Sequence record: NC_054924.1
Length of the DNA stretch: 64,000 nucleotides
Origin: Escherichia phage vB_EcoM_Lutter
Direction: 5' to 3' (one strand)
In this document: positions 1 through 64,000 of the stretch, in pieces
How the letters are laid out: each line of letters begins with the position of its first letter
Numbering within the stretch: position 1 is the first letter of the stretch
Notes under the pieces: generated by a model
The model's input: only the letters and a program-made list of their open reading frames with translations
The model's database searches: none
What the model was told of the DNA's origin: nothing
Made by a program: the position numbers and the translations under genes

Positions 1-247
1 CTGTAGTATGTTTGCGCATTAGTTCAATCCATTTATTACTTACTTCACGATCGATAGCTTCATAATACGCATGACGAGCAGGTGCAGATTTAATTTTGTT
101 CTGAATAACTTCCATTGCGTTATCAGAAAGAGACAAAACCCATGCTCGACGAATTTTATTTTGGTTTTGTGGATTTGATTCAGAACGCACGTGTTTTGGC
201 TGAATATCTTTTACATCAACGTTATAATTCACAGTAATTTTAGTCAT
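1..247 (-). CDS. hypothetical protein, N-terminal 82 codons only (gene runs past window start); position matches T4 rpbA
   Basis: Minus-strand ATG at 247 reads [19 protein letters not shown]... open to position 1; synteny next to gene 46. Confidence 0.4.
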
Positions 248-256
248 AATACACCT

Positions 257-445
257 TTAGTCATAATAATCAGTAACAGTCCAAGCTTCATTTCTATTGG
301 ACATTATTTTTGTATATTCTGCTTTAAATGCATTCCTAAGCATAGATTCAGTAACTATATGCTCTTCATTAGAAAAATTATTTCTCAGAATATATCGTTT
401 TATTTCAGGAATAGTTAATAGATGCTGTCCAGTTGAATATTCCAT
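257..445 (-). CDS. hypothetical small protein (62 aa)
   Basis: ORF in early minus-strand block between the rpbA-like gene and gene 46. Confidence 0.4.
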   Translation of the reverse strand: MEYSTGQHLLTIPEIKRYILRNNFSNEEHIVTESMLRNAFKAEYTKIMSNRNEAWTVTDYYD

Positions 446-500
446 GTTTTTCCTCCATAGAGATTATACTCTAATAAATTAAAGCATAATCTCTTATAAA

Positions 501-2183
501 TTAAACCATTACAGTAAATCGACCAACTTTCTTCATTTGAAGATGCTGACCATATTCTTGCGGGTCATGGTCTTTATGCGAAATTATAAAAACATTAGTG
601 TTTTTCATTGAATTTATAATATTAGCTACACCTTTAATACCTTCGGCATCAAATGACCCATCAAACACTTCATCGAGTATTAATGTACTAATACTAACAC
701 CAGATACAATAGAAGCAATATCACGCCAAGTAAATAAAAGAGCAATATCAATTCTTGCTTTTTCACCTTCACTAAATGAAGCATAACTAAAATCTTCGCG
801 ACCACGGGATTTAATTGTCTCATTAAATTCTTCATCTAATGTAAACACATAATCCGCTTCCATTATTTTAAGATAATGGTTAATCTGCTTATTAAATAAT
901 GGAATGTACTTTTTAATAATAGCACCTTTAATACCAGAATCTTTGAGCATATCAGTCAAAATTCCTCGGTGGTATTTTTCCATTACTAAATTAGTTTTTG
1001 TCTTAACAATTTTATCAAGTTCTTCTTGAAGCAGTGCTATTTCATCAGCATGGTCAATAAACTCAGAAGATGCTTTTTCTATAGCCGCTTTAACTTTTTT
1101 AGCTTTATCTACTGCTGCGATCAGAGATTGCTTTTTATTGCGAATATCATTTGCCAACGACTGCTGAGTTTTAATATTATCTCGGTATTCATCAACAAGA
1201 ACTTTTAAATTATCACGATGTGTTGAAAGCTGTTCAAACGAATGCGTGCATTCAGAAACTTTATCTTTAATTTTAGAAACAACTTTATCACCGGAACTCA
1301 ATTGTGACAAACAGGTTGGACATAATCCACCTTCGTGATACATATTAATGACTTTATTATATGAGTCAATTTTTGATTTAATTAAAACTGCTTCTTGACC
1401 GATTTTATTAAATGCATCAGTCGGGTCTTCATCTAAAACAATATTAACTAATCTTTCATTAGCTTCTTCTATTTCCGATTTTAGCGTTCTAGCTTCTTTT
1501 GCCAAATCATCATACATATTTTGCAGACGAATAAGGTTTTCACCAGTTAATTTTTTCTGGCGTTCAACGTTATCATTATATATTTTAATTTGTTGGATAA
1601 TACTATCTTTTTTAACATCAAGCACTTGGTTTTGTGAATTTAATTCACGTATTAGTGCTTTATTAAGCTTATCCATTTCAGCTAATGTTCCTACCTCGAG
1701 CAGGTCTTCCACAAGCTTTCTTCGCGCAGGGGTCGACAAACCCATGAAAGGGGTATACCCTGCTGTACCAAGGACAACAATCTGCTTGAAACTGGCATAT
1801 GACATTCCGATAAGCTGTTCAAATTCTGCTTGGAAATCTTTACTGCTGGCAGATTCATTAAGACGTGTACCGTTAACGGTGATTTCGAAAACGTTCGGTT
1901 TTTGTCCTCTTTTGATATAGTACTTTTTCTCATCATATTCCATCCACAGTTCAACTAAAAGTTCTTTCTTATTTGTGCTGTTTATTAATTGACCTTTCTT
2001 TACATCACGAAATGGCTTGCCAAAAAGCCCAAATGTGATGGCTTCTAGCATAGTAGACTTACCACCGCCATTTCGTCCAGTAATAAGAGTTTTTTGAACC
2101 TTATCTAATTGAATGTCAACTCCATTTTGACCAACTGACATTATATTTTTATATTTTACTCTATTAAGTTTAAATGATTTCAT
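501..2183 (-). CDS. 46: recombination endonuclease subunit gp46 (Rad50/SbcC-like ATPase)
   Basis: 560 aa; Walker A GRNGGGKST, long coiled coil with CPTC zinc hook, C-terminal LILDEVFDGSFD; same length as T4 gp46. Confidence 0.92.
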   Translation of the reverse strand: MKSFKLNRVKYKNIMSVGQNGVDIQLDKVQKTLITGRNGGGKSTMLEAITFGLFGKPFRDVKKGQLINSTNKKELLVELWMEYDEKKYYIKRGQKPNVFEITVNGTRLNESASSKDFQAEFEQLIGMSYASFKQIVVLGTAGYTPFMGLSTPARRKLVEDLLEVGTLAEMDKLNKALIRELNSQNQVLDVKKDSIIQQIKIYNDNVERQKKLTGENLIRLQNMYDDLAKEARTLKSEIEEANERLVNIVLDEDPTDAFNKIGQEAVLIKSKIDSYNKVINMYHEGGLCPTCLSQLSSGDKVVSKIKDKVSECTHSFEQLSTHRDNLKVLVDEYRDNIKTQQSLANDIRNKKQSLIAAVDKAKKVKAAIEKASSEFIDHADEIALLQEELDKIVKTKTNLVMEKYHRGILTDMLKDSGIKGAIIKKYIPLFNKQINHYLKIMEADYVFTLDEEFNETIKSRGREDFSYASFSEGEKARIDIALLFTWRDIASIVSGVSISTLILDEVFDGSFDAEGIKGVANIINSMKNTNVFIISHKDHDPQEYGQHLQMKKVGRFTVMV

Positions 2184-2198
2184 TTTGTATCCAATTGT

Positions 2199-3053
2199 TC
2201 ACAATGAAGAAAATTCTTTAACTAAAGCCTGTAATGAAGCCTCTATTGGATATCCGTTCTTAACTAACATTTTCCTAAACATCACATGTTTAGGACGATT
2301 ATATGATATCCACAATTCATACAATTTATCTTTATTATCCCAATGATAGCCTTTTCGTCGAGATGCTATATGAGCTTTTCTAATCTCCGGATTTTTCCAA
2401 CTAGCAGCTACTGAATTTGATATAGCTATTTTATATTCAGGTTTTGATAAAGCAGCACGAACAGCCTTTTGGTGTTTAATTTTATTTTCTTCGTTATTAA
2501 ACCATTCCCTTGAAGCCATTGAAATTTTTTGTTTTGTTTTAAAACTATTTAATCTTTCTTTGTTATCTTTCCTATTTTTTGCTACTGAAAAATATTTTAA
2601 TGCCCTTTCTCTAGCAGCATTTCTATTTTGCGGATTTGAATAATATTGTTGAAGCCTTTTTGATATTGTGTCACTTACATCTTGTTTTATAAAACTATAT
2701 TCAGCAGCTATTAAATCAACTTCGGCTAAAGATAAATTTTTATATGTTTTTCCTGACATCATTCTATTTAAAGCATTTAGCATTTTTCCATTTTTACCTT
2801 TTGCTAATAAGAAATGTGCTTTAAAATGATTAAAATGACTTAAATTAACTAAATTCCATGTAGATTTTAAATATTCAGGAAATATTGATTTAGGAAGCAC
2901 GTGATGTGCTTCCGTTTTACCTGGAGTTTTAACAGTTGAATTCATAGAAATAAAATTAATGTAAGACTTGGCGTCTTCTTCACTCAACGCTAATTTTTCA
3001 ACTAATTCCTTTATTAAAAATTCATCATTAATGTCAAGTTTAAAATTCTTCAC
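2199..3053 (-). CDS. free-standing HNH homing endonuclease with NUMOD-like repeats (possible GTG start)
   Basis: 284 aa; HHVLPKS...NLVNLSHFNH HNH motif; repeated basic NPxxRxAxxxA-type modules; sits between genes 46 and 47. Confidence 0.65.
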   Translation of the reverse strand: MKNFKLDINDEFLIKELVEKLALSEEDAKSYINFISMNSTVKTPGKTEAHHVLPKSIFPEYLKSTWNLVNLSHFNHFKAHFLLAKGKNGKMLNALNRMMSGKTYKNLSLAEVDLIAAEYSFIKQDVSDTISKRLQQYYSNPQNRNAARERALKYFSVAKNRKDNKERLNSFKTKQKISMASREWFNNEENKIKHQKAVRAALSKPEYKIAISNSVAASWKNPEIRKAHIASRRKGYHWDNKDKLYELWISYNRPKHVMFRKMLVKNGYPIEASLQALVKEFSSL

Positions 3054-3258
3054 AAAAGATTCCTTTTAATGTATCTTTTAGACCATTCTATCATATCATC
3101 ATAATCTAAAAAGTATTCATCAAATTCAGCCATGCAAACAACACCTTGTGCTGTTTTTGATGTAATATAAATTATTCCAACATATCTAGAATCTTCTTCG
3201 GTATAATCAATGTTTGCTATGAATTCATCATTAATGTCAAATGTCGAAAACTTCACAG
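3018..3258. repeat. direct repeat pair bracketing a ~200-bp small-ORF cassette next to the HNH gene
   Basis: aattcatcattaatgtcaa exact at 3019-3037 and 3222-3240, plus shared cttcac; both copies hold a TGA/GTG stop-start junction. Confidence 0.6.
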
Positions 3259-3313
3259 TATGCATCCTTAATACAAGATACGGCCATATCTCGCAATGAT
3301 TTAGGTGTGTCAT
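3050..3313 (-). CDS. hypothetical small protein; start uncertain (possibly internal Met, MHTVKFSTFDINDEF)
   Basis: ORF overlaps the 3237-3500 ORF in another frame; N-terminus duplicated at the HNH gene start. Confidence 0.3.
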   Translation of the reverse strand: MTHLNHCEIWPYLVLRMHTVKFSTFDINDEFIANIDYTEEDSRYVGIIYITSKTAQGVVCMAEFDEYFLDYDDMIEWSKRYIKRNLL

Positions 3314-3500
3314 TATCTAAAATGTTGAAGTTAAAAGATACAGCCCAATCTGTACAGACCGTAACTTTTTTAATACAATTATCTTCAACCTCTAGCGGTT
3401 CAAACCAATATTCAATAATTTCTTTATGCCCAATATCATCTTTTACTTCACATTCAAAATGCTGACTCATCATAACATTTTTAAATTCATCAAAAGTCAT
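3237..3500 (-). CDS. hypothetical acidic small protein (87 aa)
   Basis: ORF immediately downstream of gene 47 on minus strand. Confidence 0.45.
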   Translation of the reverse strand: MTFDEFKNVMMSQHFECEVKDDIGHKEIIEYWFEPLEVEDNCIKKVTVCTDWAVSFNFNILDNDTPKSLRDMAVSCIKDAYCEVFDI

Positions 3501-4516
3501 TGTGTTGCCTCTACATATAACTGATTTGCATATTGAATAAGTGCTTCACGGTCAGAATCAGTGATGTCTGGAATTGCATTAATGTATTCTTCCATCAACG
3601 TCTGAAGAGATTGAACTTCAACTTCTTCACTGTCATCTGACTCGACAGAGTTATCAATCTTTGACACAACTCGTAATGAATGCACAACTTTTTCTAGTTC
3701 AGATTCGAACTTCGTCAGATTTTTGTCTACTTCAGTTACTATAACACGTACTGATAGATTTGTAAAATCTTTATAGTCAATTTTTCCTTTAAATGGATAA
3801 TGAATTCTACGATGCCAGGTAGTATTGTTTGGAATAAATTCCATTCGTTCTGTTTCTGTATCAAACATCCAGAACCCACGAGGGTCATTCTCGTCACCTG
3901 CAGTTAGTGTCCATGGTGTCCCAATATATCTGACGTTTGCAGCCTCAGAGATAGTATGGAAGTGACCAGACCACACCTCTTTATAAGTCTTAAGGAAATC
4001 AGGTTCAAGACCGTGAGATTTCATTCCTTTATAAAAATAAAATCCATTCAGTTCCCAGTGACCAACACAAAAAGAAGCAGATGAAGTTTTGATGTGCTCA
4101 AGAATTTCACCAGTATTTTCTTCGCACATCCAAGGAATTAAATCAATTAAACATCCGTCAAAATCGACTGTAGTAGGCTTATCATATACTTTAACATTAG
4201 GATATTTAGCCAAAAGCTCAGTAGAAGCATTTGGATGCATTACATTTTTGTAGTGGAGATCGTGATTTCCTACAATAGTATGTAATGTGATTCCAGCGTC
4301 ATCAAGCATTTGAACTATTTCACGGGCAAACTCCATAGTTTTATGTGTGATTGCTTTTCGCACATCAAAAATATCACCATATTGAATCCATACAGTAATT
4401 CCATTTTTCTTAGAATATTCTATCGCTTGCTTAATTCCATCAATTTGAATACCGCGAATCCACTCATCATCAGCTTTAACGCCTAAATGCCAATCACCCA
4501 AGTTTAGTATTTTCAT
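3497..4516 (-). CDS. 47: recombination endonuclease subunit gp47 (Mre11/SbcD-like phosphoesterase)
   Basis: 339 aa; calcineurin-like motifs LGDWHLG, GDIFD, GNHD, GHWE, SGHFH; T4 gp47 length. Confidence 0.92.
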   Translation of the reverse strand: MKILNLGDWHLGVKADDEWIRGIQIDGIKQAIEYSKKNGITVWIQYGDIFDVRKAITHKTMEFAREIVQMLDDAGITLHTIVGNHDLHYKNVMHPNASTELLAKYPNVKVYDKPTTVDFDGCLIDLIPWMCEENTGEILEHIKTSSASFCVGHWELNGFYFYKGMKSHGLEPDFLKTYKEVWSGHFHTISEAANVRYIGTPWTLTAGDENDPRGFWMFDTETERMEFIPNNTTWHRRIHYPFKGKIDYKDFTNLSVRVIVTEVDKNLTKFESELEKVVHSLRVVSKIDNSVESDDSEEVEVQSLQTLMEEYINAIPDITDSDREALIQYANQLYVEATQ

Positions 4517-5117
4517 GGTGTCTTTTCCATCCTAATTTAGCTGCTTTTGAAACCAGTTCTTTAATTTTTCCTTTTGTCCATTCAGGACCAGGAGGTTCAT
4601 GACATAACAATTGCTTAACTCCGTTATTATACCATTTTTTACCTTTATTATGTGATGAAGCTTTAAATTTATTTGACCTTCCTTTTACATAACCTTCTGG
4701 AATATAAGGCAAAAAGGCAGATTTTCCTGTTAATGGATCATGTGAATGTATATTTCCTTTACAATTATGAGAACCATATAATGGATGATTTTGTCCTTTA
4801 TTATCTCTTCCAAATGAACCTTTTGGAGCAGCATATGACATATTAAAGAATAATGGATTTTTAACTGCATCATGCAATCGTTGATAATATAACTCGCATT
4901 TAATAGCTTCTTCACGTGTATCAAATTCAGCTAAAATGCATGAATCAAATAAGTGAGGATTATCTAAAAGCTCTTTATTATAAATTTTCTTATACTTTTT
5001 AGATAAAACTGAACCATGATATCCAGCTAAATGCCTATCTAAAGACGTAGATCCAATATAAAAAGGAGGAAGTTTATCTCCACTATATATTGTTAAATAA
5101 GTTATATATTTTTTCAT
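4494..5117 (-). CDS. free-standing GIY-YIG homing endonuclease (seg-like)
   Basis: 207 aa; N-terminal YITYLTIYSG...FYIGST (GIY-YIG), C-terminal Gly/Lys/His-rich NUMOD-like region; overlaps end of gene 47. Confidence 0.65.
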   Translation of the reverse strand: MKKYITYLTIYSGDKLPPFYIGSTSLDRHLAGYHGSVLSKKYKKIYNKELLDNPHLFDSCILAEFDTREEAIKCELYYQRLHDAVKNPLFFNMSYAAPKGSFGRDNKGQNHPLYGSHNCKGNIHSHDPLTGKSAFLPYIPEGYVKGRSNKFKASSHNKGKKWYNNGVKQLLCHEPPGPEWTKGKIKELVSKAAKLGWKRHHENTKLG

Positions 5118-5277
5118 ATATCAAGAACCGTCATTGAAATGCAAAATAAAATTAATGAAATAAATCCATCTGGAGTGCTAAAGAACCCAATCCAACATGC
5201 TCTAGTGAACAAATAAAACGCTAGAAAAAGTATCACATATCCAAGAAATATCATTATATCAAACTCCGTATAAAGCT

Positions 5278-5296
5278 AAAGGGCCGAAGCCCTTTA
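5278..5296 (-). terminator. CUUCGG tetraloop hairpin (terminator-like) at a-gt 3' end
   Basis: AAAGGGC-UUCG-GCCCUUU on minus-strand RNA, overlapping a-gt stop. Confidence 0.45.
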
Positions 5297-6496
5297 TTTT
5301 GTAATAATGTCAAACTGTTCTTTAAAGCAGAAGCTTGAATCTTGATGCTGATACAAAAATTCATAAGCTTTTTCGCGTTCACGGTCATAAAGAGCTCGGT
5401 CAGATGACAGTTCTTTAATACGCTCAAATGTTGATTCCATGTCATTTTCATCAAACCAAACGATACCGCTATCATGAGAAATTAACGGAGTATTATCAAC
5501 ACGGAATTTTAAATTTTCACCAGTAGATTTCCAAAATACTGGAATTGTTCCGCATGCACCAAGCTCGAGATGAGTGTATTCTAAAGAACGTTGTAGATAT
5601 TTTTTATCTAATTTACTCAGCTGATAACCAAATCCGGATTTACTCATACGTTCAAGCATTTCGCTATTTACATAACGGTCGAGAATTTGCGTTGACAAAT
5701 TAGGAGCAATTTTAATTTGGTCTACTTGATGAAGACGATAATACTCGTATGGAATTCCTTTTTCTTTAATAGGAATGAACGCTGGAGAACGTTCCAGACC
5801 TTCCATAATAGTACTCAATCCCGCAGGTTTAAGATGTTTTTCATGAAAATCAAACATCTGATAAAAGCCTTTCCATGTAGTAGTACGACCAATCCAACGG
5901 TTGATATTCATGTTAATTTCAGAAACATCTTTCCAGTAGGTTGATCGAACCTTCGCAATATCCATAGGAGGCTGAAAGTTATATACGGTCGGTGCTTCTT
6001 CAATATCATCAAACAGAGAAACTGTTTCTGGATACCATTCTTTCATCAGAACTTTATTAAAATCGCCATTATCAGAATGGCTAAAAATAACATCAGCTCG
6101 ACGAACAGTTTCTTCTAATCCCAAATTTCGGCGCAAAGAAAGAGAAGAATGGTCATGTTGATAAACTACAACACGAACCGAAGGTTTAATGTTATCAATA
6201 ATTTTTTTATAGTTATTAATAGTGTCTTCTTCGACTGAAGTAGCAGGAACTGAATTGATAATTAGAATATCACAATCATTTACCAGCTTAAGTGTTTTAT
6301 CGTATTCTTTTGCCAATAAAACCGGAATTGAAAATGACTTATAATCATGCGCGCAATTACGAGTAAATGATTTATCTTTAGCATAAACCAAAGTTACTTC
6401 ATGACCATTTTTAATAAACCAATCACGTTGCTCAAGAGAAAATTTAGTTACGCCACAACCTTCAAGACCTCGAGCCATAAAAATGCATACTTTCAT
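5294..6496 (-). CDS. a-gt: DNA alpha-glucosyltransferase
   Basis: 400 aa, same length and position as T4 a-gt; glycosyltransferase-like. Confidence 0.8.
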   Translation of the reverse strand: MKVCIFMARGLEGCGVTKFSLEQRDWFIKNGHEVTLVYAKDKSFTRNCAHDYKSFSIPVLLAKEYDKTLKLVNDCDILIINSVPATSVEEDTINNYKKIIDNIKPSVRVVVYQHDHSSLSLRRNLGLEETVRRADVIFSHSDNGDFNKVLMKEWYPETVSLFDDIEEAPTVYNFQPPMDIAKVRSTYWKDVSEINMNINRWIGRTTTWKGFYQMFDFHEKHLKPAGLSTIMEGLERSPAFIPIKEKGIPYEYYRLHQVDQIKIAPNLSTQILDRYVNSEMLERMSKSGFGYQLSKLDKKYLQRSLEYTHLELGACGTIPVFWKSTGENLKFRVDNTPLISHDSGIVWFDENDMESTFERIKELSSDRALYDREREKAYEFLYQHQDSSFCFKEQFDIITK

Positions 6497-6547
6497 TTAA
6501 TATCCTCATTGTTTTGGTTTATTTTACCAAAAATTTATAAAGCAATA

Positions 6548-6566
6548 TAGGAGCCGAAGCTCCTAT
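6548..6566 (-). terminator. CUUCGG tetraloop hairpin
   Basis: UAGGAGC-UUCG-GCUCCUA followed by U-rich run. Confidence 0.45.
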
Positions 6567-6736
6567 CCACATAATACACCATACAGAGGCTCATTAGAGC
6601 TTCTAAATTTTATACGCTTATATGTTATAGTTCCTTCTGCTTTAGCTTTATCATGAGACTCTTTAAAGCGTCTCATCATTTCTACTTTAGAGGAACGAAT
6701 TTTATTATAATCTATTTCAGAAGTCTGGGTGTTCAT
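6563..6736 (-). CDS. candidate small ORF (57 aa) below the track length cutoff
   Basis: Hand-translated MNTQTSEIDYNKIRSSKVEMMRRFKESHDKAKAEGTITYKRIKFRSSNEPLYGVLCG; fills an otherwise noncoding gap. Confidence 0.3.
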   Translation of the reverse strand: MNTQTSEIDYNKIRSSKVEMMRRFKESHDKAKAEGTITYKRIKFRSSNEPLYGVLCG

Positions 6737-6739
6737 CTT

Positions 6740-6946
6740 TCACAGTTGCCACCATTTTTTGACTTGATAGGAATCAACCCACACTTTCATATTAGGGTCT
6801 GCTCTTACAATAGGAGGATTAACTTCTTTAATTGAACTATCGTGGTACTCTTTTTCAGAAATTTTCACGCAAAGATGACCATTCAAAGATTCAGTAAATC
6901 CTGCATTAATTTTAAGACGCTTGAATTTTACGTGTGTAAGCATCAA
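6740..6946 (-). CDS. hypothetical protein (68 aa)
   Basis: ORF in early block between 55 and a-gt. Confidence 0.4.
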   Translation of the reverse strand: MMLTHVKFKRLKINAGFTESLNGHLCVKISEKEYHDSSIKEVNPPIVRADPNMKVWVDSYQVKKWWQL

Positions 6947-7229
6947 TCATATCCTCAATTTGCGATCTAGTAGTCTTCCAAAGAATACTGATGAGTTCAT
7001 CGTTATATGGCTGTTTTAGAATATCCCGACTTTTCTTGATAGCATATTCGTATTGAGCAAAATTATTGTTTTCAGCTGCGATCTGAGCGTGCTTATAAAG
7101 ACGATTCAGTTCGCGTTTGTTTTTAGACAATAACTTATTTGCTTTTCTTTCTGCTTCAAGACGGTTCTTTTCTTCAATAGAAGAAATAAGCTTTTCCACT
7201 TCATCATTAATTTCGGGTTTATCAGTCAT
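6912..7229 (-). CDS. hypothetical coiled-coil protein (105 aa)
   Basis: ORF in early block. Confidence 0.5.
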   Translation of the reverse strand: MTDKPEINDEVEKLISSIEEKNRLEAERKANKLLSKNKRELNRLYKHAQIAAENNNFAQYEYAIKKSRDILKQPYNDELISILWKTTRSQIEDMIDAYTRKIQAS

Positions 7230-7230
7230 A

Positions 7231-7449
7231 TTATTTCTCTAATATAAAATAAAAATCATCATCTGTTAAATGATACCGATAGTTTAATTCTACACCATTA
7301 GATTTAAAAGCGGTATCATACGGATTTTCTGGATCAATATCAATGTCAAGAGCTAAAACTTCCCTGAGATACATTTTAAGTAAATAGGGAATAGCTTCAA
7401 CTTCAGGTATTTCTTCCAAGAATCCGGAGAGGTTAATCGTTAGCCTCAT
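7231..7449 (-). CDS. hypothetical protein (72 aa)
   Basis: ORF, start overlaps gp55 stop. Confidence 0.45.
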
Positions 7450-7996
7450 ATAAAAAATCCAAACTAGGAGAATCGTCTACAACACTTTTCTTTTCAGCCC
7501 CTGGTGTTCTATAGGTTGATTCTTCGTAATGCGTCATTTTATCGTAGATGTCTTGAATAAAAGTTTCATCTACTAACGCAACCATATCGTCGTCACGACT
7601 GTCATAGACATTGTGAACGAAGTAACTATATTTCTTTGCAACTTCCTTACGTTCTTTTTTAATACGTTGGACGAATGCATTAAAACAAGCTTGAGTTATA
7701 TACGCATGTGGGTTTTTATATTTCGTTTCATCAAAATTGTGAAGCCCCTTAATAGAAGCTTCTATACCATCTGCAATCATTTCTTGTTTCCAAGACTGGG
7801 TGTATCCTGAAAAGTTGAAACGTTTAGATAAGCCTTCTGCAATAAGCATAATGGCTAATCCGATAGTATCATTCTGACGAACTACTTTATTTGGGTCTTT
7901 ATTATTTGCTAATTCTGTTTTCCAATCAATAATAGCTTGTAAAAGCTCTTTATTGTTTACGTAATTATATTTAGGCTTAGTTTCTGACATTTTCAC
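7433..7996 (-). CDS. 55: late-transcription sigma factor gp55
   Basis: 187 aa; [25 protein letters not shown]...; size and synteny of T4 gp55. Confidence 0.9.
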
Positions 7997-8068
7997 CTCT
8001 TAGCTCAATTCATAGATCTATTATATCATAATATTTGAAGATCTATCTTAAAGCACAGAGGATATCAG

Positions 8069-8338
8069 TTATCTAAGTAAGCAGTATGCTTGGAACACTT
8101 TCTCCATCATCTTTTTAAATTCATGAATATCTATATAATGACTAGTTAAATCAGCATGATATAAAAAGTCTAAAAACTTTTTATGGGTATTAGAATATTT
8201 ACTTCCAGTTAATTCAGAAACATGGCTTTCCCAATATCCAACACCAGTTTTATTTGGGAAAAATGAAATTTTCATGTATTGGTCAACATAGAAAATACCA
8301 AAATTTTCAATAGCAATAGAAATATTAATTAATTTCAT
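8069..8338 (-). CDS. hypothetical protein (89 aa)
   Basis: ORF. Confidence 0.45.
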   Translation of the reverse strand: MKLINISIAIENFGIFYVDQYMKISFFPNKTGVGYWESHVSELTGSKYSNTHKKFLDFLYHADLTSHYIDIHEFKKMMEKVFQAYCLLR

Positions 8339-8550
8339 ACATTCATCAACTTAGCCGCTTCAAGAGCTGCATCTAGTGAATCAAATTGGTCAACATATTC
8401 AATCAATTCGCCGTAATTGGCATATAACCACCATTGGCTAAATTCATACTCAAGGATGAATCCATTTCCTTCAATTTGAGTTAAACCAATGCCATTTGTA
8501 TTTACTTCATATCCGGCAAGACGCAAATCGTTAATAAGAGCTTCGTTCAT
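8335..8550 (-). CDS. hypothetical protein (71 aa)
   Basis: ORF, start/stop overlap with neighbours. Confidence 0.45.
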   Translation of the reverse strand: MNEALINDLRLAGYEVNTNGIGLTQIEGNGFILEYEFSQWWLYANYGELIEYVDQFDSLDAALEAAKLMNV

Positions 8551-8552
8551 AA

Positions 8553-8879
8553 TTATACCTTAGTAATTTTCAGGTCTGCAAATTTTTTCTTGCGTTGATT
8601 TTTCATGCGACGAATAGTTTTATCGGAAATTTCATGCTTTTGATAAGCTTTAGATTCTACACCAAAAGCTTTAACATCAAATTCTGACAAGATATATTGA
8701 ACCAACAATTCACGGACAGTATTGCGTCCAATCTTCTGATCATTCTGTTTCATCATCTGATGAAGCTCTTTTTCCCATTTATCCAAAATTTGAGGAGTTA
8801 CAATATCGCCTTTTTCTAGCAAAGAAACTACTTTATCGTATGCGTAAGAATTAATGACGTTTTTAATTTGAATAGTCAT
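8553..8879 (-). CDS. hypothetical protein (108 aa)
   Basis: ORF. Confidence 0.5.
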   Translation of the reverse strand: MTIQIKNVINSYAYDKVVSLLEKGDIVTPQILDKWEKELHQMMKQNDQKIGRNTVRELLVQYILSEFDVKAFGVESKAYQKHEISDKTIRRMKNQRKKKFADLKITKV

Positions 8880-8917
8880 ACATTATCCTCAATTACGTTA
8901 AAATTTTATTATCCAAA

Positions 8918-8933
8918 AAGGGCCGAAGCCCTT
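8918..8933 (-). terminator. CUUCGG tetraloop hairpin terminator
   Basis: AAGGGC-UUCG-GCCCUU followed by UUUGGAUAAUAAAAUUUU. Confidence 0.5.
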
Positions 8934-9132
8934 AGCTAAACTGTTTGGCACCCTTCCAGCCTTCGTACATCATTGCAGCTGATATTAATATTGCTCCTGC
9001 GCATTTTGAATATTTGTGATTCCAAAACCAGTTCAGAAAAACTTCGTCATCAATACCCTGGGCTATCATATTTTCAAAGAACTGGCGACGAGCTTCAGCA
9101 ATTCGTTGCGATAATTTAGATTCAGGATTCAT
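8932..9132 (-). CDS. hypothetical protein (66 aa)
   Basis: ORF; stop overlaps a CUUCGG hairpin. Confidence 0.45.
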   Translation of the reverse strand: MNPESKLSQRIAEARRQFFENMIAQGIDDEVFLNWFWNHKYSKCAGAILISAAMMYEGWKGAKQFS

Positions 9133-9348
9133 TTAAATTTTCCAATTACCATTTTCATCAATAAATTTAATCCAGTCATTTACTGACCACTTGGTCGTAT
9201 CGCCTTTTGGAGCAACATTTAAAGTATATAATCCCTGTTTAAAAAGCATGCGTTTGATATTCATATTTTCCTCAGCTGTAACGATAGCACTCGTTTGATT
9301 TACGCTTAGCAACTCGTTGAGAAGTATTGTAATCAAAATCATCGTCAA
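9133..9348 (-). CDS. hypothetical protein (71 aa)
   Basis: ORF. Confidence 0.45.
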   Translation of the reverse strand: MTMILITILLNELLSVNQTSAIVTAEENMNIKRMLFKQGLYTLNVAPKGDTTKWSVNDWIKFIDENGNWKI

Positions 9349-9565
9349 TGTAAACTGATTTTTTCAACTTTCTTACTTCACCACGTAATTGACGATTTAA
9401 CTCATCTTTAACTTCTGAATCAATGCCTTTCATTCTACGCCATTTATCTGAGCGAAAAATGTTTTCAACCATATCTTTATGACTTACACCATCAGGAGCT
9501 TTACGCTTTCCGAAATAGTCATAATCACGTACTTTTAAATCTTTACGACGATACGTTTTACCCAT
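9272..9565 (-). CDS. hypothetical basic protein; start trimmed to ATG MGKTYRR
   Basis: ORF; ATG overlaps stop of upstream small ORF (CATGGGTAA junction). Confidence 0.4.
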   Translation of the reverse strand: MGKTYRRKDLKVRDYDYFGKRKAPDGVSHKDMVENIFRSDKWRRMKGIDSEVKDELNRQLRGEVRKLKKSVYIDDDFDYNTSQRVAKRKSNECYRYS

Positions 9566-9734
9566 GGAGTTTAATTTCCTTAGCAACTGAACTAAATACA
9601 GCACGATCGCAAATCATCTGTTTATTCCATTTAAGTACAGTATAATGAACATCTAGATCATCTACTGCTGTAACAATAACAATATGTCCGTTAACACGAT
9701 AATACTGATCCTTTTTAATCTCTTTATCAACCAT
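9558..9734 (-). CDS. candidate small ORF (58 aa) below the track cutoff
   Basis: MVDKEIKKDQYYRVNGH...; GAGGA ribosome-binding site; directly downstream of early promoter 9765-9793. Confidence 0.35.
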   Translation of the reverse strand: MVDKEIKKDQYYRVNGHIVIVTAVDDLDVHYTVLKWNKQMICDRAVFSSVAKEIKLHG

Positions 9735-9764
9735 ATCAAATCCTCAAAGGCAATTCATATGTTA

Positions 9765-9793
9765 ATAATACCACAGTTTGAACTTCTTGTAAA
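9765..9793 (-). promoter_or_regulatory. T4-type early (sigma-70) promoter
   Basis: Minus strand TTTACA-17 bp-TGG-TATTAT with A/T-rich upstream TTTCACAAAG. Confidence 0.6.
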
Positions 9794-9873
9794 CAACTTT
9801 GTGAAATTATTTTAGGGAACGATAAGAAGGGAACGATAGCTTAGAATGGTAATATACAGAATGCGAGAAAGAA

Positions 9874-9889
9874 AGGCCCAGAGGGCCCG
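9874..9889 (-). terminator. intrinsic terminator after nrdH
   Basis: GGCCC-UCU-GGGCC stem then UUUCUUUCU. Confidence 0.55.
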
Positions 9890-9891
9890 TC

Positions 9892-10200
9892 TTAGTCTTC
9901 TATGATATCTCTATCATATCCAAGTGAAATGAGAGTTTCTTTGAAGTGTTTAATGTTCTTTTGTCTAGAATCATTGATGAAAATGACTGGATAACGAATG
10001 TTAAGAGATGTGAATCCAGCGCGTTTAGCAAGAGATACAATCAGTGGACGATCATACTCAATCTTACCATTATTTGTAAGAACTTTATAGAAAGTAAAAG
10101 GAGCATTGAGCTCCTTTAGAAGTTTTGTAACTGATTGACATCCAGGACAACGACCTACTTCATCTGGAATTCCATAGACTTCAATCTTGTTTTGTTTCAC
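9892..10200 (-). CDS. nrdH: glutaredoxin-like protein NrdH
   Basis: 102 aa; CPGC redox motif; adjacent to nrdG/nrdD. Confidence 0.8.
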   Translation of the reverse strand: MKQNKIEVYGIPDEVGRCPGCQSVTKLLKELNAPFTFYKVLTNNGKIEYDRPLIVSLAKRAGFTSLNIRYPVIFINDSRQKNIKHFKETLISLGYDRDIIED

Positions 10201-10202
10201 AA

Positions 10203-10415
10203 CTATTCCTTACTAAGAGCAGCATTCAGCTTGTTAGTAATTTTATCCAGACGCTCATTGAACTCACTAGAAGATAGTCCTTTTTCTGGAGAAATCAAAC
10301 TAATCACGAAAAATATAGCAATAAAAGGAATAAGGAAAATAGCTCCAACTGCCATAAACAGAAAGAATGTTACAGTTGTAAGAAAATCAGCTAAACCTTT
10401 ACGAAATTTATACAT
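10203..10415 (-). CDS. small membrane protein (70 aa)
   Basis: Hydrophobic core TVTFFLFMAVGAIFLIPFIAIFFVISLI. Confidence 0.45.
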   Translation of the reverse strand: MYKFRKGLADFLTTVTFFLFMAVGAIFLIPFIAIFFVISLISPEKGLSSSEFNERLDKITNKLNAALSKE

Positions 10416-10530
10416 ATTTTACCCTTAATTGATTAACCAAGCATTGATAAGCACTAAACTATATTGGGAATAAAATTCTGGACCAAAATGAAAAATCATA
10501 TCATTTATAGTATCCATAATGTAATTCAAT

Positions 10531-11001
10531 TTAATCATGTTTCCACACCCCATCGGTATTTGACCAAAGCCGCTGATTATCTGATCCTCGCCACAGCTTT
10601 TTAGTCGGAAGATTTTTCTCATACTTCCCATCAATAATAACATCAACATATTTAAGCATTTCTAGCTGTTTAACATCTTCAAACTTATATCCTGTCCACA
10701 ACCAAATGCTTTTATTGGGATAAAGATTTTTTACTGTTTGAACAATGCAATGAATAACATCTCGGTTATCAGGATAGAGAGGGTCACCTCCAGTTATAGT
10801 CAATCCTTCTATATAATCATTATTCAAACATTCAATTAATTGCTCTAGTGTTTCACCAGTGAATGGAACGCCATTTCTAGCGTTCCATGTTGATTTATTA
10901 TAACACCCTTCACATTTATGCAAACAACCTGTAACGAAAAGAACGACCCTGCATCCAGGGCCATTCACAAAATCGCAAGGATAAAATCTATCATAATTCA
11001 T
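10531..11001 (-). CDS. nrdG: anaerobic ribonucleotide reductase activating protein (radical SAM)
   Basis: 156 aa; CxxxCxxC-type cluster GCLHKCEGCYN; 4-nt overlap with nrdD. Confidence 0.9.
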   Translation of the reverse strand: MNYDRFYPCDFVNGPGCRVVLFVTGCLHKCEGCYNKSTWNARNGVPFTGETLEQLIECLNNDYIEGLTITGGDPLYPDNRDVIHCIVQTVKNLYPNKSIWLWTGYKFEDVKQLEMLKYVDVIIDGKYEKNLPTKKLWRGSDNQRLWSNTDGVWKHD

Positions 11002-12815
11002 TGGTGTTTAACCCTATGCATGATTTCTTTATTTTTGCCGAGATTAAATCCACGTTCGTTCGGATTTCCCAAATAACCACAAGTTCTTCTTATTGTGTTC
11101 ATCTTTTTAGGATCAGTTTCTCCACAAATAGAACAAACAAACCCGTTTTCAGTAGGAGTCATTTCATGGGTACTTCCGCATGTAAAACACTTATCTACTG
11201 GCATATTAACACCAAAATAATCTAAATGCTGTGCAGCATAATCCCACACGGCCTCAAGACCTTTTAGGTTATTTTTCATATCAGGAAGTTCAACATAAGA
11301 AATGTGACCACCTGTCGCAATGAAATGATATGGCGCTTCACGAGAAATCTTTTCAAACGGAGTAATATTTTCTTCTACTGAAACATGGAAACTATTAGTG
11401 TACCAGCCTTTATCAGTAACATCCTTTACACTTCCATATTTCTCAGTATCAAGTTTACAGAAGCGATAGCACAGGTTTTCAGCAGGAGTAGAATACAAGC
11501 TAAAAGCAAAACCAGTTCTTTCAGTCCACTGCTTAAGACGAGCATTCATTTTAGTTAAAATTTCTCGTCCAATATCACGACCGACAAGAATATTCAATTC
11601 GTGAATACCAATGTATCCTAGGGACACTGAACTTCTACCGTTTTTAAATAACTCAATTATGTCGTCATCAGGTTTAAGACGAACCCCGAATGCACCTTCT
11701 TGGTAAAGAATAGGAGCAACAGTAGCTTTAACTCCTTTTAAGGAACTAATTCTACACATCAAAGCTTCAAAACATAAATCCATTCGTTCATTAAATAGCT
11801 CAACAAATTTCTGTTCATTGAATTGTGTTCCAATATAAGAATCTAACGCGATGCGAGGAAGATTCAGTGTTACAACACCAAGATTATTACGTCCATCAAG
11901 AATTTCATTACCAGTCGAATCTTTCCATACGCTCAAGAAACTACGGCAACCCATTGGAGAAACAGGAACAGATGAACCGGTGATAGCTTTATTGTTCTTA
12001 GCTGAAATAATATCAGGATACATTCTTTTGCTTGCACACTCTAGAGCAAGCTGCTTAATATCATAGTTCGGATCGTCTTTGTAAAGATTAACGCCTTCTT
12101 CGACGAACATAACAAGCTTAGGAAAAATAGGAGTTATCCCATCACGACCGAGACCTTTAATGCGGTTTTTAAGAATTGCCTTCTGAATCATTCGTTCAGT
12201 CCAGTCAGTTCCCGTACCAAATGTAATTGTTACAAAAGGAGTCTGTCCGTTTGAACTAAAGAGAGTATTTACTTCATATTCATAAGCTTGGAATGCATCG
12301 TATACGTCTTTTTCTGTTTTAGATTGAGCATAATTCAACGCATCAGCGATTTGCCATTTTTCTGCATCCTCAATATGTTTTGCATAGGTGCGTTTAACAT
12401 AAGGAGAAAGTACTTTATCTACATTCGCAAAAGTCGTTCCGCCATATTGGTGAGAAGCAACCTGTGCAGTAATTTGTGCCATAATTGCAGTAGCAACGCC
12501 AATTGATTTAGGAGTTTCAATCTGTGCATTACCTAGCTTAAATCCATTCTCAAGCATCCCCTTTAAATCTACTAAACAACAATTAGTAAAGGGCAATGAT
12601 ATACTGTAATCTAAATCATGAAAATGAATTAATCCAACATTATGGGCATTTACAATATGACTTGGAAGAATACGACAAGCGATATGTTTAGAAACAATAC
12701 CGGCCATTAAATCTCTTTTTGTTGGAAAGACACGAGAATCTTTGTTGGCGTTTTCGGTATTTAATTCTTTATCTTTATTTGAAATAAAATTTAAAACATC
12801 TTTCTCTAAAGACAT
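10998..12815 (-). CDS. nrdD: anaerobic ribonucleoside-triphosphate reductase; uninterrupted (no intron)
   Basis: 605 aa continuous ORF; C-terminal CxxC zinc site and glycyl-radical region. Confidence 0.93.
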   Translation of the reverse strand: MSLEKDVLNFISNKDKELNTENANKDSRVFPTKRDLMAGIVSKHIACRILPSHIVNAHNVGLIHFHDLDYSISLPFTNCCLVDLKGMLENGFKLGNAQIETPKSIGVATAIMAQITAQVASHQYGGTTFANVDKVLSPYVKRTYAKHIEDAEKWQIADALNYAQSKTEKDVYDAFQAYEYEVNTLFSSNGQTPFVTITFGTGTDWTERMIQKAILKNRIKGLGRDGITPIFPKLVMFVEEGVNLYKDDPNYDIKQLALECASKRMYPDIISAKNNKAITGSSVPVSPMGCRSFLSVWKDSTGNEILDGRNNLGVVTLNLPRIALDSYIGTQFNEQKFVELFNERMDLCFEALMCRISSLKGVKATVAPILYQEGAFGVRLKPDDDIIELFKNGRSSVSLGYIGIHELNILVGRDIGREILTKMNARLKQWTERTGFAFSLYSTPAENLCYRFCKLDTEKYGSVKDVTDKGWYTNSFHVSVEENITPFEKISREAPYHFIATGGHISYVELPDMKNNLKGLEAVWDYAAQHLDYFGVNMPVDKCFTCGSTHEMTPTENGFVCSICGETDPKKMNTIRRTCGYLGNPNERGFNLGKNKEIMHRVKHQ

Positions 12816-13627
12816 AATTCTAATTTATCCTTTTGAAATTCTTCGTCTAAATATGGGTTCCAACCCATTTTAAACCTTTTGATGAAATTATCAATTCTAA
12901 ATTTCGGTAAGTTTAAATCCGCAAAAATAGATGATTTACTTTTAAAATCTGGACCTAAATAATCATATAAAATTTCTGCGTATTTTAACCATAATATACA
13001 AGTACCAGATTTAATTGCGTTCGGATGTTTCCAAGGTTTTACACCATACATCGGATTTCCACTTCCTTTATGCCTGATAGAAGATGAAATTCCAATTTTA
13101 ATTTTAGCTTCCTTTGTATGCGAAAATCCACGATGCGGATTTTCTTTCCAGTATTTTTTAGAAGCTTCTGATATTTTCTTTCTGGCTAAATTAGTATGAT
13201 GCTTTCCATAAAATCCATGATTTTTGCCTTTATTACGATTTCTTTTAATCATGGTTATTGATTGCTTTTCTCTAGTTTCTTTAGAAGGAGAAACACCGTA
13301 CGTTGTAAATTGACCATCAGCATATGCTAAATTAAAATACTCTTTATTCCATACATCTTTTTCTATATTCTTTTGAAATTCAGCTTCAATGCTAGTTATT
13401 TGTTCATCTCCGACTAATTGAAAATATAATATTTCAACTTTCGGCGTTTCTTTCAATAAGGCTTTTTGAAATTCGGAAGATGACGAAGACGAATAATAAA
13501 ATTTACCATTTTTATCAATAATATTCGTTCCATCAAAAGTGCAATTGGTTTTACTTCCAATGTAATAATATGGTGGGGTTTTAGCATTAATTCTATTAAT
13601 AAATGATAGTTTATATACTACGTTCAT
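12806..13627 (-). CDS. free-standing GIY-YIG homing endonuclease
   Basis: 273 aa; VVYKLSF...YYYIGSK then NUMOD-like repeats (NRNKGKNHGFYGKHH, GSGNPMYG); wedged between 49 and nrdD. Confidence 0.6.
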   Translation of the reverse strand: MNVVYKLSFINRINAKTPPYYYIGSKTNCTFDGTNIIDKNGKFYYSSSSSSEFQKALLKETPKVEILYFQLVGDEQITSIEAEFQKNIEKDVWNKEYFNLAYADGQFTTYGVSPSKETREKQSITMIKRNRNKGKNHGFYGKHHTNLARKKISEASKKYWKENPHRGFSHTKEAKIKIGISSSIRHKGSGNPMYGVKPWKHPNAIKSGTCILWLKYAEILYDYLGPDFKSKSSIFADLNLPKFRIDNFIKRFKMGWNPYLDEEFQKDKLELCL

Positions 13628-14097
13628 TTTAAACTCTTTCTAAGCTGCTTCTTAAATGAAGCTATTAACTGTGTTTTGGTGTCAGATTCATTATATTCAA
13701 ATCCTCTTTGAAGCATCTCGGCCATCATTTCCTCTTTTCCTAAACGAGAAAATTCCTTTGATTTATCTCCAACAAAGTTAGGGTGAATATTATTTTGGGT
13801 GTAATCGGATTTTAAATAAGTAAGTAAATTTTCTAACCATTCAAGATAATCAACACCTTGTCCCTTTAAGCCAGAACGATTAAATTTATGTTTCATTTGA
13901 CCTTCTGCGGCATTGCAGAGATTACAAAGCAATCCACGTACCTTTCCTGCTTTTGGTCCATTTAATTCATGGTCATGGTCGAGGTGATTAGCTTGAACAT
14001 CAGGATTTAGTTCTCGTTGGCAAATTAAGCATTTACCGTTTTGTGCATCATAAAATTTCTGTTTTTCTTCTTTATATAATTTGCCAGTCAATAACAT
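13624..14097 (-). CDS. 49: endonuclease VII (Holliday junction resolvase)
   Basis: 157 aa; zinc motif CLICQ...HLDHDHE...CNLCN; T4 gp49 length. Confidence 0.9.
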   Translation of the reverse strand: MLLTGKLYKEEKQKFYDAQNGKCLICQRELNPDVQANHLDHDHELNGPKAGKVRGLLCNLCNAAEGQMKHKFNRSGLKGQGVDYLEWLENLLTYLKSDYTQNNIHPNFVGDKSKEFSRLGKEEMMAEMLQRGFEYNESDTKTQLIASFKKQLRKSLK

Positions 14098-14138
14098 AAT
14101 AAACCCTTACCTTAAATAGATAAGGGTATTTATTATTT

Positions 14139-14642
14139 TCAAGTATTGTAAAACATTTGATTCAATCGCTTATATTGCCGAATCTTTTGGTCAGAAAAAG
14201 AAATTTGGGTTTCAAGCCATTCAATATATTCTGCCGCAGCTTGCATCAGGTTACCTTCATAGCCATCGTTATTTTCTTGTGCAGCTAATTTAGCTAATGC
14301 GTATGAAATACGTTCACCTTGAAAATCGGCTTTAGGCTTCTGAACAACTTGATTAGTTCGCTCTACAACTTCTTCAATTTCGCCATTTTCTACTGATTCA
14401 GTATTCCACAAGCACCAATACGTAATTGGCTTATCATAGATGTTAATAATCTTTCCGTCGGAAAGTTCAATTTCAATAATTCCAGTATCAGGCTCTATAT
14501 CATCTTCACATTCTTTTGCAAGTTCACGAACTTTAAAGACAGTACCTGCACTAAGTTCCGGCCAGTAATTACACAGCCCTGTATCAGCACGATTAATTCT
14601 AAACCACTTATCTACTGTAATCATGTCCCATCTCCATATCAA
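14139..14642 (-). CDS. hypothetical acidic protein (167 aa)
   Basis: ORF between 49 and nrdC. Confidence 0.5.
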   Translation of the reverse strand: MIWRWDMITVDKWFRINRADTGLCNYWPELSAGTVFKVRELAKECEDDIEPDTGIIEIELSDGKIINIYDKPITYWCLWNTESVENGEIEEVVERTNQVVQKPKADFQGERISYALAKLAAQENNDGYEGNLMQAAAEYIEWLETQISFSDQKIRQYKRLNQMFYNT

Positions 14643-14746
14643 TTAAGTCATTTATCGTTGGTTCATTATATACTGTTTCTTCATCAGTGTAAACCGGTTC
14701 TTCCGGCTCTGGCTCTACAGTTTCCCATCTAACCGCCCACCAAGGT

Positions 14747-14956
14747 TTAACCCCGAAGCTTATTAAGTTCTTCATAATCAATCCAGGATTCTAGTCCTGA
14801 TGGCAAATCAGATTCAATTTCCCAAAGAAGCTCTTCAATTTTCTGAAGACGATCTAGTTCTTCGGCTGGAATAGTAACCATTGACGGAGTTCTTGATACA
14901 CTAATATCGTAAATCATATTTACCCCAGTTTGACCATACAATCGCCATATTTCCAT
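14747..14956 (-). CDS. hypothetical protein (69 aa)
   Basis: ORF. Confidence 0.4.
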   Translation of the reverse strand: MEIWRLYGQTGVNMIYDISVSRTPSMVTIPAEELDRLQKIEELLWEIESDLPSGLESWIDYEELNKLRG

Positions 14957-15135
14957 TTAGAAATAGACTTTTCACCGTTAGAATAATAAACTTCGAGTTT
15001 AGCACGGTTATTTTTAATTTGAATAACTTTGGCTGTCATCAAAGTTCCATACCCGTAATAAACTGCAACCTCATCACCTACATATACCGCGCTTCCGCGG
15101 TAGTCATGGATATAATCAGTTCCTTCGAGAATCAT
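14920..15135 (-). CDS. hypothetical protein (71 aa)
   Basis: ORF. Confidence 0.4.
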   Translation of the reverse strand: MILEGTDYIHDYRGSAVYVGDEVAVYYGYGTLMTAKVIQIKNNRAKLEVYYSNGEKSISKWKYGDCMVKLG

Positions 15136-15395
15136 TTAAAGTATTCCCGCAATTTGTCAAATCCACCAATATAACTTCCATCAGGAGCAAATACCTGGGG
15201 CATTGTCAAGCCGATTTGAGTATCACGACCTAGTTTAGTCAGAAGCTCAGCGATTTTCTCATCATCAAAAACACCTTTTTCCGGCATAATGTTGATAAAT
15301 TCAAACGGTTGTTTCTTCACTGTCAAAAGACGTTTTGCATTATCGCAATACACACATTTGTGGATGTTGCTATCATAACCATATACTTTAAACAT
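15132..15395 (-). CDS. nrdC: phage thioredoxin/glutaredoxin
   Basis: 87 aa; VYCDNA redox motif; T4 NrdC length. Confidence 0.85.
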   Translation of the reverse strand: MFKVYGYDSNIHKCVYCDNAKRLLTVKKQPFEFINIMPEKGVFDDEKIAELLTKLGRDTQIGLTMPQVFAPDGSYIGGFDKLREYFK

Positions 15396-15396
15396 A

Positions 15397-15639
15397 TTAT
15401 TCCTTAATTCCTAGTACTTGTTTAAAAGTCTCGTCGTAATCAAGACTTTGGCCCGTTTGTTCTTTATGTTTGTATATAATATCACTTACTTCTGATAGCA
15501 TATTTTTATATGAACGAGTTAAAGCAGATTTAAGCACGCTGTATCTATCAGGAAATTTACCGTGTTCATTATAATAAGCTATTGCTAATTCACGGACTGC
15601 CTTTTCAGCAGTCTCCATATATTCTTTACGCTTGGTCAT
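15397..15639 (-). CDS. hypothetical protein (80 aa)
   Basis: ORF. Confidence 0.5.
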
Positions 15640-15641
15640 TT

Positions 15642-16031
15642 TTAATCCAAAATATTATTAGGCATTGGTTGAACACTCGCAAGTTCTTTAAAGAACTCAG
15701 TAGAGTCAGGTAATTTAACCATTTCCGGAGCATGCTTACTAAATTTATGTTTGCAATGACGGCATTTATATTCAAGTTCCGGTTTACGCCAGTTAATCAA
15801 TTGAACTTGTTCAGTACCGCATTCAGGACAATTAGGAACGTTTTTAGAAGCCCTTTCGCGACGTTTAACCATAACCATAATAGCATCCCAGGCTGGAGGT
15901 TTAAAATCTAAATCATCACAACCATGAATCTTTCCGCGCATTTCCAGATCGTCTTCTTCACCAGCCATAATAATTTTAATTAGACTGGAATTACTTGAAG
16001 CTGCAATATCTTCTAATAGACGCTTTTTCAT
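15642..16031 (-). CDS. zinc-ribbon protein (129 aa)
   Basis: CPECG...CRHCKH four-cysteine motif. Confidence 0.5.
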
Positions 16032-16957
16032 TTCAATACCTCAATAGCATTACGTAAACCATTTGCTTTTGCATTAAGAGCTTTTAACAATTTAGTGTGT
16101 TCGGCAATCTGAGCTTCAACTTCAACTAGTCGAGATTTGAGGTATTCACGTTCTTCGCTCAAGTTATCAATCTTTTCTACTTTAGGCTCTTTTACAACTG
16201 TCTTATATGTATTAGGGTTCTTCAGTTTAATTAAAATGCGTGAACTGTATAACATTGAACCATTATCTTCGGTTTCGTCATACATTTCTACTACGTCCAT
16301 GATTTTTAACATCATGCGGAGTTTATAAGATAACGAACGAATAGTTTTGTTGTGCTTATTAATTTCTCTAGAGTTCATGGTGCCGAGATTACGTGAGTAA
16401 TAATAAGGAACCTGGATATTAATTAATACTGATGAACCACCTGGCTTGTGTGTTACTTCATCAGCAATAACCCAATCCTTAACATGAACTGTATTTGTAC
16501 GGTCATCGCCCGCGGTAAATAGTTTGCGAGCATGCTTAAAAAGCATATTCACTTGGTCATTGAATTGACAAGCAAATTTATCAGCAAATTTAGTTTCAGG
16601 AATGGTAGATAACCAATCAGCCAAATGGGTCTTTTTAACATCGTTAACAATAGTAAATTCAACCAAATCAGTTATAGATGTCTCAGATTTAATAAAGCTC
16701 GGCTTCATAAAGTTTTTAATGTTATCGCGAGCTACAGTAGAAGATAACATACGAGAACGTTTAAACCATTGAAGCAAATTGCCCAACGAATGAGAATAAG
16801 CGTTTTGAGTATCTTTACAGATATGATTTTCCTGGCCAACATATTGAAGGAAATCACGAAGAATATTATTGATTACTGCTCTGTGTCCGATCTGATAATT
16901 ACGGTGTTTAGTAATAAGACTGTCAAAATAATCAATATAATGTTTACGAGTTTTCAT
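16028..16957 (-). CDS. hypothetical protein with C-terminal coiled coil (array member 1)
   Basis: 309 aa; C-terminal heptad-rich helix. Confidence 0.55.
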   Translation of the reverse strand: MKTRKHYIDYFDSLITKHRNYQIGHRAVINNILRDFLQYVGQENHICKDTQNAYSHSLGNLLQWFKRSRMLSSTVARDNIKNFMKPSFIKSETSITDLVEFTIVNDVKKTHLADWLSTIPETKFADKFACQFNDQVNMLFKHARKLFTAGDDRTNTVHVKDWVIADEVTHKPGGSSVLINIQVPYYYSRNLGTMNSREINKHNKTIRSLSYKLRMMLKIMDVVEMYDETEDNGSMLYSSRILIKLKNPNTYKTVVKEPKVEKIDNLSEEREYLKSRLVEVEAQIAEHTKLLKALNAKANGLRNAIEVLK

Positions 16958-17009
16958 GTTCTTCTCACTTGGTTAATGATTTATACTCCGAGCCATCCTT
17001 GGCTTTAAA

Positions 17010-18011
17010 TTACTTAATTAACTGTAAAGCTTGTTCCAGACGATCAAGACGATTAACAGATTCTTCCCAAATCCTTTTAGCCTGCTCATATTCTTTCTGC
17101 GCTTTATTAGAAATTTCTAGAACTTCTTTATAAGCTTTTTCTAGTGCAATAACTTCTGGACGAATTTCTACCGGTTCAGGTGAATCGTCAAGACATTCCA
17201 TTAGTTCCTCAAGGGTAGTTTCTTCTTTAGGAGTATTCACAATTTCATCACATTTTTGTTGGTAAATTTCTTTATCAGTAGGTGAATAAGCACATTTCAC
17301 TTCACGAAGACTAATTACAATTTTATATCCTTCCCAACCGCATATATTCTTAAAAGGATAAGTATGAATATTTTCTACTGTTTCCATACAAAGTAATGCG
17401 GTCTCTAATTGACGAGTTATAGTGCTAGCAATTGAGAAAAATTTATTAATATTCTTTTGGTTAGTTTCTGGTGTAAAAAATCCATAATTCACAAAAATAG
17501 ATACTTTATTTTTATCAAGTTCATATTCTTTTACGATAATCATATCAGAAGCCAAAGGATGAATTTGACGATAATCGCCATAACATAATTTAGAAGCTGA
17601 TTTTAGAATCTGTCCTTTGAAAAGTCTGAAATTACTAATCCAACGACGAGTAAAAATATTCTCAGGGTCTTCTTTATTATTAAGATGATAAGAATTAACA
17701 TCACCGAACCAATTATATCCTACTACATCTTTAGTTCGTTTAATTTCTTTCCCAAAATTACCAAGAATATCCCGATTAACCAAATATGAAAGAAGACGAG
17801 ACTCTTTAAAGGTTTTCTTGATAACATCTTTATCTACACGACTAGAAATTTTACGAATTTCATGAATAAATTTAGTAGAAGAAACAATACTTGCATCAAC
17901 ACTATTGAGCCATTGATTGATAATAGAAAGAACGATATTTTGACCAAACATCGGTATAGCTTTATCATCAATAACGCTATTGAATGATTTGATATATTCG
18001 TTACGAGTCAT
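17010..18011 (-). CDS. hypothetical protein with C-terminal coiled coil (array member 2); start trimmed to MTRNEY
   Basis: Track ORF extended over the upstream promoter; GAGGAG ribosome-binding site before ATG at 18011. Confidence 0.55.
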   Translation of the reverse strand: MTRNEYIKSFNSVIDDKAIPMFGQNIVLSIINQWLNSVDASIVSSTKFIHEIRKISSRVDKDVIKKTFKESRLLSYLVNRDILGNFGKEIKRTKDVVGYNWFGDVNSYHLNNKEDPENIFTRRWISNFRLFKGQILKSASKLCYGDYRQIHPLASDMIIVKEYELDKNKVSIFVNYGFFTPETNQKNINKFFSIASTITRQLETALLCMETVENIHTYPFKNICGWEGYKIVISLREVKCAYSPTDKEIYQQKCDEIVNTPKEETTLEELMECLDDSPEPVEIRPEVIALEKAYKEVLEISNKAQKEYEQAKRIWEESVNRLDRLEQALQLIK

Positions 18012-18039
18012 ATTAATCTCCTCAGTAGAAAGTAAGAGC

Positions 18040-18068
18040 ATTATACCACATCCTTGTGGCAAAGTAAA
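18040..18068 (-). promoter_or_regulatory. early promoter
   Basis: TTTACT-17-TGG-TATAAT upstream of coiled-coil gene 2. Confidence 0.6.
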
Positions 18069-19094
18069 CTAGTTCAGTGCATTTAGTGCATTGTTCAGTT
18101 TAGAACGTTGCTTTGTCAGATTTTGAACCCTTGACTGAGCTTGTTTTAACACCTTTTCAGCTTCTAGCACTTCATTAGTTGCTTTAACGAGTTCATCATC
18201 TACTGCCTTAAGAGACTTCTCAATCGCATCCGCGTGCCATTTTTCAACAGGTTTAAGACTCGGATTTTCAACAGGAAGAAAATTCACTTTATTGAATTTC
18301 CATGCATCTTTATTACCTGAACTATACATCCAAAATTTAGGATCGTTTGATAAGTAATTGGATAAATTTAAATTTAAGTTATCTTGTACTTCCTGCTTTT
18401 TCTCTTGCGGGACTTCGTCCTTTCTCAAAAATTCATATTTAAATGAAACGATCATATCAAGTTCATATGATGTTGTATCTAACTTAAATCGTTCAAAACG
18501 AGGTAAAATCTTAGATTGAACAGCAGCAACAACATCCATATACTTAAATGCTTCTGTCAACTGTGATTTAAGGCATTCACAAATTGAAAGAGAATTTTTT
18601 GTATTAGGTTTAAAGCTAATTCGTGCAGTTCTATTATTTTCTTTTAACGGTCTTACTTCCATCTGAAGAGTATAACCATCAAATTTCAGGTTCTTTAAGT
18701 TAATATCAGAACCTTTTAATCGACTAGCAGTAGACAAAATTTGCTTTAATTGTTTACGGAATAGAGCAATAAATCTCCATTCAAGACGATAATGATTTGG
18801 ATTGAAAAATCCAGATGATAAATCAACCTTACTTTGACCAACGCCTTGAACAAATAGAGGATTTTTATAATCAATAGTTTTACAGAAATCGGTGAGCTGC
18901 TCACGAGCAGTCATTTGTGTAATATACCCAGCTTTACTAAAATGACGTAACCATTCACTGCTATTCATATACTTAAAGTGAATATCACGATTAACTTTAT
19001 CAGGGTCTAAATTATTTTGGCACAAAAATGTCATAACATCACGAGTATAGCTGGCATTACGAACCATATCTTCAATTTGAGAACGAGTTTTCAT
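18069..19094 (-). CDS. hypothetical protein with C-terminal coiled coil (array member 3)
   Basis: 341 aa. Confidence 0.55.
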   Translation of the reverse strand: MKTRSQIEDMVRNASYTRDVMTFLCQNNLDPDKVNRDIHFKYMNSSEWLRHFSKAGYITQMTAREQLTDFCKTIDYKNPLFVQGVGQSKVDLSSGFFNPNHYRLEWRFIALFRKQLKQILSTASRLKGSDINLKNLKFDGYTLQMEVRPLKENNRTARISFKPNTKNSLSICECLKSQLTEAFKYMDVVAAVQSKILPRFERFKLDTTSYELDMIVSFKYEFLRKDEVPQEKKQEVQDNLNLNLSNYLSNDPKFWMYSSGNKDAWKFNKVNFLPVENPSLKPVEKWHADAIEKSLKAVDDELVKATNEVLEAEKVLKQAQSRVQNLTKQRSKLNNALNALN

Positions 19095-19102
19095 GGTGTT
19101 CC

Positions 19103-20005
19103 TTAAGATTTAAGTAAATCAACAATTTTAATTAATTTTTCACGCTCAGATTTAGCTTTACTACTCAATCCAGATAGTCTGAAAATTTCATCGTCATACT
19201 GTTGAATAGAAATATTCAGCTCTTCAATTTGCTTATTAAAATAATCAATTTGCTCAGAATGTTTTTCATTACTGCGAACTGGTACAGGTTTTGTAGGCAA
19301 TTTAGTTAAACTGGATTCATCCGGGCGATAAATTAAAATACAACTTGAACCAATCGGGCATTTAGCACCAGACACATATTCTAATGTTCCGGCTTCTTTT
19401 AAAACTTCAAAAGCTAAACAGAGATGATGCCCCATATTAACATAATCTGTAGAGCGAGCTCTGACGTAATAATCATCGCCGCGAATACTAAATTTAAAGC
19501 ATTTAAGGTCTTCTGTATTATTGGTCTTAAAAATCATTTGTTTATCTAGACCTTTAGCTAATCGAGCGCCTAATGCTAATAATCGTCGTTGATTTTCCCA
19601 CAAATCTGCGATCATTTGGTCAAATGATAATTTCGGCATTAGTCGACCGTAAAGATCATAGCCTTTATTATAATTGCGAAGAATTTCACTTGCATTAATA
19701 CGAGACAATGCTCCAATTTTATTAAGGGCTTTCATAATGCGATTAGATAAACCCATTCCAGACCCGTTTGTTCGCTGCAAATGTTTTTCTAATCCAAATC
19801 CAATATCAACTTTAAATTTATCTAAAATTTCAGCATGAACATCTCTGTCAATAACATTCAAATCCAAAGTTGGGTTAAATCTATGAAAAAATTTATCTGG
19901 CTCTCCACGACGAAGTACAGTCCATTCATTTAATTTTTTATTAGCTAAAGATTTAATTACTGCATTGACATTATTAATTACTACTGACATATTTTCCTCA
20001 CTCAA
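19103..20005 (-). CDS. hypothetical protein with C-terminal coiled coil (array member 4)
   Basis: 300 aa. Confidence 0.55.
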   Translation of the reverse strand: MSEENMSVVINNVNAVIKSLANKKLNEWTVLRRGEPDKFFHRFNPTLDLNVIDRDVHAEILDKFKVDIGFGLEKHLQRTNGSGMGLSNRIMKALNKIGALSRINASEILRNYNKGYDLYGRLMPKLSFDQMIADLWENQRRLLALGARLAKGLDKQMIFKTNNTEDLKCFKFSIRGDDYYVRARSTDYVNMGHHLCLAFEVLKEAGTLEYVSGAKCPIGSSCILIYRPDESSLTKLPTKPVPVRSNEKHSEQIDYFNKQIEELNISIQQYDDEIFRLSGLSSKAKSEREKLIKIVDLLKS

Positions 20006-20412
20006 TTTTCAATTTTAATTTTACTAAATACGCAGAATATGATGGAAAAGACTATATAAGCACCACACACAGATTGAACTAATACCATTCCAAAGAACCA
20101 AACAATATTATCAAACAATGTCTGTTTTACGTCGAAAGGACGTAAACTTACAGTAATATTATCACCTTTTTCTATTGAAGAATACATCTCTGGGGAAATA
20201 TATTCGCTAAATCTATAACCGTCTTTGAGTTCATATACGGCAATAAACGATAAACTAGACCCTTTTCCTTGTGTTCCTGTAATGGTATTAACTACAGTAA
20301 CATCATAATCTTTATAATGCATATAATCATTAATTGCGTAATAACCATATGCAACTACTACACATAAACAACATATCAATAAATTCAATCTTTTAATTAT
20401 CAACTGTTTCAT
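20002..20412 (-). CDS. membrane protein (136 aa)
   Basis: N- and C-terminal hydrophobic segments. Confidence 0.5.
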   Translation of the reverse strand: MKQLIIKRLNLLICCLCVVVAYGYYAINDYMHYKDYDVTVVNTITGTQGKGSSLSFIAVYELKDGYRFSEYISPEMYSSIEKGDNITVSLRPFDVKQTLFDNIVWFFGMVLVQSVCGAYIVFSIIFCVFSKIKIEN

Positions 20413-20467
20413 AATAATCTCAATTAAAAGGGCTTAGAACCATTATACCATCCTTGGTATAAAGCGG

Positions 20468-20995
20468 TTATGCGAGTACCGTCTTTAACCGTTCTTCAAA
20501 CTTCCGAAGAGTATTCTGGCGTTCAGCTCTTTGCTTTTTGTAAGTTTCAATACGCTCTGAAATGAGAGTGTATCGTTCATTTACTGATTCTTTCATAAAA
20601 TCAGGAATTTCACGAGAAGATTTAATCTCGTCAAATTTATCAATAACAGCTTGCTCTTCAGCAATTAAGTTATCATACATCAAAATATCTTTCTTGATGA
20701 ACTCAATATCTTCTTGAGTTACACGAGATAATTTAGATGCTTTATCCTTTTTGTACTGTTCATTAGTATCACGAGACCAGTGTAATGTACGATTTTTATT
20801 CGTATTTTTGTAAATTTCTACAATACCGATCTCATCAATAATAACGATCCAATTCCAACGAGATTTGTAAATTTGCCCTCCATCAACCGTGATTTCACCT
20901 CCGATTGAGATGTCATTAAAGAACTTGCTTTGTGCTTCAGATTTAAATTTACCATCATTGTAGTTTACCAAGTTGAAAATATCTTTAGCATTCAT
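20468..20995 (-). CDS. hypothetical protein; start trimmed to MNAKDIF
   Basis: Track ORF reads through the promoter motif; GGAGG ribosome-binding site before ATG at 20995. Confidence 0.5.
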   Translation of the reverse strand: MNAKDIFNLVNYNDGKFKSEAQSKFFNDISIGGEITVDGGQIYKSRWNWIVIIDEIGIVEIYKNTNKNRTLHWSRDTNEQYKKDKASKLSRVTQEDIEFIKKDILMYDNLIAEEQAVIDKFDEIKSSREIPDFMKESVNERYTLISERIETYKKQRAERQNTLRKFEERLKTVLA

Positions 20996-21023
20996 TTTCT
21001 GTTCCTCCGTAGTTGATAGTTGT

Positions 21024-21052
21024 ATAGTACCACAGAGGAACGGTCTTGTAAA
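21024..21052 (-). promoter_or_regulatory. early promoter
   Basis: TTTACA-17-TGG-TACTAT, then conserved ACAACTATCAAC. Confidence 0.6.
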
Positions 21053-21055
21053 CAA

Positions 21056-21370
21056 CTAAAAGAAACTTCTTTCACAATTTTTTCCACTGAACCACGCGCT
21101 CACTGCTTTCTTAGTCTCAGGAGCAGTGTTATCCATAAACCATTCAAAGGCAGCCTTTTTATGATTCTGGAGAGCTTCTCGGGCTTTAATCTGCTCACGG
21201 TCTATTAACACTAACATATGAGCCTTTCTTGTCACCAAGGGCTTCTTATGATTCTTGGAGTATTCCCAGTCATTTGTCCAACGCATTGTCGTTGCGAACT
21301 GATGAACCGCGTCTTTAATTTTAGTTTCGTAAATTTCACGAGCCTTTGAGTATAACATCACTACCTCCAT
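21056..21370 (-). CDS. hypothetical protein (104 aa)
   Basis: ORF. Confidence 0.5.
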   Translation of the reverse strand: MEVVMLYSKAREIYETKIKDAVHQFATTMRWTNDWEYSKNHKKPLVTRKAHMLVLIDREQIKAREALQNHKKAAFEWFMDNTAPETKKAVSAWFSGKNCERSFF

Positions 21371-21459
21371 TTACCAGTTTAATTCTAATCATCTTTTTGA
21401 TGGCAGTCCATATAATCTATTTCTGAACTGCCTTTTTGTCATAGAAGTCCTCTTATGAA

Positions 21460-22428
21460 TTATTTCAGAAGAGTAACCTCAGCGATTTCTTGCCAACCGT
21501 TTTTGTCGGTCATAATAAAGTCAGCAAGATAAAGTGCAGTACGCAGTGAAACATTGCGTAAACGGTTAACATTGACTTTCATCCATGATAATGCTTTATA
21601 AGTTTCTTCATCAGAAAGACCGCGCTTTTGCATCATGTCGGTTGAAAGAATAACATCTTCAACCCTGACCATAATTTCTTCATTAGTGTGAACACCCAAA
21701 TCTAAATAAACTGAGCGGGACACTAACGCTTGTAAGTGTGGGGCAAGTTTAGTACCACGGTCTAATTCGCGGTCAATGTCAACGTTTGTGATAAAAACAA
21801 TCGTTCCTTTAAATTCAAACTCACGCTCAATGTCTTTTTCTTCTAAGTAAGAAGATGCAGTGCTCCAGCAGACTTTACGGGTCTCTCCGGTGTCCAGAGC
21901 GGCTTTTAGAAGATTAAGAATGTCCATATCAGAGAAAACATCCACATCATCAATCAAAAGGACAGAATTCTCTTCACGATTATTCCAGAGCTGTTCATAA
22001 AGACCAATACCAGAGATTTTACCGTTAATGCTTTTATATTCAATGTATCCATTATCATTTGCTTTATTCAAAGCTTTATCTAAAGAATACGTTTTACCAA
22101 TACCCGCCGCACCAGAGATAATTAATGAACGAATGTTTCCGTTAATAATACCATTCGTCATCATTCCCATAACATTAAATCTTTTATTAATGCGGGTTTT
22201 CATATCTTCATATGATTCTTTAACTTCTTCAACTTTTACACCATCATATGAAATGTCTGATTTGTAAACCCAAACACCGCGACGTTTACCGTCAATTTCA
22301 ACAAAAACTTTACCATCTCCTTGTGCATCTACCGGAGCATTATCTGGGAACCATTCGCCTAAGAGCTCAAAAGTTCCAGAGATTTCTTTACCGAAGTAGA
22401 TACCCTTATTGATAGTTACAGTTTTCAT
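21460..22428 (-). CDS. P-loop ATPase (AAA-like); start trimmed to MKTVTINKG
   Basis: Walker A GAAGIGKTYS, Walker B VLLIDDVD. Confidence 0.6.
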   Translation of the reverse strand: MKTVTINKGIYFGKEISGTFELLGEWFPDNAPVDAQGDGKVFVEIDGKRRGVWVYKSDISYDGVKVEEVKESYEDMKTRINKRFNVMGMMTNGIINGNIRSLIISGAAGIGKTYSLDKALNKANDNGYIEYKSINGKISGIGLYEQLWNNREENSVLLIDDVDVFSDMDILNLLKAALDTGETRKVCWSTASSYLEEKDIEREFEFKGTIVFITNVDIDRELDRGTKLAPHLQALVSRSVYLDLGVHTNEEIMVRVEDVILSTDMMQKRGLSDEETYKALSWMKVNVNRLRNVSLRTALYLADFIMTDKNGWQEIAEVTLLK

Positions 22429-22462
22429 TTTATTCTCCAAATCCGTATCAGTTGATAGTTGT

Positions 22463-22491
22463 ATAGTACCACAAAGCTCTATGCTTGTAAA
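22463..22491 (-). promoter_or_regulatory. early promoter
   Basis: TTTACA-17-TGG-TACTAT; follows a terminator hairpin. Confidence 0.6.
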
Positions 22492-22511
22492 CAATTTTGT
22501 GAAAAAATTTT

Positions 22512-22529
22512 AAAATAAAAAGGGAGCCC
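22512..22529 (-). terminator. intrinsic terminator (CUUCGG loop)
   Basis: GGGAGCC-UUCG-GGCUCCC then UUUUUAUUUUA; followed by an early promoter. Confidence 0.6.
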
Positions 22530-22541
22530 GAAGGCTCCCTA

Positions 22542-23555
22542 TCATTTATAATAACTTCGATGGTTTTCAAGATAGACCTTCTCAAGGAAGTCATCCCAGA
22601 AACTCATGTCTACTTTTTGCTGCATACCGTTCTTAGAAGCTTCAGTAGATGCTGCTTCTACTTGATCGACCACATCTTCCAAAAACTCTTGAACTGTTTT
22701 AAATGGGTGTTTACCCAACTTCACGTCGAGAATAAATGGAGCATCTTGGAGTGGATAAACCAAGTCACCAGTTTTGTAAATTTCCAATAGTTGGAGTCCA
22801 CCACGGCAGGCATGGCTCAGAGCTTTCCAGTCAATGCCTTCATTGGCTTCGGCCTTACGAGCGCGTTCACCGTATTCAGCATCTAATTTGTTCAGTGACT
22901 GCTTAAGCTCAATAAGAGAAAGCGTTGTCTGATATTTACGACCCAACACAGTGTAGAACATTTGTGGGCCTGTTTTCTCATGATTATGGAACACCCATTC
23001 ACAGAATTCGTTTTCTGGAAGACGATGCTTAATATCTTCAACTTTAGTACGACGCTGCTTAATAGAACCATCTTCTTGGTAATCAATCCATTGCTCAGGG
23101 ATTTGATTAACTACTTTCAATACATCACGTAATGCAGCCAAACGAGAACCCTTGACGCCATATTTAGAAGCTTGCTTACGGACATATCCTAAATAGGATT
23201 TCATGTTAGTCGTATAAAAACGAGAACGGTTGTCTTGAATAAACTTCCACACATCAGGCAAATCAGATTTAACCACTAGTTCAGGTGGAGTGTGAAGCAT
23301 ATCCAATGCTACAGTTTCACCATCTGCTGCTAATTTAAAGAAATATTTAAGACTGTATAGTTCATGGTCAATATCATCTTTAGTGTTTTTAGATGATGTA
23401 TTGTTGGTATTTTTACTCATATGCTCTTTAACATTTCCGATAAGAATATCACGAGCAGGAGGAACAAAGATTTCTTTAAAATCTACATCAGATTCTGGGG
23501 TAGAAGTTCCATAAAGATGACTACCAAAATAGCTTTTCATTACTGTTTTCATCAT
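22542..23555 (-). CDS. nucleotidyltransferase-fold protein
   Basis: 337 aa; N-terminal FGSHLYGTSTPESDVDF fits the GS...DxD nucleotidyltransferase signature. Confidence 0.5.
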   Translation of the reverse strand: MMKTVMKSYFGSHLYGTSTPESDVDFKEIFVPPARDILIGNVKEHMSKNTNNTSSKNTKDDIDHELYSLKYFFKLAADGETVALDMLHTPPELVVKSDLPDVWKFIQDNRSRFYTTNMKSYLGYVRKQASKYGVKGSRLAALRDVLKVVNQIPEQWIDYQEDGSIKQRRTKVEDIKHRLPENEFCEWVFHNHEKTGPQMFYTVLGRKYQTTLSLIELKQSLNKLDAEYGERARKAEANEGIDWKALSHACRGGLQLLEIYKTGDLVYPLQDAPFILDVKLGKHPFKTVQEFLEDVVDQVEAASTEASKNGMQQKVDMSFWDDFLEKVYLENHRSYYK

Positions 23556-24013
23556 TCAGCCTTATATTCAATAACAGGACATACTTTAGCTTTACGAGCC
23601 TTTAAAAATTCGACGATAATCGATTTCTTAGGTTGAATAGGAGGTAAACCTTTATACGCCCTATCAATATTTTCTACGTGTAAAGCATAATCCTTTTTCC
23701 ATTTATAATCTTTATATTTTTCACGCAGTTGTGCAGGAATAACAAATGAACCGATAATAAGTAAAACAAGCAAAATGGCAAGTATAAATGCTGATGGAAT
23801 AAGAGTCCATAAACTACCAAAAATAAGCCAACGTTGTAGGCTTTCTGCACAAATAATTGTTAACCCTACGAGTATAGCACACCCAAAAATAGAAACGAAA
23901 AATGTAGGAATGGCAATAGACCAAAAATATGCGCACAGTGTCTTAGGTCGTTTCCATTCGTCGTTAAACATTTTGAATAATTTATAATGCCAAGAGTTTT
24001 CATTAATAATCAT
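23552..24013 (-). CDS. membrane protein (153 aa)
   Basis: Several hydrophobic helices. Confidence 0.5.
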   Translation of the reverse strand: MIINENSWHYKLFKMFNDEWKRPKTLCAYFWSIAIPTFFVSIFGCAILVGLTIICAESLQRWLIFGSLWTLIPSAFILAILLVLLIIGSFVIPAQLREKYKDYKWKKDYALHVENIDRAYKGLPPIQPKKSIIVEFLKARKAKVCPVIEYKAE

Positions 24014-24015
24014 AA

Positions 24016-24537
24016 TTATCCTTTCATTGAAGGTGTAACAGTTGTTAAATACTTAATCATAGCTTCAGCTTCTGATTTTGATAATGAAATTTCTCCATTG
24101 TTTTGACGAATAGAAATAAAATCCGGATGACGGTCACCACCAGCTTTTAAAACACACATATAAGTATCAGTTTCATCTTCAATATTTGAAATGATTGAAG
24201 CAGTTCCACATGAATGTGGTTTTTGATAAATCAATGCAGCTTTTCTTCCGCCATTTGACTGTTCATAAACTTTTAACACATCAAACAAATCGCTTCTTTT
24301 ATCAATAGCTAAGATGTTGTTTTCATCTTCAATATTAAATCCTTCGGATACTTCATAAAGTGTCACCCATAAATCACCAATATCAATAACAGCGTTCACT
24401 TTTCCATGACTTTCAAGAGCATTACAAATTTTCTTAATTTCATCATAACTCATTTTAATAATATCATCTCCTTGAATAAGGAAGATGTCATTTTTAAATT
24501 CAACACGAATTAAACCACTTCCACTTGAAATAAACAT
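24016..24537 (-). CDS. hypothetical protein, paralog of 24544-25101
   Basis: 173 aa; shared C-terminal motif ...KYLTTVTPSM. Confidence 0.5.
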   Translation of the reverse strand: MFISSGSGLIRVEFKNDIFLIQGDDIIKMSYDEIKKICNALESHGKVNAVIDIGDLWVTLYEVSEGFNIEDENNILAIDKRSDLFDVLKVYEQSNGGRKAALIYQKPHSCGTASIISNIEDETDTYMCVLKAGGDRHPDFISIRQNNGEISLSKSEAEAMIKYLTTVTPSMKG

Positions 24538-24543
24538 ATTTCC

Positions 24544-25101
24544 TCACTTTGAAATCATAGTTGGAATAACAGAATCAAGATAAGTCTTTAGTGCAATAGC
24601 TTCGTCTTTGTTTAATGTAATGATATGTGATCGAAAATCGTCAATTTGACGAATAGATACTACATCTCCCTCTTCATAGCATTTTGACACATTTAAAATA
24701 GTTTCATCATTATGATTACAGGAGTTAGTAATAATAGCATTACATTTTTTAAACCATTTTAAATTATGTTTTCTTTTAGTAGAATCATAAAAATATTTAA
24801 TGTTAGTTATAAAATTATCCCAATTATTAATTGATAAGCACATTGACTCGCTTTTAATATTAAATCCTGGGCATGAAGAATAAAAATGAATTTTATGCTC
24901 ATCATTAATGCTTACAATTTTATCAGTGTAAGCATATTCAATTTGGGTTAAACGAACAATTTCGCTAGGCGTAAAATATAACATGTCATCTTCTTGCGTC
25001 AAACGATACATGTTATTTACTTTTTCTATAGCCAATTCACCAAAAAGTGGACTAACTTCTAATACTAATCGTTTCATATTGATTCTCTTCGACTCGCTCA
25101 C
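24544..25101 (-). CDS. hypothetical protein, paralog of 24016-24537 (start probably ATG at 25077)
   Basis: 185 aa; C-terminal ...KTYLDSVIPTM. Confidence 0.5.
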   Translation of the reverse strand: MSESKRINMKRLVLEVSPLFGELAIEKVNNMYRLTQEDDMLYFTPSEIVRLTQIEYAYTDKIVSINDEHKIHFYSSCPGFNIKSESMCLSINNWDNFITNIKYFYDSTKRKHNLKWFKKCNAIITNSCNHNDETILNVSKCYEEGDVVSIRQIDDFRSHIITLNKDEAIALKTYLDSVIPTMISK

Positions 25102-25236
25102 AATTACATACTCCTTTGAATAATATCAATAATGTTGTTCACCAAATTATAAGTAAACATTGGGTAATTATATTGAATCATCACATACACAACAAACAAA
25201 ACTTTCATTCTCTTCTCCTTGGCAGTTGACAAGATT

Positions 25237-25265
25237 ACTATACCATAACCTTGCCAACTTGTAAA
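25237..25265 (-). promoter_or_regulatory. early promoter
   Basis: TTTACA-17-TGG-TATAGT. Confidence 0.5.
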
Positions 25266-25431
25266 CCATTAAATGACGTTTTCAATAAAATTCTGAAGCT
25301 TTGTGTGAGCATCAACCATGATTTTCATTTCTTCCTTTGCGAAAGCTGTACCTCTTTCCCGAGCAGAATACTCATAGTCAGAAACTGCATTAGCATATTC
25401 TTCAATTAGCTTCATTAAAAACATCTGCTTT

Positions 25432-25626
25432 TCAGTTTTCATTATTCCACCTAATCATTTCAAGATATTGAACTAACTTAGCTTTAGATTTGTCCAAATC
25501 CTTTTTAGCTGCTTCTATACCATCGTATGAATATCCTTCACAATGCTCAACTGCTAATTGGTATGAATCTATTTCAATATCATGCGCTAATTTAATGATT
25601 TTTTCAAACTGTTCGCGTGTTAGCAT
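25432..25626 (-). CDS. hypothetical protein (64 aa)
   Basis: ORF. Confidence 0.45.
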   Translation of the reverse strand: MLTREQFEKIIKLAHDIEIDSYQLAVEHCEGYSYDGIEAAKKDLDKSKAKLVQYLEMIRWNNEN

Positions 25627-25628
25627 AA

Positions 25629-25847
25629 TTAAACTCTCGTATTATGATCGATAATTTCATCAAGAAACATATCTAACGCTTCTAAAGCATTATCAACTTT
25701 AGCTTCAAATTCTTCAATACTTGATAAGGCAAAGTTAATGCGTTCCTCATCTGCTTTACGAATTAAAGCTACCAATTCCTTAATTTTATCCGCTTGTTCG
25801 ATACTAATCATTATTCCACCACATATGAAAGAGAGAATATTGCACAC
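25629..25847 (-). CDS. hypothetical protein (72 aa)
   Basis: ORF. Confidence 0.45.
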
Positions 25848-25999
25848 GCCATGTGAGTTGCAACTTCATCACACATATTATAACGTTTCTTAAGAAGTTC
25901 TACAAGTTCTTCACTAGTAACTTCATCCATGTCGACGAAAAAATCACCATTAATGATGACGTAGATATTTCCTTCTTGATTGAGTGCTTCAATTTTCAT
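25811..25999 (-). CDS. hypothetical protein; start trimmed to MKIEALNQ
   Basis: Track ORF extended through promoter motif. Confidence 0.45.
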
Positions 26000-26027
26000 G
26001 ATGTTCTCCTCTTTATCCGATAGTTGT

Positions 26028-26056
26028 ATAGTACCACAGCTCAAACGGAAAGTAAA
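26028..26056 (-). promoter_or_regulatory. early promoter
   Basis: TTTACT-17-TGG-TACTAT; follows hairpin 26074-26089. Confidence 0.6.
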
Positions 26057-26073
26057 CCGGTAAAATGAAAAAA

Positions 26074-26089
26074 GTCTCCCGAAGGAGAC
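26074..26089 (-). terminator. intrinsic terminator (CUUCGG loop) after rI.-1
   Basis: GUCUCC-UUCG-GGAGAC then UUUUUU; followed by an early promoter. Confidence 0.6.
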
Positions 26090-26094
26090 TAATG

Positions 26095-26481
26095 TTATTC
26101 GAGGGAAAGAAGATACTTACTCTGGTAAAACATTCCAGTAATATCATCTATCGTGCTTTGGATGGCTGGAGGCATTTCTTTATAAATGCTGTTAGATTGG
26201 TCTAGTATGCGATCAATCATTTTAATTGTGTCGGTAGGAAGTTTACTGGCATCTGGAATTGAAGGTGTGTATTTTCTACCAGAATACCCCAAATATTGCT
26301 CACCAAATTTATCAATCAAATCTGGCAACTCGGAAAAAATAAAATCGTATGCTTTGTGTCTAGCATAACTTTTAGTTTCAAAATGTGCAGAATGAAAATA
26401 AGCTTGTGCAGCCATTAATAAACCTAAGTATTCATCTGCCTTTGAAGGTTTTCCACTTTGTGAAAAGTCGCTGAATTTCAT
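26095..26481 (-). CDS. hypothetical protein (rI.-1 position)
   Basis: 128 aa; immediately upstream of rI. Confidence 0.5.
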
Positions 26482-26771
26482 TCAGTCTCCAATTTAATGT
26501 TCATAATTCTAGCGTATGATTGTGCCATCTCCGCGCCTCGTTCTATACATTCAAAATCAGAAGAGCACGGGTCATTTTTATAGGTCGTTCTCATAAAACT
26601 ATAGAATTGTTCAGACGATTCTACGCTTTTATTTTCAAAAAGCATATAAACGTGCCTAATACCAGATTCCATAAATTTATCAAAATGAGGATCGACATTC
26701 GCTTCAATCGGTGGAGATAAAGCAAACGCTAATCCTAGCATGGCAAATAGTGCCGTTGCTTTTAAGGCCAT
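26478..26771 (-). CDS. rI: lysis inhibition regulator RI (periplasmic antiholin)
   Basis: 97 aa; N-terminal signal-anchor MALKATALFAMLGLAFALSPPIEA; T4 RI length and position. Confidence 0.75.
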   Translation of the reverse strand: MALKATALFAMLGLAFALSPPIEANVDPHFDKFMESGIRHVYMLFENKSVESSEQFYSFMRTTYKNDPCSSDFECIERGAEMAQSYARIMNIKLETE

Positions 26772-26783
26772 AAAGGCCTCCTA

Positions 26784-26996
26784 TCATTTTTGTCCTGTAT
26801 TTACTTTATGCCGATGCACGGCCTTAACTTTATCAAGGTATTTTTCAAAATTTCGCAATCTAGTATAGTCTGCCGGAGATTGGTTGAGTGATACTTCTCG
26901 ACGCAAAGCTGAAATGATATTTCCAACTTCCCTACGAATTTCATCTAATTGAAGAACGGTAAGATTGCGAAGTTGCTTTTCAGTTAATTGTAGCAT
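26784..26996 (-). CDS. hypothetical protein (rI.1 position)
   Basis: 70 aa. Confidence 0.5.
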
Positions 26997-27022
26997 ATAT
27001 ACCCCTTTAGTTAGATAAACCT

Positions 27023-27030
27023 ATTTATAA
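27023..27030 (-). promoter_or_regulatory. candidate T4 late promoter (TATAAATA)
   Basis: Exact TATAAATA on minus strand about 30 nt upstream of the rI.1/rI start. Confidence 0.4.
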
Positions 27031-27038
27031 CTTTTGCA

Positions 27039-27620
27039 CTAACCGAGCTTTTTAGTTAATTCATTCCAATGTTTTCTACACAAAGAAACATAAATTTCAT
27101 CACCAATACAGATTTGATTACCTTCTTTAACTGGTGTTCCATCTTCCATTAATCGAGCTGTCATAATAGCTTTTTTACCACAATGACAAACTGCCTTTAG
27201 TTCAATAAGTTTATCTGCAATCGCCAAAAGTTCTTTAGAACCTTCAAATAATTTTCCAGCGAAATCAGTCCTTAGTCCATAAGCCATAACAGGAACATTA
27301 TATGTATCAACAATTCGGCTTAATTGATGCACTTGTTCAGTTTTTAAAAACTGAGCTTCATCTACAAATACACAATGAATATCTTTTTGTGCTTCAGCCC
27401 ATTTATAGAACTCAAAAATATCCATATCATCCGTAATAATATTCGCTTCCTGTTTAATTCCAATGCGAGAAACGACTTCACAGACAGAATCGCGAGTATC
27501 AATAGCAGGCTTAAGAACTAATACACTCATTCCACGTTCTTTATAATTATGCGCAGCAGTCAAAAGAGAAGCAGATTTTCCAGCATTCATTGCTGCATAA
27601 GTAAAAATTAAACTCGCCAT
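27039..27620 (-). CDS. tk: thymidine kinase
   Basis: 193 aa; P-loop NAGKSASL, C-terminal CxxC...C zinc motif. Confidence 0.9.
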   Translation of the reverse strand: MASLIFTYAAMNAGKSASLLTAAHNYKERGMSVLVLKPAIDTRDSVCEVVSRIGIKQEANIITDDMDIFEFYKWAEAQKDIHCVFVDEAQFLKTEQVHQLSRIVDTYNVPVMAYGLRTDFAGKLFEGSKELLAIADKLIELKAVCHCGKKAIMTARLMEDGTPVKEGNQICIGDEIYVSLCRKHWNELTKKLG

Positions 27621-27629
27621 ATCACCTTC

Positions 27630-27815
27630 TTAAAGCGTATTCACATAAGCTATTAATTCATTTTCTTTCTTATCAAACCGATCAGCAAATTCTTCCTGCT
27701 GTTCAGGAGATAGCGGGCCGTATTCATCATAAAAGGTGTTTGCTTCTGTATGCTCATCTAGAAGTTCATGGATAAGCTCAAACAATTTATCTTTTTGTTC
27801 TTTGCTTAGGCTCAC
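27630..27815 (-). CDS. hypothetical acidic protein (61 aa)
   Basis: ORF. Confidence 0.45.
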   Translation of the reverse strand: MSLSKEQKDKLFELIHELLDEHTEANTFYDEYGPLSPEQQEEFADRFDKKENELIAYVNTL

Positions 27816-27984
27816 AGTATGTCAATCCCCAAAAGTTTTAAAATGACTCGTTTCTGATTCATAACTGCTACGATTGAATGACCGTTGGGGTCTTTTTGAC
27901 CTGATCCAATTATAAATCCTTTTTGCGCAGAAAGTTTAATCAAAACATCAAGTTCACGTAATAATTGATATTTTAAATCATCAT

Positions 27985-28212
27985 TCATTTTGGTTTACCT
28001 TCTTTAACGAAATCAGGATAAGGATAAAATCCTGAATAAAATCCTTCACCTTTATGATTGATGCATCCTTTATTAGAACAATAGCACCAATAATCGAAAT
28101 CACAAGTCATTTCATCGTTGCATAAAGCAAAAACAACCGGCCACTTACACTTTTCGCAGTGGGCATTTTTAAGAATACTAGTTTGGCTCATAACCATGTA
28201 ACCTTTAAGCAA
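27985..28212 (-). CDS. cysteine-rich small protein (75 aa)
   Basis: Multiple Cys/His pairs (CEKCKW...CNDEMTCDFDYWCYC...CINH). Confidence 0.45.
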   Translation of the reverse strand: MLKGYMVMSQTSILKNAHCEKCKWPVVFALCNDEMTCDFDYWCYCSNKGCINHKGEGFYSGFYPYPDFVKEGKPK

Positions 28213-28415
28213 TATTCTTCTACATGTTGTTTACGACCTTTCTTATCAATAAAGGTATATTCAACGAATGTTCCAATGTAGTCTTTATCTACATCATGTG
28301 GACTATTAATTGGACATTTAGTACGGCAAATGCGTTCCCATTGACGAATAATTACTGCCTTATTCTTTGGGTCATACGGATGTGGATAATGTATATTCAT
28401 AATAACGGTTCCCAA
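28188..28415 (-). CDS. hypothetical protein (75 aa)
   Basis: ORF. Confidence 0.45.
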   Translation of the reverse strand: MGTVIMNIHYPHPYDPKNKAVIIRQWERICRTKCPINSPHDVDKDYIGTFVEYTFIDKKGRKQHVEEYCLKVTWL

Positions 28416-28864
28416 TCAACAATCACAATTTCTAATTTAGAGGAATATGTATCTAAAATCCCCTCAATAATATCCCAGTTCCCTTTACCTATGCCTGCAC
28501 CAATCCTAGGCATATAGATTGTAGGTTTAATCAGTTTATTTTCACCAAACTCATTTAATTCTAACATACAATTCATTAAAGCGGAATACTCAAAATTTGG
28601 CCCCGGTTGAAATTGAGTATAAAGATTGAAGCAGTAAGCTTTATGAGTCCTAAAGTATTTTTCATAGACTGAGTAAGAACCGAGTTTAGTTACATCGCCC
28701 CATTCTGTCTGTAATTTATCAGCTTCCAAAATTTTAGGGAAAGCTTTAGTTAATTGACCTGCGACTCCAGCTTTCATCGTGTGAAAACAGTTACACCCAT
28801 GCGCAATAATATTACCTTCAAGAAAGAGGGCGACAATATCGCCCTTGATATATTTTACAATCAT
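28397..28864 (-). CDS. macro-domain-like protein
   Basis: 155 aa; HGCNCFHTMKAGVAGQL and PRIGAGIGKG resemble macro-domain ADP-ribose-binding loops. Confidence 0.5.
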   Translation of the reverse strand: MIVKYIKGDIVALFLEGNIIAHGCNCFHTMKAGVAGQLTKAFPKILEADKLQTEWGDVTKLGSYSVYEKYFRTHKAYCFNLYTQFQPGPNFEYSALMNCMLELNEFGENKLIKPTIYMPRIGAGIGKGNWDIIEGILDTYSSKLEIVIVDWEPLL

Positions 28865-29208
28865 CTAGTACTCAATCCTCGATTATAAGAATCTACCAAA
28901 CGGTCAACCATTGAATGACAAGCGGCTTTATCTTTCTCCTCCGCAACTGAACATTCTAAGGTATTCCACTTTTTAGCATATCGTTTTAACAATGTATCAT
29001 TTTTGTATCTGCTTGATTTATCTCTTTCTCCGTCTTTATATGCATATATTAATTTCTGCGCAAATTCAGCTTGGCATGCTTTATTTTTCCCGCAATAATC
29101 CGCTGCAGTACGGTTTACATACTCTCTAATTTCAGTATATGATGTATCTGCTAACGCAGAAGCAGAAAATGAAATTAATCCTATACATAAAACCAAAATT
29201 TTAGTCAT
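28861..29208 (-). CDS. small secreted protein (positional candidate for vs)
   Basis: 115 aa; N-terminal signal peptide MTKILVLCIGLISFSASALA. Confidence 0.45.
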   Translation of the reverse strand: MTKILVLCIGLISFSASALADTSYTEIREYVNRTAADYCGKNKACQAEFAQKLIYAYKDGERDKSSRYKNDTLLKRYAKKWNTLECSVAEEKDKAACHSMVDRLVDSYNRGLSTR

Positions 29209-29746
29209 TTACTATTTCCAAAAGTTTATTATTTTTAAGGTAATTAGCCTTTTCTAGGACTTCAGAAGCATATTTAGAACCAGCTTTAACATTCCATCCC
29301 GAATTATAAGAGGATATTGCTTTTCTTATATCGCCCTTATGTATATTTAACCAATAAGAAAGTTCAATGTACGCCCAGGAAGCTGAATTGGATCGTTTAT
29401 TCAACATTCTTTTTATTTCAGCATCGGTCATATTATAACCAAGTTCCTTAACTCTCGCTCGCATAGTAGGCAAATAATTTTGGAACATTCCGTAGGCGTG
29501 ATGCTTTGGTTTAGATTTTAAATTAACTCCGCCAGAGCTTTCTTGCCATAAAATGGCTGCCATTATATGACCTAATCCGCTCTTGTGGATATTTTTGTGT
29601 GTTTTATATTTTCCATCCTTAGAAAATTGTTCCCCGAATTGATACGCGTAACGCATGTTATCGAGTTGGACATTACTGAAAGTATGCTCGGAGCTATGCG
29701 CCATCATTGAAATGGCCAATAGACCAGCGAGTAGTGCTTTTCTCAT
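29201..29746 (-). CDS. periplasmic lytic transglycosylase-like protein (SLT domain)
   Basis: 181 aa; signal peptide; motifs AILWQESSG, AYGMFQ, SSYNSGWN. Confidence 0.65.
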   Translation of the reverse strand: MRKALLAGLLAISMMAHSSEHTFSNVQLDNMRYAYQFGEQFSKDGKYKTHKNIHKSGLGHIMAAILWQESSGGVNLKSKPKHHAYGMFQNYLPTMRARVKELGYNMTDAEIKRMLNKRSNSASWAYIELSYWLNIHKGDIRKAISSYNSGWNVKAGSKYASEVLEKANYLKNNKLLEIVND

Positions 29747-29753
29747 GCTTACC

Positions 29754-30215
29754 TCATTGAGTTTTAATTACTGCTTTAGAAGCCTTTCCTGGTAAACGAC
29801 GACTGTTGATAATTGCCATCCTGCATTGAAGTGACGGGTTTTTGAACTTCTCATTAGGCTTACAAACTGTAAATCCAAGCCAAAGATTTCCATCTGTGAT
29901 TTCTAAACGTCCAGGACGATATTCAACCCCATCAATAAAATCCTCATCAATGTCAGGACGCGGAGGCATACTCAGGAATTCATTAACTTCTAAAACATGG
30001 TCTTTTATTTTATGGAATAATTCAAAAACATATGTCTCATCAATCTCCCGTTGAATTGCACGATCAAGAAGATGCTGAGAATATTTTAGATGAAACGATG
30101 AGACCCCTGCTGCTTTTGATGCCTCACGAATCTCATTGTTAATTTGACGAAACTCCGACTCAAAGTGACGACGAAGCTTATTTCGACGGATAAAAACTTC
30201 TGTATTGATAGTCAT
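29754..30215 (-). CDS. regB: site-specific endoribonuclease RegB
   Basis: 153 aa; MTINTEVFIRRNKLRR...; size and position of T4 RegB. Confidence 0.7.
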   Translation of the reverse strand: MTINTEVFIRRNKLRRHFESEFRQINNEIREASKAAGVSSFHLKYSQHLLDRAIQREIDETYVFELFHKIKDHVLEVNEFLSMPPRPDIDEDFIDGVEYRPGRLEITDGNLWLGFTVCKPNEKFKNPSLQCRMAIINSRRLPGKASKAVIKTQ

Positions 30216-30242
30216 GTTATTCTCCTCTTAACTGATAGAAAA

Positions 30243-30271
30243 ATTATACCACAGTCAAGAGGAAAAGTAAA
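30243..30271 (-). promoter_or_regulatory. early promoter upstream of regB
   Basis: TTTACT-17-TGG-TATAAT. Confidence 0.65.
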
Positions 30272-30274
30272 CAG

Positions 30275-30553
30275 TTATTCTTTAAATCTAATCAATTTAT
30301 TCATAGACTTTGAAACTTCTGCACGAACCTCATGTAGATTTTTGAGCTGTTCAAGACGCTGCTCATAGTAAGCAATTTCATCTTCTTCGAGACAGTCCTG
30401 TGAATCTTCTTTAAGATAACGTGCATAGTCCTGGAAAGCTTTACGGACTACTTCCTGGAAGTCATCAAGACTTTGAATTTTCTTAGGAGCAACAGATACA
30501 CGACGAGGGGCAGTATAATACTCATAACCAAACCCTGCGCTTAATTGAGCCAT
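30275..30553 (-). CDS. hypothetical protein; start trimmed to MAQLSAG
   Basis: TAATG stop/start overlap with upstream gene. Confidence 0.45.
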
Positions 30554-30819
30554 TAGTATTTTTCCTCTGGTTGGAACACAGCACGGCAAGCCCACATACT
30601 GGCTTCTTTGAGTTTCGTTTTAGCAATAGTTAACTGATCGAGGCTTTCGGCGTAATTCTTCGCGAGTTCATCATCTTCACAGCTATCAAATGCTTCCCAG
30701 AATTCATCATATAAAGCATCAAAGATAAGCCCTAAACGAACTTCAGCATCTTTGATAGCATTCACTTTACTGATTTTATCGTCAGTATGTGGTTTATAAC
30801 CTTTAATGTCTTCAATCAT
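30553..30819 (-). CDS. hypothetical small helical protein (positional candidate for vs.4/Acb2-type)
   Basis: 88 aa; position two genes upstream of regB. Confidence 0.35.
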
Positions 30820-31033
30820 ATTTTACTTCCTCACCTGTTCCCAAATCATATTCAACTAAACGAATAGGTTCATGAATGCCATATCCTTGAACAGAAATTT
30901 CTGTCGTAGGATAAATTCCATTAATATCACCCATGTTCCATACTTCGTTAAATTGCTGTTCGCCTGAATTACTAAACCACTCGGCGAAAGCATTTAGCAC
31001 ATCTTCAGAACCTTCAATAATTATCTTTGCCAT
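30812..31033 (-). CDS. hypothetical protein (73 aa)
   Basis: ORF. Confidence 0.45.
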   Translation of the reverse strand: MAKIIIEGSEDVLNAFAEWFSNSGEQQFNEVWNMGDINGIYPTTEISVQGYGIHEPIRLVEYDLGTGEEVKYD

Positions 31034-31395
31034 TACAAACTCTCGGTGAAGGTACGAGCGATAACGTCGCGCTGCTGTTCCGGAGTCAGAGAGTTAAAGC
31101 GAACTGCATAACCGGATACACGGATGGTCAGCTGCGGATATTTTTCCGGATGCTTAACTGCATCTTCCAGAGTTTCACGACGCAGAACGTTAACGTTCAG
31201 GTGTTGACCACCTTCAATTTTAACTGTAGGCTGTTGCTCAATTTCAATTTCACGGGCATGCAAACCATAGAAAATTTCTGGGTCTACAAAAGAGTCCTCT
31301 TTAAAGGTTTTAGAGACAATAATTCGTGCTTGAATACCATCTTCAAAATAAATAGTACCTTTATGTGTGCCTTCAAGAATTTGATATGCTTTCAT
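31033..31395 (-). CDS. autonomous glycyl radical cofactor-like protein (GrcA/YfiD-like C-terminus)
   Basis: 120 aa; C-terminal [27 protein letters not shown] glycyl-radical fingerprint; N-terminus unrelated. Confidence 0.7.
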
Positions 31396-31402
31396 ATAAA
31401 CC

Positions 31403-31732
31403 TCAATTAGAAAATAAATTTATCCAAGATTGTTCTTTAATTAAAAATGGCTCAGAATCATATGCCATTAAACTCTGTGTGATTAGTCCTTTAAAAGGCC
31501 CATCAATAAATTCCATGGTAAAATATGGAATTTTATTCATTAGCCGTGCATTAGGAGCAGTACACAAAACTCTGCATCCTTTGAATACGCCTTTTTGTAA
31601 TTTGTATTGCTTAGGATAAAATTCGCTCAAGACGTTGTTATTTGCCAAAATTTCAAAATGATTCACCAATTTATTTTTAATAGTTTTTGGCGAAAAATAA
31701 AGATATTCGAAAAGCTGAGTGTCTGTCATCAT
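31403..31732 (-). CDS. hypothetical protein (109 aa)
   Basis: ORF. Confidence 0.45.
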
Positions 31733-31865
31733 TGCATTCCGATTACGAAAAACTGTGGACGAGTAATACCATCAATGCAACATTTAATATTACAGCAGCA
31801 GTGTACAGTGTCAATATGGACACTATAAATCTTATCCATATCAGGAGATTTGACAGGCTCATCAA

Positions 31866-32315
31866 TTATATACAAAATTCGCGAAAGCGATAAACCTCTG
31901 AACTTGCTTCCTTTATTACCAATAAACTGCGCACAGAATCAGTAAATAAACGAAAACGTATATCATCATTAGAATAACGCGAAAATTCCTTTTTAATGTT
32001 ATTTGCAGAAATTTTAGCGTAAGCTGAAGTATTAGAAAGAACAATAACTGTTCCGCCATCATACAACCAATTAGCAGCAAAGTTAGTCACAGCAATTGAT
32101 TTACCAGATTGACGTCCACCATCTAGTCGAAGTGTGCAATACTGTTTGAGTAAGTCTTCAAATGGTGGGATATAATCGTTTTTACAAATTTCTTCTACTC
32201 TAGCATCAGAATGGTGTGTAAAAGCATTCATCAGGGATAGATAAGGACCAGTTAAAAATGTTCTCATTTTGTTATCTCTAAATTTGGGCCATTCCGTGGC
32301 GCGTGAATTGTCCAT
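31866..32315 (-). CDS. hypothetical protein with P-loop-like motif
   Basis: 149 aa; GGRQSGKS. Confidence 0.45.
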   Translation of the reverse strand: MDNSRATEWPKFRDNKMRTFLTGPYLSLMNAFTHHSDARVEEICKNDYIPPFEDLLKQYCTLRLDGGRQSGKSIAVTNFAANWLYDGGTVIVLSNTSAYAKISANNIKKEFSRYSNDDIRFRLFTDSVRSLLVIKEASSEVYRFREFCI

Positions 32316-32444
32316 TTCTGTATTTACCCATTACCGCACTTGGGATCGACCTTATTACAGGTTGGCGGGAATCCCTCACAGAATCATGAGGTCCAGCTTG
32401 TTCCCATGTTATTTGAATATAAATAGTCCTAAGTATAGGCCTTA

Positions 32445-33023
32445 TTAATTACCACGGGCTGCATTAGCAACGGCATAAGCGTACTGAACATTAGCGTCCT
32501 TAAACGTACCTTTAGAGGTATCTATTTCTGCCTTAAAGCCGCCTTTAGCCATAACATCGGCAAATTCTTTACGGAAAGCCATTGCATCAAGACCTTTCCA
32601 TGATGATTTGTGCTTAGCGAATTCAAGACCAGCGTAGTTGACAGCCTTAGCTAATTTATTATCAATGACCCATTTACCGGCTTTAGGCACAAACTTCGGG
32701 CCTTTTTGTTTAGAGAACAGTTTTAAATTCCAGCGACGAAGATCACTGTCGGCTTTAACAAAAGCTGCGTCTAAGTTACTAGCAACAACATCTTCAATAT
32801 GAGCAAATTTAAGTCCGTCAACTTCAATATTTAAATCGGTACGCCAGCGAAGTCCTTCCCAAGCGAAAGCTTTAAAGTCAGAAGCCTTTGTAGCTAAGTA
32901 TCGTTCAATAGGAGCTGTTTTAGGGTCAAAGCCGTTTCCCGATCGATAGGTCCACTCATCTTTATTAATGCCTTTGGCCTTTTCCACAGAAGCTTCAGCG
33001 ATAAATTCTTTATACGTTTTCAT
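32445..33023 (-). CDS. head internal protein with capsid targeting sequence
   Basis: 192 aa; N-terminus MKTYKEFIAEA. Confidence 0.7.
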   Translation of the reverse strand: MKTYKEFIAEASVEKAKGINKDEWTYRSGNGFDPKTAPIERYLATKASDFKAFAWEGLRWRTDLNIEVDGLKFAHIEDVVASNLDAAFVKADSDLRRWNLKLFSKQKGPKFVPKAGKWVIDNKLAKAVNYAGLEFAKHKSSWKGLDAMAFRKEFADVMAKGGFKAEIDTSKGTFKDANVQYAYAVANAARGN

Positions 33024-33053
33024 TTTTGTTTCCTTGTTTGTTTTGATAGAGTA

Positions 33054-33082
33054 ATTATACCATATTAATACTTAAGCGTAAA
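33054..33082 (-). promoter_or_regulatory. sigma-70-type promoter upstream of internal protein gene
   Basis: TTTACG-17-TGG-TATAAT. Confidence 0.5.
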
Positions 33083-33086
33083 CCGT

Positions 33087-33348
33087 TTAAGCTTCACCGC
33101 CAGAAATAATTCCGAAGTTGTTAAAATCGTATCCAATATCGTCAACATCTACTTTAGGACTTGTAGCAACATAAGCAATTTCACTGCGTTTTGCATAGGT
33201 GTTGATTTCTTTACCATCACCACCTAAGAAAAAAATACCCATTACGTTTTAATGAGCCAAAATCTTCGGCATCACCAACGAAAGCTTTAACTTTAAATTT
33301 GGGGCCTTTGGCATCTGCTTCAGCGATAAATTCTTGATACATTTTCAT
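33087..33348 (-). pseudogene. frameshifted internal-protein gene
   Basis: MKMYQEFIAEADAKGPKF... halts after an A7/T7 run at 33229-33235; one fewer base gives an ~86-aa ORF to the TAA at 33087. Confidence 0.5.
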
Positions 33349-33354
33349 TTTTCC

Positions 33355-33768
33355 TTAGTAAATTGATTTACCATAGTATTTGTACCAAGTCGGACGTTGA
33401 GCAATTTTTTCATCTAAGCGTGCTTGACTTATCGCAATGGACGCTTCGGACGGGACATAATTATTACGAAATTCGGCAGGGATGTCGGAAATATCCTGGA
33501 CTGTCGTGTCCTTGATTTTGAAACCACGTTTCAAGCATTCGGCGATTAGCTCGATTTGTCGTAAACGTAAAAATTCAAGTTTGTCGTAAAAGAATGTTAC
33601 GTGACCTGTGCCTAAGATAAATGTTGGAGAGATTTTAAAATCCTTTACACGTTTACCGTTTTGAACATGTTTACGGACTGCACCAAATACGCGTGGTAAT
33701 TCACGATACTCAGCCATAAGATGTTGGTCGGTCAGTTCAGAAACAAGTGTTAAATTGATACGAGTCAT
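33355..33768 (-). CDS. denV: endonuclease V (pyrimidine dimer DNA glycosylase)
   Basis: 137 aa from [12 protein letters not shown]...; T4 DenV size. Confidence 0.88.
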
Positions 33769-33795
33769 AATTTCCTCCAAGTAGTTGATGAATGT

Positions 33796-33824
33796 ATAGT
33801 ATCAAAACCCTTGGAGGAAGTAAA
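33796..33824 (-). promoter_or_regulatory. early promoter upstream of denV
   Basis: TTTACT-17-TACTAT; spacer holds the arm complementary to the denV ribosome-binding site. Confidence 0.6.
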
Positions 33825-33827
33825 CAA

Positions 33828-35068
<1,241 letters not shown>

Positions 35069-35087
<19 letters not shown>

Positions 35088-35557
35088 TCAGTGATAAAGC
35101 TATTTAAATTTTGAGCATATTTCTTTTCATCATAAATCTTTTGCTGTCTGCGTAAACGCCATGGCATTTCAATGAACGTGTACCATATCCCAGATAATAT
35201 TGCTGCTGTAAAAATATTAACAAGTATGGTTAAAATAATCCAATCTCCCGTTCTGTCTACTGGACTTTCTCCAAAGAAGCAAAATACAAATGATGTCACA
35301 GGAAAACTAATAATATACCACAGAATCATAATCTTATCTGTGAACCAATCAGTGTTCGTTAATTTAGCGCGACCATTATGAATACACACGAATTTATCAT
35401 CTGTTGCAGTAGATGGCTTAACTGGTTGATATCCCATTCTAAACTCCCTAATCAGCAAATTTTTCATATCTTCGGAACAGCCATTCCAGTCAACTCTATC
35501 AACTGAAATGCCATCATCCCCATCATCTAAATCATACCAGCGAGTTTTTAAAATCAT
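35069..35557 (-). CDS. membrane protein, tandem paralog 1
   Basis: 162 aa; TM helices; C-terminal ...FITECRKLK. Confidence 0.5.
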
Positions 35558-35928
35558 TTGATTTTCCTACAATCATTCACGAATTCTTTCATTGATTCAT
35601 TTTCAATATAAGACATGTAGTTATTATATTCTTTTAATTGTATTTTGTAATCCTTTTTTCTTTGCCAATTTATTTTAAAATTATCATAATGAAAATATAA
35701 AATAATACCAAAGAATGAAAATAATGAAATCGCTATAGTATAATGAAGTTCACTCCAAACTTCTATTATATCTACTATACCGCTGACATTACTGCGGATG
35801 TTTAAAATAATACAGTCAATCATTAATCCAATAAGACTACCCGCAAGAGCTGCAGCCAACGCCACAGCAAAAATTAAAAATGACTCAGAAAACGAATATT
35901 TGACTTTATTTAGTTTTGGCTTTTGCAT
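35554..35928 (-). CDS. membrane protein, tandem paralog 2
   Basis: 124 aa; C-terminal ...FVNDCRKIK. Confidence 0.5.
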   Translation of the reverse strand: MQKPKLNKVKYSFSESFLIFAVALAAALAGSLIGLMIDCIILNIRSNVSGIVDIIEVWSELHYTIAISLFSFFGIILYFHYDNFKINWQRKKDYKIQLKEYNNYMSYIENESMKEFVNDCRKIK

Positions 35929-36323
35929 CGTGATTCCTTAACAAATTTCATAATTTCATCAAATTCATACGCGGCAAGTTTAAGCTGATGTTCCTTTTTA
36001 ATCTTTTTACACTGTGCTTTCCAATCACGTACACGTTTACGATAATGTCTTCCTTGATACCAATATCCTATCCAATTTACAGGTACTAATAAAAGTGGAA
36101 CTATTAATGGAAGAATTAGCATTAACACAAGTATTTCGCCAGAATCAATATCAGTCATAACATCTAAAACACCTCCAATAATCAATAGAATTACAAATGA
36201 TATGAGTATAACAGGACCTATTAACACATCAGTAGAAATTATCTGGCGCTTTAATTCATACTTTAAGGGTTTACTTGGAAGATACATTGATGGCTTTGAC
36301 ATATTCTCTACATTCCTTAACAA
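35910..36323 (-). CDS. membrane protein, tandem paralog 3
   Basis: 137 aa; C-terminal ...FVKESRCKSQN. Confidence 0.5.
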   Translation of the reverse strand: MLRNVENMSKPSMYLPSKPLKYELKRQIISTDVLIGPVILISFVILLIIGGVLDVMTDIDSGEILVLMLILPLIVPLLLVPVNWIGYWYQGRHYRKRVRDWKAQCKKIKKEHQLKLAAYEFDEIMKFVKESRCKSQN

Positions 36324-36879
36324 ATTTTTCTAATAATAAATCGCTTTCAAAATTAGGATTTTCCACGAATTTATCAAAAAGATCATCAACGATAGTTAAG
36401 ATATTCTTTTTATTAAGAATACGCTTATTTTCATATTTTGTTTCAGAGTCAACTATAAGAGTAAAGAAATATTTCTTTCCCTGAAATTTTACCGTAGTAT
36501 CAATATAGAACAAATTTGACTTTTGTAAATTACGTTTAAACCATGCGTCACTTAAACTATAAACGCCAAGATAATCATAATCGTCGTTTAAATAACAAAC
36601 TGTCCATTCAGGAGAAATGAAATCAGTAAATTCAACATCAAAATCACATGTCAATGAATGAATCGATTCAATACTTTTAATAAGTATTCCAGGACGTATT
36701 AAAGACTTTTTACCTCTGGAAAATCTTCCAGAAAGACTTTCATTAGTTTCATATGAAGAACCCCAATAATAATTACGCCCTTCTGCCATACGTTTAAGAG
36801 CATTTAGTAATTGATCTGGAACATCAACCTGTCTTTGGAACTCTTCAAACATTGAATTGAAATCACTTTGCATTTTCAT
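36271..36879 (-). CDS. hypothetical protein (start possibly downstream Met)
   Basis: 202 aa ORF. Confidence 0.5.
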   Translation of the reverse strand: MKMQSDFNSMFEEFQRQVDVPDQLLNALKRMAEGRNYYWGSSYETNESLSGRFSRGKKSLIRPGILIKSIESIHSLTCDFDVEFTDFISPEWTVCYLNDDYDYLGVYSLSDAWFKRNLQKSNLFYIDTTVKFQGKKYFFTLIVDSETKYENKRILNKKNILTIVDDLFDKFVENPNFESDLLLEKFVKECREYVKAINVSSK

Positions 36880-36898
36880 TCCTACTTACTCCAAGTAA

Positions 36899-36916
36899 TA
36901 GGGGCCGAAGCCCCTT
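36899..36916 (-). terminator. CUUCGG tetraloop hairpin
   Basis: AGGGGC-UUCG-GCCCCU; weak U tract. Confidence 0.4.
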
Positions 36917-36920
36917 ATCA

Positions 36921-37514
36921 TTATTTCAGAGAATTAATATATTCCTGAACATCGGCAGAGGTAGTTTCAACCCCAGAAATATTACCATTAAAGGTTTCAA
37001 CTCGAGCAAGGGTATCTTCAATATCAACCTTAGTCAGTGCTGCAATTTCAACTACATCATCTGCAGTACTAATTCCAAGGGCATTTGCTGCGCGAGTTTC
37101 ACGGATATATTCCAATTTAACTGCAAGTTCTTGGCGAGCATCATCCAATTCAACTACTTTCTTAGCGATTTCAATTCGCATTTCAGCATAACCATCAGCT
37201 TTAGTAGTCAACTGCTCAGCTGTTCGACGATATAGTAAACCGAGTTTAGCATGCATTGTTACATCTTGACCTTCGGAAAGAAGCTTGCGAATTTCACGCT
37301 CTTTTGATTCGGCTTGCTTATTCTTTTCGACAATAAGTTCACGAATACGCTTTTCTTCATTAATAGATTTAACGGAAGCAGTTTTTAGATCTTTAATCTT
37401 ATCAAGTAGTTTTGCTGCCGCAGCAGTATACTGTTCTTCAACAGATAGATTTTTAGCCATAGCAGAACCAAGTTTAGTGCGAATAAACTCAACAATTTTC
37501 TTCAGTGTGTTCAT
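36921..37514 (-). CDS. coiled-coil protein, possibly PspA/IM30-like
   Basis: 197 aa; long heptad-rich helices; composition resembles PspA family, unverified. Confidence 0.4.
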
Positions 37515-37570
37515 AGTATTTCCTTAGGTTGGTATAATTAGATAATATCACGTTTTAATAGATTGTAAAC

Positions 37571-37906
37571 TTATTCTTCGTCTAGCTCGTCGATAAAGGC
37601 GTCGATGGCCTCGACAACAGCATCATTGATAGCCAATAAAATAAAATCATCGTCAGTACCTTTAGAAGATTCTAAAGCATTGATATATGCTTGATTGGCG
37701 AGTTCCCAAGCCTTTTTAAAATAAGGAGCTTCATCATCGGGGCCAACGAAACGTACGCCTTCAAAGATACGGTTAGCATAATCCAATACCCACTGTACAG
37801 GCATGTTTTGAGAACGTTCGTTAAACTCTTTAAATTCCTTAGATTCAAAAAGCTCTTCAGGATAATCATTTCTATTACAAAAAGCTTTACTAAAGTTACG
37901 TTTCAT
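37571..37906 (-). CDS. hypothetical acidic protein (111 aa)
   Basis: ORF. Confidence 0.5.
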   Translation of the reverse strand: MKRNFSKAFCNRNDYPEELFESKEFKEFNERSQNMPVQWVLDYANRIFEGVRFVGPDDEAPYFKKAWELANQAYINALESSKGTDDDFILLAINDAVVEAIDAFIDELDEE

Positions 37907-37948
37907 AATGTTTTCCTTGTGATGATAAGTCTATAGTAACGCCTTCAT

Positions 37949-38112
37949 ACTTAGATGTAAACTATTTCAACATCACCTTTTGCTGCTTTATAACCTTCAG
38001 CCCAAGATACAACCGAGTTTTTATCTGAAGATTCAAATTCTGGCATTGGGCTTTCGCCAATGTTCACGCAGTATGTTTCTTCATTTTCGTCGAACCAAAT
38101 AATTAAAGTAGT
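37949..38112 (-). CDS. candidate small ORF (54 aa) below track cutoff
   Basis: MTTLIIWFDENEETYCVNIGESP...; preceded by promoter-like motif near 38150-38180. Confidence 0.3.
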
Positions 38113-38183
38113 CATTTATTTCTCCGTTTCTGTATTTGTTTTGATAAGTCTATAATAACACCGTCCTTGGTGTTTGTACACAA

Positions 38184-38459
38184 TTATTTCATATTATTGA
38201 AATATTCTTCTGCGATTTCGTCGTTATCATGGTAAACTTTAGAAGACAGTTTAACATAACCTTCTGCCGTGAACATATTAATCACAACCTTTACAGTATA
38301 CCACTGACCATCTTCATTACCCATTACTGCGTAAGTTTCAAACATCGGATGATCAGGACCGATAACTTTAATATCATTCACTGTACGACCAAAATCTTCT
38401 GAAACACATTTCATAAAGAAGTTGAACAGTTCGCCGTAATTATCCATTTTATTCTCCAA
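38184..38459 (-). CDS. hypothetical protein (91 aa)
   Basis: ORF downstream of early promoter 38491-38519. Confidence 0.5.
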   Translation of the reverse strand: MENKMDNYGELFNFFMKCVSEDFGRTVNDIKVIGPDHPMFETYAVMGNEDGQWYTVKVVINMFTAEGYVKLSSKVYHDNDEIAEEYFNNMK

Positions 38460-38490
38460 GTTGTTTTCTGTATCAGTAGTTGATAGTTGT

Positions 38491-38519
38491 ATAGTACCAT
38501 GGAAGAACAGGGATGTAAA
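38491..38519 (-). promoter_or_regulatory. early promoter
   Basis: TTTACA-17-TGG-TACTAT. Confidence 0.6.
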
Positions 38520-38551
38520 CAGTTTTGTGAAAAAATTTTTTAAAAAGTTTT

Positions 38552-38575
38552 GGGGAATTCTGGGGCAGGGAGGGG
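38552..38575 (+). other. G-quadruplex-type motif in an intergenic spacer
   Basis: GGGGAATTCTGGGGCAGGGAGGGG: four G-runs with loops of 6, 2 and 1 nt. Confidence 0.35.
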
Positions 38576-38658
38576 CAATTAAAGGATAGGATAATATATT
38601 ATAACGGGTAGAAACTAAATGATGTCTGGAGAGGCCCAGAAAGGCCTAGATGCCAAAA

Positions 38659-38682
38659 AGCCCCAATCTTTCGGTCGGGGCT
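38659..38682 (-). terminator. intrinsic terminator after internal-protein-like gene
   Basis: GCCCCGACC-GAAA-GAUUGGGGC then UUUUU, 8 nt after the stop. Confidence 0.6.
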
Positions 38683-38689
38683 AAGAATG

Positions 38690-39163
38690 TTATTTGATTT
38701 GTTTAGCAGACCAAATGCGGTCTTTGATAATTTTTTGGATGTCTTCAACATACTCAAGAGAGTGAACATGTGGATTATCTTTGAAACTATGAGCTCGCGC
38801 AAGTTTCTGGCCTTCAGTTTTGATTACTAAAAGCTCTTTAAGGATAGCTTCATATTTGGAGATAATTCCTTTAACAATATTTTTCTCTTGTGCGACTTTA
38901 GGATCTGCTTTAGGAGCAGGTTTACCCGAAGCCTTTGCAAAAGCAGCGCCAGTAGCAACTAAACTTTTCCAGGCCATACTAACTGCATTTCCCGTAAATC
39001 CTTCCGCTTTCATGTCGCGTGCGAACTGGAATCGCGATTCATCAGAAGCATCTTTATAGGAATATTTACCCGCTGCAATGGCTGCTTTTGCGACAGCTTG
39101 AATTTCGGTGCTAGATGCTTCATTTAACACCGCTTCATTTAAAAATTGAGTATATGATTTCAT
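38690..39163 (-). CDS. internal-protein-like protein with capsid targeting sequence
   Basis: 157 aa; MKSYTQFLNEA; own late promoter, flanked by terminator hairpins. Confidence 0.6.
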   Translation of the reverse strand: MKSYTQFLNEAVLNEASSTEIQAVAKAAIAAGKYSYKDASDESRFQFARDMKAEGFTGNAVSMAWKSLVATGAAFAKASGKPAPKADPKVAQEKNIVKGIISKYEAILKELLVIKTEGQKLARAHSFKDNPHVHSLEYVEDIQKIIKDRIWSAKQIK

Positions 39164-39199
39164 CTTATTTCCTGTTTTAATTTGTAGATTTAATATACT

Positions 39200-39207
39200 T
39201 ATTTATA
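39200..39207 (-). promoter_or_regulatory. late promoter for internal-protein-like gene
   Basis: TATAAATA on minus strand 36 nt upstream of ATG at 39163, just after terminator hairpin. Confidence 0.55.
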
Positions 39208-39213
39208 CTAAAA

Positions 39214-39237
39214 AGCCCCAACCTTTCGGCTGGGGCT
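39214..39237 (-). terminator. intrinsic terminator at end of tRNA/small-RNA region
   Basis: GCCCCAGCC-GAAA-GGUUGGGGC then UUUUU. Confidence 0.6.
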
Positions 39238-39283
39238 AAGCCTTGCGGCAACCTTGTCGGGGTTCCACCTGCTAAGGCAAGTG

Positions 39284-39548
39284 TTTGTACGAAACGCCGG
39301 GATTCGAACCCGGTTATTAAGCAGTTGACGCTACTCAATATTTTTAAAAGGCCATATCTCGACCATATCCGAACGTTCCGTCAAAAACGCTACTCGGCTT
39401 ACGGCAAAGATATTTCCTCGAATCGATAATTCTGTGCGCCGTTTCTGCTGTGATGTAAGGGGATATTAACAAATCGTAAAGATTTATTAAGACCAGTCCT
39501 TACTCAGGGAACATCAGTCCGACGTCTTGCCGGTAGCGACCCGGCTTC
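39284..39548 (-). ncRNA. candidate structured small RNA(s), tRNA-like 3' module (possible species 1/2 RNA equivalents)
   Basis: Noncoding; canonical T-arm CCGGG-UUCGAAU-CCCGG at 39296-39314 with 7-bp acceptor-like pairing, but no canonical anticodon arm; further stems upstream. Confidence 0.35.
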
Positions 39549-39893
39549 TTATTTTGGCATATCATCAATTTGCTCTCGACGCCGACGCCATAGATTAATC
39601 GCTTCATTGGCACATTCTGCGTTTGGTATATGACGGCAGCAATATAATGATTCGCGTTTCTGGAACCGATGTTGCAACGGAATTTCGTTTAAAAGGTCTT
39701 TACGGTCAAAGTATTCAAAACTAGTTAACCCGGAACGGTTTTTAAGAAACTTCCAATATCCGAATTCATTTTGAAAATAGACATAATCAGCATGCTGATA
39801 CAGCGAATTAATTAACCTATCGGAAATAACAGTGTCATTGTGATTAAAATAGAATGTTAAATCATGAACTACTAAATAAACATTACCTTTCAT
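39549..39893 (-). CDS. hypothetical protein (114 aa) within tRNA region
   Basis: ORF. Confidence 0.4.
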   Translation of the reverse strand: MKGNVYLVVHDLTFYFNHNDTVISDRLINSLYQHADYVYFQNEFGYWKFLKNRSGLTSFEYFDRKDLLNEIPLQHRFQKRESLYCCRHIPNAECANEAINLWRRRREQIDDMPK

Positions 39894-39909
39894 ATTTTCC
39901 TCACTTAAT

Positions 39910-39985
39910 TGGTCGAGGCAGTAGGGATCGAACCTACGACCTAGGACTTAGAAGGTCCTTGCTCTTCCTTCTGAGCTATGCCTCG
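39910..39985 (-). tRNA. tRNA-Arg (anticodon UCU), CCA encoded
   Basis: Hand-folded cloverleaf: acceptor CGAGGCA/UGCCUCG, anticodon loop CUUCUAA, T-loop GGUUCGAUCC. Confidence 0.8.
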
Positions 39986-39989
39986 GATT

Positions 39990-40064
39990 TGGCGGACGTG
40001 ATAGGATTCGAACCTATAACCAATCGCTTAACAGGCGATCGCTCTGCCATTGAGCTACACATCC
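39990..40064 (-). tRNA. tRNA-Asn (anticodon GUU), CCA encoded
   Basis: Acceptor GGAUGUG/CACGUCC, anticodon loop CUGUUAA, T-loop GGUUCGAAUCC. Confidence 0.8.
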
Positions 40065-40068
40065 AAAT

Positions 40069-40155
40069 TGGTGGGGAGTGATGGAGTCGAACCACCCGAG
40101 TCGCAATGACAATGGATTTACAGTCCACACCGCTACCTCTACGGGATAACTCCCC
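40069..40155 (-). tRNA. tRNA-Tyr (anticodon GUA), long variable arm
   Basis: Acceptor GGGGAGU/ACUCCCC, anticodon loop CUGUAAA, 87 nt with extra arm, CCA encoded. Confidence 0.75.
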
Positions 40156-40168
40156 TTAATTCTTAATT

Positions 40169-40243
40169 TGGTGGCCCTGGGTGGAATTGAACCACCATCT
40201 GGCGATTATGAGTCGCTTGCTTGAACCTTCCAGCTACAGGGCC
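40169..40243 (-). tRNA. tRNA with CAU anticodon (Ile2-like; Met not excluded)
   Basis: Acceptor GGCCCUG/CAGGGCC; anticodon stem-loop AGCGACUCAUAAUCGCC resembles lysidine-type tRNA-Ile. Confidence 0.75.
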
Positions 40244-40251
40244 AAATTTTC

Positions 40252-40737
40252 TTATTTTATGTAGTATTTATTTAAAAACTTTCTAGCTTGAGTATGGCTA
40301 ACATTTATAGCGTTTGCATAATTTTTAATAAAACCTCGTTCATCCATATTAAAATTTTCTAATATTTTTAATCGTCTAGTTATCTCATCTTGGCTTAAGG
40401 TACTTGCATTATTTTTAGAAATTTTTTCTAAAGACTGCACTGAGTGTTTTCGACCATTAAAATTAAAATTTTTAGATTTTGGAGGAAATCTATCATTTAG
40501 TCTCGCATCTTTTGTATTTTGATTATTAGTTGCGCAATATATGTTATTTAATGAGTATGGTCCTTTATCACCAAAACGACACATACAGTATTCATGACCC
40601 TTTCTTCCACGCTTATCATAATTTCCCGTTGATTTCCACCAATTCAACCACTCATCAAAAGTTAAATTCCATTCAATGTTTCTACGTATAGCAGAATTCC
40701 GCTGAGAAATATATTTTGCATAATCTTCTTTCATCAC
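40252..40737 (-). CDS. HNH homing endonuclease inserted within the tRNA cluster
   Basis: 161 aa; GHEYCMCRFGDKGPYSLNNIYCATNNQN HNH-type motif. Confidence 0.55.
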   Translation of the reverse strand: MMKEDYAKYISQRNSAIRRNIEWNLTFDEWLNWWKSTGNYDKRGRKGHEYCMCRFGDKGPYSLNNIYCATNNQNTKDARLNDRFPPKSKNFNFNGRKHSVQSLEKISKNNASTLSQDEITRRLKILENFNMDERGFIKNYANAINVSHTQARKFLNKYYIK

Positions 40738-40781
40738 AAATTTCTCTACTTATTACATACACTAAGCTAAATCAGCAAAAC

Positions 40782-40871
40782 TGGCGGAGGCGATAGGATT
40801 TGAACCTATGAGTCGCCGGAGCGACTGCCGGTTTTCAAGACCGGTGCATTAAACCACTCTGCCACGCCTCC
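40782..40871 (-). tRNA. tRNA-Ser (anticodon UGA), long variable arm
   Basis: Acceptor GGAGGCG/CGCCUCC, anticodon loop CUUGAAA, CCA encoded. Confidence 0.8.
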
Positions 40872-40873
40872 AG

Positions 40874-40947
40874 TCTCCGCGGCAGGATTTGAACCTGCGA
40901 CATTCTGCTCCCAAAGCAGACGCTCTACCAAACTGAGCTACACGGAG
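40874..40947 (-). tRNA. tRNA-Pro (anticodon UGG)
   Basis: Acceptor CUCCGUG/CGCGGAG, anticodon loop UUUGGGA, T-loop GGUUCAAAUCC; no encoded CCA. Confidence 0.8.
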
Positions 40948-40957
40948 TAAATTAAAT

Positions 40958-41031
<74 letters not shown>

Positions 41032-41036
41032 AAATT

Positions 41037-41123
41037 TGGTGCGAGAAGTGGGACTCGAACCCACAAGGAAATCATTCCGCAGCATTTTAAGTGCTGTGCC
41101 TTTACCAATTTGACCATTCTCGC
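41037..41123 (-). tRNA. tRNA-Leu (anticodon UAA), long variable arm
   Basis: Acceptor GCGAGAA/UUCUCGC, anticodon loop CUUAAAA, CCA encoded. Confidence 0.85.
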
Positions 41124-41129
41124 GCTATA

Positions 41130-41762
41130 TTATTTATTACGTGAAAAAGACTGTTCTATCAATTCTGGACACTTTCGTTCTATCCATTTTCTAGCTTTTT
41201 GTGGGCTTATACCTATTATTTTAGCAGCTTTACTAACCCATCCAAATTTAGAATAATCGATTTTAACTAATTCTTCGTAAATTTCATCAGTTAAAATCTT
41301 TTCATTAATATTTACCAGTAAATGATATAATTTATTATCATTAGCAATTTTAATGAATCTTTTATAGTTTCCGCCTTTACTTAAACCTAATGAAGTAATT
41401 GCAGATGATATAGTAGCCGAATTTAATAGTGCGTTTAAAATTTCTTCATCACTAACATTATAACGCTTTTTATTATTTTTAATATTTTTACCAGCAAAAG
41501 TATCAGTTTGCGAATGGCAGTTTGGACATAATAATCTTAAATTTGATTTAAGATGATTTTTGTTATTTCCATCAATATGGTCTAATTGCAGAACAATATG
41601 CTTATTTTGCCATTTTGAAATTTTACAAATTGCACACTCATATGGAAAAATATTTTCTTTTATTATTTTGTCTTTCAGCTTTCCTGTACTAAAATTTGGA
41701 TGTTTTCCTTCAAAAATTTCAGCTAATTTAGTATCCATAATATGATTCCCAATTATTAACAA
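41130..41762 (-). CDS. HNH homing endonuclease at head of tRNA cluster
   Basis: 210 aa; CAIC...LQLDHIDGNNKNH...LLCPNCH HNH/zinc motif. Confidence 0.65.
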   Translation of the reverse strand: MLIIGNHIMDTKLAEIFEGKHPNFSTGKLKDKIIKENIFPYECAICKISKWQNKHIVLQLDHIDGNNKNHLKSNLRLLCPNCHSQTDTFAGKNIKNNKKRYNVSDEEILNALLNSATISSAITSLGLSKGGNYKRFIKIANDNKLYHLLVNINEKILTDEIYEELVKIDYSKFGWVSKAAKIIGISPQKARKWIERKCPELIEQSFSRNK

Positions 41763-41848
41763 AGGCTCTCAAACAAGAACCCTTGATGATAGAGGGTATT
41801 AATCAGTGCGGTATGAGTTAATAATAACAAATAATTCTTAAAGCATAT

Positions 41849-42142
41849 TTACCATTTATGATAATACATATTTACGATGCATTCAAGACCCAAAGGATTC
41901 TTGAAAATATCATATTCAAGAGGACCTTTTTCTGTTTCAATAAAGAAATCAAAATTTACTGTATTAAATTTACGGTCTTCCTTTACTAATTTAACTTGTG
42001 AAGATGAACGGTCAATGTAAACCTTTTCAACTTCAAAATATGTTAAAATGCCATAATCATCAATCAAGGCTTTAGCCGCGTCTTGATCATATTTATATCC
42101 ATTTTCAATGGACGATACTTTCGCATAAAGAATCATTATCAA
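41849..42142 (-). CDS. hypothetical protein (97 aa)
   Basis: ORF. Confidence 0.5.
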   Translation of the reverse strand: MIMILYAKVSSIENGYKYDQDAAKALIDDYGILTYFEVEKVYIDRSSSQVKLVKEDRKFNTVNFDFFIETEKGPLEYDIFKNPLGLECIVNMYYHKW

Positions 42143-42531
42143 CCTTCATCAACAATAGTATGCGTATTGGCATTTACAATTTGCCACCAATCAAAGCGAT
42201 TAGAACCATAATCTGGTTTGTTTTCATTTTCTTTGATAATGTCACGGAGTTCATCTTCAGTGGCGGCTTTCGCGATTAAATCAGCATATCCACCACGAGG
42301 ATAATAATTATCACCTGCAAAAAGTAAAAAGTTTGGTTTAATGTTATTGAACTCTTCAAGAGTAATAACTGTTCCTGATGGTAGTTGAACAATCTCTACA
42401 TATTTATATCCCAATTTTTGAGCAGCATCTACTGCTTCAAGCAAAGTATCATGAGCCCATCCAATTTGACAACCTGGCTTTTCAGATGGATTAGCCTGAT
42501 AATCCGCATACACTTTATACATTCTATTCAC
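42139..42531 (-). CDS. hypothetical protein (130 aa)
   Basis: ORF. Confidence 0.5.
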   Translation of the reverse strand: MNRMYKVYADYQANPSEKPGCQIGWAHDTLLEAVDAAQKLGYKYVEIVQLPSGTVITLEEFNNIKPNFLLFAGDNYYPRGGYADLIAKAATEDELRDIIKENENKPDYGSNRFDWWQIVNANTHTIVDEG

Positions 42532-42709
42532 CTTTAGAAATTTTATCCATAACGATAGCGATTAAACCAATTAAAAATGCTACTACAAGTGAAAAAACGT
42601 TTTCTGCTGTAGTCAATAATCCGCATATAAATCCAACAAACATTGAAAAACTAAAAGCAGAAGCAGAAATTGCAATAGCAACATTTCGAATTAATTCACA
42701 ACGTTTCAT
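42524..42709 (-). CDS. small membrane protein (61 aa)
   Basis: Two hydrophobic helices; downstream of early promoter 42738-42766. Confidence 0.45.
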   Translation of the reverse strand: MKRCELIRNVAIAISASAFSFSMFVGFICGLLTTAENVFSLVVAFLIGLIAIVMDKISKGE

Positions 42710-42737
42710 TTTATTCTCCTCAGTAGTTGATAGGGTA

Positions 42738-42766
42738 ATAGTATCACAACTAAAACCCTATGTAAA
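42738..42766 (-). promoter_or_regulatory. early promoter
   Basis: TTTACA-17-TACTAT flanked by inverted repeat ATAGGGT/ACCCTAT. Confidence 0.6.
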
Positions 42767-42779
42767 CAACTTTGTGAAA

Positions 42780-43037
42780 TTATTTTAAATCTTCTAATCG
42801 TTTCTTCATCTTAGAACCATTTTTAGCAATTTCTCCTGCATCGGAGCATAACGCTAAAAGTGCTTTAACTTTAGTTTGGTCTCCTTTAAAAGACGAAGGA
42901 TCGACCGCAGCAGCAAGTTCTTTAATACGAGAGAAAAGACGCTCAGCTTCAGCTAAAGCCATTCCAAGCTTTACTTCCATACCGTGAGAAGATTCAGTAA
43001 TAGTAGTTTTTGTAGCAAACTCTTTGAAAGTTTTCAT
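42780..43037 (-). CDS. internal protein (ipI position) with capsid targeting sequence
   Basis: 85 aa; MKTFKEFATK; shares EIAKNGSxMKxRLE with 33828-34124. Confidence 0.6.
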   Translation of the reverse strand: MKTFKEFATKTTITESSHGMEVKLGMALAEAERLFSRIKELAAAVDPSSFKGDQTKVKALLALCSDAGEIAKNGSKMKKRLEDLK

Positions 43038-43066
43038 TTTATTTTCCTAATTAATTTTGATGAGGT

Positions 43067-43095
43067 AATAGTATCACTACCTCATCAGCGTGTAA
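43067..43095 (-). promoter_or_regulatory. early promoter upstream of ipI-like gene
   Basis: TTTACA-17-TACTAT flanked by inverted repeat GATGAGGTA/TACCTCATC. Confidence 0.6.
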
Positions 43096-43109
43096 ACAAC
43101 TTTGTGAAA

Positions 43110-43806
<697 letters not shown>

Positions 43807-43807
<1 letters not shown>

Positions 43808-44520
43808 TATAGTACCTTTAGTGTATTTTTAATTTTAGAAAAAAGTTCTTCAAGAGAACCATCGTTTGTAATTACTAAATCGCCATTACGAATTGGCAAT
43901 CCAGCTTCTGTAATATGAGTATCATTGGATTTTTGACCAGGACGAACTACATGAATTACTGTAGCACCCATCGCCCTAGCCGCATCCATTTCATGATCTT
44001 GACGAGTATCAGGAACGATATAATAATCATAACCTGAGTTAAATTTATCAAGATAATCTAAAGCAAATAATTTTACCCAATACATGCGGTCGAAGTTATT
44101 AACAATCAAATCCGTACCTAGGGCTTGCATCAGACGACGGACTGACCATTGATCTTCAATATTATTTATAACGTCAGCAATCTTGTTAAATGCTACGAAA
44201 TTAACTGCGTCATCAAAAACAAACACACCTTTAATTGGGCTTTTACTATTAAGATAGCAAAATGCTTGTTCCATAATCGTAATTACTTCTAATTTAGTCA
44301 GATTTAAATTAGTTTCACGATCATAGTCAATTCCTTCAAACTCTTTACGAGTTAAACAAGGATAGTCAGTGTTTGCTGCAAATACACCCCATGCATAAGC
44401 CAATGCATCCTTAATAGGACCAGCAAGTTGATATTTAACTGCAGAATAATTATTCATAATAAAATCTGCAGTAGTATCTTTTCCACTACGCTTTACACCA
44501 CTTAAAAAGATTAGTTTCAT
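43807..44520 (-). CDS. 1: deoxynucleoside monophosphate kinase gp1
   Basis: 237 aa; P-loop GVKRSGKDT. Confidence 0.85.
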
Positions 44521-44569
44521 ATGTTTCTCCTCAAATTTAGTTAAGATTATAACACATGAAACTGAAGCA

Positions 44570-45100
44570 TTAAACTTCTGCTATAATTTTTCCATCTTTT
44601 TCTACTTGAAAATACGTATAAGGAATCGTTGCTGTGCATACTAAGGCTGGGTCTGAATCTTCTGTGTAGCTAAATTCTACTTCAGACAGGTCAGAAACCC
44701 AGGGCTTATAAAAATTTATTGACATCACGATTTCAGTTTTACTATTATCTAAAATGTAAAGCGTAATGTATTCAGGACCTGTTTTTTGGGCAGTATTTTC
44801 GCCTGTAAGATAGTTACTAGTTCCTAGCATCCATTCATACATTCCTATCCATGACTTAAGCTCTTCATCAACTATAAATCTCACGATGAGTGGGTCGTAC
44901 TCAAATGTAACACCTGGACGTTGTGCTCGGCCTAGTCCAAACGGCCCAGTCACGGTATCAGTAACAGGTATCCTAATTCCCGGAATAGGAACTGACTGAG
45001 CATTTAAAGTAAAAGCAGATGTAGTATTACTATGCGGTATTGATACTACAAAGTTAGTTGTATTTGCTTGGTTAAAAATTTGTTGTAGTGCTTGCGACAT
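44570..45100 (-). CDS. 3: tail completion / sheath stabiliser gp3; start trimmed to MSQALQQ
   Basis: 176 aa from ATG at 45100; T4 gp3 length. Confidence 0.8.
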   Translation of the reverse strand: MSQALQQIFNQANTTNFVVSIPHSNTTSAFTLNAQSVPIPGIRIPVTDTVTGPFGLGRAQRPGVTFEYDPLIVRFIVDEELKSWIGMYEWMLGTSNYLTGENTAQKTGPEYITLYILDNSKTEIVMSINFYKPWVSDLSEVEFSYTEDSDPALVCTATIPYTYFQVEKDGKIIAEV

Positions 45101-45206
45101 ATATTCCTCATAATGCTTCATAAATGTTGGTGGTATAATGGGTCTAAGTCCCTTCCATTCAATTCCAATTAGAACAAACAATAGAAAAGAATGGAAGATA
45201 ATAGAA

Positions 45207-46031
45207 TTAGATATTTGACCAGACTTTGTTTGCAGAGAAACGTTTTCCTTTTGAAACGAACTGCTGAAGTGGCATTAATACAACGTTCGCCCAGTCTTTC
45301 GGGGCGATTTCAACAAGGCTACCCATAATATTACCGGGTATATATGCCTTAATCATTTGGTCTGCACCCCTAAATCCTTTCACTTGACTCCAATCAATTT
45401 TTAATTTCGTTTTATTAGTAATAGTAGGTGTATTCGAATATTGCTTTAAAAGCTCTTCTAGAAATTGCTGACGAGCTTTAGGTGGAATATAGTGCAAGTT
45501 TAATCCGTACATTAAATTATGCTTACCTAAACCAAGGTAAATTATCAAAGGAAATTTATCCCAGTAAGGAAGAGTTTCCTTATGTTTAGCATCATAAGCA
45601 AAAGCATATATTCGTCCCGGCTGCGGGCGAACAACTTTATGTCCTTTTACTTGCTTAATAGTTTCAGCAAACCACTTTCTGGTTTTATTATTAATTGCTG
45701 CACCTTCATTACGAATTTTATCACGCAATGTTTGCCTGAATGAATTTATCATAAGCAGTTGTCTTTCTTGCTTATTGAGTTTATTCATTGGTTTTGATTC
45801 AAGCTTTTGAATCTTTTCAGCCGTTTTAATTCCTGAAGCATATTTTGACATTGCCGAAGTAAACGTAGAGTATTTGATTCCTCTTTCTTCAGCAAATTGC
45901 TTTCCTGTCATTCCTTTTGCTTTGGCCTTTTTATATTCAAGACCTATCTGAATCCATTTCTTTTCGTTTAATGATTGCTTAACCTTTGGAACTTGGGGAG
46001 TGCTTTCATTAATTATTTGAAAAATAGCCAT
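45207..46031 (-). CDS. 2: DNA end protector gp2
   Basis: 274 aa; T4 gp2 length and position. Confidence 0.85.
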
Positions 46032-46483
46032 TATGCCCCCTTAAAGCCAAGAGCTCGTAATCCATCTTCTGTTAGAATTCTAAATTTTATTCCACGCTTT
46101 TCAGCTAAAGATTGTGCTGCTTTCCATTTGTCGGTATTAACGGAATATGTATAAATTTCATTCATAAATCTTTTCTTCGCTGCAGTTGTTAGATGTGCTG
46201 GTTTAACTGGTGGTTGTGTTTCTTTTTTAGGTTTTATTTCAATAAAAAATTCTTGTCCAGAAGAATCTTTCATCCAAATATCCATGAAGTATCTACGTTT
46301 TTTCCCTTCGGCATTACAAAAATAAGGAATTACTGCTGTTTCACTACCCCATGCAATAATTTCTGGATTTTTATCTAACCATTCAAAAAAGAATTTTTCC
46401 CAATTTGATCTATACGTAATTTTTTTAGGGTCACCTCTATATTTTGATATATTTTTAGGAACCCATTTTCCAGAATATGCCAT
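46031..46483 (-). CDS. 4: head completion protein gp4
   Basis: 150 aa; last minus-strand gene before strand switch. Confidence 0.85.
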
Positions 46484-46494
46484 TGGATTCTCCT

Positions 46495-46502
46495 TATAAA
46501 TA
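46495..46502 (+). promoter_or_regulatory. late promoter for gene 53 operon
   Basis: TATAAATA on plus strand 28 nt upstream of gp53 ATG. Confidence 0.6.
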
Positions 46503-46509
46503 GATAATA

Positions 46510-46517
46510 TATTTATA
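46510..46517 (-). promoter_or_regulatory. late promoter for gene 4/2/3 direction
   Basis: TATAAATA on minus strand upstream of gp4 start at 46483; divergent from the gp53 promoter. Confidence 0.55.
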
Positions 46518-46530
46518 AACAGGAGGGCCC

Positions 46531-47121
46531 ATGCTCTTTACATTTTTTGATCCGATTGAATATGCGGCCAAAACGGTGAATAAAAACGCGCCGACTATTC
46601 CTATGACAGATATTTTTAGAAACTATAAAGACTATTTCAAACGTGCTCTTGCGGGATACCGCTTACGTACTTATTATATTAAAGGTTCACCACGCCCGGA
46701 AGAATTAGCAAATGCTATATATGGAAATCCACAGCTGTATTGGGTTTTATTGATGTGTAATGATAATTATGACCCGTATTATGGATGGATTACTTCACAA
46801 GAAGCTGCTTATCAAGCATCTATACAAAAATACAAAAACGTAGGTGGAGACCAAATAGTATATCATGTGAATGAGAATGGTGAAAAATTTTATAATTTAA
46901 TATCATACGATGATAATCCATATGTTTGGTATGATAAAGGCGATAAAGCTAGAAAATATCCTCAATATGAAGGAGCACTTGCTGCGGTCGATACGTATGA
47001 AGCGGCTGTTCTTGAAAATGAAAAACTTCGTCAAATAAAAATAATAGCAAAATCAGACATTAATTCATTTATGAACGACCTTATACGTATAATGGAGAAA
47101 TCTTATGGAAATGATAAGTAA
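46531..47121 (+). CDS. 53: baseplate wedge protein gp53
   Basis: 196 aa; first gene of plus-strand late operon. Confidence 0.88.
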   Translation: MLFTFFDPIEYAAKTVNKNAPTIPMTDIFRNYKDYFKRALAGYRLRTYYIKGSPRPEELANAIYGNPQLYWVLLMCNDNYDPYYGWITSQEAAYQASIQKYKNVGGDQIVYHVNENGEKFYNLISYDDNPYVWYDKGDKARKYPQYEGALAAVDTYEAAVLENEKLRQIKIIAKSDINSFMNDLIRIMEKSYGNDK

Positions 47122-48832
47122 TAACCTTAATTGGTTTGTTGGTGTTGTTGAAGATAGAATGGACCCATTAAAATTAGGTCGTGTTCGTGTTCGTGTGGTT
47201 GGTCTACATCCACCTCAAAGAGCACAAGGTGATGTAATGGGTATTCCAACTGAAAAATTACCATGGATGTCAGTTATTCAACCTATAACTTCTGCAGCGA
47301 TGTCAGGAATTGGAGGTTCCGTTACTGGACCAGTAGAAGGAACTAGAGTTTATGGTCATTTTTTAGACAAATGGAAAACTAACGGAATTGTCCTTGGCAC
47401 GTATGGTGGAATAGTTCGCGAAAAACCGAATAGACTTGAAGGATTTTCTGACCCAACTGGACAGTATCCTAGACGTTTAGGAAATGATACGAACGTATTA
47501 AACCAAGGCGGAGAAGTAGGATATGATTCGTCTTCTAACATTATCCAAGATAATAACTTAGACACCGCAATAAATCCCGATGATAGACCACTATCAGAGA
47601 TTCCGACCGATGATAATCCAAATATGTCAATGGCTGACATGCTTCGCCGTGATGAAGGATTAAGACTAAAAGTTTATTGGGATACCGAAGGATATCCTAC
47701 AATTGGTATTGGTCATCTTATCATGAAGCAGCCAGTTCGTGATATGGCTCAAATTAATAAAGTTTTATCGAAACAAGTTGGTCGTGAAATTACTGGAAAC
47801 CCAGGTTCTATTACAATGGAAGAAGCGACGACTTTATTTGAGCGTGATTTGGCTGATATGCAACGTGACATTAAATCACATTCTAAAGTAGGACCAGTCT
47901 GGCAAGCTGTCAACCGTTCTCGTCAAATGGCATTAGAAAATATGGCATTTCAGATGGGTGTTGGCGGTGTAGCTAAATTTAACACAATGTTAACTGCTAT
48001 GTTAGCCGGAGATTGGGAAAAAGCATATAAAGCCGGTCGTGATTCATTGTGGTATCAACAAACAAAAGGCCGTGCATCCCGTGTTACCATGATTATTCTT
48101 ACGGGGAATTTGGAATCATATGGTGTTGAAGTGAAAACTCCAGCTAGGTCTTTATCGGCAATGGCTGCGACTGTAGCTAAATCTTCTGACCCTGCTGACC
48201 CTCCTATTCCAAATGACTCGAGAATTTTATTCAAAGAACCAGTTTCTTCATATAAAGGCGAATATCCTTATGTGCATACAATGGAAACTGAAAGTGGACA
48301 TATTCAGGAATTTGATGATACCCCTGGGCAAGAACGATATAGATTAGTTCATCCAACTGGAACTTATGAAGAAGTATCACCATCAGGAAGAAGAACAAGA
48401 AAAACTGTTGATAATTTGTATGATATAACCAACGCTGATGGTAATTTTTTGGTAGCCGGCGATAAAAAGACTAACGTCGGTGGATCAGAAATTTATTACA
48501 ACATGGATAATCGTCTTCACCAAATAGATGGAAGCAATACAATATTTGTCCGTGGCGATGAAACTAAGACAGTTGAAGGTAATGGAACTATCCTAGTCAA
48601 AGGTAATGTTACTATTGTAGTTGAAGGTAATGCTGACATTACAGTTAAAGGGGATGCTACCACTTTAGTTGAAGGAAATCAAACTAACACAGTAAATGGA
48701 AACCTTTCTTGGAAAGTTGCCGGGACAGTTGATTGGGACGTTGGTGGTGATTGGACAGAAAAAATGGCATCTATGAGTTCTATTTCATCTGGTCAATACA
48801 CAATTGATGGATCGAGGATTGACATTGGCTAA
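47105..48832 (+). CDS. 5: baseplate hub / tail lysozyme gp5
   Basis: 575 aa; lysozyme domain MLRRDEGLRLKVYWDTEGYPTIGIGHL; C-terminal VxGxxxxx beta-helix repeats. Confidence 0.95.
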   Translation: MEMISNNLNWFVGVVEDRMDPLKLGRVRVRVVGLHPPQRAQGDVMGIPTEKLPWMSVIQPITSAAMSGIGGSVTGPVEGTRVYGHFLDKWKTNGIVLGTYGGIVREKPNRLEGFSDPTGQYPRRLGNDTNVLNQGGEVGYDSSSNIIQDNNLDTAINPDDRPLSEIPTDDNPNMSMADMLRRDEGLRLKVYWDTEGYPTIGIGHLIMKQPVRDMAQINKVLSKQVGREITGNPGSITMEEATTLFERDLADMQRDIKSHSKVGPVWQAVNRSRQMALENMAFQMGVGGVAKFNTMLTAMLAGDWEKAYKAGRDSLWYQQTKGRASRVTMIILTGNLESYGVEVKTPARSLSAMAATVAKSSDPADPPIPNDSRILFKEPVSSYKGEYPYVHTMETESGHIQEFDDTPGQERYRLVHPTGTYEEVSPSGRRTRKTVDNLYDITNADGNFLVAGDKKTNVGGSEIYYNMDNRLHQIDGSNTIFVRGDETKTVEGNGTILVKGNVTIVVEGNADITVKGDATTLVEGNQTNTVNGNLSWKVAGTVDWDVGGDWTEKMASMSSISSGQYTIDGSRIDIG

Positions 48833-48842
48833 TATACTTCCA

Positions 48843-49361
48843 ATGAGCGCTGATTTAGGAGAATCCATGGAAGGTTCTTCTATCGACGTCACCTTTACCG
48901 CTCAATTAGAAACAGGTGAAACGTTAGTATCTATAAATATAACTAGTTACGAAGAAACTCCTGGGGTTTTAGTAGAAGAAAATCGCTTATACGGAACATA
49001 TGAATCTGTGTTTGGATTTGGAAATGACGCGTTGAAATATCGTTTAGGCGATGAATTTAAAACTGCTGCTTCATGGGAAGAACTTCCTACTGATTCTGAC
49101 ACTCAGTTGTATTTGTGGAAAGCTCCTCAGAATCTCCAGAAGACATTCACTTACGAAGTAACATTAATATATGACTACCAAGAACAAAGTGAATCTGGAG
49201 GTTCTGGCAGTAATTCTAGGTCATCTTCTGATACTACTGAACCAACGGATCCTCCTGCTCCAATAAGAAAAACTCTCGTTAAAAATTATACTAAAACTAT
49301 AGTTGGAAATTGGAGTCGTTGGGCTAATAAATTGAGAAGCTATGTGTATGAGAGGCCATAA
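48843..49361 (+). CDS. 5.1: gp5.1-like hypothetical protein (start set to first ATG after gp5 stop)
   Basis: Track ORF begins with TTG inside gp5. Confidence 0.6.
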
Positions 49362-49655
49362 ATGTCAGGATTAAGTTATGATAAGTGTGTCACTGCTGGC
49401 CATGAAGCGTGGCCTCCAACAGTTGTGAATGCTACACAAAGTAAAGTATTCACTGGAGGAATTGCTGTTCTCGTAGCAGGTGATCCAATTACAGAACATA
49501 CAGAAATTAAAAAGCCATATGAAACACATGGCGGAGTGACACAACCCAGAACTTCTAAGGTATATGTCACTGGAAAGAAAGCTGTTCAAATGGCTGATCC
49601 AATATCATGCGGTGATACTGTGGCTCAGGCATCATCTAAAGTATTCATTAAATAG
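49362..49655 (+). CDS. 5.4: PAAR-repeat spike tip protein gp5.4
   Basis: 97 aa; Cys/His-containing small protein after gp5. Confidence 0.8.
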
Positions 49656-49663
49656 GATTTAAA

Positions 49664-51646
49664 ATGGCAAATACCCCTGTAAATTATCAATTAACAAGAA
49701 CAGCAAATGCTATTCCCGAGATATTCGTCGGGGGTACGTTTGCTGAAATAAAACAAAACCTCATTGAATGGCTTAATGGTCAAAATGAATTTTTGGATTA
49801 TGATTTTGAAGGCTCAAGATTAAACGTTCTGTGTGACCTTTTGGCTTATAATACGCTGTACATTCAACAGTTTGGTAATGCTGCTGTGTATGAAAGCTTT
49901 ATGCGTACTGCTAACTTACGAAGTTCAGTTGTTCAAGCTGCACAAGATAACGGATATTTACCTACTTCAAAATCCGCTGCGCAGACCGAAATTATGTTAA
50001 CATGCACCGACGCATTGAATAGGAATTACATTACTATTCCTCGCGGAACTCGCTTTTTAGCATATGCAAAAGATACTTCTGTTAATCCATATAACTTCGT
50101 TTCTACCGAAGACGTTATTGCTATTCGTGATAAAAATAACCAATATTTTCCACGTTTAAAATTGGCTCAGGGACGTATAGTAAGAACTGAAATCATTTAT
50201 GATAAATTAACACCTATTATCATTTATGATAAAAATATTGATAGAAACCAGGTTAAATTATATGTTGATGGAGCGGAATGGATTAACTGGACGAGAAAGT
50301 CAATGGTTCATGCTGGTTCAACATCAACGATTTACTATATGCGTGAAACTATTGATGGAAACACTGAATTCTATTTTGGCGAAGGTGAAATTTCTGTTAA
50401 TGCTTCTGAAGGAGCTTTGACCGCTAATTATATCGGAGGTCTTAAACCTACCCAGAACTCTACGATTGTTATTGAGTACATCAGTACTAACGGTGCAGAT
50501 GCGAATGGTGCAGTCGGATTTTCATATGCAGATACATTAACAAATATAACTGTCATCAATATTAATGAAAATCCAAACGACGACCCAGATTTTGTCGGAG
50601 CAGATGGCGGCGGTGATCCAGAAGATATTGAACGTATTCGCGAATTGGGTACTATTAAACGCGAAACCCAGCAACGTTGCGTAACTGCGACTGATTATGA
50701 TACATTCGTTTCAGAGAGATTTGGTTCTATTATTCAAACTGTTCAGACTTTCACTGATTCTACTAAACCTGGGTATGCATTTATTGCTGCTAAACCTAAA
50801 TCAGGATTGTATTTAACTACTGTGCAACGTGAAGATATTAAAAATTATCTCAAAGACTATAATTTAGCTCCTATTACGCCATCAATTATTTCTCCTAATT
50901 ATCTTTTTATTAAGACTAATTTAAAAGTCACATATGCTTTAAATAAGCTGCAAGAATCCGAACAGTGGCTCGAAGGTCAAATAATTGATAAAATTGATCG
51001 TTATTATACCGAAGATGTAGAAATTTTCAACTCGTCTTTTGCCAAGTCTAAGATGTTGACATATGTAGATGATGCAGATCATTCTATCATTGGTTCATCA
51101 GCGACAATTCAAATTGTTCGTGAAGTACAAAACTTCTATAAAACGCCTGAAGCAGGTATTAAATACAATAATCAAATAAAAGATCGTTCTATGGAATCTA
51201 ATACGTTTTCATTTAATTCTGGACGAAAGGTTGTAAATCCTGATACTGGTTTAGAAGAAGATGTATTATATGACGTTCGTATAGTATCAACAGACCGAGA
51301 TTCTAAAGGAATTGGTAAAGTTATTATTGGTCCATTTGCTTCTGGCGATGTTACAGAAAATGAAAACATCCAGCCGTATACAGGCAACGATTTTAACAAA
51401 TTAGCAAATTCTGATGGACGCGACAAATACTATGTTATCGGTGAAATAAATTATCCAGCTGACATGATTTATTGGAATATCGCTAAAATTAATTTAACAT
51501 CTGAAAAATTTGAAGTTCAGACTATTGAATTATATTCTGACCCAACCGATGATGTTATCTTTACTCGCGATGGTTCACTGATTGTATTTGAAAATGACTT
51601 ACGTCCACAATACTTAACTATCGATTTGGAGCCTATATCACAATGA
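49664..51646 (+). CDS. 6: baseplate wedge protein gp6
   Basis: 660 aa; T4 gp6 length. Confidence 0.9.
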   Translation: MANTPVNYQLTRTANAIPEIFVGGTFAEIKQNLIEWLNGQNEFLDYDFEGSRLNVLCDLLAYNTLYIQQFGNAAVYESFMRTANLRSSVVQAAQDNGYLPTSKSAAQTEIMLTCTDALNRNYITIPRGTRFLAYAKDTSVNPYNFVSTEDVIAIRDKNNQYFPRLKLAQGRIVRTEIIYDKLTPIIIYDKNIDRNQVKLYVDGAEWINWTRKSMVHAGSTSTIYYMRETIDGNTEFYFGEGEISVNASEGALTANYIGGLKPTQNSTIVIEYISTNGADANGAVGFSYADTLTNITVININENPNDDPDFVGADGGGDPEDIERIRELGTIKRETQQRCVTATDYDTFVSERFGSIIQTVQTFTDSTKPGYAFIAAKPKSGLYLTTVQREDIKNYLKDYNLAPITPSIISPNYLFIKTNLKVTYALNKLQESEQWLEGQIIDKIDRYYTEDVEIFNSSFAKSKMLTYVDDADHSIIGSSATIQIVREVQNFYKTPEAGIKYNNQIKDRSMESNTFSFNSGRKVVNPDTGLEEDVLYDVRIVSTDRDSKGIGKVIIGPFASGDVTENENIQPYTGNDFNKLANSDGRDKYYVIGEINYPADMIYWNIAKINLTSEKFEVQTIELYSDPTDDVIFTRDGSLIVFENDLRPQYLTIDLEPISQ

Positions 51647-54600
51647 CAGTAAAAGCACCTTCAGTCACTAGTCTCAGAATTTCCAAGTTATCCGCAAATC
51701 AGGTGCAAGTACGCTGGGATGACGTTGGTGCTAATTTCTACTATTTTGTAGAAATCGCTGAGACAAAAACAAACTCGGGGGAAAATCTCCCGAGTAATCA
51801 ATACAGATGGATTAACTTAGGATATACTGCAAATAACAGCTTCTTTTTTGATGATGCTGATCCATTAACAACATACATTATTAGAGTAGCTACGGCGGCG
51901 CAAGATTTTGAGCAGTCTGATTGGATTTATACCGAAGAGTTTGAAACTTTTGCTACAAATGCTTATACATTTCAAAACATGATTGAAATGCAATTAGCTA
52001 ATAAATTCATTCAGGAAAAATTTACTCTTAATAATTCTGATTATGTTAATTTTAATAATGACACTATAATGGCTGCATTGATGAATGAATCATTTCAATT
52101 CAGCCCATCGTATGTTGATGTTTCATCAATAAGTAATTTTATTATTGGTGAAAATGAGTATCATGAAATACAAGGTTCTATTCAGCAAGTATGTAAGGAT
52201 ATTAACCGAGTTTATTTGATGGAATCAGAAGGAATTCTATATCTTTTTGAGCGCTATCAACCCGTAGTTAAAGTATCTAATGATAAAGGACAAACCTGGA
52301 AAGCTGTAAAGCTCTTCAATGACCGCGTAGGATATCCTTTATCTAAGACTGTATATTACCAATCTGCGAACACAACATACGTTCTAGGATACGACAAGAT
52401 TTTCTACGGCCGTAAATCAACTGATGTTAGATGGTCAGCTGATGATGTCAGATTTAGTTCGCAGGATATAACATTTGCTAAACTTGGTGACCAATTACAT
52501 CTAGGATTTGATGTAGAAATTTTTGCCACTTACGCGACTTTGCCAGCGAATGTATACCGCATTGCAGAAGCTATTACTTGCACTGATGATTACATTTACG
52601 TTGTCGCCAGAGACAAAGTTAGATACATAAAAACGAGTAATGCACCTATAGATTCTGATCCATTATCTCCAACATATTCGGAAAGACTTTTTGAACCTGA
52701 TACCATGACTATAACTGGAAATCCTAAAGCAGTATGTTATAAAATGGATTCTATCGGTGATAAAGTTTTTGCTCTTATTATTGGTGAAGTTGAAACATTA
52801 AATGCCAATCCGAGAACATCAAAAATAATTGATTCCGCTGATAAAGGAATATATGTTTTAAATCATGACGAAAAAACATGGAAAAGAGTTTTTGGTAATA
52901 CCGAAGAAGAAAGAAGACGTATTCAACCCGGATATGCGAATATGTCAACTGACGGTAAATTAGTTTCTCTGTCTTCGAGTAATTTTAAATTTTTAAGCGA
53001 TAATGTTGTTAATGACCCTGAAACTGCAGCAAAATATCAGTTAATTGGTGCCGTCAAATATGAATTTCCTCGTGAATGGCTAGCTGATAAGCACTATCAT
53101 ATGATGGCATTTATAGCGGATGAAAAATCTGATTGGGAGACTTTTACTCCTCAACCAATGAAATACTACGCAGAACCGTTCTTTAACTGGTCTAAAAAAT
53201 CTAACACACGCTGTTGGATAAACAACTCTGATAGAGCTGTAGTAGTTTATGCTGATTTAAAATACACCAAAGTTATAGAAAATATTCCGGAAACATCACC
53301 AGATAGATTAGTTCATGAATACTGGGATGATGGTGATTGCACTATAGTAATGCCAAATGTTAAATTCACTGGATTTAAAAAATACGCATCAGGAATGCTT
53401 TTCTACAAATCTTCTGGCGAAATAATTTCTTATTATGATTTTAACTATCGTGTGAGAGATACAGTAGAAATTATTTGGAAACCAACTGAAGTATTTTTAA
53501 AAGCATTTTTACAAAACCAAGAGCGTGAAACTCCTTGGTCGCCTGAAGAAGAGCGTGGATTGGCTGATCCTGATTTAAGACCATTGATTGGCACAATGAT
53601 GCCTGATTCTTATTTGTTACAGGATTCGAATTTTGAGGCATTTTGCGAAGCATATATTCAGTATCTTTCTGATGGATATGGAACTCAGTATAACAATTTA
53701 CGAAATTTAATTCGTAACAAATATCCACGAGAAGAGCATGCATGGGAATATTTGTGGTCAGAGATATATAAAAGAAACATTTATTTAAATGCTGACAAAC
53801 GCGATGCTGTTGCAAGATTTTTCGAATCACGCAGCTATGATTTTTATTCTACTAAAGGAATTGAAGCATCATACAAATTTCTTTTTAAAGTTCTTTATAA
53901 TGAAGAGGTTGAAATTGAAATTGAATCTGGGGCTGGTACTGAATATGATATAATTGTTCAATCTGATTCTTTGACTGAAGACTTAGTAGGACAAACGATT
54001 TATACAGCTACAGGAAGATGTAATGTTACTTATATAGAAAGAAGTTATTCTAATGGTAAATTGCAATGGACCGTGACTATACATAATCTTTTGGGGCGTT
54101 TAATAGCAGGGCAAGAAGTTAAAGCAGAAAGACTTCCTAGTTTTGAAGGCGAAATTATTCGTGGGGTTAAAGGAAAGGATTTGCTTCAAAATAATATAGA
54201 CTATATTAATAGAAGTCGATCATATTATGTAATGAAAATTAAATCCAATTTACCTTCTTCTCGTTGGAAATCTGACGTTATTCGTTTTGTTCATCCAGTG
54301 GGATTTGGATTTATAGCAATTACCCTTTTAACGATGTTTATTAATGTTGGTTTAACTCTTAAACACACAGAGACTATAATTAATAAATACAAAAACTATA
54401 AATGGGATTCTGGATTGCCTACTGAATATGCTGATAGAGTAGCTAAATTGACTCCAACTGGTGAAATTGAGCATGATTCGGTAACAGGTGAAGCAATTTA
54501 TGAGCCTGGCCCAATGGCTGGTGTAGAATATCCTCTTCCTGATGACTATAATGCTGAAAATAATAATTCAATATTTCAAGGTCAATTGCCGTCTGAACGA

Positions 54601-54741
54601 CGTAAATTAATGAGTCCTTTATTTGATGCATCTGGAACAACATTTGCGCAATTTAGAGATTTAGTTAATAAACGTCTAAAAGATAATATAGGAAATCCAA
54701 GAGACCCTGAAAATCCAACACAGGTTAAAATAGATGAATGA
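51643..54741 (+). CDS. 7: baseplate wedge protein gp7
   Basis: 1032 aa; T4 gp7 length; ATGA overlap with gp6. Confidence 0.9.
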   Translation: MTVKAPSVTSLRISKLSANQVQVRWDDVGANFYYFVEIAETKTNSGENLPSNQYRWINLGYTANNSFFFDDADPLTTYIIRVATAAQDFEQSDWIYTEEFETFATNAYTFQNMIEMQLANKFIQEKFTLNNSDYVNFNNDTIMAALMNESFQFSPSYVDVSSISNFIIGENEYHEIQGSIQQVCKDINRVYLMESEGILYLFERYQPVVKVSNDKGQTWKAVKLFNDRVGYPLSKTVYYQSANTTYVLGYDKIFYGRKSTDVRWSADDVRFSSQDITFAKLGDQLHLGFDVEIFATYATLPANVYRIAEAITCTDDYIYVVARDKVRYIKTSNAPIDSDPLSPTYSERLFEPDTMTITGNPKAVCYKMDSIGDKVFALIIGEVETLNANPRTSKIIDSADKGIYVLNHDEKTWKRVFGNTEEERRRIQPGYANMSTDGKLVSLSSSNFKFLSDNVVNDPETAAKYQLIGAVKYEFPREWLADKHYHMMAFIADEKSDWETFTPQPMKYYAEPFFNWSKKSNTRCWINNSDRAVVVYADLKYTKVIENIPETSPDRLVHEYWDDGDCTIVMPNVKFTGFKKYASGMLFYKSSGEIISYYDFNYRVRDTVEIIWKPTEVFLKAFLQNQERETPWSPEEERGLADPDLRPLIGTMMPDSYLLQDSNFEAFCEAYIQYLSDGYGTQYNNLRNLIRNKYPREEHAWEYLWSEIYKRNIYLNADKRDAVARFFESRSYDFYSTKGIEASYKFLFKVLYNEEVEIEIESGAGTEYDIIVQSDSLTEDLVGQTIYTATGRCNVTYIERSYSNGKLQWTVTIHNLLGRLIAGQEVKAERLPSFEGEIIRGVKGKDLLQNNIDYINRSRSYYVMKIKSNLPSSRWKSDVIRFVHPVGFGFIAITLLTMFINVGLTLKHTETIINKYKNYKWDSGLPTEYADRVAKLTPTGEIEHDSVTGEAIYEPGPMAGVEYPLPDDYNAENNNSIFQGQLPSERRKLMSPLFDASGTTFAQFRDLVNKRLKDNIGNPRDPENPTQVKIDE

Positions 54742-55738
54742 TTCAAGTGTTATCTATCGTGCGATAGTTACTTCAAAATTTAGAACAGAAAAAATGTTGA
54801 ATTTTTATAATTCAATTGGAAGTGGTCCGGATAAAAACACTATCTTTATCACATTTGGAAGATCAGAACCGTGGTCATCAAATGAAAATGAGGTGGGCTT
54901 TGCCCCACCTTATCCAACTGATTCTGTATTAGGCGTAACTGACATGTGGACGCATATGATGGGAACCGTAAAGGTTCTTCCATCTATGCTTGATGCAGTT
55001 ATTCCTCGCAGAGATTGGGGAGATACTAGATATCCGGATCCATACACATTTAGAATTAACGATATTGTAGTGTGTAACTCAGCTCCTTACAACGCTACTG
55101 AATCAGGCGCAGGCTGGTTAGTATATCGTTGTTTAGATGTTCCTGATACCGGAATGTGTTCAATCGCATCTTTAACTGATAAGGATGAATGCCTTAAGTT
55201 AGGTGGAAAATGGACTCCTTCTGCTAGGTCAATGACTCCTCCTGAAGGTCGAGGAGATGCTGAAGGAACAATTGAACCTGGGGACGGGTATGTGTGGGAA
55301 TATCTATTTGAGATTCCGCCTGATGTATCTATAAATAGATGCACGAATGAATATATCGTGGTTCCTTGGCCTGAGGAATTAAAAGAAGACCCGACTAGAT
55401 GGGGGTATGAAGATAATCTCACTTGGCAGCAAGATGATTTTGGATTAATTTACCGTGTTAAGGCAAATACTATCCGTTTTAAAGCATATTTAGATTCAGT
55501 TTATTTTCCTGAAGCTGCATTGCCAGGAAATAAAGGATTTAGACAAATATCAATAATCACGAATCCTCTTGAAGCTAAAGCTCATCCAAATGACCCAAAC
55601 GTTAAAGCTGAAAAGGATTATTATGATCCGGAAGATTTAATGAGGCATTCGGGCGAAATGATTTATATGGAAAATAGGCCACCTATTATTATGGCAATGG
55701 ATCAGACAGAAGAAATCAATATTCTGTTTACATTTTAA
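54734..55738 (+). CDS. 8: baseplate wedge protein gp8
   Basis: 334 aa. Confidence 0.9.
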   Translation: MNDSSVIYRAIVTSKFRTEKMLNFYNSIGSGPDKNTIFITFGRSEPWSSNENEVGFAPPYPTDSVLGVTDMWTHMMGTVKVLPSMLDAVIPRRDWGDTRYPDPYTFRINDIVVCNSAPYNATESGAGWLVYRCLDVPDTGMCSIASLTDKDECLKLGGKWTPSARSMTPPEGRGDAEGTIEPGDGYVWEYLFEIPPDVSINRCTNEYIVVPWPEELKEDPTRWGYEDNLTWQQDDFGLIYRVKANTIRFKAYLDSVYFPEAALPGNKGFRQISIITNPLEAKAHPNDPNVKAEKDYYDPEDLMRHSGEMIYMENRPPIIMAMDQTEEINILFTF

Positions 55739-55743
55739 CTTAA

Positions 55744-55770
55744 GGGAGCCCATGGGCTCCCTTTTTCTTT
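55744..55770 (+). terminator. intrinsic terminator after gene 8
   Basis: GGGAGCC-CAUG-GGCUCCC then UUUUUCUUU on plus strand. Confidence 0.65.
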
Positions 55771-55777
55771 ATAAATA
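55770..55777 (+). promoter_or_regulatory. late promoter for gene 9
   Basis: TATAAATA on plus strand 24 nt upstream of gp9 ATG. Confidence 0.6.
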
Positions 55778-55801
55778 CTATAAACTCATAAGGAAACCGC
55801 T

Positions 55802-56668
55802 ATGTTCATTCAAGAACCAAAGAAATTGATTGATACCGGCGAAATTGGTAACGCTTCTACTGGTGATATCTTATTCGACGGTGGTAATAAAATTAATAGT
55901 GATTTTAACGCAATTTATAATGCGTTTGGCGATCAACGTAAAATGGCAGTAGCAAATGGCACTGGAGCAGATGGTCAAATTATCCATGCTACTGGATATT
56001 ATCAAAAACACTCTATTACAGAGTACGCAACTCCAGTGAAAGTCGGCACTAGACATGATATTGATACCTCTACTGTAGGTGTTAAAGTTATCATTGAAAG
56101 AGGCGAACTCGGCGACTGCGTTGAATTTATTAACTCAAATGGATCAATATCAGTTACTAATCCTTTGACAATTCAAGCTATTGATTCAATTAAAGGTGTT
56201 TCGGGTAATTTAGTAGTAACTAGCCCATATAGTAAAGTTACTTTACGCTGCATTTCATCTGATAATTCTACGTCGGTTTGGAATTATTCTATTGAAAGCA
56301 TGTTTGGACAAAAGGAATCACCAGCTGAAGGTACATGGAATATTTCTACATCCGGATCAGTTGATATTCCACTATTTCATCGCACTGAATACAATATGGC
56401 TAAATTGCTAGTTACATGCCAATCGGTAGATGGAAGAAAAATTAAAACAGCAGAAATAAATATTCTTGTGGATACTGTTAATTCAGAGGTCATTTCTTCT
56501 GAATATGCTGTCATGCGAGTTGGGAATGAAACCGAAGAAGACGAAATCGCTAATATTGCATTTAGTATTAAAGAAAATTACGTAACGGCGACTATAAGTT
56601 CTTCAACTGTCGGTATGAGAGCAGCAGTTAAAGTTATCGCTACGCAGAAAATCGGGGTGGCTCAATAA
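55802..56668 (+). CDS. 9: baseplate wedge / long tail fiber connector gp9
   Basis: 288 aa; preceded by terminator and TATAAATA. Confidence 0.9.
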   Translation: MFIQEPKKLIDTGEIGNASTGDILFDGGNKINSDFNAIYNAFGDQRKMAVANGTGADGQIIHATGYYQKHSITEYATPVKVGTRHDIDTSTVGVKVIIERGELGDCVEFINSNGSISVTNPLTIQAIDSIKGVSGNLVVTSPYSKVTLRCISSDNSTSVWNYSIESMFGQKESPAEGTWNISTSGSVDIPLFHRTEYNMAKLLVTCQSVDGRKIKTAEINILVDTVNSEVISSEYAVMRVGNETEEDEIANIAFSIKENYVTATISSSTVGMRAAVKVIATQKIGVAQ

Positions 56669-58476
56669 TGAAACAAAATATTAATATCGGTAATGTTGTA
56701 GATGATGGTACCGGTGACTACCTGCGTAAAGGTGGTATAAAAATAAATGAAAACTTTGATGAGCTTTATTATGAACTCGGTGATGGTGATGTTCCATATT
56801 CAGCCGGTGCCTGGAAAACTTATAATGCTTCATCAGGACAAACATTAACAGCAGAATGGGGAAAATCATACGCTATTAATACATCTTCTGGAAGAGTGAC
56901 TATAAATCTTCCAAAGGGCACAGTTAATGATTACAACAAGGTAATTAGAGCTAGAGACGTATTTGCTACATGGAACGTCAACCCAGTTACACTAGTAGCT
57001 GCTTCCGGAGATACGATTAAAGGGTCTGCAGTACCAGTTGAAATTAATGTTCAATTCAGCGATTTAGAACTAGTGTATTGTGCCCCAGGACGTTGGGAAT
57101 ATGTCAAAAATAAACAAATTGACAAAATTACCAGTTCAGACATTAGTAATGTAGCTCGTAAAGAATTTTTAGTCGAAGTCCAAGGACAAACAGACTTTTT
57201 AGATGTTTTCCGTGGAACCAGTTATAATGTAAATAACATCAGAGTAAAACATCGTGGTAACGAATTGTATTACGGCGATGTGTTTAGCGAAAACAGTGAT
57301 TTTGGCTCTCCGGGCGAAAATGAAGGAGAACTAGTTCCTCTTGATGGATTTAATATTCGATTAAGACAGCCTTGTAATATTGGTGACACTGTTCAAATTG
57401 AAACATTTATGGATGGTGTATCGCAGTGGAGAAGTTCATATACAAGACGTCAAATTAGATTGTTAGATTCAAAATTAACGTCAAAAACTTCTTTAGAAGG
57501 AAGCATTTACGTTACTGATTTATCAACAATGAAATCAATTCCATTTTCTGCTTTTGGATTAATTCCAGGAGAACCTATTAATCCTAACTCTCTTGAGGTT
57601 CGTTTTAATGGAATTTTGCAGGAATTAGCTGGCACAGTTGGAATGCCATTATTTCATTGTGTTGGTGCCGATTCAGACGATGAAGTAGAATGCTCTGTTT
57701 TAGGTGGAACTTGGGAACAATCTCATACCGATTATTCAGTTGAAACTGATGAAAACGGCATACCGGAAATTTTACATTTCGATAGAGTATTTGAGCATGG
57801 TGACATTATCAATATCACCTGGTTTAATAATGATTTGGGTACATTATTAACGAAAGATGAGATTATTGATGAAACTGATAATCTCTATGTATCGCAAGGG
57901 CCGGGAGTAGATATTTCTGGTGATGTAAATTTAACAGACTTCGATAAAATTGGTTGGCCAAATGTAGAAGCAGTTCAATCTTATCAACGCGAATTTAATG
58001 CTGTTTCAAATATCTTTGATACGATTTATCCTATTGGAACTATATATGAAAACGCTGTTAATCCAAACAACCCTGTTACATATATGGGATTCGGCTCATG
58101 GAAATTATTTGGGCAAGGAAAAGTTTTAGTTGGATGGAATGAAGATATTTCGGACCCTAACTTTGCTTTAAATAACAATGATTTAGATTCGGGTGGAAAT
58201 CCTTCACATACTGCAGGTGGAACAGGTGGTTCTACTTCTGTTACATTGGAAAATGCTAATCTTCCTGCAACTGAAACAGATGAAGAAGTTCTAATAGTTG
58301 ATGAAAATGGATCAGTCATTGTTGGTGGGTGTCAATACGATCCAGATGAATCCGGTCCAATCTACACTAAATACCGCGAAGCTAAAGCATCTACTAACTC
58401 TACTCACACTCCGCCAACATCAATAACTAACATTCAACCATATATTACAGTTTATCGTTGGATAAGGATTGCATAA
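56668..58476 (+). CDS. 10: baseplate wedge / short tail fiber attachment gp10
   Basis: 602 aa. Confidence 0.9.
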
Positions 58477-59135
58477 TGAGTTTACTTAATAATAAAGCGG
58501 GAGTTATTTCCCGCTTAGCCGATTTTCTTGGTTTTAGACCTAAAGCTGGTAATATAGATGTAATGAATCGTCAATCAGTTGGGTCAGTGACAATTTCTCA
58601 ATTAGCGAAAGGTTTTTATGAACCAAACGTAGAATCAGCTATTAATGATGTTCATAATTTTTCTATAAAAGACATTGGTACAATTATTACTAATAAAACT
58701 GGTGTTTCTCCTGAGGGTGTTTCTCAAACTGATTATTGGGCATTTTCTGGAACTGTAACAGACGATTCTCTTCCTCCGGGTTCTCCTGTTACGGTATTAG
58801 TATTTGGTCTTCCAGTTTCAGCAACAACTGGAATGACGGCAATTGAGTTTGTTGCAAAAGTTCGTGTTGCCCTTCAAGAAGCTATTGCGTCATTTACTGC
58901 TATCAACTCATATAAAGACCATCCAACAGATGGTAGTAAATTAGAAGTTACTTATTTAGATAATCAAAAACATGTATTAAGCACATATTCTACATATGGA
59001 ATAACTATTTCACAGGAAATTATTTCTGAGTCTAAACCTGGCTACGGTACATGGAATTTATTAGGCGCACAAACTGTAACTTTAGATAATCAGCAGACTC
59101 CTACAGTACTTTATCATTTTGAGAGAACAGCATGA
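58476..59135 (+). CDS. 11: baseplate wedge / short tail fiber connector gp11
   Basis: 219 aa from ATG at 58476 (TAATG overlap with gp10). Confidence 0.88.
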
Positions 59136-60715
59136 GTAATAATACATATCAACACGTTTCTAATGAATCTCGTTATGTAAAATTTGATCCAACTGGTACA
59201 AATTTTCCGGAAGAGATTACTGATGTTCAGGCTGCTATAGCAGCCATTTCTCCTGCTGGCGTAAATGGAGTTCCTGATGCATCGTCAACAACAAAGGGAA
59301 TTTTATTTCTTGCCACTGAACAGGAAGTTATAGATGGAACTAATAATACCAAAGCAGTTACACCGGCAACGTTGGCAACAAGATTATCATATCCAAATGC
59401 TACCGAAGAAGTTTATGGACTTACACGTTATTCAACAGACGATGAAGCTGTAGCTGGTGTTAATAATGAATCATCTATAACTCCGGCTAAATTTACTACA
59501 GCAATTAATCACATTTTTGATACACGAATTTCTTCTGAAAGTTCACTTGGCGTTATTAAGTTATCATCTCTACCGCAAGCATTAGCTGGTGCAGATGATA
59601 CTACTGCAATGACTCCATTAAAAACGCAGCAGTTAGCTATTAAATTAATTGCGCAAATTGCTCCTTCTGAAACTACAGCTACAGAGTCTGACCAGGGTGT
59701 TGTTCAATTAGCAACAGTAGCACAGGTTCGTCAGGGAACTTTGAGAGAAGGCTATGCAATTTCTCCTTATACGCTAATGAATTCTACTGCTACTGAAGAA
59801 TATAAAGGCGTAATTAAATTAGGAACACAATCAGAAGTTAACTCGAATAATGCTTCTGTTGCTGTTACTGGTGCAACTCTTAATGGTCGTGGTTCTACAA
59901 CGTCAATGAGAGGCGTAGTTAAATTAACTACAACTGCCGGCTCACAGAGTGGAGGTGATGCTTCATCAGCACTAGCTTGGAATGCTGACGTTATCCATCA
60001 AAGAGGCGGTCAAACTATTAATGGAACACTCCGCATTAATAACACGCTTACAATAGCTTCAGGTGGAGCAAATATTACCGGAACAGTTAACATGACCGGT
60101 GGTTATATTCAAGGTAAGCGTGTCGTAACACAAAATGAAATTGATAGAACTATTCCTGTCGGAGCTATTATGATGTGGGCCGCTGATAGTCTTCCTAGTG
60201 ATGCTTGGCGTTTTTGCCACGGTGGAACTGTTTCAGCATCAGATTGTCCATTATATGCTTCTAGAATTGGAACAAGATACGGCGGAAGTTCATCAAATCC
60301 TGGATTACCTGATATGCGTGGTCTTTTTGTTCGCGGCTCTGGTCGTGGCTCTCACTTAACAAATCCAAATGTTAATGGTAATGACCAGTTTGGTAAGCCT
60401 AGATTAGGTGTAGGTTGTACTGGTGGATATGTTGGTGAAGTACAGAAACAACAGATGTCTTATCATAAACATGCTGGCGGATTTGGTGAGCATGATGATT
60501 CTGGGGCATTCGGTAATACCCGTAGATCAAATTTTGTTGGTACACGTAAAGGACTTGACTGGGATAACCGTTCATACTTCACCAATGATGGATATGAAAT
60601 TGACCCGGCATCGCAGCGAAATTCCAAATATACGTTAAATCGCCCTGAATTAATTGGAAATGAAACACGTCCATGGAACATTTCTTTAAACTACATAATT
60701 AAGGTAAAAGAATGA
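59132..60715 (+). CDS. 12: short tail fiber gp12
   Basis: 527 aa; Ser/Thr/Ala-rich fibrous repeats. Confidence 0.9.
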
Positions 60716-62175
60716 CAGATATTGTACTGAATGACTTACCATTCGTTGACGGCCCTCCTGCAGAGGGCCAGAGCCGCATTTCCTGGATTAAAAACGGCGA
60801 AGAAATATTAGGAGCTGACACACAATATGGAAGTGAAGGCTCAATGAATAGGCCCACAGTTTCTGTATTAAGAAATGTTGAAGTTCTCGATAAAAACATC
60901 GGAATACTTAAAACATCTTTAGAAACCGCAAATAGTGATATTAAAACAATTCAGGGCATCTTAGATGTATCTGGTGATATAGAAGCTTTAGCACAAATAA
61001 GTATCAATAAAAAGGATATTTCTGACCTCAAAACGCTAACCAGTGAACATACAGAAATATTAAATGGAACTAATAGTACAGTTGACAACATTCTTGCTGA
61101 TATTGGTCCATTTAACTCCGAGGCCAACTCTGTATACAGAACGATCAGAAATGATTTATTGTGGATAAAGCGTGAACTTGGACAATACACAGGTCAAGAT
61201 ATTAATGGTCTTCCTGTTGTAGGAAATCCTAGCACAGGAATGAAGCATCGCATCATTAATAATACTGATGTCATCACTTCACAGGGAATACGTTTAAGCG
61301 AATTAGAAACAAAATTCATTGAATCTGATGTAGGTTCTTTAACTATTGAAGTTGGTAATCTTCGCGAAGAGCTTGGACCGAAACCACCGTCATTTTCACA
61401 AAACATCTACAGTCGTTTAAATGAAATTGACACTAAACAGACAACATTCGAATCTGACATTAGTGCTATTAAGACCTCAATAGGATATCCAGGAAATAAT
61501 TCGATTATCACGAGTGTTAATACAAACACTGATAATATTGCATCTATTAATTTAGAGCTAAATCAAAGTGGAGGTATTAAACAGCGTTTAACAGTTATTG
61601 AAACTTCCATTGGTTCAGATGATATTCCTTCGAGTATTAAAGGTCAAATCAAAGATAATACAACTTCAATCGAATCTCTGAATGGAATCGTCGGTGAAAA
61701 CACTTCATCCGGTTTAAGAGCGAATGTTTCGTGGTTAAACCAAATTGTTGGAACTGATTCTAGCGGTGGACAACCTTCTCCTCCTGGGTCTCTTTTAAAC
61801 CGAGTTTCTACAATTGAAACTTCTGTTTCAGGTTTGAATAACGATGTTCAGAACCTACAAGTAGAGATTGGTAATAACAGCACAGGAATTAAAGGGCAAG
61901 TTGTAGCGTTAAATACTTTAGTAAATGGAACTAATCCAAACGGTTCAACTGTTGAAGAGCGCGGATTAACCAATTCAATAAAAGCTAACGAAACCAACAT
62001 TGCATCAGTTACACAAGAAGTGAATACAGCCAAAGGTAGTATATCTTCTCTGCAAGGTGATGTTCAAGCTCTACAAGAAGCAGGTTATATTCCTGAAGCT
62101 CCAAAAGATGGTCAAGCTTACGTTCGTAAAGACGGCGAATGGGTATTACTTTCTACCTTTTTATCACCAGCATAA
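60712..62175 (+). CDS. wac: fibritin (whiskers)
   Basis: 487 aa; segmented coiled coil; C-terminal foldon-like [27 protein letters not shown]. Confidence 0.92.
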
Positions 62176-62178
62176 CAT

Positions 62179-62206
62179 GGGGCCGCAAGGCCCCAAAGGA
62201 TTTTTA
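62179..62206 (+). terminator. hairpin after wac (possible attenuator/terminator)
   Basis: GGGGCC-GCAA-GGCCCC then AAAGGAUUUUU. Confidence 0.45.
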
Positions 62207-62207
62207 A

Positions 62208-63909
<1,702 letters not shown>

Positions 63910-63950
63910 TAAATATTATAAACTAATTAAAGCCCAGATTAGGAGAAATC

Positions 63951-64000
63951 ATGTTTGGTTATTTTTATAATTCGTCTTTTAGACGATATGCTACCTTGAT
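63951..64000 (+). CDS. 15: tail sheath stabiliser/terminator gp15, first 16 codons only
   Basis: ATG at 63951 reads MFGYFYNSSFRRYATL to window end. Confidence 0.7.
   Translation, partial: MFGYFYNSSFRRYATL

Follow-up and report, generated by a model that had tools for sequence, protein, structure and literature searches.

Orthologs of the T4 species 1 and species 2 RNAs at the end of the tRNA cluster of Escherichia phage vB_EcoM_Lutter

Gene content of the locus

The stretch of DNA analysed here (the window; 64,000 nt of record NC_054924.1, Escherichia phage vB_EcoM_Lutter) comes, to judge by its sequence, from an RB69/T4-like myovirus. Eight tRNA genes detected by ARAGORN in the 64-kb window lie on the minus strand, which is also the strand of the feature under study and of all coordinates given below. 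On this strand, tRNA-Arg (39985..39910) is followed by an ORF of 114 aa (39893..39549) and then by rnaD and rnaC. The 114-aa ORF was assigned to phrog_3355; the flanking ORFs had no match in Pfam and matched only families of unknown function in PHROGs.

In the preliminary description this locus was seen as a single noncoding region of ~260 nt, positioned 3' of tRNA-Arg and the 114-aa ORF and free of ORFs. We confirmed the position; as to the ORFs, just short ones with weak or variable starts overlap the region, and they are lost in some homologs. The segment 39552..39289 aligns at ~95% with T4 rnaD followed by rnaC, in an alignment that also takes in the trailer, and there is a strong case that 39552..39433 and 39425..39289 are orthologs of T4 rnaD (species 2) and rnaC (species 1), respectively. 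The supposed single region comprises two separate RNAs of already known kinds, in agreement with the suggestion made at the time that it may correspond to the stable small RNAs of the T4 tRNA region. Species 1 and species 2 RNAs have been on the T4 map since the 1970s, and their orthologs in the window thus represent a real but already known feature, which has little weight as a discovery.

The rnaD homolog (39433..39552, about 120 nt) aligns with T4 rnaD (NC_000866 71053-71171; X03016 4615-4734) and shows 86% identity over 116 nt to the species 2 RNA of X03016. The UAA stop codon that closes the 114-aa ORF (39551..39549) falls within the 5' end of rnaD. T4 rnaD starts 2 nt after tRNA-Arg, whereas in the window the 114-aa ORF, which is also present in RB69 and PYps47T, intervenes, so that the T4-like placement of rnaD immediately 3' of tRNA-Arg is not found. 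The differing gene order does not count against the homology of rnaD. As for rnaC (39289..39425; 137 nt with its ends placed as in X03016), it shares 98.6% identity over 143 nt with T4 rnaC (AF158101/X03016). Position, strand and helices are those of T4 rnaC (species I; T4s001), the ends are probably the same, and the two RNAs differ by two substitutions. A covariance model (R1) run on the window gave 168.9 bits for rnaC, in one copy only.

The spacer GAAUUAU (39426..39432) between the two RNAs, placed by the T4 alignment, forms the rnaC 5' leader; in T4, the annotated rnaD and rnaC are separated by 6 nt. Downstream of rnaC lies a conserved structured 3' trailer of three short hairpins (39238..39288), which is probably removed from the mature RNA and which, in phages without rnaC, directly follows rnaD. 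A terminator scan identified the intrinsic terminator of the tRNA-cluster transcript at 39209..39237 (AGCCCCAGCC-GAAA-GGUUGGGGCU and UUUUU). rnaD and rnaC are thus found at the 3' end of this transcript, directly before its terminator. Both halves of the stretch fold much better than shuffled controls (z = -3.8 and -3.6). Neither RNA was matched by an Rfam family at gathering thresholds or at E<=10, the search returning chance matches and a weak tRNA-Sec alignment.

Secondary structure of rnaC and rnaD

The structure predicted for rnaC is a four-way junction made of an acceptor-like helix, a 70-nt arm, a 26-nt hairpin and an adjoining canonical T-arm. In the acceptor-like helix, the 5' strand CGAUUCG (39419..39425) faces the 3' strand CGUUUCG (39290..39296), forming 5 Watson-Crick pairs and 2 invariant U·U mismatches over 7 positions. 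Pair 3 is A-U in 11 and G-C in 7 of 18 distinct homologs and unpaired in none, although the covariation of this helix amounts to this one pair and probably to few independent events. The annotated ends of the T4 RNA coincide with the ends of the helix: the T4 5' end is the first C of CGAUUCG, and the last nucleotide of rnaC according to X03016 is the U at 39289, the T4 RNA ending with this discriminator U.

The long arm (AGG...CCU, 39349..39418, 70 nt) bears the invariant tip UUGACG (39384..39379). It comprises 27 pairs, with 95-99% of alignment cells paired and double changes at 8 pairs, and in EnC15, where the sequence of the arm differs, the hairpin is still formed. It is followed by a single-stranded A/U linker (UUUAAAAA, 39341..39348) that differs among genera, and by hairpin 2 (39315..39340), a covarying 10-bp stem with the invariant loop CGUCAA (39330..39325), in which 98.3% of cells are paired and 7 of the 10 pairs have changed in both strands; X03016 labels this stretch 'pot. 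stem-loop structure'. The T-arm CCGGG-UUCGAAU-CCCGG, noticed earlier at 39296-39314, was found at 39313..39297 and covaries, its third pair being G-C in 13 sequences, U-A in 4 and A-U in 1 (100% paired). Of the 7 copies of the T-loop motif GGTTCRANTCC in the 64-kb window (0.14 expected by chance), 6 belong to bona fide tRNAs and one to rnaC; the T-loop consensus is lost in the MY742 and LC53 lineages.

Altogether, the rnaC fold has 47 pairs, with 97.4% of cells paired and double changes at 17 pairs. None of 500 shuffles was equally good, and slid pairings were paired in just 39-46% of cells. The minimum-free-energy fold of rnaC (-50.2 kcal/mol) is identical with the covariation-backed structure, and the same fold was obtained in 6 of 7 lineages. 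Given the terminal pairing of its 5' and 3' ends, rnaC is best described as a 137-nt four-way-junction tRNA mimic, for which the earlier wording of a tRNA-like 3' module with no canonical anticodon arm is fair. We also considered two further features of this RNA. CGUCAA, the loop of hairpin 2, is reverse-complementary to UUGACG at the tip of the long arm. Both loops are invariant and so supply no covariation for a kissing contact, and a 6-mer complement between both regions arises in 31% of shuffles; we retain this contact as a lead only. The CUUUUAA linker was rejected as a mimic of an anticodon loop, as its register and sequence vary between genera.

A different partner for CGUUUCG (39296..39290) was put forward in the preliminary description, namely the internal CGGAACG (39380..39374), delimiting a ~91-nt tRNA-like element (39380..39290). 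Read in this manner, the two strands would be the acceptor stem of a degenerate tRNA resembling class II, in which hairpin 2 is the long variable arm and the hairpins upstream make up a 5' extension of their own. The 7-bp complementarity itself is real, being perfect (with one G·U) in T4-like phages and all Watson-Crick in UFV01, and some GenBank records call the unit tRNA-OTHER or tRNA-Phe. The best clan match in Rfam, tRNA-Sec, aligns with exactly the ~93-nt unit, although weakly (16.6 bits, E=1.8, gathering score 47), so the covariance-model search did not identify a tRNA; moreover, the Rfam tRNA model found 0 of 6 divergent rnaC copies at E<=1. ARAGORN reports the equivalent unit as 'tRNA-Phe' in Entb43 and 'tRNA-Met' in UFV01. 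We judged these calls in two Karamvirus homologs as permissive, since the Rfam tRNA model rejects both. As a conserved acceptor pairing, the internal helix does not stand: 6 of the 18 distinct homologs have A·C at its pair 3, it shows no double change, and in EnC15 the internal strand is wholly missing while the 5'/3' helix is kept. The internal strand sits within the long arm, where it pairs with the upstream GCGUUUU, and the G-to-A change in CGGAACG preserves this long-arm helix instead (U·G to U-A). In turn, the pairing with the 5' end is present in 18 of 18 homologs, with a compensatory A-U to G-C change, and a fold constrained to the internal pairing is 13 kcal/mol worse (-36.9 vs -50.2 kcal/mol). 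The mature T4 5' end also lies 45 nt upstream of the internal strand. Covariation, folding energy and the annotated 5' end of T4 thus indicate that the partner of CGUUUCG is the RNA's own 5' end, and the ~91-nt element is improbable as the structure of this RNA. The internal pairing may nevertheless be adopted as an alternative conformer, given its perfect match in T4-like phages and UFV01.

For rnaD, the consensus structure from RNAalifold predicts a rod-like hairpin preceded by a 5' hairpin, with an invariant core and a hypervariable tip. The 5' hairpin P1 (39529..39545, GCCGG-GUCGCUA-CCGGC) has an invariant 7-nt loop; among 22 sequences its closing pair is A-U in 14, G-C in 5 and G-U in 3, the remaining four pairs and the loop being constant. 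The rod (39434..39526) consists of P2, an internal loop, P3, P4 and the apical hairpin. The basal stem P2 pairs GACGUCG (39526..39520) with CGGCGCAC (39441..39434) and contains a U-to-A change private to the window, which produces an A·A mismatch not found in T4 rnaD. Above it follow the invariant internal loop GACUGA (39519..39514)/GAAA (39445..39442), P3, in which UGUU (39513..39510) pairs with AGCA (39449..39446) and one pair covaries (U-A in 13, A-U in 7), and P4, with pairs varying between A-U (9) and G-C (9), U-A (18) and G-C (4), and A-U (18) and U-A (4). The apical hairpin (39506..39451) is hypervariable in the alignment, with three classes of unrelated sequence whose distribution cuts across genera; within the class of the window, which is also that of T4, the apical part forms a covarying hairpin. 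For the entire rnaD fold, 97.8% of cells are paired, 29 cells carry double changes and 0 of 500 shuffles were equally good. Covariation in related genomes, on which the earlier view of a structured region had been made to depend, is therefore found in both RNAs in the form of compensatory changes that support their helices. T4 rnaD (species II; T4s002), about 86% identical, shares the 5' hairpin, the core, the rod and the apical class; its 3' end is tRNA-like (...GGCGC-A-CCA), whereas rnaD of the window ends with ...ACAG and has no encoded CCA.

Conservation and distribution

We found rnaC matches in 749 phage records, 491 of which were at least 99% identical, and rnaD matches in 733, of which 20 reached this level. 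A query made of the adjacent tRNA-Arg and tRNA-Asn genes was at least 99% identical in only 74 of 1547 records. Sequence constraint on rnaC thus exceeds that on the tRNAs of the phage. The degenerated tRNA that had been offered as one explanation of the locus, if taken to mean a pseudogene in decay, is at odds with the better conservation of rnaC relative to the neighbouring tRNAs and with the compensatory changes that keep its helices. rnaC may have a remote tRNA ancestry.

In Karamvirus and Winklervirus, rnaC takes the place of a tRNA within the array, flanked by tRNA genes at distances of 4 to 8 nt. It is absent from the natural phages L189, L190, L145, L197, L206 and UP19, and in AV115 both rnaC and rnaD are missing. 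On this comparison, rnaC behaves as a cassette that some relatives lack. Pattern scans of metagenomes (TTCGAGGA...TAGCGTCAAC) and of IMG/VR (CCGGGTCGCTACCGG) returned mostly chance matches in unrelated contigs, and only about 25 true loci were left from both scans after nhmmer filtering. Natural rnaC-minus and rnaC/rnaD-minus phages as well as three rnaD tip classes are now identified, and covariation-backed secondary structures are available for both RNAs, which constitutes the practical value of the analysis. Together with a published rnaD SNP (see below), such comparative data should make the 50-year-old question of species 1 and 2 function easier to attack experimentally.

Maturation, relation to tRNA-like RNAs and possible function

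According to the literature of the 1970s-80s, the 5' end of species 1 RNA is made by RNase P. The anatomy of the window's RNA suggests that the acceptor/T-arm minihelix would permit an exact RNase P cut at C39425, parting rnaD from rnaC, and that 3' exonucleases would next shorten both RNAs as far as the terminal helices. Compact structure and tRNA-like ends could account for the metabolic stability of the two RNAs, and the T-loop of rnaC is probably modified by TrmA and TruB. In all lineages, the acceptor-like helix of rnaC is followed on its 3' side by UACAA, with no encoded CCA. In T4, the tRNAs as well as species I and II derive from a primary transcript of ~1.75 kb that terminates after the species I gene (PMC2330249), and RNAC and RNAD were seen as late RNAs by Northern blot and RNA-seq (PMC9697503).

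rnaC shares the four-way junction with canonical tRNAs (RF00005), especially those of class II with a long variable arm, and has like them a terminal helix of 7 positions that directly adjoins the T-arm (stem of 5 bp, consensus loop of 7 nt). Its gene lies inside or beside tRNA arrays, and the enzymes that mature tRNAs probably act on rnaC as well. Unlike tRNAs, it has neither a D arm nor a 7-nt anticodon loop, but a 70-nt arm, an 8-nt linker and a hairpin of 10 bp with a 6-nt loop, as well as two U·U in the terminal helix, no encoded CCA and a length of 137 nt. In the window, ARAGORN finds no tRNA at rnaC and the Rfam tRNA family gives none at gathering score. The tRNA-like domain of tmRNA resembles rnaC in that the paired ends stand beside a T-arm and a long helix extends from the anticodon side; rnaC differs by having no G3·U70 (pair 3 is A-U or G-C), CCA, tag reading frame or pseudoknot ring, and neither the ARAGORN tmRNA search nor Rfam gave a tmRNA match in the window. 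In concept, rnaC is akin to mascRNA/MEN-beta, the gammaherpesvirus 68 vtRNAs and bacterial YrlA, whose tRNA-like modules recruit RNase P or tRNA 3'-end enzymes, giving small, stable, non-decoding RNAs cut from longer transcripts. The ends of YrlA, whose tRNA-like module is distal, make up the Ro-binding stem; those of rnaC make up the acceptor helix. Over rnaC, Rfam gave no significant mascRNA or YrlA match, the weak chance matches being found only over neighbouring real tRNAs.

As for function, our best guess, of low probability, is a role in the interaction with the host, in which rnaC, as a tRNA mimic that does not decode, would occupy or distract a tRNA-recognising factor and rnaD would act via its fast-evolving apical hairpin. 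Extended to counter-defence, with rnaC as decoy or blocker of a host tRNA-recognising enzyme and the rnaD tip setting the success on a given host strain, the proposal is doubtful. Targets of rnaC could be an anticodon nuclease, a different immune effector directed at tRNAs, or an enzyme of tRNA maturation or modification. The only hint at a function comes from the T4-like phage BW1, whose virulence on E. coli ECOR34 rose from 0.17 to 0.98 in the RBG measure through one convergent host-adaptation SNP in the rnaD region (PMC12685909). This SNP, the cassette-like nature of rnaC and the three classes of rnaD tips fit a host-interaction role and do not demonstrate it. In the literature searched, which did not include the biochemical papers of the 1970s-80s or Miller et al. 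(2003), no functional study of rnaC or rnaD was found. We detected no similarity suggestive of host mimicry in 5,426 complete E. coli genomes, and pattern searches of 185,579 species genomes gave no match to rnaC or rnaD. As searches for a partner, a target or a host homolog were empty, the functional proposal is speculative.

It is also conceivable, though unlikely, that rnaC and rnaD have no function of their own and are processing leftovers or a 3' stabiliser/terminator module, kept by their resistance to nucleases. T4 mutants with deletions of the tRNA region are viable on laboratory strains, some natural phages do without rnaC or without both RNAs, and through 50 years the literature has given the function as unknown. 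Yet leftovers would hardly be expected to surpass real phage tRNAs in sequence conservation, as rnaC does, or to be retained across genera at differing positions of the tRNA array. Unpaired loops are invariant while the stems around them covary, which indicates a sequence-specific constraint beyond stability, and the large host-specific phenotype of the BW1 SNP equally speaks against the absence of a function.

We regard it as quite unlikely that the two RNAs regulate mRNAs of the phage or the host by antisense pairing, seeded by the variable tip of rnaD or the loops of rnaC. The combination of a conserved scaffold with a hypervariable hairpin in rnaD does recall a swappable specificity module, and an A/U-rich single-stranded linker lies beside the rnaC hairpins. 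However, the variable part of rnaD is largely base-paired internally, and the longest complementarity on both strands of the 64-kb window was 12-13 nt, compared with a mean of ~11.7 and a maximum of 14-16 nt after shuffling. Neither similarity nor complementarity was detected in E. coli genomes by a search insensitive to short seeds.

Scarcely credible is the coding of small proteins by minus-strand ORFs of 42 aa (39472..39344) and 53 aa (39338..39177), which are open in the window and several homologs, but start with TTG, GTG or a shifted ATG and are lost in RB69 (the 42-aa frame) and L012 (both). Substitutions obey the rules of RNA pairing, the classes of rnaD tips are unrelated in sequence and unequal in length, and the T4 products are known RNAs.

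Around 745 T4-like genomes carry these RNAs, which are almost never annotated; misannotations include tRNA-Phe, tRNA-OTHER and hypothetical proteins.

Identity and genetic context of the noncoding stretch

All eight tRNA genes that ARAGORN detected in the window, in agreement with Rfam, lie on the minus strand (39910-41123), so the noncoding stretch next to them is to be read on that strand. The order towards the terminator is tRNA-Arg (39985..39910), an ORF of 114 aa (39893..39549), about 260 nt with no credible ORF and a strong intrinsic terminator located by a terminator scan (39237..39214 plus U-tract), all on the minus strand. A megablast search of the phage collection places the phage among T4-like myoviruses, near RB69 and other Mosigvirus/Tequatrovirus members. 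In the T4 reference genome, tRNA-Arg is directly followed by two misc_RNAs, rnaD ("small, stable RNA; species 2 RNA") and then rnaC ("species 1 RNA"), and the same features are annotated in X03016, the original Broida and Abelson record. We found that window positions 39560..39200 align with the T4 rnaD-rnaC-trailer-terminator segment at 95% mean column identity, while identity to the T4 counterparts, each taken alone, is 98.6% for rnaC and about 86% for rnaD. The region therefore comprises two genes, not one: by T4 homology, rnaD at 39552..39433 and rnaC at 39425..39289 (both minus strand), with a spacer of 7 nt in the T4 alignment. An ORF check revealed no protein-coding potential in either, and both halves fold much better than shuffled sequence (z = -3.8 and -3.6), which bears out the preliminary description of a structured noncoding region.

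Homology, context and structure all assign the two elements to the T4 families of rnaC and rnaD. The suggestion that they correspond to stable RNAs of the T4 tRNA region was thus correct, and the finding is already known and, as to identity, unsurprising. The eight tRNAs and the species I and II RNAs derive from a primary transcript of about 1.75 kb, which starts at a promoter preceding the tRNA cluster and stops beyond the species I gene (PMC2330249). RNA-seq and Northern blots detected RNAC and RNAD as late RNAs (PMC9697503), and their biological roles were given as unknown in 2010, 2022 and 2025 (PMC3014915, PMC9697503, PMC12685909). Nearly all of the ca. 745 carrier genomes lack an annotation for the homologs; where annotated, these are labeled as hypothetical protein, tRNA-OTHER (G9062) or tRNA-Phe (KKP_3262). 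Rfam 15 holds no family matching rnaC or rnaD.

Two ORFs accompany the cluster, neither with a match in the Pfam search. The 114-aa ORF (phrog_3355, function unassigned) is present between tRNA-Arg and rnaD in RB69 and PYps47T and absent in T4; its UAA stop overlaps the first rnaD nucleotides, so that mRNA and stable RNA come from one common precursor. A 161-aa ORF (40737..40252, minus strand; phrog_16521, function unassigned) separates tRNA-Ser from tRNA-Met inside the tRNA cluster; segB is comparably placed within the cluster of T4.

Secondary structure of rnaC

The structure was derived from an alignment of 18 distinct rnaC sequences from T4-like phages, five Karamvirus lineages and a Winklervirus (Serratia phage LC53). 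The T-arm noticed earlier, CCGGG-UUCGAAU-CCCGG, is real (39313..39297), and its third pair occurs as G-C, U-A and A-U. The T-loop motif GGTTCRANTCC is found seven times in the window, six times in tRNAs and once in rnaC, against 0.14 expected by chance; rnaC itself is present in a single copy.

For the 3' strand CGUUUCG (39296..39290) two partners were weighed: the internal CGGAACG (39380..39374) of the preliminary description (model A), a 7-bp complementarity that does exist in the sequence, and the rnaC 5' end CGAUUCG (39425..39419; model B), with five Watson-Crick pairs and two U·U mismatches. Model B is the better supported. Its pair 3 is A-U in 11 and G-C in 7 of the 18 sequences and never unpaired, whereas in model A the same 3' base meets G as G·U in 11, forms G-C in one and an A·C mismatch in six, and no pair of that helix shows a double change. 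The G-to-A change that breaks model A turns a U·G into a U-A in the long arm of model B. In the phages EnC15 and KaAlpha most of this arm is swapped for unrelated sequence; the internal strand is lost and the terminal helix kept. Model B is also the unconstrained minimum-free-energy fold (-50.2 kcal/mol, versus -36.9 kcal/mol with model A imposed), which six of seven lineages adopt unaided. Moreover, the helix ends coincide with the annotated ends of species 1 RNA in X03016: the 5' end (4741) is the first C of CGAUUCG and the 3' end (4877) the single U after CGUUUCG, which is what ends set by a tRNA-type helix should show. Over the whole of model B, pairing holds in 97.4% of cells, and both sides have changed in 17 of the 47 pairs; none of 500 shuffles reached the observed values, and slid controls had 39-46% of cells paired. 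The acceptor pairing proposed earlier was accordingly wrong.

rnaC is thus a four-way junction. Its elements are an acceptor-like helix, a long arm of 70 nt (39418..39349), an A/U linker of 8 nt, a hairpin of 26 nt (39340..39315; double changes in 7 of 10 pairs) and the T-arm, from which the chain passes without a gap to the acceptor 3' strand. The likeness to a tRNA is confined to the acceptor/T-arm half. The earlier observation of a tRNA-like 3' module lacking a canonical anticodon arm is confirmed, and its interpretation partly right. By any model rnaC is not a tRNA: neither ARAGORN nor Rfam, the covariance-model search suggested earlier, makes a tRNA call on it in the window, and the Rfam tRNA model detected none of six divergent homologs at E<=1. 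Uncorroborated ARAGORN calls of "tRNA-Phe" and "tRNA-Met" over the model A unit in two Karamvirus phages explain the occasional GenBank mislabels. rnaC and rnaD belong neither to the tRNAs nor to tmRNA and resemble other tRNA-like small RNAs excised by tRNA-processing enzymes in principle only.

The invariant hairpin loops UUGACG (39384..39379) and CGUCAA (39330..39325) are unchanged even where adjoining stems are rewritten. They are exact reverse complements and could form a kissing-loop, a dimerisation contact or an alternative fold, although sequence statistics by themselves give the match no significance and covariation is uninformative, both loops being invariant. The substituted long-arm tip of EnC15 (L006:1126-1267) and KaAlpha essentially matches the entire 26-nt hairpin in reverse complement (19-bp duplex, -31 kcal/mol).

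Structure of rnaD and its variable tip

Aligning 22 distinct rnaD sequences yielded a consensus with a 5' hairpin (39545..39529, minus strand) carrying the invariant loop GUCGCUA, a basal stem in which GACGUCG pairs with CGGCGCAC of the 3' end, and an invariant internal loop GACUGA/GAAA. The first pair of helix P3 is U-A in 13 sequences and A-U in seven, and three pairs of P4 covary. Past P4, the apical 45-50 nt (window 39506..39451) come in three sequence classes that share no similarity with one another, although the flanks are nearly identical; the classes cross genus boundaries, and within the class of the window the part is a covarying hairpin. The annotated T4 end, ...GGCGC-A-CCA, resembles a tRNA 3' terminus, whereas most relatives end in ACCG or ACCU and the window has ACAG (39435..39432) for the ACCA of T4. 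The window also carries a private U-to-A change at 39525 (minus strand), giving an A·A mismatch in the basal stem. Two contigs (L189:~300-392 and L190:~225-315) contain, between a T4-type tRNA-Arg and rnaD, a mini-copy of about 70 nt resembling the rnaD core only (GCCGUCG...GGACUGAU...CCGGCGCAAC), without the 5' hairpin and the apical domain.

Distribution, predicted processing and possible role

Of the 749 phage records that matched rnaC, 491 reach >=99% identity and another 191 lie at 95-99%, whereas a piece of similar length from the adjacent tRNA-Arg plus tRNA-Asn genes gave in the same search only 74 and 125, respectively; rnaD gave 20 records at >=99%. Sequence constraint on rnaC is therefore stronger than on the real tRNAs of the phage, and the reading as a degenerated tRNA, in the sense of a decaying one, fails. 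Members of the rnaC family also occur in Karamvirus, in Winklervirus and in phages of Kosakonia, Erwinia and Cronobacter. The copies examined from Karamvirus and Winklervirus take the place of a tRNA gene within the tRNA array: they have no rnaD beside them, follow the preceding tRNA after 4-6 nt and, where another tRNA comes next, end 5-8 nt before it. Searches of E. coli genomes and of 185,579 species-representative genomes turned up no equivalent of either RNA.

In several T4-like contigs and Dhakavirus UP19 (L189:393-560, L190:316-480, L145, L197, L206 and, for UP19, L212), rnaD is joined straight to the trailer that otherwise follows rnaC (...GGCGCACCGA then ACACTTGCC...), rnaC being cleanly absent; at this junction the window (39432..39285) and T4 carry about 148 nt (AUUAU-rnaC-UACAA). 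rnaC is thus a clean presence/absence cassette. Escherichia phage AV115 lost tRNA-Arg, rnaD and most of rnaC via fusion within the T-loop common to tRNA-Asn and rnaC, which suggests T-loop-mediated recombination inside tRNA arrays. Its annotated tRNA-Asn (L207:851-925) is a hybrid gene in which the first two-thirds of tRNA-Asn run, through the T-loop GGTTCGAATCC, into the final 25 nt of rnaC and the trailer; since the acceptor strands are mismatched, it is probably a dead tRNA. rnaC and rnaD are independent modules, both dispensable in some phages. In an IMG/VR T4-like contig (L142:4100-3950), an ORF instead of a tRNA precedes rnaD, and two GC-rich direct repeats (GAGCGGGCGGTGCGCCCGGTAGTATG and GAGCGGATGGTGCATCCGGTACTATG) replace rnaC, trailer and terminator.

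As a 7+5-bp acceptor/T-arm stack is the minimal RNase P substrate, RNase P is predicted to cut between U39426 and C39425, which would free rnaD with a short 3' tail and the rnaC 5' end. A dimeric precursor of species 2 and species 1 RNA, which accumulates in RNase P mutants (literature of the 1970s-80s), fits this cleavage. By analogy with tRNA maturation, 3' exonucleases would trim back to the terminal helices, and the consensus T-loop of rnaC would be a plausible substrate of TrmA and TruB.

We found no antisense targets of either RNA within the 64-kb window. The only experimental hint on function comes from an evolution study of phage BW1, in which an identical single SNP arose in the rnaC-rnaD region of all three lines adapted to E. 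coli ECOR34, with virulence on this host rising from 0.17 to 0.98 by the RBG measure of the paper (PMC12685909). Judging by the coordinates of the paper, the SNP appears to lie about 73 nt into rnaD, in its hypervariable apical part. Stable RNAs processed by tRNA enzymes, with a role in host interaction, are the most likely reading, of which the functional part is itself improbable; the main alternative, that rnaC and rnaD have no independent function, we consider slightly less probable still. Of use here are the corrected secondary structure, the difference in conservation between rnaC and real tRNAs, the phages that naturally have or lack these RNAs and the three rnaD tip classes, and such comparative data make the long-standing question of rnaC/rnaD function somewhat more tractable.

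The trailer (39288..39238, minus strand), about 50 nt between the rnaC 3' end and the terminator, is highly conserved and folds into three short hairpins, one with a GCAA tetraloop; together with the terminator it reaches a folding z of -4.1. It is kept even in phages without rnaC and may be a processing or stability element.
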